DNA of 59,157 nt, filler included, from Sphacelaria rigidula (Eukaryota), in assembly GCA_964200075.2 (NCBI GenBank). It is 5 parts of 5 records of this genome, joined end to end, with 100 filler letters (N's around TTAATTAATTAA, not from the genome) between each part and the next. Parts side by side here need not be neighbours in the genome. Positions count along the whole stretch, not along the records: positions 1 to 11,753 come from CAXNAA020004550.1; 4 more parts are not named here. The stretch is one strand, 5' to 3'. Position 1 is the first letter of the stretch, and each line of letters starts with the position of its first letter. Position numbers and translations under genes: made by a program. A model generated the notes under the pieces. That model was not told where the DNA came from. It ran no database searches and worked only from the letters and a program-made list of their open reading frames with translations. This document shows, piece after piece, positions 1 to 59,157 of this stretch.

Positions 1-9
1 CTACAAAAG

Positions 10-243
10 GTAAGCGGTTTCTGAATGCGAGACGTCCGTTTTCGCGTGGCCATATCTCTCGAGTAACATATTTTCTTCCCGTTTTTTTCGAGACCGAGGT
101 GCCAATGACCCCCCCGAATGATGTGCGTGAAACATTCGTAGCGGAAAAGGTCAAAATGGCGTGCTTGGCTGTTTTCGCGTTTTTGGCCATTCTTCGTACC
201 TTTGTTGGGCAAAAAACGAGAAGGTATACCTTTTCTAGGCCAT
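10..243 (+). repeat. Diverged interspersed repeat; inverted copy at about 6368..6600
   Basis: GCCATATCTCTCGAGTAA...GTGCGTGAAACATTCGTAGCG...TTGGCCATT...ACGAGAAGG aligns by eye with the reverse complement of 6368..6600, with many mismatches. Confidence 0.75.
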
Positions 244-2361
244 CGCTCTTCCGGTATCGACTGTAAAATGCTCAGAGCAGGAGGCACGGTCATGCGCGCC
301 CTCTCGTGGCTACTATGCCCTGAAACGTTTCTGCTATTTCATGTAGATGACAGCGAACAAGTCCATGCATCTAGAGCTGGAGTTGGACCTCGCAGCAGTG
401 CGCGAGGGGATGAAAAGAGCTCTAATTCTGTTCTGAGAGAATTGTTTTTTTTTTCTTTTGGCGCAGGACTGGAATGAGCATAGTTTTGTCGTCAGCAAAG
501 AAGATGTACACGAGTTACGTCGCAAACCGTATTTCGCAAAATGAGAAAGAAACTACAAAATAGTGACTATGTAGGTGACAACCGAAAAAAAATCTGATTT
601 GTTTTTTTACGTTTATGAGATCCCCGAGAAAAACGGGTTCTAAAACCTTTTGGGCCGAACCTCCTTCTCCGTGTCATCGCCACTTTTTTTCAAACTTTCT
701 GAAAATATGTACTTTGAAGTCCCAAATGTACCAAATATACACATTTCGTGTGATGCCCGTCTCTGCAAGTAGCTGTAGGCTGGTGGGTGAAGGCTAGAAC
801 TTTTTGCCGGGTGCTGCGGGGTCTGGAAACAAATTTGTGAGCAAATGCTGGCAACAACAACAAAAAATAGGCCACCGCCAAAAACAAACGGGGGGAAAGA
901 CCCAGGACGCGGGTAAGAACCCCGGCTTGGTACAATATTTTTTCTTTCTTTTTTTGCCCTGCCCCAGCTACCCTTTTGCGCGTGGCCGCGGGCGTTTGCT
1001 AGATGCCTTTTTCCTTCCTCGCCTCGGATAGGAAGTTATGGATTGACAACCAAACTCGGGTCCTTCAAAAATTTCACTTGACGTTTTTTCTCTTCAGCTT
1101 ACCCTCCTCAATATATATATTTTAATAGTCATCACTTCCCTACTCCGCTACTGCTCTACTTTTCGCGACATTCTCCACACATTTTTTTCTCTCTCCCACT
1201 GATGCTATCCTTGCTGTTAATTTCTTCTTTCGCGACTACGCTGTTTTATACTAGTGACCCCTTTCCCTCATCATCTGCATGTAGCAGTCTTAGCCCACGG
1301 TGCATTATTCACGTCAATATCTTCTTTCGCTGACTCACATTGTTTTTCTTCTTTTCTTTTGTTCCCCTGTCTGCCGTATTGTACCACTTGATTTTTCTTC
1401 CATTTTTCTCCTCTTGCTTTCCACATTTTCCGTTCTGTTCTCTCTATTTCCCGCGGGAATTTCATCTTACAGCCATCTCCGCTATTTCAAGTGCTGCTTT
1501 CATTCTGCAAGCGTATAGCTCGTCCATCCATGGTGTTATTTGGGCGAGTACTTTTTAAGCGCCGTTGCCTGATGCACGAAAGTACACCCCAGGTACATCT
1601 GTCTGGAGAAACCTACGATGGCAAACTTCAGGGACGAGCGCCAAGCGCGACGAAGACCAACTTAGGGTTACGGGTGAGATCAGGCATCGACAGCGGCTCC
1701 ACCAATCGCGGCCAATGGAGGTTTTGCTAGACATCAGAGAAGGTGGTTGAACTATATGTCAGTAATGTAGCGTAAGGTCAACAGGTGAGATGGAACTCTT
1801 AACCTTTGCGTGGCAGGCGTTTCTGCGCTACCATCCCTGCTCAGAGTCAGGTTCTTCCCATGCACGTAGTTGGATTCGTAATCGTACCCCCGCCTCTGAC
1901 CTTCCGACGCATGGGTCCGTAACATACTTGTGAGAGTACACACGTGGATAGATAGCACCCTGTGGGGCGCACTGTGCAGGGTCCGTACAGGGCCTTCCAC
2001 ATTCTTTGTGAAAAACCATGACAGTGAAAACGCAAATCTGTACCTGTCGTAGCTTTTTTGTCGAAACCCTGCAAGCAACCCTGCGGAGAGGCCCTCTCGA
2101 CTTTGAAAATTCCAATATATATATATAAATATAATTCCAAATTATTTTGGTACAAACTCTGTTATATATATATATTTTAATGCTGGCATGAGATAAACGA
2201 ATGTGACGGAGCACCGGACCACCGTCGATCTTCGTGTCTCAATCCTGGTACTTCGTACGTGAGACCGGAAATACTCGGTACACCATCACATTGGACTAGA
2301 TTGCGGTACGAACAGGAAGTCCAACAAAAATGTCACCATTCATCGGGGGACCGGCCACTAA

Positions 2362-2657
2362 CAAGGTTTTCGTGAGATTGAGGTAAGAGGGTGAATTGCG
2401 AGCGGTTCTTATCATTCGCTTTAACTTGGCCAGTTTTTTCTTCCGTGTATGCTTTTTTTTGCCTGTAACTCTGACGGCTGCTTACGGCTACACGTCCATA
2501 TCCTACTCAGGGAAATCAGAGGTCTCAGTGGCAAGCTACTACAGCAAGGATATCGGGCCTCGTGGAGGGTCATTCCGGAACTGGAATGATTCATTCACTG
2601 ATTGACCGCTTCTCATTCTCAATCGTATCCTCTACTCTCAATCTCACGAAAACACTG
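2362..2657. mobile_element. Small TIR element (MITE-like)
   Basis: GTTTTCGTGAGATTGAG at 2366 is inverted as CTCAATCTCACGAAAAC ending at 2653. The right end terminates in CACTG. Confidence 0.55.
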
Positions 2658-2831
2658 TTCACCACAGTACGCCTATTTTGCTCTACTCGCAACCTCACGA
2701 CCACCTCCGTCTCAAGAGAATGAAGTACCCCACGTCAGTCGCTCCTTGTTTTAAAAGTGCCAATGGTCCACGCTAGCACACGCCTATATACCCCGCGTCG
2801 GACCCGAGAGCCAAACTCATAATGGGTAGCA

Positions 2832-4923
2832 TTATTCATCACCTATCGGACGTCCAACAGGAGGAAGACTCGACACTCTCGGCTCCAACTTCACGTTCGA
2901 TTTCACCTCTGCCCCTTCAGCCTGCATATTATCAAACGCGCCAAGACACCCGGACACCACTGCCGACGAATCGTATAACCATCCCGCATCCACACCACTA
3001 CTGCTACTACTAGAGCTACTACTAACACCTACGCCGCTCGAACCACTTGAACATGTAGCCTGTTCCCTATGATCACTTACCCAAGTGCCACAGTGCGCTG
3101 AAAAATGGGCTGCTGGCTCTACCTTTATTCCTGCCCCTGTCCTTGCCTCCGGAGATACCTGAGCACCAGCTCTCGAGGGTACCTGTGCCGAGGGCAACGG
3201 TAGCGTTGTACCACCCCGTCTGGGACGTTGACACACACAACGGCGAGTGCCAACAACGGCACATGAACCAGAAGCCGAGCACCCGGCACGTGTGCATCCT
3301 ATTCCACGTACGTCAGCAACAAAGCTTCCGCCAACGTCCGTCGGGCGACGGCTGGTGGGGTCCACCATAGTGATGAGTTTCGCGGAGTCGTGCACTGTAC
3401 CTGCGTTGTGTGTAGTATTATGCTGTCGGCAACACTGTGCCTCATCAGGGTTGTGTCCCTTGGAGGTACATGGCTCGGAGTTTCCCTTCTTGCCAGAATT
3501 GACATGCTTTGTGCCACCAATTCCCGCCTCGGCATGCTCGGAGAAGAGCTTCGCCTTCTTGTTCCTCGTCTCACCATACGATGGGTGTTTGAGGCCGGCC
3601 TCGTGATAGCACCTTCTCTTCACATTCACCATTCCCGCCCTGGCGTGCTCAAAGCAGAACTCTCTCTTCTTGCTTCCCGGTACACCATACGACGGATACT
3701 TGAGGCAGCCCTCGTCGCTGCATTTCTTGTCCCCCACATGCACCATCCCCTCCCTGGCGTGCGCGGAGCAGAACACCGCCTTCTTGCTTCCTGCTACACC
3801 ATACGACGGATACTTGGGGCAACCCTCGTCGCCGCACCTCTTGCTCACCACATTTACCATTCTCGCCCTGGCGTGCTCGGAGCAGAACTCCGCCTTCTTG
3901 CTTCCTGCTACACCAAATGATGGACGCTTGAGGCAGCGCTCGTCGCCGCATCTCTTGCCCATCACATTTACCATTCCCGCCCTGGCGTGCTCGGAGCAGA
4001 ACACCGCCTTCTTGCTCCCTGCTACACCATACGATGAACGCTTGAGGCAACCCTCGCCGCCGCACCTCTTGCTCATCACATTCACCATTCCCGCCCTGGC
4101 GTGCTCGGAGCAGAACACCGCCTTTCGGCTTCCTGCTTCACCATACGATGGCGGCTTGAGGCAACCCTTGTCGCCGCACCTCTTGCTCATCACGTTCACC
4201 ATTCCCGCCCTGGCGTGCTCGGAGCAGAACACCGCATTTCGGCTTCCTGCTTCACCATACGATGAACGCTTGAGGCAACCCTCGTCGCCGCACCTCTTGC
4301 TCATCACGTTCACCATTCCCGCCCTGGCGTGCTCGGAGCAGAACACCGCCTTTCGGCTCCCTGCTACACCATACGATGGCTGCTTGAGGCAACCCTTGTT
4401 GCCACACCTCTTGCTCACCACATCCATCATTCCCGCCCTGGCGTGCGCGAAGCAGAACTCCGCCTCCTTGCTCCCTGCTACACCATACGATGGCTGCTTG
4501 AGGCAGCCCTTGTTGCCACACCTCTTGCTCACCACATCCACCATTCCCGCCCTGGCGTGCGCGGAGCAGTACTCCGCCTCCTTTCTCCCTGCTACACCAA
4601 ATGATGGACGCTTGAGGCAACCCTCGTCGCCGCATCTCTTGCCCGCCACAGGTACCATTCCCGCCCCGGCGTGCTCGGAGCAGAACACCGCCTCCTTGCT
4701 CCCTGCTTCACCATACGATGGACGCTTGAGGCAACCCTCGCCGCCGCACCTCTTACTCACCTCATTTACCATTCCCGCCCTGGCGTGCTCGGAGCAGAAC
4801 TCCGCTTCGTAGCCTATTGAACCGTGCGATAACCGGTTGGAACAGCCCTCGTTGATGCAATTTCTCTTCGTCACGTCGGCCGTCAGCTTCTTCTTCGCGT
4901 CCTCCTCCTTCGAGAACCGGAAC
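2832..4923 (-). CDS. EsV-1-7 repeat (Cys/His tandem repeat) protein, large terminal exon; upstream exon(s) not identified
   Basis: The 680-aa ORF 2832..4874 extends in frame (FRFSKEEDAKKKLTADV) to a CAG acceptor at 4926-4924, with a CTGAC branch-like site about 40 nt upstream. It has 11 complete and 1 degenerate 38-aa repeats of the type KRCGDEGCLKRPSYGVAGSKKAxFCSEHARAGMVNV, which match the EsV-1-7 repeat known from the phaeovirus EsV-1 and expanded in brown algae. A low-complexity Ser/Gly-rich C-terminal tail follows. Confidence 0.9.
3520..4868 (-). repeat. Coding tandem array of 114-bp units (about 12 units)
   Basis: Near-identical units such as ACCATTCCCGCCCTGGCGTGCTCGGAGCAGAAC recur every 114 bp on the + strand. 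Confidence 0.95.
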
Positions 4924-5574
4924 CTGCCGGTATCACGATCACCAAAGCGCCGGAAAGCTAATCGTCAGCTACACGTGGCAGCACGTGAAGTTCATTTGTA
5001 GAAACTATGAAATTGCATTTGTTGCGCATAAATCAGAAGAGCACGAGACATCAGCATCCACGAAGACGATGCTCGATATGCACTGACCCACACAAACCTA
5101 GTTTTGGACAAGGGTGTCCTCTACATCACCTTAGTATGCATCGGGACCAACATCAGGACCGAAATAGTACGTGAGTAATATTCCATTGCCAAATCGTGCT
5201 TGGCCGTGAAAAGGACACGTGGCAGAATGAGACATGCCAAATCATGTACCCGGGCTTGCACCATCCTGCCAACGCTCGGAGAGGTTGACTTCCACTTTCG
5301 AACTACCTGACAGCGTTGGTGGAAGTGTTTCTATGCGCACAGAAGACTAGTACACGTTCGGAAAAACCATCCTGAACTCGCAAGTACCTGACAAGATTTT
5401 CGAACTACGGATATGCTATGATTTTATTCTATTTGATAGTCAGAAATAAAAAAGGGGTACCCTGTTTTCTCAACAGCGCTTCACGTGATCATCAAAAGTC
5501 AGTTATTTTGGTACTCGTGTTCAACTTGATATATGCGCATGCGTAGAGAAGAACAAGTATCTGACTGGTCCCGA

Positions 5575-5823
5575 GATAGCCCCCCCCCAAACCGGCCAAA
5601 ACCGTGCACGGAGGCGATGATCATAAATGCCATTAGAGCTAGTTTCGTGCTGCACGACGCGACTCATTTGGGCGTTGTAGCTGATTTCGGACTACAACAC
5701 GCCTCTCATGTGTGCGAAATTGCTGGAAACGAGCCCAATGGTGAAATCGCAGCCGGTTTGTCGGACGGTCTCCGGTGCACTTTTTGTGGTAGGGCTACCT
5801 CGGCATTAGTCACTCGCCGAATT
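5575..5823 (+). repeat. Interspersed repeat; second copy at about 46438..46692 (minus)
   Basis: TTCGTGCTGCACGACGCGACTCATTTGGGCGTTGTAGCTGATTT matches the reverse complement of 46570-46620. The shadow ORFs of both copies share FVLHDATHLGV. Confidence 0.85.
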
Positions 5824-6367
5824 CCAACACACACACGAGCACATGGCACGTCCAGTAGTGTGTACTTGATTTTTCTGTCGTACGCATGCGCGTATCGGTG
5901 TCAATAAATATCAGCTGATACCTATCAGTTATCGTCGCAAACTACAGTTACAGTACTTTGCCGTTTTGGTTGCTACTTGACCTGCAAGTGGGTATTCATT
6001 ATTTGTGCAACCGGACGTATTGAAGGATTCGGGTACTGCTCGTATCGTGCCTGCACGACGCGCATGGTGTTTTACATGCTTCCTTTCGCCGGTTCAAAGT
6101 GTCCTGTCGGGGATGTGCCCAAAGTTAAGTGAGACGCGAGATAGGTGAGGGGCACAAAGATATGACGTACAGTGCATTTCAATTGTTTAGGATCTGTACA
6201 CCATAGATGTGTACGATAGGTGCGGATATCCTAGCCAGCACGAAAAAGACTATCGTCATTGTAGACATCGTTGCTACTAGACCCGTTCTGGAGAAAACAT
6301 GTTCTGGCCTCAAACATATCTCGAAAACGTTCACACCCCGGACAATACAGTATGTAAAATGTTGACA

Positions 6368-6600
6368 AATGGCCAGGAGAAGATATCCCTTCTCGTATTT
6401 TTCCCAAGGTACAAAAAATGGCCAGAAAAGCGTAAACAGCAAAACACGCAATCTAGACCGATTACGCTACGAATTTTTCACGCACAGCAATCGAGGGGCT
6501 CCTCGGCACCCGCGCCTCGAACACAAAAACAGAAAAAACACTTTACTCGCGAGATATGGCAATGCGCAGAAGGAAGTCTGGCCTCCAGAAACCACTTCCG
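6368..6600 (-). repeat. Inverted copy of the 10..243 repeat
   Basis: The reverse complement reads GCCATATCTCGCGAGTAA...GTGCGTGAAAAATTCGTAGCG...TGGCCATT...ACGAGAAGG. Confidence 0.75.
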
Positions 6601-7651
6601 CTTCCTAGGCCAAGTTACGGCCAGGTATACCTGATCAAGCATATATTTTTCAATCGTACCTTACCTAGGCCACCACTCGGCCCAGAAAGTGCCTATCTTG
6701 GGCCATCGCTTCCCACGCTGTACCTGATGAGGCGCACTGCGCGAAAGGGAAAACTACGCGCCAATTACAACATTGGCGCCCACACATTCGACTCTTTTCC
6801 CGCCCCTTTCTGTTTACGAACGCCACAACCATGGACCCCTTTCTTCCCGGAAATGGATCCCCAGTATCTCCGCATCGACACCAGAACTGGACTCACAACT
6901 CACAGCGCGTCGGTCTTTTGCGCTTGGGGGGTGTTACGTAGCGTCGTGCCGCTGCGATCTGGGGCTGGTATCATATTCTGTATTGAACCAACCTTGTGGG
7001 ACCCTTTTCCCCCACAATCGTATGTTTGTGGCAGGTGTCAATCCCTATTTCTTCAAGTTTCTTTTCAAGCTCTTTCCTATCTCTGCACGGGCTCCGGCAT
7101 CCATCGCATCGGGATCTTTCTTAAACCATAAACCATTCTTGTAATATCGCATGGCCTTCGAGGTCAGCGGAACCTCGCAGTGCCAATGTCCCTGGAGGAC
7201 CGCAATGTTGGCGATTGCCGTCTTGACGGCCTCCGATACACGGGATGTTGCCGCAACCGGTTGACGCGGCAAGCCGGCACAGTCGTTGTCCCTCGACCCC
7301 TGAAAGATCCCGCAACTGCCTCCATCGTCTGGGCTTGTCGAACCACTACCATACTCGCCACTAGCGGTCGGCCGACCAGCTTCACTCCGAAATACATCAA
7401 TTTTCTATAGTTTTCGATTGTCTTTGGTGGACGCAAACCGTCACCTTGATCTTCCGCTTTGCGGTGGAAGGAGGGATGTTGGTGGGCGGTCTGTAGGGGA
7501 CGGAGAGCCACAGATACAAGTTTTCCCGTGGACAGCTAAAAGCCACAGAGGGATGGTGTTCGGTGGGACGCTGGCAGCCATCAACTACTTCTGCAGCTGA
7601 CGGCCATAAACTAGTACATACCCTGACAGCTGACGAGCTCGTACACAACAG

Positions 7652-7734
7652 AGGTGTCTCAAACTCGAAGCTCCTCGATTATGTAACAGTAATTTACAGT
7701 AAGAAATACCGGACCTTCGAGTTTGAAAAATCTC
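7652..7734. mobile_element. About 83-bp MITE; same family at 34881..34963
   Basis: TIRs AGGTGTCTCAAACTCGAAG / CTTCGAGTTTGAAAAATCT. Confidence 0.6.
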
Positions 7735-8189
7735 CAAGATTTTCGTGCTTTGTATGCTGGCCGTGGTTCAAGGTATTGTTTCAACAGAAAAATGACGCCG
7801 ATTCATAAGCCAACATGACTTAACAGGCCGAGGGTCAGATAACCAATGAACCGGATCACTTTCCCTCGAAGAGTTAGTTCGAAATATTCCGAAGGAACGA
7901 CGTACCACTCTCGCCTACCTTTTTTGTCGAAATGATTCGAATAGGGTCCCGCATAAACATCCTGCACGCCAACGAAAATATCTAAACATCTACTTGTTGA
8001 ACTACACTTGAAGAGAGATTCGTTTGACGGGATGACTTTCAGGACGCGGCATAACAAGTACTCAAATATACATGATTCGGTGTAACACACACCCGACATC
8101 GATGCGCCCAACGCATATACAATTGGTGGGTAATATATTTCAACACACGCTATCCCGATATCTAAAGTTGTATCGATACCCTGACCGGG

Positions 8190-8515
8190 CAATATATTCG
8201 CACTCATACGACCCCAACATGAATTGATCGACCAATATATTGGCACCCACGCGGCCGCAATATAGACTGACCGGTCAATATATTCTCACCGATTCTACTC
8301 TAATATATGTTGGTCGTGCAAAATGTCTTTGCCCACACTGCCCCAATATATAGTGACGGGACGATATGCGTGCAATCCCGCGGTACCGATATATATATAT
8401 ATATATATATGGCGGGCAGTATGTCTGCAGTCCCACGACAACAACATATTTTGGGCGGGCAATACATGTGCAGTCCAAGGGTACCACTGTATATTACGCC
8501 GGCACTACATTGCAA
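8190..8515. repeat. Degenerate 43-bp-period tandem array
   Basis: CAATATAT-like motifs at 8190, 8233, 8276, 8319, 8362, 8417, 8460, 8503, and a second series at 8215, 8258, 8301, 8344, 8387, 8442, 8485. A 12-bp phase shift coincides with an (AT)n expansion. Confidence 0.8.
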
Positions 8516-11299
8516 TATTCGCATACGATCGACTAATACATATTGGGAACATTTTGTTTTGCTCGGCGTGTGAAAAGGTGTTAGAATATTTTGCTATAAG
8601 CCGGCACATGTTCGACAGCCTCCAGGAAGATTGTTCGAACCTCAAAGATGTATGACGAAGTTCGGAAAAGTGGTCCTAAACTGATAAAATACCTGCACAT
8701 GTTCGGGTAAGCCCTTTTTAGAGCGAAAATGTACCTCACGCTTGTTGGACACATACGCCCTACTGTAGAATGAACAGGTAGATATGTCGGGAAGATACGT
8801 GCTGAAGTGAACATGTGCTGAATCTTCCGTGACTCCGGTGAACTATACCCACGGTGGTGTAAAAGCCAGCACAGGGGATACATGCAAAAGGACGAAACCT
8901 GCGCTTGCAGGCTGGTTCAGGGTGGAAGCCCATAATTACCCCCACTAGAAAAAGCACGCAAAACTGACTCGATAGCAACATATCTGGCATCATAGTGATC
9001 CCCCATGAGCAAGCCAACAGTGTGACATTACCAGGTTTTTCTTGTGTCCTTCATCGTGGCGCTGGTGGTGAAGATGTGCCTAGGCCAATCCGCACCCCTC
9101 AAATTGTTTCTGACATTTGGAATGCGAATGATCGACTCAACTCGTACCAATCTTATCGCCAAACAATCCTTGGAAACCGCCATCAGCCAGGGAATCTAAC
9201 GCGAAAAGCATACTTGAAAATGGTTTGTATGGAATCGGGTTATACCCTCAAAAACGTGATATTTCGGTGGTATGTGGGTTTTGGCGTCGTCGGCTTTCCG
9301 CTGACGACATGTATCGAAGACCCAGAGGGCCTCTTGAACTCTCATGTGTAACTTCCGTACAGGAGTTCCGATCGTCGTCAAACTTAGCAGTTTGGAATGA
9401 TATGGGTGCCATGAATGGGTGAACATCCGTCGAAGAATATTTCGGAGTTTATCTGTTCTCGATCAGTTTCTGGGGGAACCATCCCTCAAGCCGGTGCAGA
9501 TTGCTTCAAAATAATAAAAATTCAACTCGATTCGTCCCAAGGTAGTTAGTCCAAGGAACATTTGCAAAAGGTTTCGTTGCATCACTCGAAAAGCCGATCC
9601 CGAACGGTTGATTTGAGCTCAAGCGCACGAGGAAAACGTCGGCAGGATATGTTACTCGAATAATTCGGGGGGTTCTACGTGCATTCATCTGAATACCTGC
9701 AACGCAAACGGCCAATGGTTCACGCCTTTTTTGGAGTTGGACCCTGAACTTTGGCTCACCTCGCACAGATAGGGGCTACTCAGAGTGAGTGACAAGAGTT
9801 CCGCTCGGAGCGCTGGTGTGGCCGAGCGTTGAAAAATCGGCACCGGGCACGAATTGAGGACCCATCTGAGAATTAGGGGAAGAATTATCACGAGACACAT
9901 GTCCTGCATCATTGTGCTGCAGCACAAACTCACTCACCGTCTCTCTCGTGTGCTGTAGCTGTCACTGCGATGTGATGCCTTTCAGACCTTTGCGAAGACT
10001 GCTTGGTTATCGCCGGGACTGCCTGAGTTGTTTCATTTTCGTTGCATCCGTCTCCATGAAAAATACGGTTCGTCAGCACCCAGTGCTGTCTACGCACTGC
10101 TGAAACCTTCATGGTGTGTTGGTTTTTGGTCTTCCGTCAAACGAAAAGGCGCCTTCCACACCCATCATTTATATGCCGCGGTTGTCGCTGTGCTGTTGTG
10201 CACCACAACACTCTGCGACGAATACGGTGCGATGTACGCCGGAGAGTGCCTGAGCAGTTGTACTGCTGGATGCCGCGTTTCGGTCTGCACAGAATTGGGG
10301 TAGGATCAAAGTGCTGTCAATGCAAAAGTTGAACCAACCACGTGACGGCTGTGTAGCTGTGTGTTTGCGTCTGATTTGATTCTTCAGTCATAGTCGGGTG
10401 TTGTTGTGGTTGGGGAAGACACGCAAGGCGGGCGCGTGCAGGCTGGGGCAAACAAACTGAGCCAGCACGGAGCTGCAGTAAGTATCCTCAGCGATTGCCG
10501 GCGATTGATGGTATAGTAGCAGCTATCTGTCTTGCAGCGGCGCAATGTGTGGGCCAATCAAAGCTACTGTTTGTCACTGATATACCGCTCGTTTCTCTCA
10601 TCTCGTCGGTGAAAAGTCGTCGCATTTTCGTACATTGACCGGCTTTGTTCCGTCGAAAAACCTCGCCACTCGTATTTTATGCCTCTATCCGTGGCCCCTG
10701 CGCCGAGATTGGCATCCGCGTGCTCTCATATATTTGGAAAGACTGAATAAATGAGGCATTCCGATTTGTTTTTATGCAAGATATTCGGGGTCCCAGGAGG
10801 GGGAGTCTGACTTCCCCTCCTGACATTCCGGACCCCCGGCAAAACAAAATGAAATTCGAGAGACCCCTTGCATACAGCCCGTCTTAATATCTCAGAGTAC
10901 CTGTGTGCAAACACTCGGGGTCTACCTCCAAAGGACGGCGTGAGCAAACGCTGGGGAGTGAATTCCGGTTGTTCACCCTGAACCAGCCTGTACAACGTTT
11001 GAACGGCCGGTCGTTCAGGTGCCGTAATTATGATATTCGATTCGATGCTATGTCGTTGTGATTGTCTTCTTCGTCATCTTGGTTGTACGAGTAATCTGTT
11101 GCCCCTGAACCACCCCTTCACTGTAGTTGCGTCGTGTCACATGCAATGGTGCGCATGCAATCAACGAGCAGTGCAGCTGCACACGCCCGCCACCGGTCGG
11201 CATCTCCCGTGAAGACTCGCAGTTCTCGGCCCAAGGGCAGCCAGGACGCCAGCTTTCCGCACTTTGGACAATGGACACAATTATAGTCTATTGCTTCAG

Positions 11300-11498
11300 C
11301 AATAGACACGGGGGACAATCTATCGATATAAATCATCGAACACGATAGATGGTGAAACACATATATTGATATGTATTGCAAGGGCCAATAGATATTGCAA
11401 TCGTCGATCGATGGCCTATGGCAGTTACAATAGATGAAGATCACTCGCCATCGATGGACATCGTGTACCGCAATAGATTCTGGGATGTACATATTGCC
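11300..11498. repeat. Degenerate 43-bp-period motif array
   Basis: CAATAGA-like motif at 11300, 11343, 11386, 11428, 11471, and ATCGAT-like motif at 11322, 11365, 11407, 11450. Confidence 0.7.
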
Positions 11499-11500
11499 GC

Positions 11501-11580
11501 GCCCCGGTGGTGTAATGGTCCGACTGTCGCCATTGGGGTGGAGAGAACGGGGGTTCGAGTCCCGATGCGATAGGTTTTTT
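11501..11580 (+). mobile_element. tRNA-derived SINE head
   Basis: GCCCCGG, box A TGGTGTAATGG and box B GGTTCGAGTCC, followed by a T-run. The acceptor stem does not close. Confidence 0.7.
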
Positions 11581-11753
11581 CTTCGTAATGTATGATTTCC
11601 AACGTGGAGAGCGTGAGAACGTGGGTAAACAAAAGTGGTCGACGGGGTTTGTGTGACGTGAGTTGACGCGGTGCGGGACTGCTGATTCAATCCGCGAGAT
11701 CAAAATGAAAGGTACGTACCGGGGGAGAGATGGGTTGATCCCTTGAGACGACG

Positions 11754-11853
11754 NNNNNNNNNNNNNNNNNNNNNNNNNNNNNNNNNNNNNNNNNNNNTTA
11801 ATTAATTAANNNNNNNNNNNNNNNNNNNNNNNNNNNNNNNNNNNNNNNNNNNN
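11754..11853. other. Artificial contig linker (N44-TTAATTAATTAA-N44)
   Basis: Read directly from the sequence; identical to the other three linkers. Confidence 0.99.
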
Positions 11854-13679
11854 GTGTTGCTGCCTGGAATGGATTGCAGGGGTAAGGTCTACCCACCAAA
11901 GGCAAGCAACAAATGAGTACTCCCCCCCCCCCGCCCGCCCCTACTCCGTCCCGTCTAGTTATACAATCTACTCGTTTTACCAACTGGGCGAAGGAGCAAT
12001 AACACTGTACGAAGGTAAAAATCTAGGACCTGACTAGGACCTGACGAACGGGTACACATGATATTACATTTGAGTGTGTGTGTGGACTCGTAGATGAGGT
12101 GTGTCGATGTATAATGGACGAATCCACGAGGAACACAACCGCGGGGTCAGGCTACAACCCTCAAAGCTGCGAACTACAGTGCATTCATCATTTTCCAGTG
12201 ACTCGACGGCATTCCACTACAGTGCGATATATATGGGTAAGTAAGATTACCTCTAACCTCGGAAAACGAAGCGGGGTAATTCACACGAGTCTGAAAACAG
12301 TACACTTCACAAATCCATTCAGCTCCACGTCACCCTGCGACGTTTTTCATTTCTGAAAGCTTGATGACATAGTGCAATGTTTTTCCATCACCGTTTACCT
12401 TCGACGAGGGCGAGATTCGACCTTCGACCCAAGCTGTCAGCGCCTCAAAGTGTGCGCGAAATAGGCTACACGCGGAGTTCTGATGGTGGCTCGAACACTT
12501 TGACTTTGAAAGACGAAAATTTGATTCTTTATACGCATACTCGATGAACACCGGAGACACCAGAACTCATAAAGAGCGTCACTGTTAGAGATGCTAATCG
12601 GGGACAAAATATATAGGAATTTCTTGCAAAGAGTGTCATGGATCTTCCTGACGGAAAATCGCACAAGCCAATGAGATGGGAATGATCCGCCCAGTCGATC
12701 GGCGAAGGAGGGAATGGGCCGCCCGGTCGGTCGGGAAAAGAAGCGTAGAAGGCCATCTACACCCATGAAAACACCCAAACGTCCCTGCTGCGTTGCATCG
12801 CCGGTACGGTCTGTTCATCATTCACTTTCACGTCAAAACTGTGACAATGCAACACAGATGACCCGCCCTGGGGGTGCCAGTCTGTATAGGTCGAGACAAG
12901 GTCGATCGAAAACGCACAGTAAAGTACAGCAGTGCAATGCTTGACATTACAGTACAGTGTTGTCTTCTTTCTCCCACCATTCGTTCCGTTTGTCTATGGG
13001 TATGACAAAGGGTCAGACGACACGAAACTCTCCGACACCACCATCCCTTCCTGCCTTCAGTTGCAAAAAACGTACTTGGGCTGCGGTGGGGATTCATTTT
13101 TGAAGCAAATAGTTCTCCCATACAAACACAACTGACCCATCATGCGGTGGCTGCTGTCTGTGTAAATAGACAAAGCTGAAGTGCACCGTACAACACAGTA
13201 CAATCAGTACAGTACAGCGCAGCACAGTACAATGCTATATTCCCTGTGACGCCCGCCGCATTCCTCCCTTCTTCTGTGGGTGTCGTGGAGTATCGCATTA
13301 CTCCTTTGGAGATCGTCACTGGAGATGGTCGCCTCTTTCGATAAATAACCGGCTCTAAAGTTGAACTCTCTGAACGTTCGTAGCCATGGCATCCATGAAC
13401 ACTGGGTTTCAGAAACCTTCGTGCAACCTCGACATGCCGTAAGACAACCGGGCCAAGGAACTCAACGGGGTAAGTATATTATGTGTGCTTCAATGGTATA
13501 TTCGGAGAGCGTTCAATCGTCGTCATAGTGCGGAAAAAAGACTTTTGTTATCAGCCTTCCTTTCTAACGGAGGGCAGGCAGGCCCACGTGACCGGCTTGG
13601 TGCTGCATGCTCTTACAAATTCCGCTGCGTTTTCGTACGTTTTCTGTGTCACGTTGGTGTCGGTGTCACGTCTCAGGCC

Positions 13680-13830
13680 ACCGAGGGAGGCGCTCCGACA
13701 AATCGTAGCCTTCGCGGGATCACCACCCCACAACTTTGCGTTGCATTCTCTAATGATCAGGGGCGCCACATATTTGCGGCAGGCCGTGCATCGCCCAACG
13801 TATTACAGAGTGAGGGGGGATGCGCTAGGA
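13680..13830 (+). pseudogene. Tyrosine recombinase C-terminal remnant (DIRS/Ngaro/Crypton-like element)
   Basis: ALRQIVAFAGSPPHNFALHSLMIRGATYL, then after a frameshift AAGRASPNVLQSEGGCA. This resembles the HSLRIGGAT...QREGRW box of tyrosine-recombinase retroelements, with the catalytic Arg replaced by Met. Confidence 0.65.
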
Positions 13831-14429
13831 AGCAGAGTTTCCTTCAGGCTGGAGTTTTCTTCAGACAATATATGGCTGTACACATGCAACACATTCACAT
13901 TGAGGCGAAAAGTTTTTTTTTAACAGCGTAGGCGTCCGATCAGTGAGAGCGTAAGCAAGAACAAAACAAAATGCAGCTTACCGCGCAGCTCCTTTTTCTC
14001 AGGCCTTTCTTCGCTTCTTAGCTTCTATTTCTCGGAGTTCGATGAACTTTGAAGTCGCGTTTTTTTCTTTCCTTTGTCTCTTTCTCGGTGAATTAAACAG
14101 CTGCCGCGGTTCGGCGAATTTTGGAGGTAAATTTTATTGTCTCTGTCCTTGCTGTCTATTTTAGCGTCACAGTGTTCAGTTTGAAAGGGAAACAAAAATG
14201 CGCGCCGAACGGGTCAAACATTATGCCCTTGCCGGATCTTCCATCTTCTACTCATCACGTATAACATACTTTCATAACCGATACAGATATCCAATCTTTG
14301 GCTCAACCTCTTGGTAGTAGGCATTGCCTGTACCACCTCTCAATTTAAATTACTCCCTTTCCACGCCTATCGTGGAGGACGGCGGCCCCGTCCGATCCTT
14401 GTAGTTGTATACATATTCTTCTTTACGGC

Positions 14430-14573
14430 GCACGAGAGCGCAGCGATTACCGTGAGGAGGCGTCCACGCGAGTTTATGCTGGAATGCGTGTGCAAGTCCC
14501 TCCGCGCCCGCGTCGGGGGATGACTGTCCGGGCGAACGCCAATGCTAGGGGTCCGGTGCGCGGATTCGTGCTG
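14430..14573 (+). repeat. Direct repeat; second copy at about 16190..16333
   Basis: GTGTGCAAGTCCCTCCGCGCCCG...GATGACTGTCCGGGC...AATGCTAGGG...CGGATTCGTGCT recurs 1760 bp downstream with mismatches. Confidence 0.8.
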
Positions 14574-14655
14574 CTTTTTGTATCGGTGTACAACCTGCGT
14601 TTGCGACCGCTGGCTTCAGCATTTCGGTGTGCGCTGAATATACGAATGAGCTTAA

Positions 14656-14838
14656 CCCTTAGACCGCGAGATTAGTCTTTCTGGGTCATGCATACTTTTT
14701 TTCACTTGAAATTGATGCCGATTGAACAGAAGACTAACCTCGCGGTCTAAGGGTTAACCCTCAGACCACGAGGGTAGTCTATCTGGATCATGCACACTTT
14801 TTCAAGTCAATATTGATGCTACCCTCGCGAACGCAGGG
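14656..14838. mobile_element. Two abutting piggyBac-type MITEs (14656..14753 and 14758..14838)
   Basis: TTAA|CCCTTAGACCGCGAG...CTCGCGGTCTAAGGG|TTAA|CCCTCAGACCACGAGGGTAG...CTACCCTCGCGAACGCAGGG|CTAA. CCC termini and a TTAA target site are piggyBac hallmarks. Confidence 0.8.
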
Positions 14839-16772
14839 CTAACAGATACGCACTCACGATGTGACGCATTTCGCCGAGCGCGCGGAAAAAACGGCAAATT
14901 CCTCATGCCTGCTGAGGGTCCAATACGGATTCGTTGCGCGGTCCTGTCCGTGCCCTCCCTCAACCGCTGGCTTCATCATTCCAATTTGCGCCCATCCCAG
15001 GGCAAACTCTAGAGATGAAACCCTTCCAGACGCTCCCCAATTCCAGTTCAAATTTATTCCATCACAACGCGTCTCTCACACCGTACAATGTGAGAACCCG
15101 GAGTAACTGAATCGCTGGCTTGAGCATTTCGGTGTGCGCTGAATATATCAATGAGCTGGACTGAGTCGTGAGCTGAAACCGCAATAAAACAGTGCTGAAA
15201 CCGTATCAATAGAGTAATATTGGATACGGAACCACACCCGGATCAAACGGCAGAGCGTCGGCGTATTATGCCAACCCTCTATGCCGTGACAACATAAAAT
15301 CTCCTCAACAACCACAAAGACGCACGATATGCTCGGTTTCCCTCTGACCAATATGAAAAAAAAGCGATCCAGAGACGACAGAGCAACCACATCCCACGGG
15401 GACAATCAACCTCGTCGGGTGCGCGCATGCGCCGACCCAGCGTGCACCGGGACAGTGATGGAGAAACACGTGAGGACGGGAAATAGCTTCTTTTCGTGCG
15501 ACAACTGGCGGCGTAGAGGGGGGTGTCAGGTAAAATATATCAAACTGACCAACCCGCCCGTCACCTGCAAACTGTGCACCGCATCGGCGGTGGACCACCC
15601 GATTTTTGAACACGAGAAGGGAGAGGACCCCGAAGACAGCGACCGCGATAAGAACGGTGAGCGGTGATGTAGAATCCAGTGATATCGTCCTGCACGTAAC
15701 CTTGAGGGGGCATTCCTTGATAGCTATCTGCGATTCCAATTATTTTCCTTCGATTTTGTACTGCTGTTCTTTCTCTTGAAATGTTCAAGGCTACACCTTC
15801 TTGAGGTGTACAATCCATCCAATCCTCTTCCCGGATCAATGAATTAAACACGCATCCCAACATTTGATTTGCGACGACACATCACTACACACACACTTCC
15901 AACCAAGAATACCGTTCATAATGACGAAACAGGAAGAGCAGAATACGATTCCTGACAACGGCAACACAGAAACTCCATTACAAAAAATTGATGGTGCTTC
16001 CGCTCCTATTACCGTCACCACCCGTAACCCGCCTTTTCCTTCTCAACCTCCTCACTACACAACGAAACGCGAGGGCTTTTGGCTGTTTATAACGCATCAG
16101 GCGTGACCCGCTAAAAAAGGGACCGCTGCCGGCCGAAGGCCGGTGAGGCACCTTGTGTATATAGTATATGTATACATAATATTTCGAACTCGCGAGCGTC
16201 AAGCATACTTTGTAACGAGGCGTTCACGAGATTTATTGCTGATTTTAGTGTGCAAGTTCCTCCGCACCCGCCCCGGGAGATGACTGTTCGGGCCACTGCG
16301 AATGCTAGGGACCCGGTTAGCGGATTCGTGCTACACTTCGTGTGGGGGTACACATGCGCTCGCGACCGCTCGAACGGACGCGCGATCGCGGTGGTCCTGC
16401 AATGTTTCCGGCGGGCATGAACATTTCGAGAGAGGATCTATTCTCACGAGGGCTCAGCAAGGCAACACCGAGACCCTCGAAAAAGACGGACGGGACCGGG
16501 GCGCAGGCCGGGGTCCCGTGCGGCTTGTATATATATATGTATATATATATGTATATATATATATTTGGGACGGGGTGACTTGGTTTTATTGTAGGAATAC
16601 TCATGACAATATAAAAAAATGTTTCGGAAGCTTCGCTGCCCACTGCAAAGATCAAGGTGACCCGTAGTACTGTACCAATTCCCACTAGTTCAGTTCGCAT
16701 AATCCTATTCATCAACAATGCGTTGCTGCGGGAGGAATATCTTTCTCTTTGTTTCATGTCTCATTATCTTAC

Positions 16773-16948
16773 CCGTAAAACGACCCATCGGTACGGCCAT
16801 TCCTCTGCTACGCCCCACGATCTCCCCGCCCGTTTCTTCCTGAGGAAGCCTTGCATTACTCGTTTCGAGGACGCGGACGCTCCTTCTCCGGCTCCGACTC
16901 GTACACCACCCACGGCTGCCGTCTCACCTTCCTGACCGAAGGGTGCTC
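16773..16948 (-). CDS. PDZ-end/PH/PH domain protein, exon E (start of second PH domain)
   Basis: Polypyrimidine tract with CAG acceptor and GTAAGA donor, phase 1 to 0. Encodes MQGFLRKKRAGRSWGVAEEWPYRWVVLR. Downstream exons were not found in this contig. Confidence 0.8.
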
Positions 16949-16970
16949 CTGGTAAGAAGAAAAACAAGAT

Positions 16971-17040
16971 GAAAGTGAAATGAAGTGAAGTGAAGTGAAG
17001 TGAAGTGAAGTGAAGTGAAATTAAATGAAATAAAATGAAG
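16971..17040. repeat. (GAAGT)n microsatellite; others include (TTA)n at about 19430-19470 and (GT)n at about 20604-20644
   Basis: Read directly from the sequence; intronic. Confidence 0.9.
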
Positions 17041-18957
17041 CAGAGTGAAGAAATTTTTCTTCAGGTAAAAGTACGGACAGTAGCAGGGAGGAGGAGAACA
17101 CAACAGAGCGGAACAACGCAGAACCGAACCGAGCAAAACTGAACCAAAATCGAACCAAAACCGAACCAAAAACACGATAGCAACCAAAAAATGATGTTAA
17201 AAGTAACCATAAAATAACAATAACACGAATTATACTAGGAATGACACTACGAACGAAACAAAGAAGAACAAAATGAATACCACAAGAATAAATGATAACC
17301 ATCGAATAAAAAGAATAATACAGTGAAGAGTGATGACGACATCACTTAAATGATAACAACAGCAACAACAACAACAACAACAAAAATCTAGTAACAAAAC
17401 AGCAACAACAATAACACGATCAAAAATAGGCTTTGTGGTAAACCAACTGTCAACGAATTCTGTACCAAAAACTCACTTCTCCCCCAGAGGCCATTTTTTC
17501 TTTTCTTTTTTCCCACTCCCGAAAATGAAGCCGACTTGTTGGCAAGATTTCAAACGTTAGTCGAGCGATTTGATCCACAACATTTTGATCAAGAACCAAC
17601 AACCATGCTCGTGCCCCCGTGATTGGTCAAATGTACCCTGGGGAGGGAGGGGGCGTACTCATTTGTTGCTTGCCTTAGTCGTGTGACCATTGACCACGCA
17701 TCCCTTTCAAGACGGCGCACCGTTCCTACTCCTAATAGAGACACGTCCAACATTCCGGCGCTCATTACGCTTCTTCCGCAGCTCATCACGTTTCTTCCAT
17801 GAATTACACAAAAACATTTTACATATCTTATCCCCGTCCTGTTGCACCGAAGTGTGAGTGTCCGTCAAAGTTCGGAACAGGGTGTGTGCATCACAAGATT
17901 TTCCTTTTTTTTTCCTCCTCAAGGACAATGGAAACCTGACTAAACACTTACCCGCAAGCGGGTAAGTGTACCGATTACCCGGAGGCTCGACTAGAATGCC
18001 TCACCGCAGTCATGTGGGGTAGGTGCCTCGGACGTTCGCAAGCTTTGCTCAAGGCAGTGTGGGGATCTGACCCACTGAAACCCCCCTATGAGCTTAGCGT
18101 AGTGCACGCCCCGCCCTACTCTGAAGAGCTTCGGCCCCAGACAGTCTTGTCTACAAAAATCCCACAAGTGACTGCGTTGGGAAAGACATACATACCTCCA
18201 GTCGATCGCCGCTTTAGCACGCTCTGCGCTAAGGAGCGTGTACTGTAAGCAATCGGATACTAATGTCGCTCCGCATCGTCCACACGCTACAGAGCACGAG
18301 GTTCGTGAGGAAGAGGGAGTGTACAGTATCGCCATCGGGAGTGACCGTACAGTGCTTGCTCCCTCCGCCTGAGGGTGCGAGGTAGTGCACGTCTAGTAGA
18401 CGACCTAGGAGTGTTTTTTCCAAGCGTGGAAGAACGACTGTATCATCCATACCCTGGACAACAGAATACACAGTCAACAAGTGTACTGCGTACAGTATCG
18501 ACTACTGCGCCTATTGCAAAACACAATAGATTCCATGCTGTACGCAGTACAATGTTTTCACTATATAATCTCTTGTCCAGGGTGTGCTATCATCGATCTC
18601 GCGGGCGCAACTTATACATTTTTTCAAGCACTGTTTGGGTCCCGCACAGCTCAACAGCACTGCGCTGTGCTGTTCCGTACTATTCTGCTCTACTACTACT
18701 GCGCCATACTACAGTCAGTACAGTACCTGTACTGAACTGACTGTTGCTCAACCTGTCCGTTTCCTCGGGACGAGTCAGTAGCCTCAAGAGATCAATCAAA
18801 ACATCTCTCCCCCGTTATATTACCACGCAGAAATCCAGAACAGCTCAAAGGGAACGCATGCATGCATGAGGAGTGGCTACTATTGACACTTTCTCCCTAC
18901 TGTACCTCTACAACACACACGCACACACACCCACGCACACCCACGCGCGCAACTCAC

Positions 18958-19390
18958 CTTCGTCTCCTCCTCCCACCACCTCTGGAACACGACCATGTAT
19001 CGTGCTGGCATCCCATCCTCCGCCAACCCCGCCGCTCACACTCGTCGGCGTCTCCTGACGGGTCTCATCGAATCCCCACCTTCTTCGTATCGCAGCCTTG
19101 AGCCCCACACCGACACCACTGCCACTATCGTCATTATCCGGAGCAGAAGAAAGGTGAGAGTGTTCGTGTTGCGCTTTGCTCGTGGACAAGGGGAAGCGGC
19201 TGCTGTCTGATAATGATCGTGGTGGTTGCTGTTGCTGCTGCTGCTGCTGCTGCTGCTGGTGATGTTTATCTTTGTTCTCGCCCAGGTTGAGATCGTGCGC
19301 GGTGGCTACGACGGCGAGCGCGGTGACCCACTCCAGACGAGCAGAAGGTGTTGGGGCGCGAAACAGCTGCAGACCAGAGGGTGCTAGAAC
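18958..19390 (-). CDS. PDZ-end/PH/PH domain protein, exon D
   Basis: CAG acceptor and GTGAGT donor, phase 0 to 1. Encodes VLAPSGLQLFRAPTPSARLEWVTAL (PH C-terminal helix with the conserved Trp), then poly-Gln and a linker. Confidence 0.8.
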
Positions 19391-19429
19391 CTGCGCTCAA
19401 TTAGTTGAATAACACACACAGCATGGAAC

Positions 19430-19470
<41 letters not shown>

Positions 19471-19927
19471 TCCGCACATTAGTCCGATCTCACGAACCCG
19501 TGGTCACATACAGACGTTGGCTCGCCTTTCCAATACCGTCCCTGCTATTCCTTACAACACATATTACAAAAAATAAAAATAAGAGGAGAGACGCCAGGAA
19601 AACCGGTGAGAAGTAGCTCCCCCGAGTTCAACGGGGAGAAAGAAGAAAGAGAGAAAGAAAGGAAAACAAACAAATGAACAAACAACAAACGCCAGATCTG
19701 CTTAAAATGTACACCGAAAGAAAGGAAGAGGGAAGATAATAAAGGACAAAACAGGTTCCTTCTTATTTTGTATTCGCGGATCTTTGGATCGGCAGTGCAG
19801 TGCCGCGCCGCGTCAACTGTCGTCAAATGTGTTTGACTTCTCACGTACGTCCTCACCTCTCACATCCTCACATGTTCAGCGATAGAAACCAGATTCTGAT
19901 AAATAAATAAAAAGGAAACAGTTCATG

Positions 19928-19994
19928 TTGGGATTCCAACGTTCAATCTCCCGTCCTGACCGGCTCCGCGTACACCACTTAAACCACCGGGACG
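19928..19994 (-). mobile_element. tRNA-derived SINE head
   Basis: The reverse complement reads GTCCCGGTGGTTTAAGTGG...CGTTGGAATCCC (degenerate boxes A and B). Confidence 0.55.
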
Positions 19995-20264
19995 TGGCAC
20001 GGCACACAAAAAACATACACTCGGGCTGAAAAACAAAAAACTAAAACAAAGCAAAAAAGTTCATGCCGACCAGGCCGACGACGATATTTTTCAACGCTAG
20101 ATGTTACATGTACAAATACATACAGCAACTATCACTGCAAACCTAAAAACCTACCGTTGAAAAATAAGCACAAACACTACGCTTACAATATTCATACTGG
20201 TCTACGCACCGCGCCGCACAGAAGTAAATCGCCGAAACAAACACGTACAGGGGAAAAAACTCAC

Positions 20265-20513
20265 GGCAAAGCACTGCAACCACCACGCATGCCCCCCGCC
20301 CCCCGCCCCATCGCCGACCCCCCCGCCCCCCCCCCCTCCTCCTCCGCTCCCACTCGCGCCGCCCCCGCTCCCAATCGCACCGCCTCCGCCGCCAATTGTG
20401 CCGCCTCCTCCGCCGCCGCCACCACCCGGTCCCAGAACGGCGGCGTCACGGCCCAAGAATTGTCGGAGAGTCTCTCCGTGGACGACGGCGCAGTCGCTGC
20501 CCACTCGCACCGT
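20265..20513 (-). CDS. PDZ-end/PH/PH domain protein, exon C (poly-Gly insert)
   Basis: TAG acceptor and GTGAGT donor, phase 0 to 0. Encodes TVRVGSDCAVV...poly-Gly...HAWWLQCFA. Confidence 0.75.
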
Positions 20514-21323
20514 CTAGCGTCGTGTTTTTGGGGTCAGGGGGGGGGGATTCAAAATTGTGGAAGGCTCATTGGAAAGCCGATGGAGGGGAAGAGTGCCTGA
20601 GTATGTGTGTGTGTGTGTGTGTGTGTGTGAGTGTGTGTGTGTGTACCTTTTGTCTTGCATGCCGTAGTCATATAACCATTGACCACGCATCCCTACAAAG
20701 CCAGGACGGAGCACGTCGGGTTTTCGCCGGAACAGGCTCGCAATCAATCATCAAGCGCAAAGTGCCGTGATGTCTTTGGCAAGTCGCATGAAGGGTGACA
20801 TGTATCCTGCTCTGATTACTCGGCCCGAAGCGAAGCGTACTGATCATATTGCATATGGATGACAGCCTCCAATGGGTTAGGGATGGATGAAGGGGGGGAG
20901 GACGATTAACCCAAGATATGAAAAAGTGCATTGCACGTCACCAGGTTGCTAGGCAGCTACGAGTAGCTGGCCGCCGAAATATTGGTGACGGAGGTACCCC
21001 GAGAAAACTCAGGACATTTTATTCGATACACCGGAGTAAGGAGCACACCCTTCGACGTGTTTGCAATGTAGCAGTAAGGCACACACGATACAAGTCAGAG
21101 ATAAGGTTAACAGTCGATCGACTACCGAATCAGGGAGCTCTTTTGAACACGCTTACGCTCATCACTTGCGGTATGTATCCGCCCAGCCCGGCATCGAAAC
21201 AATCTTATATCTCATGGATGATGACCACTGACAAGGTGGGGAGGTGGCGAGTTGGATCGACAATATCTCCTACAAGGGGATGTGCAATTGAGACCGGTCG
21301 AAAGTCCACTACGCTGCGGTGAC

Positions 21324-21380
21324 GGTCCCAGAATAGTGCGGTGGGTTGCTAGCCCGGAAGGACCGCACTATACTGGGACC
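21324..21380. mobile_element. Mini TIR element; related sequence at about 22551..22750
   Basis: GGTCCCAGAATAGTGCGGT / ACCGCACTATACTGGGACC inverted pair. Confidence 0.6.
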
Positions 21381-21926
21381 ACACTATACCGAAAAAATGC
21401 AGTTACTTGATATGAGTGTAGCGGATTGGACTTGAGACGAGTTGTTTTGACCGCACTGTAGCGGGATCCCTACTGCGTACCTGCACCAGTGCGGGTAGTG
21501 TTTCGGCCCAACAAACACCGAAAATTGTGTGCAGGAGTAGACGAAAGCCCTATACCCTTTGTCATCGTGTTTGACGCTAGGAACCCCTCGGAAAGCGAGC
21601 GGCGCACCGAGGGCTTTTCCAAGCGAGAACACACGAAAAAAAAAACAAGAGACTGAAATTGATCGAATGCAGCATTAATACAAGGTGTTGAATGTGTAAA
21701 ATCATTATTCTTCCCTCTGTGTATGCGTGTGTGTGTGTTTTTTTTTGTTCTTGTTTCGGAATTCGAGTCATCGATGGCAACTGTTTTTCTTCACCCTTTC
21801 AACTATTCTCTCCAAAAACGTTACGTACCTTGACCACCATTTTTGCTCAAAATTCGAGTTGTTAATATCAACGTCTATTTTCTTTTTCGTCTTTTCAAAT
21901 GATTATCTTCTCAAAATGTCACGTAC

Positions 21927-22024
21927 CTTGACCGGCGTGTGGCCTTCGATGTCCTTCGACGGGTAGGAAGAAAAGCTACCGTCTTCTCGGAGCACGTAAA
22001 ACAAACCCGTCCATACGCTGTCGC
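21927..22024 (-). CDS. PDZ-end/PH/PH domain protein, exon B
   Basis: CAG acceptor and GTACGT donor, phase 1 to 0. Encodes DSVWTGLFYVLREDGSFSSYPSKDIEGHTPVK (PH beta-2/3). Confidence 0.8.
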
Positions 22025-22773
22025 CTGTTGTTGTGCGGGCACGAGCAAGTTCGTACACAGGCACAAGCGTACGTATTGTAGTACGTGTTGTATGCACCAA
22101 GTGTAGCGCTAGGGGTAGTGTCCGTCCTGCATAGTTGTACTATCGGCTTCTTCCCCCCCCCCCCCGCACGCCAAGCTTACTCTATACAACACTGTAGTCC
22201 CCCAATCGCCCCATATAGTACTCCTTCTGGCCCGCGTTACGCAAGATTCCGCATGAAACATACACATAAACCGACAATGCAGTTGCCATCGACAGCAAAT
22301 ACGAGCCTCTGTGCGTGGGGGCTAGCGGATTAATACGGCAGCAGCGATCACTAACAGCAGGGTGCAACGATGAGACCTCCGACGTGTGTTGCGCGGACAA
22401 CAGCATGGATGGGGAGACGGGTGACGAGAAGCGACAAGCTTTCCTGCAAAATTATGCTCAAAAAAGCGTATAGGACACCGGCGAAGATAATATCGCAGAA
22501 GTACCTCGCGATCGAGGAAGATTTTGTTTCTGTTCATGCAGAGTGAGTGGGGGTCCCGGCATAGTGCGGTGAGTCGCCAGGTCAACAGACCGCAGTATAC
22601 GGGGACCCCGTACTATACGAGGGCCTCGCATCGTACTAGCATAGTGCAATTACTTAATACGAGTATGGCGCATCGGACCCATGACAAGTAATTTTGACCA
22701 TACTGTGGTGGGACCCCGCACTTTAAAGGAACGCACTATAGCGGTACCCTCACTGTTTCCACCTACAACATAC

Positions 22774-22883
22774 CTGTCTTGAGCCTGAGGTAGCCCTGCC
22801 AGTAACGCCTTGACTCGCCAGGATCTATCGCGGCATGCAGCTGGCGGAAGGCCAGGGTTAACGGTCGACCCCTCGCGCTTATC
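22774..22883 (-). CDS. PDZ-end/PH/PH domain protein, visible exon A
   Basis: CAG acceptor and GTATGT donor, phase 2 to 1. Encodes ISARGRPLTLAFRQ (PDZ-like C-terminal strand) and WQGYLRLKT (PH beta-1). Confidence 0.75.
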
Positions 22884-23605
22884 CTGTCGCGCGTTGTTTG
22901 GTAGATTGAATGCCGGTGAAGAGGCGTTTTGCTCGTGATTCGGTGCACAAGTACTGTGATGGGTGTATGCTTTGACTCTTGCATTGGTGTTTTTTATTTT
23001 CTGATTTGGTCATGTACTGGTGTTTTCCTGACTTGGCTGATATGTACGCGTACTGATTTCGCAAGTTCGCTACGGGTAGCTTGTGTATGTACACTATTAT
23101 ACAATTATTTCCTACTGTTCTATTGAAATGTCGTTCTTTTTCCTTCCCGCCCTACGTTTTTGCTCGACTTTACTCCGTCTATTCCACAAGATCCTTGTGT
23201 TATTTTTGCTTTCATTGTTGTCTTCTCTCTCTAGTCGAGTTTCTTCCAGCGAGTTTTTCTTTTGACTGTGTTATTTTTTAAACCTTGGGTACGTACGTCC
23301 ATCTTGTGACCATGGCCGAACCCCTCGGTAGGCCTTTATCTCCGTAGGCTTTTTTGTTTTTGTTTTTTGTTTGGCTCTCCTTTTTTTTTCTGCGCCCCAC
23401 CTTTATTCGTTTCTGGCCTCTCTTTTGTTCGGGTTTTTCGTTTCTCATTGTCGGCTCCTCATTTTTTTTCAGGCTTTTGGGTTATTTTCGGCTCCAATCC
23501 TTCTTTCACCCACGCGGCAGCCCACAGCCACCCCCCTGCTCGTCTATAGTAGTCAGCGTCAGAAGTTTTCAGAATTCGTAGTCGTCCTTTTTTCTGAGTT
23601 TTTCT

Positions 23606-23705
23606 NNNNNNNNNNNNNNNNNNNNNNNNNNNNNNNNNNNNNNNNNNNNTTAATTAATTAANNNNNNNNNNNNNNNNNNNNNNNNNNNNNNNNNNNNNNN
23701 NNNNN
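23606..23705. other. Artificial contig linker
   Basis: N44-TTAATTAATTAA-N44. Confidence 0.99.
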
Positions 23706-23752
23706 TGTTTTGTTTTTGGTTTGGCGGGGGGTGAGGCGGGTGGGTGGGGGGT

Positions 23753-23787
<35 letters not shown>

Positions 23788-23809
23788 GCGCGCGCGCGGG
23801 GGGTGTCTG

Positions 23810-24455
23810 TCCGCAGAGCAGCAGAAAAGTTCACCGAGTCAACCATGTGTGTTTGAAAGTTTTCCGCGGAAGATTTTAAGCCAGGAACGAGGCCTGAGAG
23901 ACGCGGAATGACCATTCTGACCAATAACGGCCGTCAAAGTGGGCACGTAGTTCCCCTACAGGTGTACTACAGGTGTACTAGTTCGCTGTCTAGTGGCATT
24001 TCTCATTTTGGTCATGGCAATTAAACCATAGATTACATGGTAACAAATGACTTGTTTTGTACCCTGATCGAGGTCTGTGCCACCTGTCTGACGCCTCATG
24101 TGTTATCAGCAGAGCATCACACTGTCTATACAGTAGTGTTGTTGAACACTAAGCAGAGGCATCAGCAGCATGCAGTAAATTGTGTTCAGTGAAGGCCGAT
24201 GGCACGCTGACTGTTTCTTGCCGTTGTGTGCAGCGGAGACATACCGCACACAAACTGACTCAGTATACGTTTTTGAATGCATGATCAAAACCGGTTAGGG
24301 ATTCTCCGGATCTATTTCCTATGTAGATGCCCAGCATCGACATGATTATGAAAAAAGGGGTTTTGTCCATTAATAGCTAGAAAAGAGCTGTTCCAAACCC
24401 CACATGTGGCATAGTCCAACTCAGTCCACCTGCGGGGGTTCGCTGTCCAAGGGTT
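23810..24455 (+). repeat. Interspersed repeat of about 600 bp; second direct copy at about 31040..31640
   Basis: Shared blocks GGAACGAGGCC, GACCATTC.GACCAAT, TAGTGTTGTTGAACACTAAGCAGAG, CTGTTTCTTGCCGTTGT and TCAGTCCAC. Confidence 0.85.
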
Positions 24456-26958
24456 GAAAAAACAGCTTGAGATTGTGCAGACGAACATGTTAGGGACGAT
24501 GGGCGTGAACCAGTGTATACGGGGATCATACCAGTATGATCCGCCAAATTCCTTGTCTAGACGGTGTGCACACAATCAGAATCATGATTACTGTACTGTG
24601 ATGCTGTGGCGCATTTTTTCGTAAAATTCCTTGAGAAATGCAAGAGTGTCAAAACACTGTTCTGAAAGGGCTACAGCATAGTACTGTTTATAATATCACC
24701 ATTACCATATAACAGCAGCGTTACTCGACGAGGGTAGAAACGTCGGCGCGCTGAAATGGTTCTACGATACTCGAGTTGGACGCCGTGCAGGGACGTGCTA
24801 AGGCGGTAAGCCCGCTGGGTATAGCTGTCTGCAACGGTGGTGCTGTCGAACCGGTGGTTGCTACCGCACATGCTGTTGCTGTCGTTGCAGCCCGTGCAAA
24901 ACAGTTGCCAGCGTATGATTAGCGGGGCAGGCGGACGTTGAAGAATGATGAAGGCCGTAGGTGGTGGGCGACGGTGTTGTTGTTGTTGTTGCTGTTGCTG
25001 TTGGCGTTCCTGCCTAAACAAGGTAGGCGGATCAACCACGAAGCTAACACGAAAAAGCGAACCTTTCCCGGTGATACCGAAGAAAGGGCAACACGCTATA
25101 GCACTTTTCTAACTCTTTGTTCGGGCGACATGCCGCTTCTTCGAGCAATATTTCCGGTTAACCTTCATCGTCGGCAACCTAAACAATTGCGCTCTCTCTG
25201 CGAGCACCACTTTCAACGTGAATACCCGCGGTCTAACCCCTGACTCATCTATTAATAGTATTTGTTCTGAGGCCACGTCTACACGGAATAATAATTTGAA
25301 AATGAGATTCCGAGAACGACACAGATTATGCCTAATTTTTTGTTCGATATAGACGAGGCTGCGTCTTATCAGCGCAGAAAAAACCTAAAACCTATTTGCT
25401 CAGAATTTGTTCACCTGTGATTGGTCGGTGCAATATCACCTCCCAGGAAGACGGGAAAGTAATGTTTGCTCTAACAGATTGAAGAAATTCCTAAACGCAT
25501 TCTCGTCAAACGATGACTGCTGTGTAGATGAGCGAAAGCTAGCGATGGAGCCAATGCGCGTGGGCGATGGGTGTCTGTGCGTGTTTTACCCGTTTTTCCG
25601 GGGTTCAGTATGCAGGTGATATGCTTCCCTGTCGCTTCTTTTCCTGTGCCAGCACAGAGTTTTGATCGGCGGCTACCGTCAGAACCGCCGCCTCGTTGAG
25701 CCTGCGTGAAGATCTGACTTGAACTTAGATAGAAACATGTGTTTCACGGTTTTAAAAAGTCATCTGCGCATCTGCGCCAGCACAGATTCTTGGTCTAAAT
25801 CGCGCGCAACGATGTTATTTGGAGATGTTTCCTGGACGGGCTATGTGCGGCTTGCGCTGGCATCTCCCAAAACAAATTTCGGGGGCTGTTTTTTGCGGAT
25901 CCTGAATGGAAATCCTATTTTCTTTGCCCCCGGCGGCGCCTCTGCGGGCGGCACCCTCCGGGGGTCCCTCCAGTCGCAGATCGCCTCCGGCTCTCGTCTG
26001 ACGGAACCTCCCAGCAGACTATTTCAACTCTTTCTCCATTCATGGAGACTAAAGGTCAATGATCAAGTGTTCAGTGTCGGTATTGTGGGCATGTGTATCA
26101 AGCGGACTTTGCGAACATCTTGTACCTGTCTCGATAAGACACTGTACGCTATGTCAGGCACAGTGTACAGTCAGTGGCACGGTATGATGAGGCAAGGAGA
26201 CTTACATTTTTTGTGTCGTTTTTATGACAGCAAAAGTTCTCCCTCGCCATGGCGTGTCGGCCCGTACACGGCCATCATGTGGACACAACTATACCTCGAT
26301 CACAACAGTAGTAGCATTGTGTACCGCCAGAATCTGCAGGAGCGCGTGCCTTACACCCCAGACACCTTACCGCAGAACGGTTTTCGACGCCAATCGACCG
26401 AAACGAGCGCACCGCGCAGAGTGCATGCCCACGTCCACACGCAACGGCATCGACAGCAAATACTACTCAACAAGCCCCCTGCGAGCAAACACGCGCAGGT
26501 TACTGTGAGTGAGAGGCAGCCCCGGCTGCTCCTAGTCCTTCGATGTCCAACTTCAACCTTCTATCCAAGCAACATGCGAACAAGAAACTCACCTTGGAAC
26601 ACAGATAATCAAAATACAGGAAAGGACACCGTGCATTGCTCGCGGCCAAAAACGACGGGCTATTCTGGCCGATATTCCGATACAATGATTACATCTCCCG
26701 AGATATTTCCGACGGCCCTCACATGGCAATTGTGATCACGCGCCACCCTGCTACTAGTACAGTCACCCTCGAGACGTTGTGGTCGAGCCACGACACACCC
26801 CAAGGCAACCAAAAACAGACCAACGTTACGCCGCACACAACTTGCACACACTGGCCAACTTCAACTGCGGATACTTTCATGGGGTGGCTTTTTGTTTGAT
26901 GTTTTGTTGGTTATCCTGCGGTCACTTGATTTGAAGTCAACCCCTTCTACTCTCTCAC

Positions 26959-27108
26959 CTTCTTGGCCAGGTCGTAGGCGGGCTTGACGAAGGATCGCTG
27001 CTTCTGCTTTTGAAGAACGATGGGGGTTACCGCTGCATAGTTCTTACCGCGAGTTCCTGCCCCGCGGGTCGCGGCCTTGAGGGCGGATGAAGCACCGCTG
27101 CGGTTCAT
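26959..27108 (-). CDS. First exon of a gene with a mitochondrial-presequence-like N-terminus (possibly a FadE-like acyl-CoA dehydrogenase)
   Basis: ACACAATG start, 50 open codons (MNRSGASSALKAATRG...QRSFVKPAYDLAKK) and an AAG|GTGAGA donor. The peptide is rich in R/K/S/A with almost no acidic residues. The product guess rests only on weak recalled resemblance of the last 12 aa; no second exon was found. Confidence 0.5.
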
Positions 27109-27642
27109 TGTGTTTTTCTTTGGGTCGAGTGTAATATAAATCCGAACTTCACGAGTGATACTGTCTGTTACAGCTCAACAACAAGCCAGTCGCCTGGATC
27201 TGGTTCTCGATGATGTGATACTCGGGATTGATGGGAGATATTGATAGTCTCAGAATGTATATAGCTGCTGCTTCAGCTGTGGTCTTGTTCGTCGTTGTCG
27301 GCAGTGTTTAAACTGTTTCGGAGGGGTATGATGACACATGGTTTCACCTTTCCATGTTTTTCCATGAGAATATATTATCCCAATATATGATCAGACCCGT
27401 AACGACGGATTCTCCCTGCACGTGAAACAAATCATGACCAGTGCTTGACTGATCAGATCTGCGACAACAAAAATCCCCTACCCGTGAAACGGATCATGAC
27501 ACGTGTACTCTGGAAACGACAGAGCCGCAAGACAGAACAACCTGTAGCTTGAATAATCTTTGTGTGCGCTGACTGTACTAAAGCCTACACCCGAGGCAAA
27601 CGTGGTGACTTCTCGCTAGAACTTCCCTACCATTATCTGAAG

Positions 27643-27857
27643 ATGGCGTCGTCTTTTGGAAATGCTGTATTGAAGAACCACCGCACCACCGCCACGATGT
27701 TCGCGGTTATCACTGCCTCTGCCCTGGGCTCGGTGGGAGCATATCGCTCCAGCTGGGTGGGCGGCGACAAGAGAACGGTAGCCGCCAACAGGGTACCTTC
27801 AGGAGGTTCAGTAAAGGCCTTTATAGGATCGAGTGGCAAGATTTTTGGGACGATAGG
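27643..27857 (+). CDS. Probable exon 1 of guanylate kinase (targeting-type N-terminal extension)
   Basis: AAGATGG start and GG|GTGAGT donor in phase 2, compatible with the phase-2 acceptor at 33560. The intervening 5.7 kb is TE-rich. The join is inferred. Confidence 0.6.
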
Positions 27858-28635
27858 GTGAGTATTTGCTTGGGCAGAGTCTGTATGTGGCTGGGTAGCG
27901 GTAGCTGGAAGCTGGAAGCTGGAAGCTCGCAGACGTTGTGCTGGGAATTGATTACGCCGCATATTCTCATGAATTTCTAACATTCGATTCGATGTGCATT
28001 TTCGAACTCGAGTTGTGTGGTGTCTCCCAAGCCGAACGGCACGAAGCTTTGTGTATGACACTATCTGTGATGCAGTGAGTGAACGATAACAGTAGATCGT
28101 GGTTGCAAACGATGCCATATCATCAGGGGTGCCCTCGAACATATTACTCAGAGCATTCTTGCAGCAGTACATCGCGGTATATGGCGCTTCTATGCTGTTC
28201 CGTCCTATTTTACAAATTCCAGTATCCCATGAGTATAAACATGTTGTTTCGCCACGGAGGTGGACTTCAGAGGTCAATGACACCACTCCGATGTGTCCGT
28301 CTTATTTTCGTCGTTGAGTGGTCACCCTGTTCCGATTTAAAAAGTTGCGGTAAAGGACTTTTGTGTCTCTCGGTGGGACCAAGCTTTGTACAGTTGCGGC
28401 CCGGAGATAGGAAACTTCAAATTGGGGTTTGAGGCTCCAAGTCTTATTTCGGGCGCAAACACCAGCATAAGTTGTGTTTTTTCTTATTTTGAGTTTCTTA
28501 TATTTCTGGCCGACCGGATCCTGTTGATTTTCTTGAATTGCCGTTTTCTTATATCCTCGATGTACTGCCTCCGCCACCTCCTCGCTGCACGCAAATTACC
28601 CAACGAAAAACACCCGCGCAGGTCTACAGTGTCGA

Positions 28636-29164
28636 CAGTAGTGGGCGGTCTAACTATTTAGGGGTGTTTTGGGGGTTTCCTCGCGTACTACTCTTCGATA
28701 GTAGTCGAAATTGCCAGCGTCGGTGAATTTTGGTACAACACAAGAGATCATCATCGAAACACAGTGCCCATCTCAGTGTATGTTGGTGTTATCGGGCGAA
28801 TCGAGTAAATACCCCGTTCATCAGGAGGGTGTTATTGACCGTGAAACACAGTTTTTCGGCCATAGTGTAATGAGTAGGCAGAATAAAAAAAAAATGAAAC
28901 TGTACATTTCTTTTAAAATACGATCAGGACGAGTTCGATCGACCGAAAATGTAGAAGAGTAAGAATCTGGGCTGAAACGTGTTAGGACCCGCGATGACCG
29001 GTCAGCCCGTACGTCACTCAATATTGGGTACATATGATTTTTTCTTCTTGGAGTGTGGAACGGATACAAATATATTTAGATCCCCGATGTGATAAGAGCC
29101 CAAGAAAATCGCCTATCACGGACACGAAATACCACAATATAAATAGTTAGACCGCCCACTAGTG
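28636..29164. mobile_element. Tc1/mariner-type MITE; inverted copy at 52286..52833
   Basis: TIR CAGTAGTGGGCGGTCTAACT at the left end, near-perfectly inverted at the right end, with TA at the right flank. The internal sequence is shared with the contig-5 copy. Confidence 0.85.
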
Positions 29165-30253
29165 TAGCATGAAATAGCCATGAATCAAGAACGAATGTCG
29201 CTCCCACAAAAAGTACAGTGTAGCAGGGGGGGGCGGGTGGGTGGTCTAGATGTAGAGGGTACGTTTATAAGTTGGGAAGGGGCTCCCCAGTCACCTAGTT
29301 TCTTAGTTCTTATCCCTATTTTAGGTATGTATCCGCGCTGTTTCTAATTTTCATGTTTCTCATCTTGTCGCCCAGTTTGAGGTGTGTTTCTTAGTCCATT
29401 TTTCTTATTTTCCTTGAAAGGCCCAGCCTCATTTTCTTGACTAAATTTTTCTTACCTGCGGGCCGCACTTGTAGTGTTGTTCCTTTTCAAGAATATGGAG
29501 GCGGTATGTTTGGATATTAGCCGCCCAAACACAGCACGCCTGGCGTCCGATGATGCTGAAACTCATCCTTTGTGCGGCTTGAAGCCGTAGGTACGTGTTG
29601 AGGCAGCAGTTTGGGTGACCCAGGACGTTTTGTGCGCTGCTTGGCTTGAAATGATGGTGATGCACGATCCTGCGATGATTCCAAAATTTCCACGGTTCGG
29701 AAGAATCATCGCCGGTTCGAATCACCAAATCCACGATTTTTCAGGCCTGATTGCTCATCAAAGAGAAAAAAGTTGACAGCTGGTCAAAAAAGGTCTTCAC
29801 ATATTTTTTGCGCTATTCCACGTGCCTGGGCTGCGCGTACCTGGGATGCAACGCTGAAAACAAAGCCTAACGATTGATTCGTACGTTACGAATCGATTGC
29901 ACTAAAATCAAGTAATATCCGGGCGAATCATTCATTCGTCCAACCCTTGAAAAATTTCATCACTTTTTAATGACAATTCTGGAGAAAGACGATATGAAAT
30001 CCTGCGCAGGGGCATGGGCAGATCTTGCCAGTGTTGGTGTTCACGTCGCCCCCCTGTCGGTCGGGGCTGGCACCAAGACGGTAAATAAAACTGTCTACTG
30101 TATCTATCTCGGTATTGCTAGACATGACAGCATGTCTTGGCACCTTTTTTTCGATCGCAAAAATAGGGCGGTAGAATCGGTTTGAGCGAAATTTTCTCGT
30201 TTTGATGCAGTTGGGTCCAGATGGATTTTCAAGCTCTCGATCGGGAAAAAACG

Positions 30254-30763
30254 GTGAAATTCGTGAAACGGTGTATGGTCACTCGTGTACAGTACGGTCT
30301 GTACTGTCTGCACTGCTTGCAAGCAGTGTCTTGAGTCCGTGTGTACGTGTTTCGTACAGCAGGGTATAAAAGAGAAGTGGGCAACGTGCAGTGCAGACAG
30401 CCCAGGACTATCAGTCCCCTCTGCTTACAATGCGACGTGAAAGGGACTTCAGCAACGTGCAGCTTTGTACTGCCTGCAGTGTCCATGAGCGGCACTCAAC
30501 TCGGCCCCACCGTACCACGCAGTTCCGTCGCTGATCCCTACGATGAGAGAAGATGCGCAAGTTCTCGCCAACAAAAAATAAACAAAGCACACCCAACTAC
30601 TGCAGTGTATCTATCCCTGGTCTCAACTCGGGCTGTATGCTGCAGGGTTGCTGTGGTGAAGTAAAATGAGTTGGATGGAGTTTGCATGGTCCTGTGAGCA
30701 GGTGTTATCTGTCGTAGTGGTCTGTAAGATAGCAGCCAAGTGCCGCTTCGTGCCTTTCGACCG
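30254..30763 (+). repeat. Interspersed repeat; inverted copy at about 53473..53992
   Basis: ATGGTCACTCGTGTACAGTAC, CTGCTTACAATGCGACGTGAA, CGCAGTTCCGTCGCTGATCCCTAC and AATGAGTTGGATGGAGTTTGCATGGTCCT are all mirrored in contig 5. Confidence 0.9.
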
Positions 30764-31039
30764 CGTAGTCTCAATCGAAAAGGATTATTTTTCGACTCGA
30801 ATATTTTTCTCCGCGCGTCGCTAATTATAATTTTGAGTTGAAGCCTTCTAGGAACACGAATGCGGCGTATCTATCAGATCGGCAAAAAAAATCGACCGCA
30901 CTTTTTTGATCGAAAAAAAGTACCAAGACACGCCCTGACTGTGTGTCGCGAATCCCTCGCACCGCGAGCGTCGCCTCGGAACAGTTTCACAGGCTGACAA
31001 TCTGGGTACATCCGGGGAGTTGACGGGGGGCAAAGCTGT

Positions 31040-31640
31040 ATGCAGAACAGCCGAAAGCTCAACAAGTAATCCGCTGAAAATTCTAAGTCCGGAACGAGGC
31101 CCGAGAAGAGCTGAGTGACCATTCGGACCAATCACGGCTATCAAAATATTCCTCTACAGCTGGACTTCAGATGGACTACTTCGTTGTCCAGCCATGTTTT
31201 TCATTTTTGTCGTGAGTTCAACCATAGATATCATGATCACATATAACGTGCTATTTACTCTTCTCGTGGTCTATGTCGTCTGCCTGACCCTTATTGTGTT
31301 GCCAGCGTAGGCTCACACTGTCTGTAGTGTTGTTGAACACTAAGCAGAGACATCAGAAGCATGCACTAGACTGTGTTCCGTGAAAGCGATGGCACGTTGA
31401 CTGTTTCTTGCCGTTGTATCCATCGGAGACGTATAGCACACATACGGACTATGCATGCAATTGACCACAGGGTCAAAACCGGTCAGGGGTTCTCCGGGAC
31501 TACTTGCTATATAGATGCCCAACATCCACATGTTCATGAAAACAGGCGCATTGTGTAGCAAAAGAAGAGCTGTTTGAAAACTCCAAACGTGGCAATAGTC
31601 CATCTCAGTCCACTTGTGGCGAGGTCGCTATCTAGGGATT
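31040..31640 (+). repeat. Second copy of the 23810..24455 repeat
   Basis: Same shared blocks as listed for 23810..24455. Confidence 0.85.
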
Positions 31641-33559
31641 GCGTCACCTGTATCGTATCGTGCAAATATCGCGTTCCCCTTGAAAGATAAGGGGTAGGTA
31701 TGAGAGTAGTGAAATGGACCAGGGCTCAAATCACAGTCTCGTGGAGGAGGACTTGATGAAGTCGCGTTTTTAGCGAGAAGCTATTATAGCATGCGTACGC
31801 GCAAAATATTGTGAAACGAAAACTGATTTTTTTTTTTCCAACGGTAGTTGAGAAAGAGGTCACTACACACCACCGTAGCAAGAGAAGAACTGTCAAGATC
31901 AACCAATAAACTACTCCATAGTAGTGTATATATAATATAGCCGCAGCATCTTTCTCCCCCTCCCATGCAGGGCGCATATCCACCAAATGATAAGGTAGCG
32001 CCCCGCCCCCTATTGCTTCGCCGAAGTACCGTCCGGCATGGAGTAAAAATTCTACAGTAAGCAATCACCAGATAGGAACATTTTCACCCTTCTGGAACCA
32101 TCCCCTCCGATCCCCGGGTCAGCCGCCTGATTATTCCCAGATGTGAAAAAAAAGAAAGTATGGACTCGACTAAGACTGACCGCAACCACGAATACGAAAG
32201 GTAAAAAAAAAAGTGTACAAGCACAATCAGGCGATCACAAAAAAATGTCACCCCTGTGTGGTCGGGTCAATTTGGTCCAATTTTTCCAAGCGCCAGGGGA
32301 TCTGCGCCCTACAGTTTTGTATCCATGTCGTGATATCGTCAGCCGCAATACAAAAGTCTCATGCCGCAAAAATATCGTCAGTGTGGACTCTTGGAGTTCC
32401 CTACTGAAGCATGTTACGTTTCCATACACAATTGACAGCAAGCAGGATCATGCAAAAATTGCAAAACCCCATGCTGTACCGCCTGTACCGTACGTGATAC
32501 TACTGTATGCACAGTGAATGGTAGCGAAGACCATCTAGGCACGCACCCCGCCCTCCGAGCTTGGAGCGTTCTCCAAGGACGCTCTGTCGTACAAGTTACG
32601 TCTGTTTTTAACTATGTAAAATGAGTCGAGAAGGGCTTTGTTTTACTGTTCTATCTCCACACTTGCAGCTGCTAGCAGTCAGTTTCGGTCTAGAACGGGC
32701 GCGTTCATTTCGTTCATCGAAAGAATAATTGCTGCGTGTACCGCGAGTCATGCGGAGTTTTGAAATCAATCTAAGCTTGCTGAAGGTAATCCTGGGTTTT
32801 GAGGAGCGAGAACATCATTGCGGTAATGAAAAAACCGCATATGTTCCACAGGCATGCACTTGCTGTTGATTGTGTGAAATCGACCCTAATTTGAGCTCTA
32901 TCAAGGCACGCTCTACCTATAGTACCCACCAAACCTTGCTCCAAGGGTTCTAGATTTGCCTGGGATTTGGGGTTAGGGTTGGGGTTGGGATTAGAGGACT
33001 AGGGGTACGAAGGGTTTAGCAGTTCCAAGGTGCCCGCTGTGCTCCGATGGTCTTGACTGATACACGAACAGCTAGTCAGGGCGAGAGGTTGGAGGTTCGA
33101 AAAAAGACAGACTTATACGACTTCTTGAGCAGGATGTATTCTGGAGGCCGTCCGTTGAAGTACTGAATGAAGCCGTGAGTTACAGAGGAAGTCTACCGAT
33201 TGCGAGAGAGCCGATCCAATCCTCGTTGAAAGCGCGAGGCACGCGAAGAGAACAAATGGATACAAATTGGGCGAAAGTCGAGAGAGGGTGCTGCGGTGCG
33301 GATCCAATCCTCGAGGAAAACAGGAATGCCTGAGCCAGGCGCGTGCATCGGGGGGGAGAGAGAGATGGGTTGATGATGTGATCCCGGTAGACCTTAGACT
33401 GGTTCCAAAGAATGGGGAGAAATGGGAAAAAAGAAACAATGAAAAGAACGGGGAAAAAACATACGTGTGTCGACCATGGATTAAATGTCGAAAAAAACAC
33501 GTAGATGTTGCCTTGACGCTTGACCATACCCCGTCCCTGAATCTTCTTACCTTTTACAG

Positions 33560-33692
33560 TACCACCAGCCCCGCTTCATGCAGTCCAGCTCCGGCCAAGA
33601 CGGCATCCGCCACGAAAGCGTCGAATGACGCTGGGTCGGGTACAAAGAACCTGCAGCCCCTCGTGGTCTGTGGTCCGTCTGGGGTGGGTAAG
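33560..33692 (+). CDS. GUK1: Guanylate kinase exon (P-loop)
   Basis: TTTTACAG acceptor and AAG|GTGAGC donor. Encodes ...LQPLVVCGPSGVGK. Confidence 0.92.
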
Positions 33693-34880
33693 GTGAGCGG
33701 ACGGGGTACGTAGCGGCGAACTTGCTTCTTGTTGAAGAATGTTACGTGAGCATACGCCCGTATTTCGTCATGATTCATTGGAGGGTTTTTGCGTTTATTT
33801 TCACACCTCACCGACACACGACGCCGAACTTCTGTTCGAATAAGACGTTTCCAAATTATATTTTGTGCATCGCTGTTGGGCTGTGTCAACCCCTTCCCCC
33901 CGTATATTAGTGTCTTCATTTTGTTCAGTACATGCCCTTACGCTTGAATTCCCTCCCAATGCGGGACCACGGGTAAGTACAAGGCTGGTTCGAATCAGAC
34001 TCTCGATACGGAGTGGGATTGGTAAAAGCCATCGTAGAGCTTTTATACAAGACCCCTCCGTATCAATCTTGCTTGCGAGTGTTGGATTAATGTTGGTTGA
34101 ATATATTTTTGGCCCCCCGAGGGTTCAGAAGAATCAGGCTACGATAGCAAGATGAGGATTGTAGACGGTTACCGATACAATTATCTGTACCCGCAGCGTC
34201 CGTCTCGACATGAGGGGGTACAAATCTTAAACTGTGGGACAGCAACATGTTTCTACATGTAGCACGCTCAACAGGCGTGTTCTCGGCCGCCGCCACCCCC
34301 CAGTAGTCTGATTGGTCTGATTGACACCAGAGAAGACGGAAGAGTGCCGATTCGAAGCCCGACAGATATGAGTCCAGGATTTTTCCGTGGAGAGTATCTG
34401 ATTCCCGTCGTTGGAGACGTGAGGACGTGGGTAGCGAAGAAGATTTTTGTGACCAAGAGATAGTCGACGCGTCCGCGGGAATCTTGGTCATGATCCAATC
34501 TGCGATGATACTAAAATGTATAGCGTATTGCTGGGGAAAGGTGGTTGGTCGCTTGGCACTACAGATGTATCCCGAGGAATGGGAGGGGTCGAAATGAAAG
34601 GATGACGAGAAAAAAGGGTACGAAATGGCGGAGAAGCAGCAGGAAGAAGTGTCGTGATGAGTCGTACATTACTGGTGGCAAGCCCGTAATGAGGATGTGG
34701 GTGGCAGGAAGCCTCCATATCGAAGTGTAGTACGGGGCCCGACAAACACCACGTAGAACCGCAAACCTCATGCTATCCAAGACCTGAAGAAAGAAAAAAA
34801 ACAGACTGGCTCCCAGACGAGCTTCCTGTAACTCGGTGCTATTCGTCTTGATCCTAATCTTCTTGTCGTTGGTTTCTTAG

Positions 34881-34963
34881 AGGTATCTCAAACTCGAGGT
34901 TCCCGGTACATTTGGCTGTAAATTACCGTGAAATATATGAGGAATTTCAAGTTTGAGATACCT
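34881..34963. mobile_element. About 83-bp MITE in a guanylate kinase intron
   Basis: AGGTATCTCAAACTCGA / TCAAGTTTGAGATACCT. Confidence 0.65.
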
Positions 34964-35055
34964 GTATTACCGACTGATGTATAGTATCCGCTGGAGACTC
35001 GGGGTACACACAACAGTCAACCCCCCCTCCCCCCTTCCTCCCTCCTGAAAAACAG

Positions 35056-35255
35056 GGGACTTTGATCAAGATGCTTCTAGAAGACTTTCCCGGGAGGTTC
35101 GGGTTTTCGGTGAGTCATACGACGCGGAAGCCGAGGCCGGGAGAGGTGCATGGCGCCCACTATCATTTCAGCGAGAAGGCGGCCATGCAGGCGGAAATTG
35201 ACAACGCAAAATTCATCGAGCACGCCAACGTGCATGGAAACCTGTATGGCACCAG
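35056..35255 (+). CDS. GUK1: Guanylate kinase exon (GMP-binding domain); gene truncated by contig end
   Basis: CAG acceptor and GTGGGT donor. Encodes [38 protein letters not shown]...[14 protein letters not shown], the canonical guanylate kinase signature. Confidence 0.95.
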
Positions 35256-35398
35256 GTGGGTGGTTTGAAAAAGAGGGACGGTGTGGTATTTTGTTTTGTT
35301 TTGTTTTCCGTGTGCATTTCATTTTGTGTAATCCACTGTTTTTGTTATTGATTGATTATCTCACATTAGTTGATTTCAACAATCCAACAAGTACCGGT

Positions 35399-35457
35399 CG
35401 CCCCGGTGGCTCAGTTGGTAACCTCGTAACCTTCTGATGGTTGAGTTGGGGGGTTCG
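35399..35457 (+). mobile_element. tRNA-derived SINE head cut by the contig end
   Basis: CCCCGGTGGCTCAGTTGGTAACCTCG...GGTTCG, sharing its start with the copy at 52937. Confidence 0.75.
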
Positions 35458-35557
35458 NNNNNNNNNNNNNNNNNNNNNNNNNNNNNNNNNNNNNNNNNNN
35501 NTTAATTAATTAANNNNNNNNNNNNNNNNNNNNNNNNNNNNNNNNNNNNNNNNNNNN
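35458..35557. other. Artificial contig linker
   Basis: N44-TTAATTAATTAA-N44. Confidence 0.99.
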
Positions 35558-36249
35558 CATTGTAGGGATGCGAGGTCAATGGTCTAATGACTATGGCATG
35601 CATGATCATGAGTACACCCCATAGCGGGTTTACGAGACACGTAGCCCTGACGCCCCAACATTGGAGAACACCCCAGAACAGTGCCCACATCCCTAGGCCC
35701 CACAAGACCACCCCAGAGAAAATTTCAGTGCTACGTTCAGGGGGTACAGCGAACACATACCAATTCGTTGCCGAAATTGGCCCGGATCTTACGAGTGGCG
35801 TTGTCACCTTAGACGAAGCGTCTTTTGCCACTAGAGTTGGACTTGAATATAGTGGATCTTGTGCAAGTCATCAACTTGTGACCCTGGTATTACCGGACTC
35901 GGGCTCCCCTCAGATCTTCCCCACCGCCAGTTGCTGGCAGGACATGCTCCGCACCGGCGCGGCCGATGACAAATGTCTGTCCCCTGTCCCCCCCACGCAC
36001 CTTCGATGGCTTCGGGCAGGTTCTACTCTGGAGTACCACCCGGGCCGTGCGATTGAGTGTTCAGTTTTTCAACGAGACGCATCCCATGGTACAACCTTCT
36101 GTTTCGGCCTTGATTGTTCCACACAATGCCATGGTATTCCATGTTCTGTTGGGCAGAGGGTAGCTGGTTGCGTTTGCTGACACATATGTTCGGACAGGAA
36201 GATGTATTTGTGAAGGACGCACGCCGGCAATGTTTCTGACATCTCCGCA

Positions 36250-36600
36250 TTGATCGAGTACCCAACCATTTGTTGGGTGTCCTTCGGCTCCCCTTCTACG
36301 TACACCTCTTCTGATACGTGCCCCCACACCAGTACCACGTCCCCAACTGAGGTAGAATATAACGCTGGTTGTAATGGACCCGTTTCAGCTGATACAATGA
36401 TTGTGGCCGCATCGGATGACGACGCGAAAACGGACATTCCTCAAATATTCGTTGGCTTGTTTCTAACCTGAGCAGCGAGCAAGGTTTTTGCGACTATGGA
36501 ATGATGTTTCAGCACACCTGTCGCATCACTCTCAATCTCGACGGTGCCTGTTGTACTGCAGCGGTCATCGACAAACTTGTAGATCTTCTGATTCGCTATA
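36250..36600 (-). pseudogene. Highly decayed Ty1/copia-like reverse transcriptase fragment
   Basis: KFVDDRC...ESDATG...AKTLLAAQ...VFASSSDAATI...LVWGHVSEEVYVE follows the motif order of copia RT (KARLVA.G...FAP...EEVYV) but is very degenerate. Confidence 0.4.
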
Positions 36601-37579
36601 CCTTGCGATTGTCCACCTCCCCTCTGGATTTGGGTCGATGCACGATGGCTCCGTTTAAGATCGACGTGCCATGAGGAACGCCCCTCATCGCCATACGCCC
36701 GTCTCGCACGAACCCGCTGCTGACTGATCAAGTACAAGTAGTCATAATTAGCTACCAAGCGGCGGAGTTCATTCGCGTACGCCTCCAAGACCCCAGGTTT
36801 GAGTATGAGTGGGCTGACATCGAGACTTCGGGTTTTGGCATGAGTGGGCTGACACCGAACAAAAACGTCCGGCTTGCGCATGAGTGGACTGACACCTTCT
36901 GCCCCAAAAGCGGCGCCCGGTGGCTTGCCCCCTCTATTCCTCCTCTTGGTGTCTGGGAATGCCAACACCAATGCAAATACCATAGTTGGATAAGGCCTTT
37001 TCCGTGTGACGGGCCCCCGCATAAATGTTGCCGCCGCACCGGAGCTCACCGCCCCCCCATTTATTTTCATTTTACAAGTACGCGATCTCATTTCTAGGAG
37101 AACGAGAGTAAACGAAAAGAAAAAAAACTTTTGTTTGTCGCCAAGATAAGGCGCGAGAATAGTTAGCCGAGCCTACCTGCCGCCCAGTAATACTTCACCT
37201 GCTCTGCAATTGCCCCCTTCCATTCCTCTCTGCGGATGTCCTCGAGCCAGTCGGACGGCGTCGGGCACCCATACAGGATCAAGTTGTTGAGCTGGCCGCA
37301 CAAGCAAGCAGCATATGGTGAGGACGGTATTGTACTTTCATTCCAGAAACCCACGCGGACACCTCAGTCAGACCGTCCTACCGGTAGATGAGTTCGACTA
37401 CCCGGTCGAGAACCTCCTTGCATGTACGTACCGATGCTGCTGCGATCATGGGTGCTGCACGAGTGTCATTCAACATTTCGACCGATATGGTAACAATTGG
37501 GACGACCTAGATCATCGAGCGATTTTACCGATGGGTAGGTATTGACCAAAGTGTCCGTTGGTGCGTACGTCGTTGTTTG

Positions 37580-37760
37580 ATTTGTCAGGCGCGCAAGACG
37601 TCTCCCCAGACTGTGCGTTGATCAGTCCTGTCCATGCCGCTCCCCGATGGGCCCGGTGAAGTTATATCTTGGGACTGTTTCGGACCGTCGCTGCTCATGG
37701 AGAGTAGTAGCAACAAGTGTGATGTGATAGGCACTGACGGGTACAACAAGTGTCCATCTC
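37580..37760 (+). pseudogene. Ty3/gypsy integrase fragment
   Basis: QARKTSPQTVR*SVLSMPLPDGPGEVISWDCFGP, paralogous to 44005-44105. Confidence 0.7.
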
Positions 37761-40700
37761 TGACGAATATTCCACCTCCACTCAGGCCCAAACTTTGCAT
37801 TGGTCGCTGTCGTCTTCATAAGAGGCTGGCAAGTACGTAGTGGTCGCTATATGATGTATGATATAGATTGAGAGTTGAAGAGCATCTTGATTTTGAGCTA
37901 TGACCTGGTTGAAGACTGTCTTGAGGTCGGATAGCAGTTGTTTTGACACGAGGCCACATCGCCTAACTTTTTCTGCCGGCGCGATGCATGGAGCATTAAT
38001 ATAGAAGCTAATCAATCATATCTTCGAGGGTTGACACATCCAGCTACATATCCATGTGCTGCTTGCTTCGGGCGGTCAAGTCACCAGGGAACAACTCGTG
38101 AGTCAAGCTCTCTGGTTGTATTTTATATACCGAATGACTCTAGACTCCATGCGGCATTTTGAGCGGAAGTTGATTAGCCAGCTCCGAGACATGCAGTTCA
38201 CCTGCTCTCATGGGATGAGGTATTTGATCCTGGGACAAGAGCAATCACGCTGGCTGCCAATGCGTAGCTGGAGTAATAATCTCGCTTATCATGACAATTA
38301 TGGAGCTTCAGCTGGGATATACCATGACAATAATGGGGCTTCTTCGCTGGTCCTTATTTCTGTATTGCTTGTTCGAGTTGCTGTTGTTTCTGGCGCTGTC
38401 ACCTGGCGTGAAGCCAGTTCGTTTTTTCCACTACAGGCGTTCGCTGGCGCACTTTTGTTTTGTAGCGGCCACTTGATTGTTTACAACACACGCCGGCAGA
38501 TCCCAATACTCGTCTTTTTTTTTTTATTCCTGCGCTTTGCTCACGCTGTTGAATTATACACAGACCCGTGATGAGTAGGATCAATCACATTTCCCGTATC
38601 AAAGACGACCCCCTTCCCCCGCATACCCAGCTCGGATTGTGCCAAAGCTTGCGATTGTCGCTTCTCAAGGGCGACAACTGCAATATTTAGTGCATTACAG
38701 TACAACATGGTCTGTACTGTACCAAAGATTCGGCACTGTTTGAGTTGCTTGTGTACTCATCGCCGCCGTACTGCATGTCACCCCCGCTCACCCCCACCTC
38801 AGCTAATTGCAGCGGAAATCATGATACTGCCGACGAGTACTGCCAGTTGAGCTGCTACGCCATGCGTACGGGTGTCGCGATATTGTCTACGCGCAGCTGG
38901 AATCGAGCTAGTTGCTGTTTCCCATTTTTGCCAAACCTTCGCAAGTGCTAAAACTGGACTTGACGGGTTGGTGTCGCTGTCACTGTGCTTCACGAGTACA
39001 GTGATTATTTTCATGGCGGAATGATTTAAACTTCGTCCCTGCTCACTGTGCTTCACGAGTACCGTATTTACTTTCATGGCGGCATGATCTAAACCTACGA
39101 CATCTCTGTACAGTGTGTGTTGTGTGTTGTGTGTTGTCGTCCCATCTATTCTGGGCGCCGGTCTACACCTTTCGATATATATGTGCGCACCAGCCGGGGT
39201 CACAGAGGAGGAAGGTCAACACAGAAGCTTTTTCCTTTTTGTTTGTTTTCAGTACCCCACCTTCCTTCTGCGGTGCTTGCCTTTATTTTTTATCGCGAGA
39301 GGAATTTAGCAGTCTCTTTCCCTCGTCGACCGTCAAGTCGTTTTTGTACAGTACTGCATTAACGAGTTACTTTATGCCAGGAACTCTTGAGATTCTGTCG
39401 AAGAACCCATTTTGTTTTTGCGGTTCCTGCGATCTTTCCCTAATTTTCTACGTTCACTTCGCCCCAACACATCATTAATTAGGTCACAGGCCGGGTAAAT
39501 GTGCGGTGTGCACTAAGCTGCATAGTACAAAACCCATCTACTGCAGCCAACCTCTGACATTCAAAGTTCTACGAGCACGACGGAATCATGACGTCTTCTT
39601 GCTTTCTTGCCCTTCTTGGTTCAAATTTCAGCAGCACGGGTGCTTTCCACTGTTCTGTCTCGCTGGCTGAAATGGATCATATGTGGAACAAGTCAGAGGG
39701 TTAGGTCATGTCCTCAGCGTCGGTACCAACCACCGTCGTGATGACCAGTCGATTCTCTCTTTGGCTTTTCGCACCATGAAATTGGCGATAAGCACATCAA
39801 ATCAGCACGTCCACGGACCTTACCGAAACACCGATGTGGAACCGTTACGTCGACCCCCTCCTTGAACCTGACTAGATCCGCCCCTGTAAGGATACATGTC
39901 AATGTTGTGGCATGTGGTTTCATGAAGAAAACTGGGTATACCGCGGCCGATTGTGTACCCATATATCTGATGCGCACCTGTGAGAAGCTTTTCACTAATG
40001 CGCTCGGTGTGCTGAGATTATTTTCTTTTGACCAAATCCCCACAACACGGGCGTATGCGTTAAAACCGTCGCCCTCAACATCGCGATTCGCGCGGTTCAA
40101 ACAACCAACCCCGATTTGATATTGTAACCACGGTAGTGATCGCAGCAATCTCAACCCACAGTGCAATCAGTCGTATTTTTAGGCTCGGACGCAAAGGCTT
40201 TCGGCCCAAGCCTACCCATATCTGATTCTGGCGCGTTTCACCCGTATGCGCAGGGTCAATCATAAGACGGCACACGACCTCTTCTGCTTGAACTTGCACA
40301 ACGGTTGAGCCCCGCCAGATGATATCTATCCCTCCACTGCTACACGCTCCACTGGACGATCTTTTGGAAATTACCAAACCCCGCGTTTCCAAATAAGCAT
40401 ACAGTGGGACGATTCAGAGTGCACCCCTGTCTCAAAATTAGGCCGTCCTCTGCCCGTTTTGAATACACTTCGTGTTCATTTATCAACGTCTGCCACAGGC
40501 CCACATTAGGGAACCAACGGTTGGAAGTGCCCCCCCTTTTCTTTCGCTTGGCCAGTAGACACACATCACAGAACTGAATCAATGTCGTACGGCACAGGTT
40601 CAGGTTTGTGGTTGGGCTCGATCAGACTGTCATGATGGGTTCCATGGCAGAAGAATCCCGTACATCGTTGCATGACTCCCAATTGCGCGATGACCAACCC

Positions 40701-41949
40701 CAGTGTTTCAATTCTGGAGCTGATCACCTAGTTTTACCTCCAAGTGGTATTAATCATAGCCAGTTGGATCCTTTCTCCTCGCGGGATCGGCAGTCATGTG
40801 GTGTAGCACCTCCCGCCTCCGAAAGCAGGTACATCTTTTGTCGGGGTAGGTGTTACCTCTGCGACCGTTCATTGCAGGATAATAAAATAAAGGCCACACA
40901 CCAGCCCCCACACATGCTTAGGTGCCAAGCCGACCCCTGTTACACCCACGAGCGAAATGACGTCGGTGCCCGGTCCCCTTTTATTTGGTGAGCGTACTTT
41001 TTCGAGCACGGAGAACAACCGTGTCGAATCCGGCTTTCCGTCGCTCAGCGGGTTGGGAAGGAACCCCAAGCACAGCGCCGGTGGAGCGCCACGAGCGTGA
41101 CCGAGGGCGGACTGTCCTTGACCAATTCCCAATAGCCCCCGGAGCAGCCGAACCTTTGGTGCGCTCTACGCGTCACCCTCGGCGGGCTCCTCCGGATGAA
41201 CCTGTAGATATCCCTGATGACACAGTTGCACCCGTCCACCGAAGTCGTGAACGGGTGTGGGTTTCATTAGATGAAGATGATACTGTCGACCAGGCCGGTG
41301 TTTCCCAGATTTCGAACAGATCAGCACTGCTCCCTGCCGACTCCTCACATACTTTGTTAGAACCTACCACTGAAATAGCGTTGTCATCTCTTGGGTCAGA
41401 TATCTCGCTGCTAATTGGGCGTTCGCCTCCTTGTCATGAAAACCCCCCGTCTGAGTCTTCATCACAAGGAAAACATAGCGTCGTGACCGACGAGCCGCCC
41501 ACGCTTGACCGCTCGTCTCCTATTTTATCAATGTTATCCCCAACTATCACGGGTAGCGAATTGACTTGAGTGGAGCCAAATCACGTTCACCCTTTGCCGA
41601 AACATCCCCTCGTTTGTCCGTACCAGATGCTGTAACTTCGCCAGCTTCGCTAACCGACGCTTCGCTACTTGTTGCAGCCGACCAAGGTATCTCGAACCAA
41701 ACGCAACAGTTGTCGCGGCCAGCCACGACAACTACCCTTCCCAGGCATCATCCATCCGTACAGTATACGAATTTGAACACTCGATCGATTCCCCAATACT
41801 GCAAAAGACACTACGTGCCCCAACCTACCTTCGGACAGAAATCTTGCTCCGAAGGATCATCAGCATGTGTAGTTCAGCGCAGCCGCTCACACCCATAAGC
41901 ACAGTTTGTCTACAGATTCCTTGTCAGAATTGGATCGGATTTATTCAGC

Positions 41950-44900
41950 GGAACTGCAATCATGGATGATGCCTCCGTTCACGACTAGAATAGTGCGACA
42001 GCTTACCACCAACTTGTAATGGACTCGCAATCTAAAGAACTGACGGCGTGTTGTACAAAATCAGGCTTGCGAATGACTGGAAACACCACGAGGTGCAGCC
42101 GGCGCCCCCGGGGCGTTTTAACGTGTGATGGTTTTGGTGAGTGATAGATTTTTCAAGTGTTACCCCGACGATGTGGTAATACACGGTAGCACACTTCCGA
42201 ACATGCCGAGCACTTGGCGTATTTCTTCGCTGTCTTCGAACCGCACAACTTGAAACTTGCTCCGTCCAAATCCCGCGTGGGAGCGACTAGCATCGAACTC
42301 CTGGGCCACTGCATCACTCCTGGTGGTCATAGTCGAAACCTCAACAAGGTTGCCGCACTTGAAGGTGTGTCCATGCCACGGGATACATCTCAACTGCGCT
42401 CCTTTCTCGGCGGTTCGAGCTACTACCGACAGTATTTGCCGAACCTAGCCCAAATCTTGAAACCTCTCACCTCTCTTCTAAAGAAAATAAGGGGTGAAAC
42501 TTGCGTTAACGTCGGGAATGGAGGAAACAGTACGTCAACTGCTTGACACTTTCGCGATCACCAATCTTGGTTTTGCCAGACTGGTCAGTCGCAGAAAATG
42601 GTTCATGTCCGCCCCGACTTTCACGGATTCCTCTAAATTTGTCACCTTGGAGAAGGAGCAACCAGATGCTAATATTCGCCCCATTGTATATTGGAGTCGA
42701 CCCACCCACCTAAACGAACAAAACTGGTCGGTCATGGAGCGAGAGGCCGGCGCGATTGTTTGGGGAGTGAGACGTCTCCGTCAGTACTTGTATGACAATC
42801 CGTTCGTGATTTATACAGATCATTGGTCTTTGGAAAACCTCGACAGTTCTGCCTTGGGACGTATTACGGATCCCACCGAAGACATTGTATATTTCATTGT
42901 CAGAAGCGGTCATAGCGGAATCTACACACTACTCTCATTGAACAACAACTCGGAAGTTGTCATCGATGGGCTGACGACGACAGCTCACGCTTCTGTACTA
43001 GGCAGTATGCCACCACAGTCCGTTGTGTTCAGTTTGGAGTGGAGCTAGTACAAACCCGAGCGGGTATGATCATTTCCGTGCAACTGGCCATAGCATGGTT
43101 TGTGCTGCAGATGTAGAACTGTCTTGTACTGACTTCGTCCTCCCGGTTCAAGTTCGAGATATCATCGCAAATAGAACCCGGGGACGGAGGGCCACCGATA
43201 CGGCCGCCACCCTGGCAGTCGTAGGCCCAACCTTCCCATCCCGGTGCGCGATACTTTCCTTGCACCCCCTCAACCACCGCGGCGCAAGGCCCCCGGAAAA
43301 TCGACTCCATTCACAGCACCCCTTCCTTCCATATCCGAAGCCTCGGCTTTGCGCCCCCTCCCCGGTGATGATGTCCCCACTGATGCCTTATCACCCGATG
43401 CGCTAGTTGACGTAGGAATCGCAGACAATGTTCCGCTTGAAAATACACTAACTGTTCCCCCCGCCCATGATCCAAATATCCCTGATTCGAGTCAACACCA
43501 CCGTCACACGCGCCCCTTCATTTTGGACAAACCATCGGATAGTGTGTTTGAGAACATTTGACCCTTTTCTCCCACGCCGATTGGGCCAGGCAACAAGAAG
43601 CTTAACCTGCTTGTAGAGCGGCTATCCATTATCTACCCAAAAACTGCCCATCATTTTTTCCGGCAACTGAATTCCTCTTGCCCGTTGGGAACCACAAAGC
43701 CCCCACACAGGATGAAGTTACTGAACTAACGCGAGAAGGTATGCTTGGTACGGATGATGATGTGTTGCTCTTTTAGTTCGCTGATCGACAGCGCCCCTTC
43801 GTGTTGGTAAATCTACCAATGAACATGCCTGTTTTGTTAGGTGACGATCCCACACGAATGTTTGTGCCGCTGCTTCTGCGTCCATGGGTTCTCCATGACT
43901 GCCATTCACAAGCATCGGCACATCTTGGAGTTGCTCGGACATCCCAGATGCTTGAGCGTTTTGATTGGTGGGTTTGTATGGATCAGTGTGTACATTGGTG
44001 TGAGGCGCAAACAACTTCGCGTCAAACGGTTCGATGGCGAATTATTTTCATGCCATTCCCCAACGGGCCTGGTGAAGTAGCCTCATGGGATTGTTTTTGT
44101 CCGTTACCTCTCTCTGATAGTGGTAGCAAGTACATTTTGTTGTTTACGGATCGGTTTAGTCGACTCGCGTTAATGCATGCTGTTTCGGAAACCAACTAGA
44201 GTGCTACAGGCACAGCCACGTCCTCGTGTACACGTACATTCCGCAATGGTGTGAACCAAAACGATTGTTGTCCCATAACGGCTTGCATTTCGCCGGTAAA
44301 CTTTCTGCCGCGATCAGGAACCTCCTGGGAGCCCGTCGTATTTTTACTGGCTCATAATATGCATGTCCAGGTTGTCACTGACGGTGTTCGAACGGAAACC
44401 TTACGGCGGCCATCAAAGTTTGGATCAGGATATCGTGGAGTACCATATTTTTGTTGGTAATCGTCTTTGTCTTGTGTATGAGGTGTTACGCGAGCAGAAC
44501 CGCATCAATGCCGTTTTCTTTTTGTTGCGGTAGATCGAGATCATCTCCGGCCCTCAACTGATCCGCGGCCGTGGTGGTAAGATGACGATTATGTATCTAA
44601 CACATTGGAAGGGTATCATGCGTGTTATATGGGAGCGTGAAGTTGACTTACGTCACTTTCTTTGGGAAAAAATGCTGTACTGGGTAGGAGACGCCGTCCA
44701 ACACCGCCCGTTGAATAAGAGATGAAGGTGAATGCGCAAGGGAGCTGCCGCTCGGGAACTGGCACGAGAGCACTCGGCGAGGTTTGTTGTAACAGGATAT
44801 AGCCTTCTTTCGCGTTCACAATACATGCAGTCTTCTCACGGACAACGTTTGCCGAAGGGGGCGTATTTTTGGTATAAGTCTTTGGGTTCACCGTGGTGGT

Positions 44901-45120
44901 GGGGTAGGATTCATTTTGTCGATCCTGCATCTGACAAATCCTACTTTATTCGTTTCCTTGATGACCCGAGCCCCCTTAAGATTCGCTTGGATGATGCCTA
45001 CTACACCGAGGTGTCGACCGCTCGCAGAGGATCCTGGTGCCTCCAACGACACGGCCAAGGCGATCTCGACACAGCCGTTCTACGCAACACGGACACCGCT
45101 TGGGAGGCAGGAGGCTCATG
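41950..45120 (+). mobile_element. Decayed Ty3/gypsy LTR retrotransposon pol (RT-RNase H-integrase); probably extends 5' to about 39600
   Basis: RT: AYHQL..D..SKELTA (42001), YPDDV (42161), LKLAPSK...LLGH, LRSFLG..SYYRQY. RNase H: RPIVYWSR...NWSVMEREAGAIVWG...YTDH. Integrase: H....AHLG, WDCFCPLP...YILLFTDRFSR. The RT-RH-INT order is that of gypsy. Many stops and frameshifts; LTRs not identified. Confidence 0.92.
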
Positions 45121-46437
45121 ATGCCTCATTCGAGTCTGCTTCCCCACTCACCTTGTGTAGCGTACCATGTTCGAATGGCTGGTCTTGCGCCGTAGCGTCG
45201 TTGGATAACCATGTTTCCCCCCCCCCCCCCTTCAGTTTTTATTTTCCCTACGGTTGTAGTCCCCGTTCCTCTATCGGTCGTATTTGCTATTTGGTATTTA
45301 TGTCTGGCTTTGGACCTTCCATTTGTGTTTTGTTTCCGTTTTTCTGTTGTTTTGTTTTGCTTTCTGTTTTTTTCAGTGTGTTTCGTATTTGATATAAATA
45401 TTTCTCAGTTCAAATATCGACGTATTCCGTGACGACCTTTTCACAAACATTCCTGACCCCGAGCCTGGAAAATTTTCAACCGCCGTCGTCCGCGCCGTGC
45501 ACTCACGATCAATCCGTATACTAGAACGATCAACACAAGTTGTTCTCTTCCCTTCCATCGCTGTACGCACCTCTGTCTCGTTTGGTTTCTCAGGCTGTTA
45601 TTTTTTTCGTTGTTGTTTTTTGTTGTTGTCGTTGTTTTGTAGAGAGTTTCCGGAGCGATGGCCAGACATACCTGACCCTCCGTCTGGAATATTTGCGCTC
45701 TTGCCCAATCGCTCCACACACGACTACCACCTCCCTCTTGAGGATCGGTCGTGACGTGCCTTTTGTGTGTGTGTGTGTGTGTTCCATGTTGGGTTCTATG
45801 TTACCATGGGCGCTAGTAACCGAAGCGGATCCGGAATGCTTTGACCTTCTTGGTTGAAACAGTTGACCCTACTTGCTTCGTACACACGATGACCGCTGCC
45901 GTAAACAAGGACGGTCGCCACGTGTTATTTTTCTGCTTCATGTTTCTGGTATTTTGTTTTCGCTGTTGCCAAGCGTACCCCTGGTTTTGTATTTACTTCG
46001 GTTTTGGTTTTTGCGTCTATGTCGGGAAACACCATGAGTGTCCCGAAGTTCCTGACCCTCGAGTCTCGGAACACTTGGCCTACGTTTTCTGCGAGCCCTT
46101 CTCACACGCGACCAATCTCGTTTATATGAAGGGTCACGTGTGATGCGACGCAACCGATGGTTTATACTTTGATGATTGATATCTGACAACGAGGTCACCA
46201 CTGGCCGCGTCACGTCACGACGTTGAGGAATTTTCATTGCAGTACTGGAGTATTTGGTTGCAAACGTCTCTTCCCACAGGACCATTACGTATCATGATAG
46301 AATAGATTGCTCGTCCGGAACAGACCGTTCCGCCATGTCGATATTCGACCATCGGTACAGCCTACAGGCTCAGAGTCCGCCACTCGCTATTTTTTTCTCA
46401 CTGCTTACACCAGGTTTTTGCCTACGGTTACCCGCCC

Positions 46438-46692
46438 ATGAAATTGGTCGGTGGACCAATGCCGAGATAACCCCCCCACAAAACGTGCACCGGAGACAGT
46501 CCGAAAACCGTCTGCGATCCCACTGTTGGGCTCGTTTGCAGCAATTTCGCCCGCATGAAAAGCGTGTAGCAGTCCAAAATCAGCTATAACGCCCAAATGC
46601 GTCGCGTCGTGCAGCACGAAAACAGCTCTAACGGCATTCATGATCGTCGCCTTAGTGCACTTTTTTGGCCGGTTCGGGGGGGGGGCATCTCG
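46438..46692 (-). repeat. Copy of the 5575..5823 repeat
   Basis: Reverse complement of the 5575..5823 sequence blocks. Confidence 0.85.
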
Positions 46693-47160
46693 GCAGCAGT
46701 CGGTGGCGTTTTGTTTTATTAGGGACTAATGGGCGAAGTAACGTCACGATACGACCGGCTGTGATTTTTACTCCAGTTCGTGTTCGAGTCAGCCCCGTTT
46801 TAGTCCGAACGGACAAATATCGTGAGGGGTAGACTGCGTTGGTCCTCCCTGTCCCGTGTATTGGTCGTGGTCCAGAGATGTGTTGAGCGATCCGCCTCGG
46901 AACTACGTTGTGGCCCCGACGGTTGTGTATTGACTCAGTTACGTTTCTTTTGACGTGCACAGATACCCAACCTCATAAACCGGCCGGTTGTCTTAGTATC
47001 TCGTCGTGTGAGAAAACAAAAGAAGTGCTGTACGACTGGATCATCACCCAGACGTCCCTAGCAAAACGTTACTCTCACAAACATGTACTGACAACTAACC
47101 ATACGTCGGACGAGCCATCACTCTTCGAGACGAGTGCACTCGTTGATGTTTTTCGAAAAC

Positions 47161-47307
47161 ACAACGAGCATGACTCGTGTGAGTTAGTACTTTTTTTTAC
47201 AACGAGCATGACTCGTGCGCTCGAGTCATTACTTTTTTTACAACGAGCATGACTCGTGCGCTCGAGTCATTACTTTTTTTACAACGAGCGACGACTCGCG
47301 TGCTCGC
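47161..47307. repeat. About 41-bp tandem repeat running into the contig end
   Basis: ACAACGAGC-starting units (ACAACGAGCATGACTCGTG...) at 47161, 47199, 47240, 47281. Confidence 0.9.
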
Positions 47308-47407
47308 NNNNNNNNNNNNNNNNNNNNNNNNNNNNNNNNNNNNNNNNNNNNTTAATTAATTAANNNNNNNNNNNNNNNNNNNNNNNNNNNNNNNNNNNNN
47401 NNNNNNN
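47308..47407. other. Artificial contig linker
   Basis: N44-TTAATTAATTAA-N44. Confidence 0.99.
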
Positions 47408-47411
47408 GTTT

Positions 47412-47556
47412 TTGTTTTTTTTACGTGAGTTAAGGGCAATAATCAGTTTCAGGTTTCAGCAAAACGCCCTTATCTCACGAAAAAAAACAAAAAATATTGG
47501 CCGGCGCATCCGCCTGCAAACGTTCATGCAGCCTCTAGGCTGGCCCAGCTCGTATC
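47412..47556 (+). repeat. Internally deleted copy of 55575..55787
   Basis: AAGGGCAATAATCAGTTT...AAACGCCCT and TATTGGCCGGCGCAT...GCTGGCCCAGCTCGTAT are shared. Confidence 0.85.
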
Positions 47557-48279
47557 TAGAGAAAGTTCCGTTAATGCAAAGTAATGACATGCACGCATAC
47601 CACAGCATTGTGCAATCCAGTGCATTTTGTTTCCCGAAGGACGACTTGCTTACACGCGGATAAGGCGATACTGCGAGTGTTGGAATACGCTGACCCGTAG
47701 CATCCTGCTGCGGTGCCCAAACCTTCGTGTTCTCCCCCCTTGGGCAAAACCCGGTGGACAACGGACATGTCACTCTTTTCCATACCTTTAATATCCGTCG
47801 CACTGTACGTTTCTGCTCTACTTTATATCGTGTATTGGAATCGTACACTGCAGGGTGGCGCCCACGAACGTCTAGTCACTATCTCTCCTGCCGCCACTGC
47901 TACAGACGGGCATTCATGGTTTACTGGCGATATTTCGGATGCAGCGGGTGGTATTACCTTTGTGTTTTTCTTGTGTTTTCTGTCGTGTATATATGCGTTG
48001 GCCTACACGCTGGCGGGTCCGAGTCAGGGCCGGAGATATGGCGTTTCCTTGGTCCATAAAGTCCCGCCATATGTCCCCACAACGTACCGCAGTAGCAATC
48101 AATGTCCTCTCAACCATGAGTGAGAACGGGTGACTGACAGTGTCACCCGGTAATGCGCATTTTCACGCGTTTTACTCTCTGATGATTCCCCATGACGTGG
48201 GCGATATCGGCGAACGACCACCCTCGGGCGAGCTTTTTGGTTGTAGGTAGGCAGGTCACCATGCATTCTAGTGCAACCT

Positions 48280-48570
48280 CCACCTGGGATATCATATCAA
48301 TCTGGGGTATTGATCCTGAAGATCGTAAGCATCTGGAACATTCATCCGGAATATCGTTGTCGCCATGTCCATCTGGGATATGGACATTCATCTGGGATAT
48401 GGACGTCCATCTGAGGTATCGTAGTGTGGATGGACGCCCATCTTGGACATCGATCTTCATCTGGAATGTCCATACCCCAAATAGACGCCCATATCCTTGA
48501 TGGGTATTCCAGATGCGTATAATCTTCAATATGGAGACCCCAGATGCACGTCCACATCCCAGACGTACGT
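48280..48570. repeat. Degenerate 19-bp minisatellite with internal orientation switch
   Basis: CATCTGGGATATGGAC-like units up to about 48470, then inverted CCCAGATG units. Confidence 0.7.
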
Positions 48571-48664
48571 TGCACGAAGATGCGAGACCATGGGTAGGTT
48601 GTCGATGGTCAACTGTTCATGTTTATCGACCAAACGTATTCAACGAGTCATGAGTCGTGGTGGC

Positions 48665-48925
48665 ACCTATGACCAATCATTCAGAAATATAAGTGCGAGT
48701 CTGACTGAATCCTACAAGTTTTCCGGAAAACGAGGGCGAGTCTGACTCGAGCCCTATGGATCATTCGGAAAAATAAGCATCCCAATCGGAGTCCTTGAAG
48801 TCATTCGAGAGAAGGAGGACGCGTCTGATGCAAGTCCTATGAATCATTTGAAAAGAACAAATAATCTAACTGAATTTATTTACACCATCCGGGAAAACGA
48901 GGACTCGAGTCCTATGGACCATTCT
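48665..48925. repeat. Degenerate tandem repeat of about 42 bp
   Basis: CCTATGGATCATTC...GCGAGTCTGACT units starting near 48666, 48711, 48753, 48793, 48836. Confidence 0.7.
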
Positions 48926-50496
48926 CGATTCACTATAGTAGTCCTGTATTTGCCTCGAGGGACCTGTCATAACGCTGTTTTTCTCGGCTTTTACGCAGTG
49001 TCTCCTTCCATTCCCGACGCTGCGTAACCAATCATATGGACAGCGAGTGAGGGGCCAAGCGGACAGAGGCCGAGATCTTGTAGGTTTTCCTGCTTTGTTC
49101 TCATTAAACAAGTGCTTATAGTGAGTGACAATTCAACTGCGCTCAACACCGTGTAGATATGGTGTTGAAGGCGGTCCAGCTGTTTCGGGGTAAAGTACAT
49201 CCTCTTAGTACAGATTCTACATGCATTGTCTTCAGTTGATTTTGTGGCGGAAATACATCCCTTCTACCCCGGCTTCTTCTGCGAATGTACCCGTTGAGTT
49301 AGCCCCCACCAATATATCACACGCCAACAAACTTAGTCGATCAAGCAATCAATAAAAAGAGGAAACGGAAACAGGCAACCGGAAAGACAAGGGGAGTCTT
49401 ATTCACGTCACGACTGAATTGTGCTGCAATTACAGGATCCACTTCTCCTACCCGCCCCCTCGGCCACGGCTGGCAGCAGCGTGGTAGGGGGCACAGGCCG
49501 CCAGGAAGTAACACATACAACTGAGCGCAATGGGGTTTCTGTTACATCTCTGCAGAGAGATACACTTGTTGTCGAGCAGTGTTTCCTCTTGACCCACTAC
49601 CTTCTGGACACGCCGCTGCTGCTCTGTCATTGCGTTGGGGGTCACGCTATCGGTAGCATGTCTGCATATAGATGATAATGAAAAAAAGGGCGTACATTGT
49701 ACTGCACGTTGCTGTCGTGTGCTGTGGTGTGCTACACTGCACTGCTGCGCTGTGATCGAGGTGAGATGTGAAGCGCACTGACTGCACACCATTATTTGTT
49801 CGCGTTGTTGAATGAGAACATGTTGTGTCAATTTTCACACTAAAGAAAAGCTTAGTGAAATTTAGGGTGTAGCTTATGATCGATAGTCATCTTTTACTCG
49901 GAAGACGGTTGCAGTCATGTGTGCCATTAATGGAGGAAACACTGACGAGTAACAGTGCGACGAAGAATAGAATGGAGGGGAATGGACATATCGACCATCG
50001 AAAATTCCTCTCATCAATGCGCACATGCACGATAGGCAGGTTATGACTAGCTGTAGTACATATTGCCAAACATTCCGAGAATGATTTCCCGATTGATATA
50101 TTGAATGCGAGCGTAGGGTTTTGACCGGTCGCGATTCCAAAAATCGTATATCGGGGTTAGTTTGCCTGTGGAGTATAGATACAACGTTCAACCCGTCGGA
50201 ATGTTGACTTTCTTGGTCGCCAGGTTTACGTATCACGGCCACGTTGTATCTTTTCAAGTGATCATGACGCCAAACATACAAGGGGTTGAAAACGAAGGAC
50301 TCCCAAATTCCCGAAAATATGGTTACCGCTAACGAGCAGTCAGCAAAAGGCACCTTTGGTCGCTCGTGAGCCGAAGACCCCAAAAGAGTTGACCAAATCT
50401 CCGGAATTAGCAGGTACAGCGTCGTGTCTTTTGCCAGACAACGACATACCATTTTTGCAACCATCCGGAATGGGAAAAATACGCCACACGCTGCTC

Positions 50497-50582
50497 CGCC
50501 CCGGTGTTCTAAGTTGAGCGGTACAGATGCGCAGTAAGGACAGAGGGTTGGGGGTTCGAATCCCGACATATCGGAACTTTTT
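50497..50582 (+). mobile_element. tRNA-derived SINE head
   Basis: GCCCCGGTGTTCTAAGTTG...GGGTTCGAATCCC followed by a T-run. Confidence 0.65.
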
Positions 50583-50609
50583 TGAGGATAATCTGGTTCC
50601 CGTCGCTGA

Positions 50610-50718
50610 CCTCTTGACTGCGAGCGGTGGCCTATTTGTGAATCGGCATCGTTTTCATTTCCTCCTCAGGTACAGATGTTTCTGATCCACGAATGGACCA
50701 CCGCTCGCAGTCAAAGGG
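50610..50718. mobile_element. piggyBac-type MITE
   Basis: TTGACTGCGAGCGGTGG / CCACCGCTCGCAGTCAA perfect inverted pair. The right end is AAAGGG; the TTAA flanks have decayed. Confidence 0.6.
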
Positions 50719-52285
50719 ATGAAAACGCGAGGCGCAAGTAGCAAAGGAAAGCCGACAGGATGTGGGGTTGTCGTTGATCCATCCCGTGATACCAACATGT
50801 ATGTCAGAAACGTACCTGGGCCGAGGATTGACTCATCTCATGTAACTATGAGCTCGTCCCGAGGGAGGCAAGAGAATGAAAGTACGACACACACACATGG
50901 ATATATATATATATATATATATATACAAGGTTCCCCTTCGGGAGGTTGATACGGGCCTCCCGGGAGTGACGCAAGTCGAAAATATATGGTCAATACAGGC
51001 TGTTGATGTCGATGTACAGTAGTGATCATGGCTGTACAAAACATCGCATGTGTTTTCGGATCGTGGCTTGGAATAAGGTTGACAACCTTAAGGAATACGT
51101 ATGGAAGATTGTACAATTGTTGTGCGGCAATCACTTCGACATGTGTGGCATATGCGTAGCTGCTCATCAGCTGTGCACGTTGTGCGTGACCTTGCTCAAA
51201 TCTATTCGGACTTCATTCAGAGATGATGATTTGTGGGAGGCCGCTCCTCATAGACTGACAAAAGTCTCTAAGAGAAGTAATCCCGGACTACTTTTCTCAA
51301 CTTTTCAGTTAAATCAGTACTCAAAACCCCACCTTTTAGTCTGTAGAAAATCCTGGGGATTTGTACACCCGAGGCCATCACTAAGCCTGCGTGCAGACGG
51401 TGGTATATCATTGTGGTCATCATTTGCATTTTGTGCTCGTCCCACGTGCGGTGAACTAATACGTGAATAATCCTGTCGAGGTACAGGATAGATGGGATGG
51501 TAGCACACACACACACACACACGCACGCACGCACGCACACACGCACACGCACACGCACAGTAGCTACAGGTATTGAAATAGTTGAAATGACAGGCGTATC
51601 AACCCTTATTTCAGTCGACCGCCGCTTGGTACAGTCGTAGTGTCGCAAGCGGTGCAGTGTGTGCAGCGCATACGGTTTGTGCCGTACCGCACAAAACAAA
51701 CTCACGTGACAGTCAGTAGTGCGGTAGCAACCGTCTCAGTACACAGAATACTGCAGAGTTCGCAATCGGTGGCGGGCACGACGAGCATGACACGAAACGA
51801 GCAGTCAACACAGCCAGCATGAGCGACATCGTGCTATTTAATAGTGGTAAGGCTGTCGGCGAAAAAGCACTACGGTCATGAAGAGGATGCACGGAGTGCT
51901 GCAGCAGTGATGCTATTGCCACGATACTGTACATACAACATGCACGGCTACTGTTGCACTGACTGTACTACACTTACAGGCGAGGAGTCTGTGATGGAGC
52001 ACTGACTATACCATTGCGGGTGTTGTTACCGACCTGGCACTATCGTAGTGCTACGGGGCGCCATGCTAAGGAGGGCGGTGTACGACGAACAGTTTTGTAC
52101 TGGTATTGAATGGCTAAAATGCACACGCAGTAAGTTGACTGTGCGGTGTTACCAGCAGAGACGAAAATATTCTGATATTATAAACGTGCACAATGTGTGA
52201 GTTGCAGATGATCACGTACTTTGCCCGCGTTTTGGCAGACAGCCGTGTTTATTGTTTACACCACGCGAATACGTATCTACATATA

Positions 52286-52833
52286 GAGTAGTGGGCGGTC
52301 TAACTGTTCATTTTGAGGCATTTTGTGATTTCTTCATAACTGGCGGTTTTCTCGAGCTCTTTCCGCTTGCCACCGCTTCTCACATAGGGGACCTATACAT
52401 GTTTGTATCCGCTCCACAGTTCAAGAAAAAATATCATCTGTACTCAATATCTAGTGACTTACGGGCTGACCGGTCATTGGTGGTCCTGCGACGTTTCAGT
52501 CCAAATTCTTTTTCTTCGGAGTTTTCGGTCGATCGAGCCTATCCCGATCATAGTTATAAAGCAATGTACAGTTTTGTTTTTTGAAATTCTGCATATTTAT
52601 TACGCTAGAGCCGAAAAACTGTGTTTCACGGTCAAAAACACCTTCCTGATGAACGGGGTATTTTCTTGTTTCGTCCGATAACACCAACCAGCACTGACTT
52701 GGGCACTGTGTTTCGAGAATGATCTGTTCATCGTACCAAAATCTACCGACGCTAGCAATTTCGAGTTCTATCGAAGAGTAGTCCGCGAGGAATACCCCAA
52801 AACCCCGCTGAAAAGTTAGACCGCCCACTACTG
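52286..52833. mobile_element. Tc1/mariner-type MITE
   Basis: TA|GAGTAGTGGGCGGTCTAACT ... AGTTAGACCGCCCACTACTG|TA. Confidence 0.85.
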
Positions 52834-52935
52834 TATCGCAATTCATACTGGACGGCGAAACAAGAGAGGGAGAGGTTGCAAAGGGGAATGTGATGGATAT
52901 GGTGTTGCGAAAGAGGGAATCCAACAAAGCCGGTC

Positions 52936-53020
52936 TCCCCGGTGGCTCAGTTGGTAACCTCGAAGCCTTCTCTCGGTGGGGTCGTGGGTTCAAATCCCGG
53001 AGTGGTCTTGGATTTTTTTC
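52936..53020 (+). mobile_element. tRNA-derived SINE head
   Basis: Box A TGGCTCAGTTGG and box B GGTTCAAATCC followed by a T-run; no closed cloverleaf. Confidence 0.75.
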
Positions 53021-53472
53021 TCACACCATGCCCACAGTGGAGAGCGACTATGTCGTGGGTACACAAAATTAACTTCACGGTCGACGAGGGAAAGACACTG
53101 CTGTATCCCTCTCGCGAAAGCAATAAAGGCGAGCACTCAAGTTACGTTCACCGCTTGCACGACTTCTGGAATATGCGGCACATTTCCAGCGCCGGTACCC
53201 TCAGCGCTTTGATCTTTACTTCCTGCTTCTGCGGACATCTTCTGTACTTGCTTCGACTTACCCCTACCATCTACCGTTTCGGTACACCCGGCGCAGGCCG
53301 AAATGACCGGCAAAGACGTGCGATGCAGTACAGCAACTATTGTTGCCATCATCCAGCGATCAGGGGGATGCCTTCCCTGTGAAATTGGATACCCCCCCCC
53401 CTCCAACGCCAGAATGAGGTTTGTGCGGGGAAAGAGGGGGTGGTGCATGGATTTCCCGATATGGGGTCCTTC

Positions 53473-53992
53473 GGGTCAAAAGGCACGAAGCGGGTCTTCA
53501 CTCCTATCTTAGAGATCATCACGCCAGATAACACCTGTTCATAGGACCATGCAAACTCCATCCAACTCATTCTCAGCTACCGCCACAACCCTGCAGTATA
53601 GAGCACGAGTTAAGCATAGGCATAGTACTCTGCTGCAGTATTCGGGTATGCTTCGTTTCATTTTCTGTTGGCGAAGACTTGCGCATCTTCTCTCATGGTA
53701 GGGATCAGCGACGGAACTGCGTGGTCCGGTTGGCAATCGAGTTGCGTGCACGCTCATGGACTGCAGGCAATACAAAGCATCACGTCGTTGAAGTCCTCTT
53801 CACGTCGCATTGTAAGCAGAGAGAGCTGATAGTCCTTGAGTGTCTGCACTGCACCCTGCCCGCTTCTCCTTTATATCCTCCTGCACGAAACACGCACACA
53901 CGCACTCAAGACACCCTGCTTGCAAGCAGTGCAGTCAGTACAGACTGCCTGTACTGTACACGAGTGACCATGTACCGTTTAACAAATTTCAC
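53473..53992 (-). repeat. Inverted copy of 30254..30763
   Basis: Reverse complement of the blocks listed for 30254..30763. Confidence 0.9.
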
Positions 53993-55478
53993 GAATATAG
54001 TACAACCGAAGTGGCGTTTGTGGTGTTGCCAAATAATGTCTAGCAAGCTAGCTACCTAGCCGTATTCTGCCCGGGTGCAATCGTCGTTAGTGCACATGCA
54101 TGCAATTATTCTTGTGTGTTGTGAAGAAATGCCCCGCCATGAACACGCTCCTTCGGTGCGGGTTCTGGTTTGGAGTTTTTCACGATCTTGAGGAGGCTTT
54201 TGTGGTTCGAGATCGACACCCCGCAGAAAAGAGCCAGTGTGGGCGACTTTCGTTGGCTAGAACACGCGCCGCAGGTATCAGATGACACCCAAACCTGATC
54301 TGTATTGTACCGCTGACCCTCCTTCGTGCACTGCAAAAGAAAGCGCGGGCGAAGATGCCTTGCAGCCAGAGAACAGTCGGTAAAAGTGGTGAAAAATGCG
54401 GGATGATACATGTACATATTGTTCGCTCGGAACCCTTCAGGCAAATCAACAAGGAGATGTGGGAAACTGTGTCCACCCCCCCACCCCCCCCCTCCCCCCT
54501 TCCAGAAAAACGCATGATTTGACCTAGTACGGCTGTCCAAAAACGATTTCTTCCTTTCATCCCTCTCTACGTGCTGGGCCAGCCTAAAGACGGATTTAAG
54601 CTCTAAAAGCAATATCTCATCGACATAGATGAGTTGGGCCGTGATCCGCATATCGTATTAATCGTCTAACCAAGGGGAAGGTGCCCATCTGCTCAAAATT
54701 TTGGGCCCATATATTCTCGTTGATTAAACCCCATGTGTAGTAATTCCTATACCTAACGGAAATGACGTTTACACTAAAATCTATATGGGACCCCCGATCG
54801 ATGCATTCAGCGGATGACGGCGAATTTCGGTGGATATTCTCTGGAGCAAGGGGAGACGATAGATACCCTCACCTTCACCTAACTCGTCATCTATCCCGAG
54901 ATATGGCGCCCATAAGTTTTGATACTATAATCAATATATTGAGAGCAGGGGCACTGAGAGCCCTAAATCTGGATATCGCGTCTCAGGTTTTGAGACTTGT
55001 TCCATGAAATTTCGTGTAATGAACCGCTGGTGCATAATGAAAAAAATAAAAACAGCTTGGTATGTTTTTATTAGTTGATTTCTTTCCCATTTTTTTCGTG
55101 TTTCAGGTGGATTTTGGGGGAGAAATGGACATTGCTCTCAGGCCTTATCTCAATGTTTTAGCTCAAAATTTAGAATTGTGATTTGAAAGTTAGCATGGAG
55201 AATCACAAAAGTGTGCCGAATAAAATAAAAAATGGGCCTTCATTTTTTATTTCATTTTCATAGAGGTTGGGGCGTTCTCGTGAAGAAATGGTCTTCACCA
55301 TACTAAAACTCCCTCAACCAGGAAAAAAACGAATAAAGAAAGACTGATCAACTAAGTTTTGTTAGTTATGCTCCAGCGAGGGCCCACACAAAATTTGAAT
55401 ACACAAAAACCAAACGTGGGCCGGTGAGTGGCCTGCGAAATACTGTTCCGAAATTTCCAACGATCCGATTCTTAGAAA

Positions 55479-55744
55479 GCGAATGCGCCGGCCAATATTT
55501 AGAGTTGGACCCTGAAATTTGGTATGGACAATGCATAAGGCATAATAAAAAATCGAGAATAAGCACCATAAGTTTTTTTTTCTCGTGGGTCAAGGGCAAT
55601 AATCAGTTTTTGGGTTTCAGTGAAACGCCCTAAACTCGCGAAAAAAAAAACTTCTGGTGCTTCTTCGCGATTTTTTATTATGCCCTATGCATTGTCCATA
55701 ACAAATTTCAGGGTCCAACTCTAAGTATTGGCCGGCGCATTCGC
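55479..55744. repeat. Long near-perfect inverted repeat (arms about 108 bp, loop about 50 bp)
   Basis: GCGAATGCGCCGGCCAATATTTAGAGTTGGACCCTGAAATTTG... is mirrored by ...CAAATTTCAGGGTCCAACTCTAAGTATTGGCCGGCGCATTCGC. Confidence 0.92.
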
Positions 55745-57737
55745 CTGCAAACTTTCATGCCGCCTCTACGCTGGCCCAGCTCGTATGGTGTGCCTGGGCT
55801 AGAAATACCCACGGTTTATTGCAAGAAGGCATTATTTTTGGACCATACAGTTTCTTGGCTATTACCCTCGTGCCTCATATGATGATCATGGACTACGCGC
55901 ACACTTCCTTTAGTCACAGAGGGTGGCCACCTAATGGCATGAGGGCTCAACAACGCGCACCCGCAGGATCGAATGTTACCTGCTTATGTTACGGTCACAG
56001 ATATAACGACCAAACCCATCGGTTTTATTCCTCAACGTATTTTTATGTCTCCTCGCACTCGCACCGACGGACTGCACCGAACAACCCTTAATAACCTGTC
56101 CAACTAACCTGACGACTATGTTTTCATGTGTTTGTGTGCGATCGCGTGTGAAGATAAAAAGTAGTACAGTAGGTGTTGCCCTACTCTATGTTGTTGTAGA
56201 GAAGAGTGTTCTCTTCGCGCAGCATGAACAGTATTTCTTTTGCATCTCGTCTCAACCTTTCGACCGCCAACCACTCCTCTGAGGAGTCCATGCATCCGAA
56301 AGTGCCACTTTGTGTTTGATTTTTGTGTACGGGCGCTCCTACGGTGAAGCTCCCACCTGTTCACGATCGTAGGTCTTACTACTCTTGATGAGAGGTGCAT
56401 CATTGAAGGTCAAGGATAAGAACGAAGGGGCGACAGAAACATCTTCCTTACTTCGCAGAATATTAGACTTGCGCGCGATATAAAGAGACAGCAGTAGAAG
56501 CGGCTCTTCAGTTTGTCATCGGCGAAGTATAAAATATGCGAGGGCAGAGACACAGCAGAAGCGAATTAGTGCTATCGCAGAGTATAAAACGTGCGGACTA
56601 TCTTCTGGGTAGAACATGGATGCTCTTTTGCACTTTTCGACGGCAAATACCTCCAGACTCGCTGTTTGTTACCACAACAATGTTTTCATGCAATGTTCCG
56701 TCGTTGTCGCTCTCCATCTCAGGTATTCACAGAGGTTAAGGTACCGGCTGGGAGAAGAAGTAGACAATTCTAGATGTGCTTCCAGTATTTATGATCGCCT
56801 CGAGGTATTCCGCAATCGCTACCGATCAGATTGCCACAACCGGGGCGGGTCTGTATGCTATCGAGAATTGCATATGGTATTATCCAAGGTTGTTCCAGCG
56901 AATGGAACGTCCATACATCTTCGAAAAACTTTGGGAACGTTTGGAAGGAGCTTCGTTTCTGAAGGAGTAAAATTCGGAATCAAATAGTTTGGAAACACTC
57001 CAGAACAAGGGAGAATCCTATTCTCATCAAGTAGGTGGCAGAATGTCCCGGGTGTTCCATGCGCACAGGGAGTCCGGGAAGACCCTCACACCAGTATTGC
57101 AATTCCTCATAAAAACTCGAATATCTCGGACGATAGGGCAGCCGGCTACTCGTCAAATCTGAGTTGAATGATACCTTGGGGAAATTCATAGGTGGGTGAA
57201 TGCGAGTACGAACCTAGTTCATGGTTCGGCGAACCTGTTTTTTATTGAAGTTTCGATTGCTTGTATCTTACTGGTCGAGGCACTTGCATTTTGCTGGTCA
57301 GAGGGTACCATTACTCCTGCCCGAACACTCTACTCTTCTGCAATTCACATACGCATACGCATACGCAAACAAGGAGGATATTGGTGACAGGAAACGCGAA
57401 GGAAGACCACTCACGAAAATGTCTCGATCAACTTCAGAGACCAGCTAAAATGTGGGCCGCTGTGAATCTGCTTACCGTTTTGTATTTCTTGTCGCATCTC
57501 TCAAAATGGACTTTGATGCATTGACACTCCGCGGAAGGACGTCTACGTGCTGAATCTGCACCACCTTTACTCGAAATATGACTTGTCGGGCTCGGGTGTT
57601 CATCTGTACGCGCTGAAAGTGTTAACGATGTGGGGGAAAGATCGCCAACGGATTCCTAGGCTTCTTGGTCGCACCACCTCGTATGGTCTAGACATGAGAT
57701 GATCTGCCTTTTTCCCCCTTGTGCGTTCGCTCGGTAG

Positions 57738-58844
57738 TTCTCTCAGGTGGCGAACGTCACATATCCGGGCATATATCAAAAGTTTCTTGACGGCGTGGAC
57801 GTGCTGAATTTCGATCTGAGCTGGATACTCTCGACCGGGTGTATCTTTGACGTGAACTTTCACGAACGCCTCATCGTGTCTACGATAGCCCCTATCGTGG
57901 GTTTGACCATCCTCGGAGCTACGTACCGCTTTGGGGGGCGGGAGAAAAGCCGCTGGTCGGATGCTGCACTGGGAAGGTTCCGTCGAAAACACCTATCCAT
58001 GGTGATTTTCCTGACGTTTTTGGTGTACTCGTCAGTGTCCTCCATCTTATTTCAGATGTTCTCCTGCGAGAGGCTAGATGACGAGAAGTTCTATCTTCGC
58101 GCAGACTACCGAATCGAGTGCGATTCTCCCAGGCATGTGTCACTACAGATCTACGCAGGGTTCATGATTGCCCTATACACGGCTGGCATTCCCACTCTTT
58201 ACGCCGCCCTCCTTTTTAGAAACCGTGGCGTGTTAACGGACGAGGTCAGTCGTGAAGCTGAAATAGGCGTAAAACCCATCACGAATTTGTGGTCGCCGTA
58301 CCAGCCGCAGCGCTTCTACTATGAGGTGATTGAATGCGGTCGTCGGATTGCACTGACGGGAATCGTGGTCTTTATATATCCGAACACATCGGCACAGGTA
58401 GCAGTCACACTCGTATTGACTGTGTTCTTCATTTTCGTGTCCGAGTCCATGGCACCATATGCGTCTAAGTGGGATACGTGGGTGAACCGCACAGGGCATG
58501 CGGTAGTATTTTTAAGCATGTATTTGGGTCTGTTGTTGAAGGTAGACGTGTCTAGCGAAAACGCCACTAGCCAAAGGCTGTTTGAGCTTGTTCTTGTATC
58601 GATCAATATTTTCATGGTCACGGTTGTCGTTATCGAAACCATCGTGGTTTCTTGTTCGTTGAGATATGAAGAGCAAGTGGGTCCCAAAAGGTTTACGAAT
58701 GGTCGAGGCGTCACGTCTTTTCTCGAGGAAACAGAAGGCCGCCCCCGACCTGCCAACGTCGACGATGCGGAAACAGGAGAAAACGTCCTGTCGCGAAGAT
58801 TCATGGGAATTACGACACCTCCAGCAGGACCTACACGCCGGTGA
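57738..58844 (+). CDS. Terminal exon of a multi-pass membrane protein (brown-algal adhesin / polymorphic-outer-membrane-protein-like family C-terminal TM domain)
   Basis: Long open frame after a TAG acceptor (FSQVANVTYP; alternative CAG acceptor at 57746). It has about seven hydrophobic segments and the family motifs FLVYSSVS..LFQMFSC, YLRADYRIEC and LW.PY....FYYEVIECGRR. Upstream exons were not found. Confidence 0.85.
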   Translation, partial: FSQVANVTYPGIYQKFLDGVDVLNFDLSWILSTGCIFDVNFHERLIVSTIAPIVGLTILGATYRFGGREKSRWSDAALGRFRRKHLSMVIFLTFLVYSSVSSILFQMFSCERLDDEKFYLRADYRIECDSPRHVSLQIYAGFMIALYTAGIPTLYAALLFRNRGVLTDEVSREAEIGVKPITNLWSPYQPQRFYYEVIECGRRIALTGIVVFIYPNTSAQVAVTLVLTVFFIFVSESMAPYASKWDTWVNRTGHAVVFLSMYLGLLLKVDVSSENATSQRLFELVLVSINIFMVTVVVIETIVVSCSLRYEEQVGPKRFTNGRGVTSFLEETEGRPRPANVDDAETGENVLSRRFMGITTPPAGPTRR

Positions 58845-59157
58845 CATGCTGGATGCTTTTCCACGAGGAATTGCGGGGAAACTGCATACTATTTCGGTGT
58901 GTGATTTAAATGGCGCGTTGGGCGAAAATTTAGCAGATGCAACTTTGACCTTCGTACAATGTTTTACGTTGCGGCAAAAATGTTGGAGCTATCAGTCATT
59001 TTGCCAATCGACGGCAGTAGATATATTTTCCTCTTGGGGTTTGCGGCACCGTGAGTGGAGTACGCCAGGCAAGAAAAAATGCGATATGTATTTGCACGAT
59101 TACGTTGTTTTTGTCCACACCAACCTGACATTGATTAAAATGCGTCACAAGCTCTTC

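Follow-up and report, generated by a model that had tools for sequence, protein, structure and literature searches.

The 59,157-nucleotide stretch of Sphacelaria rigidula DNA that was analysed (the window) contains one EsV-1-7 gene, of which an uninterrupted stop-to-stop reading frame of 710 codons holds the whole repeat array and a C-terminal tail (Table 1). TRF detected a tandem array with a period of 114 nt (11.3 copies, 86% matches, score 1654), and a regular-expression search for CX4CX15-16CX2H units returned 11 intact units with the same 38-aa (114-nt) period, the spacing being X16 in 10 of them and X15 in R1. The protein matched Pfam PF19114 (EsV_1_7_cys) over 11 stretches with 524.1 bits against a gathering cut-off of 25 (E = 1.8e-161). 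At E <= 0.001 the array protein had 279 homologues, the best being another Sphacelaria rigidula protein (66% identity) and the named ones coming from Sphacelaria, Ectocarpus, Pylaiella, Scytosiphon and Ascophyllum. None of these matches was recognised as IMM. The further Pfam names listed with them (Zf_WRKY19, Phe_ZIP, TnpV, zf-MIZ and others) were rejected as weak overlaps inside the repeats, no stretch of which passes alone. Among the homologue repeats X16 was likewise the commonest spacing (623 matches), and the 38-aa period was kept in 395 of 499 successive canonical repeat pairs. The locus is best explained as the large 3' exon of a nuclear brown-algal EsV-1-7 family gene, and this gene is an ordinary new member of the known family. 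The assignment to EsV-1-7 repeats made in the initial annotation is thus borne out by the Pfam match, the brown-algal homologues and 12 giant-virus contigs with arrays.

Table 1. Features of the EsV-1-7 locus. Coordinates count along the whole window; position 9 is counted within each repeat.
Feature	Coordinates	Strand	Residue at position 9 (codon)	Remarks
Stop-to-stop reading frame, 710 codons	2832..4964	-		Whole array and C-terminal tail; uninterrupted frame
Possible splice acceptor	4923..4925	-		AG at 4925-4924, exon start ~4923; weak hint
R1	4749..4859	-	R (CGG)	aa 6-42, CX4CX15CX2H; ~73% nt identity to the others
R2	4635..4748	-	R (CGT)	
R3	4521..4634	-	R (CGT)	
R4	4407..4520	-	Q (CAG)	
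R5	4293..4406	-	Q (CAG)	Clearest mosaic
R6	4179..4292	-	R (CGT)	S at position 10
R7	4065..4178	-	P (CCG)	
R8	3951..4064	-	R (CGT)	S at position 10
R9	3837..3950	-	R (CGT)	
R10	3723..3836	-	Y (TAT)	
R11	3612..3722	-	Y (TAT)	37 aa, linker one codon short
R12	3498..3611	-	H (CAC)	Decayed: second Cys -> Gly, third Cys -> Phe; ~61% nt identity
C-terminal tail, 220 aa	2835..3494	-		Cys/Ser-rich, no Pfam match; comparison with P0002

The array had been described as lying in a single exon, and every repeat is indeed in one open frame, but that frame lacks an ATG upstream of the repeats, which implies one or more 5' exons. None was found in the window: a tblastn search with all retrieved homologue proteins placed none of its 684 HSPs outside 2700-5000. 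The possible acceptor site is suggested, besides the AG itself, by contigs of four sequencing runs, three of which come from one study and are only guessed to be RNA; the X6 record (926 nt) and the X8 record (511 nt), both among the guessed ones, align on 4789-4924 by 136 nt only, while record 4 of X1 continues across 4789-5209, past the possible acceptor. The 66-nt skip (3815->3882) present in contigs of all four runs resembles a variant copy of a repeat. The many joints from 2659 in X1 were not taken as a gene deletion, their sides being 20-23 nt long and most likely from a high-copy element. The tail is taken as coding because it agrees with that of Sphacelaria rigidula P0002 in 145 of 210 residues (69% identity).

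The initial annotation had counted about twelve tandem C-x4-C-x16-C-x2-H repeats, nearly identical at DNA level; the array and its 38-aa period are real, but 11 units are intact, R1 has the X15 spacing and one unit has decayed, and with 76-95% nucleotide identity within R2-R11, ~73% for R1 and ~61% for R12 the near-identity was overstated. The residue pairs after C-L-K were confirmed from R1 to R12 as RL, RP, RP, QP, QP, RS, PP, RS, RP, YP, YP and HP, as were the codons CGT, CAG, CCG, TAT and CAC, to which R1 adds CGG. The scaffold is basic, as had been noted (array pI 9.4, 80 K+R against 43 D+E). Recombination between the repeats is indicated by the four-gamete test, failed by 116 of 300 informative-site pairs, and by the best partner of most repeats, which is one for the first 45 nt and another for the remaining 69; R5, for instance, equals R4 at 44 of 45 sites in its first part and R6/R7 at 67 of 69 in the rest. 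A PHI-like permutation test on the repeats was not significant (p=0.095), so that the mosaic structure proposed earlier is supported by qualitative signs and not by this test.

Position 9, the first residue of the pair after C-L-K, had been singled out as the one hypervariable position of a homogenised scaffold. It does have the highest pN in the array (0.534), yet it is not alone: positions 35 and 36 follow (0.398 each), then 33 (0.316), 18 (0.296) and 3 (0.281). The variation at positions 3, 19 and 33 is close to that at 36, position 11 is invariant in this array, and altogether the amino acid varies at 27 of the 38 codons, with an overall dN/dS of 0.58. The picture of one variable site in a uniform background was hence replaced by that of a small set headed by position 9. 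For the set {9,11,35,36}, which was defined from other proteins and then applied to the array, dN/dS reached 1.61 versus 0.48 for the other 34 codons, values that derive from 10 short recombining repeats in which gene conversion violates the model. Random sets of four codons reached the pN of this set in 25 of 20000 draws, and in 106 of 20000 when drawn from the 27 varying codons.

The same positions were followed across a homologue set of ~120 proteins from brown algae, metagenomes and giant viruses. Of 414 pairs of young repeats, taken from 63 proteins other than the present one, the largest fractions differed at positions 36 and 9 (0.63 each), 35 (0.54) and 11 (0.50), the next position lying at 0.38 and the mean at 0.218. 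The set {9,11,35,36} exceeded the other positions in 60 of the 63 proteins, and the pattern was repeated in each of the four subsets (Sphacelaria, other brown algae, unnamed, giant viruses). Among close relatives (16 groups, 118 repeats) these sites were no more changeable than usual: position 9 varied in 18 of 118 repeats, 35 in 15 of 109 and 36 in 18 of 101, the most variable positions being 7 (33/118), 29 (26/117) and 2 (25/107). Three of the 16 groups (c1, c4 and p4) had position 9 changed in at least half of the repeats, and in two Sphacelaria paralogue pairs it was changed in 9 of 10 matched repeats. A trait of C2H2 arrays, sites that are diversified between repeats and kept among relatives, was thus found here, unevenly among the close relatives. 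The variable sites are also distinct in composition: R (262), Q (218), I (85) and H (67) lead at position 9 among 968 residues, R/K/H/Q/N together making up 62%, and acidic residues (D+E) are rare at positions 9 (12/968), 11 (2/970) and 35 (19/886), while elsewhere they are common, as at positions 2 (160/860), 4 (396/888) and 29 (397/958). Overall, the variable sites are rich in R/Q/H/K, with almost no D/E. Throughout the family the repeats are basic: their net charge averages +2.46, and of 988 repeats 85% are positive. The scarcity of acidic residues beside the Cys3His site could be an effect of stability and not of the ligand.

These comparisons bear on the explanation that the repeats have no specificity of their own, the variable sites being exposed and weakly constrained and their differences a by-product of unequal crossing-over and gene conversion. 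It would agree with the variation of 27 of 38 codons at an overall dN/dS of 0.58, with the signs of recombination and a decaying last repeat, with the free change of position 9 in some groups of relatives and in the Sphacelaria paralogues, and with the quick turnover of the family and its often narrow, peripheral expression, as described in 10.64898/2026.04.27.720984. However, neutral sites should be the fastest among close relatives, where positions 7, 2, 29 and 15 outpace 9, 35 and 36; neutral exposed sites should accept D and E as 2, 4, 25 and 29 do, which position 9 does in 12 of 968 cases and position 11 in 2 of 970; the same sites recur in four independent subsets and 60 of 63 proteins, and their dN/dS in the array is above 1. 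We consider this explanation quite unlikely. That the variable sites behave like specificity determinants is partly supported by these sequence patterns, and of the repeat-coded reader proposed at the outset the concentration of differences at few sites, the recurrence in 60 of 63 proteins and the dN/dS of 1.61 speak in favour, but not the single position.

AF2 modelled the whole array with a pLDDT of 78.1; most 10-residue blocks from aa 101 to 380 (approximately R3-R10) scored 84-95, the blocks 51-100 (R2-R3) 61-79, and confidence was low from aa 390 (R11) onward. A two-repeat model reached 80.9. With fair confidence each module is predicted to comprise a zinc knuckle followed by a beta-hairpin (12-14 and 20-22), a helix of one turn that bears C23 and H26, and a third strand (31-33). 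C1, C6, C23 and H26 probably hold a single zinc in each module; the four presumed ligands are invariant in the intact repeats and are the top-coupled positions by mfDCA. With a helix of one turn, the models lack a recognition helix of the C2H2 or GATA style. DSSP assigns lone bridges, in both models, to position 9 and to the residue preceding C1, an arrangement that would bring the preceding linker next to position 9. The best coupling partners of position 9 are, weakly, positions 36 and 35 of the preceding repeat (MI ranks 32 and 39 of 1128, mfDCA ranks 44 and 49 of 938), and the coupling to 35 and 36 of the same repeat is nearly as strong (mfDCA ranks 52 and 58 of 938). From the DSSP marks and these weak couplings we infer that positions 9, 11, 35' and 36' may form one exposed patch across the junction of two modules.

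A solved structural relative was found neither by a PDB sequence search (0 matches at E<=1) nor by Foldseek or VIA. The best Foldseek E values against pdb were 0.83 for the whole array and 1.0 for the two-repeat model; VIA wide returned one row for the whole array (Z 2.1) and, for the two-repeat model, a best Z of 3.0 with the RING domain 2yhn_A (rmsd 3.2, 44 aligned), unmatched models having a typical best Z of 7-8. The predicted module has its elements in the order of treble-clef fingers (RING, B-box, GATA), a two-ligand knuckle being followed by a beta-hairpin and by a helix whose first residues supply the other two ligands, and it differs from them in one predicted zinc per module without a cross-brace, in a helix of one turn and in matches that are not significant (Z<=3.0).

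The best of the fold matches, all weak, are to RING domains, which bind proteins. This would speak against a patch that reads nucleic acid and for the alternative of a protein-protein scaffold built of LIM/RING/B-box/PHD-like modules, in which each patch would have a different protein partner. VIA matched RING domains at Z 2.0-3.0 and Foldseek gave PHD, LIM and B-box rows at E ~1-8, all of them weak and below a trustworthy level given the best Z typical of unmatched models; localised variation would suit any ligand. The family member IMM is described as a developmental regulator in PMC7457493, which fits such a scaffold as well. A fixed period, repeats of which 85% are basic and variable sites nearly free of acidic residues would, by contrast, better suit a periodic polyanion. 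In transposases, DNA-binding domains usually occupy the N-terminal place. An EsV-1-7 domain sits there in an Ectocarpus Tc1/mariner transposase, and the authors of PMC12477816 suggest an uncharacterised zinc-finger class; this fusion is the only outside hint of DNA binding and argues against a protein scaffold, which we regard as rather unlikely.

Two known modular systems help to read the site pattern. C2H2 arrays such as KRAB-ZNF proteins and PRDM9 have fingers homogenised by recombination, few diversified positions with dN/dS >1 between fingers, and conservation among orthologues. Like them, the present array has tandem zinc modules, a fixed period, a conserved linker and diversity at few positions; unlike them, its ligand spacing is different, its predicted modules have no long recognition helix, and its candidate specificity sites lie on either side of the knuckle and the linker. 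The Pfam search of the array gave no match to zf-C2H2, and neither the CX2-4CX12HX3-5H motif nor the beta-beta-alpha fold of such fingers was seen. The TALE repeats of Xanthomonas are helical, metal-free and 34 aa long, with one adjacent di-residue in an almost invariant scaffold. The array shares with them tandem repeats of similar length (34 vs 38 aa) and differences at particular sites, whereas its modules are predicted zinc units of strands and one-turn helices whose variable sites, four in number, fall into two clusters and whose scaffold is 76-95% identical. The site pattern resembles the specificity positions of C2H2 fingers more than the one-residue code of TALEs.

In its strong form the initial proposal amounts to a cipher of the TALE kind: one residue per repeat, the one that follows C-L-K, would read one base in antiviral or anti-transposon surveillance. 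Position 9 is the most variable both here (pN 0.534) and family-wide and is dominated by R, Q, I and H, and the repeats have a giant-virus affinity (12 contigs), a viral affinity being argued also in 10.64898/2026.04.27.720984. But positions 35 and 36 distinguish the repeats as well as 9 does, with 11 close behind; many different residues occur at position 9, identity within the scaffold is 76-95% and not near 100%, and the modules are predicted as zinc/beta units and not as helical repeats. Moreover, nothing in the window or in the literature searched ties the gene to defence, and the EsV-1-7 gene stands alone in the 59 kb. A single-position code does not hold against at least three to four positions in two clusters and the predicted zinc/beta modules, and we regard such a cipher as very improbable.

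The giant-virus arrays were found at 12 loci (IMG/VR contigs L001-L012) with the query P0091, while the query P0001 found no viral relative. They have the same motif and period as the present array, and positions 9, 35 and 36 are the most different between their repeats (0.92, 0.89 and 0.86). Unlike the present array, they lie in a viral genome context, their repeats are of old origin and have diverged strongly from one another (mean difference 0.59), and their consensus differs, with N at position 13 and K at position 27. The repeats were used at protein level only, because they are too divergent for within-array dS.

Our tentative interpretation is that the array works like an array of zinc fingers, as a modular device for recognition whose ligand may be a polyanionic polymer, DNA or RNA, a reading that we hold as quite possible but somewhat short of probable. 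In the proposed mechanism the scaffold would be kept alike by duplication and gene conversion, and a small patch beside the knuckle would individualise the modules through positions 9 and 11 after the second Cys together with 35 and 36 of the linker to the next module. These four positions would set the specificity of each module, and 11 predicted working zinc modules and one decayed would make up the device. From the charge and composition of the repeats, DNA or RNA appears the most likely ligand; in the literature search, ligand binding was reported for no EsV-1-7 protein. The pattern names residues for swapping and gives a concrete hypothesis for binding assays. This is its useful part, while as a family member the gene adds nothing new. 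If the pattern holds, it would explain the expansion of the family and provide a new designable recognition scaffold.

A still wider reading would place EsV-1-7 arrays beside C2H2 fingers, TALEs and PPR/PUF proteins as a further class of modular, fast-evolving polymer readers, each 38-aa module reading short DNA or RNA through the four-residue patch at the junction (35 and 36, with 9 and 11 of the next unit). We think it unlikely; if it is true, the brown-algal and giant-virus expansions would reflect diversified targets, in regulation or in host-virus or transposon conflict.

With the known EsV-1-7 family (PF19114; IMMEDIATE UPRIGHT, phaeovirus EsV-1-7) the array shares the CX4CX16CX2H motif and the 38-aa period. 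According to the literature, a huge expansion in brown algae has brought this family to 2018 proteins and made it the largest orthogroup, and IMM is said to have five repeats, ahead of which lies an N-terminal domain specific to IMM. The present gene has twelve repeats and its own 220-aa tail, which it has in common with Sphacelaria P0002. Table S17 of 10.1101/2024.02.19.579948 lists EsV-1-7 genes and may already include the present one. Among the longer homologue proteins, four matches also carry UCH/DUSP/MYND, EF-hand or RT domains and are uninformative fusions.

A tandem array with a 114-nt period (3495-4874; 11.3 copies, 86% matches, TRF score 1654) is coded on the minus strand and is spanned by a single stop-to-stop frame of 710 codons (4964 to 2832, minus strand). 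Translation gave 11 units of the form CX4CX15-16CX2H and a twelfth (R12, the most C-terminal of repeats R1-R12) in which Gly replaces the second Cys and Phe the third. The array protein (P0001) matched Pfam PF19114 (EsV_1_7_cys) over 11 stretches with E=1.8e-161. Of 8000 candidates scored in a large protein collection, 279 were relatives at E<=0.001. Sphacelaria rigidula proteins ranked highest (64-66% identity), ahead of proteins of Ectocarpus, Pylaiella, Scytosiphon and Ascophyllum and many unnamed metagenome proteins, and EsV-1-7 arrays were found on twelve giant-virus contigs too. In published work the EsV-1-7 family is brown algae's largest orthogroup, narrowly expressed and with affinity to viruses (10.64898/2026.04.27.720984), and Ectocarpus IMMEDIATE UPRIGHT (IMM) regulates development and is described as "of unknown function" (PMC7457493). 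The gene thus adds one new, ordinary member to an already known and very large family. The searchable literature, the founding paper (Macaisne 2017) and supplements being outside it, held no statement on position-specific diversification or on the EsV-1-7 ligand, and the Pfam name of the repeat did not occur in it. Zf_WRKY19 (PF24906, a 24-position model) also matched the opening 12-13 residues of units in the homologues P0023, P0051 and others (whole-protein E ~1e-8; no stretch passed by itself), which may mark a distant algal/viral-to-plant zinc-finger motif link or merely the common CxxxGC knuckle.

The 220-aa C-terminal tail behind the repeats, which had no match in a Pfam search, is by sequence comparison coding, since it shares 69% identity (145/210) with the tail of the S. 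rigidula homologue P0002. P0002 aligns to the window protein only from its final repeats onward (P0001 225-669 with P0002 1-443), and repeat number seems to differ between these close family members. Within the 710-codon frame no ATG was found upstream of the repeats. An AG lies ahead of them at 4925-4924 (minus strand), and two contigs (926 and 511 letters), from runs only guessed to be RNA, each place 136 letters on 4789-4924, whereas one contig of the DNA-like run continues through to 5209; this gives a weak hint of a candidate splice acceptor near 4923. A homology search of the window found no 5' exon, and no further EsV-1-7 units were found across the 59 kb.

Translation exactly reproduced both the codons and the residue pairs following C-L-K that the initial annotation listed, and the scaffold is indeed basic (array pI 9.4). 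The repeats, described there as nearly identical at the DNA level, are only alike: R2-R11 share 76-95% nucleotide identity mutually, R1 reaches ~73% and R12 ~61%. Mosaicism of neighbouring repeats was a fair description, as 116 of 300 informative-site pairs failed the four-gamete test and R5 agrees with R4 in its first 45 nt (44/45) and with R6/R7 in the remainder (67/69), although a PHI-like permutation test for recombination gave only p=0.095. Overall dN/dS among R2-R11 was 0.58. The proposed hypervariable position, codon 9, does carry the largest nonsynonymous load (pN 0.534) but is not alone, being followed by codons 35 and 36 (0.398 each), 33 (0.316), 18 (0.296) and 3 (0.281), and 27 of the 38 codons vary in amino acid. 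Over 3711-3911 (R9-R10), contigs matching at 95% or more gave a summed depth, not to be equated with copy number, hundreds of times that of the flanks in all four runs; S. rigidula probably carries many more units of closely similar sequence elsewhere.

Family-wide, a repeat HMM made from 632 canonical units segmented 1297 repeats in 182 proteins. Position 9 ranked first by within-protein mean pairwise difference (0.80), ahead of 35 (0.77) and 36 (0.75); a regex-based version gave 0.79, 0.79 and 0.78 for positions 9, 35 and 36, and there position 9 was only sixth by plain pool entropy. Positions 36 and 9 differed in 63% of young repeat pairs (>=70% identical; 414 pairs from 63 proteins, window excluded), position 35 in 54% and position 11 in 50%; no other position exceeded 38%, and the mean was 21.8%. 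These four positions led in each of four subsets, namely 12 Sphacelaria proteins, 11 from other named brown algae, 46 unnamed proteins and 11 giant-virus loci, and in 60 of the 63 proteins they differed more than the other non-ligand positions did. Between close relatives (10 clusters at 90% identity, 2 viral-locus groups and 4 close pairs; 118 repeats) the set was not the fastest-changing: position 9 varied in 18/118 repeats, 35 in 15/109, 36 in 18/101 and 11 in 21/118, and positions 7 (33/118), 2 (25/107) and 29 (26/117) were faster. This result was uneven, position 9 having changed in 4/7 (c1), 3/6 (c4) and 5/8 (p4) repeats; a pairwise tally of matched repeats found it changed in 16 of 33, among them 9/10 in two Sphacelaria paralogue pairs, and position 9 differs in all five repeats matched between P0002 and the window protein. 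Acidic residues are nearly absent at positions 9 (12/968), 11 (2/970) and 35 (19/886), and few occur at 36 (59/836), while other variable positions take them freely (2, 160/860; 4, 396/888; 29, 397/958); R, K, H, Q and N together account for 62% of residues at position 9. The depletion of acidic residues may stem from electrostatic constraints close to the zinc site.

In the window array, the set 9, 11, 35 and 36, defined without window data, had pS 0.237, pN 0.342 and dN/dS 1.61, against a dN/dS of 0.48 for the other 34 codons. Its pN was reached by 25 of 20000 random four-codon sets, and by 106 of 20000 drawn from the 27 varying codons only. Taken together, the within-protein, young-pair, close-relative, composition and dN/dS results say that differences among the repeats are maintained at a few sites, and that these are not simply sites free of constraint; the variable-site pattern may nonetheless be a neutral by-product of repeat turnover. 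Specificity positions of zinc-finger arrays behave as these sites do; the pattern is not that of a one-site TALE-like cipher. Diversification of the repeats is best read as that of a modular recognition array built of zinc modules, in which a small patch where modules meet would determine specificity. Its putative ligand is most likely nucleic acid, because the 38-aa period is fixed (kept in 395 of 499 successive canonical pairs tallied), the repeats are positively charged (85% of 988), the variable sites are acid-free and a transposase is described with an EsV-1-7 domain at its N-terminus (PMC12477816). The array may instead be a protein-binding scaffold. A role in defence against viruses or transposons is, at present, pure conjecture.

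An AF2 model of aa 1-460, built with 111 homologues, had a mean pLDDT of 78.1 and pTM of 0.51; by 10-residue blocks, pLDDT was 84-95 in most of aa 101-380 (about R3-R10), 61-79 in 51-100 (R2-R3) and <50 in 390-460. A two-repeat fragment model reached 80.9. In both models each unit is predicted to form a knuckle (C1..C6), two strands (12-14, 20-22), a helix of one turn (24-26) with C23/H26, and a third strand (31-33), and lone bridge marks always paired the residue before C1 with position 9. From this pairing we infer that the preceding unit's linker lies alongside positions 7-11, which would gather that unit's positions 35 and 36 (35', 36') with 9 and 11. Couplings agree weakly with this proximity: position 9 with 36' and 35' ranked 32 and 39 of 1128 by MI and 44 and 49 of 938 by mfDCA, and with 35 and 36 of its own unit 52 and 58 of 938; the strongest mfDCA couplings joined the four presumed zinc ligands (C1, C6, C23, H26). 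Sequence search found no solved relative, and fold searches gave no significant match (VIA Z <=3.0, to RING domains; Foldseek E 0.83 at best).

Other features of the window and their readings
Feature	Position	Strand or location	Details	Reading
MITE-like element	2360-2659	just downstream of the gene's stop	31-nt inverted arms (2360-2390, 2629-2659), 84% complementary, 238 nt apart	
High-depth stretch	5520-5921	upstream of the exon	summed contig depth 130,899 and 36,499 in the DNA-like run X1	probably another high-copy repeat
Open frame	42491-43048	+	reverse-transcriptase RNase H-like domain, PF17917, E=4.9e-18	retrotransposon remnant
368-codon open frame	57738-58844	+	weak TRP ion-channel family match, PF06011, 25.6 bits, below the 28.5 cut-off	possible membrane-protein gene exon
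Paired 44-N runs, 12 bases between	11754-11853, 23606-23705, 35458-35557, 47308-47407		spaced about 11,850 bases apart	look like masking or joins, non-biological

Around the end of the MITE-like element, summed contig depth was extremely high in all four runs (2505-2705), and many short-sided contig joints begin at 2659.
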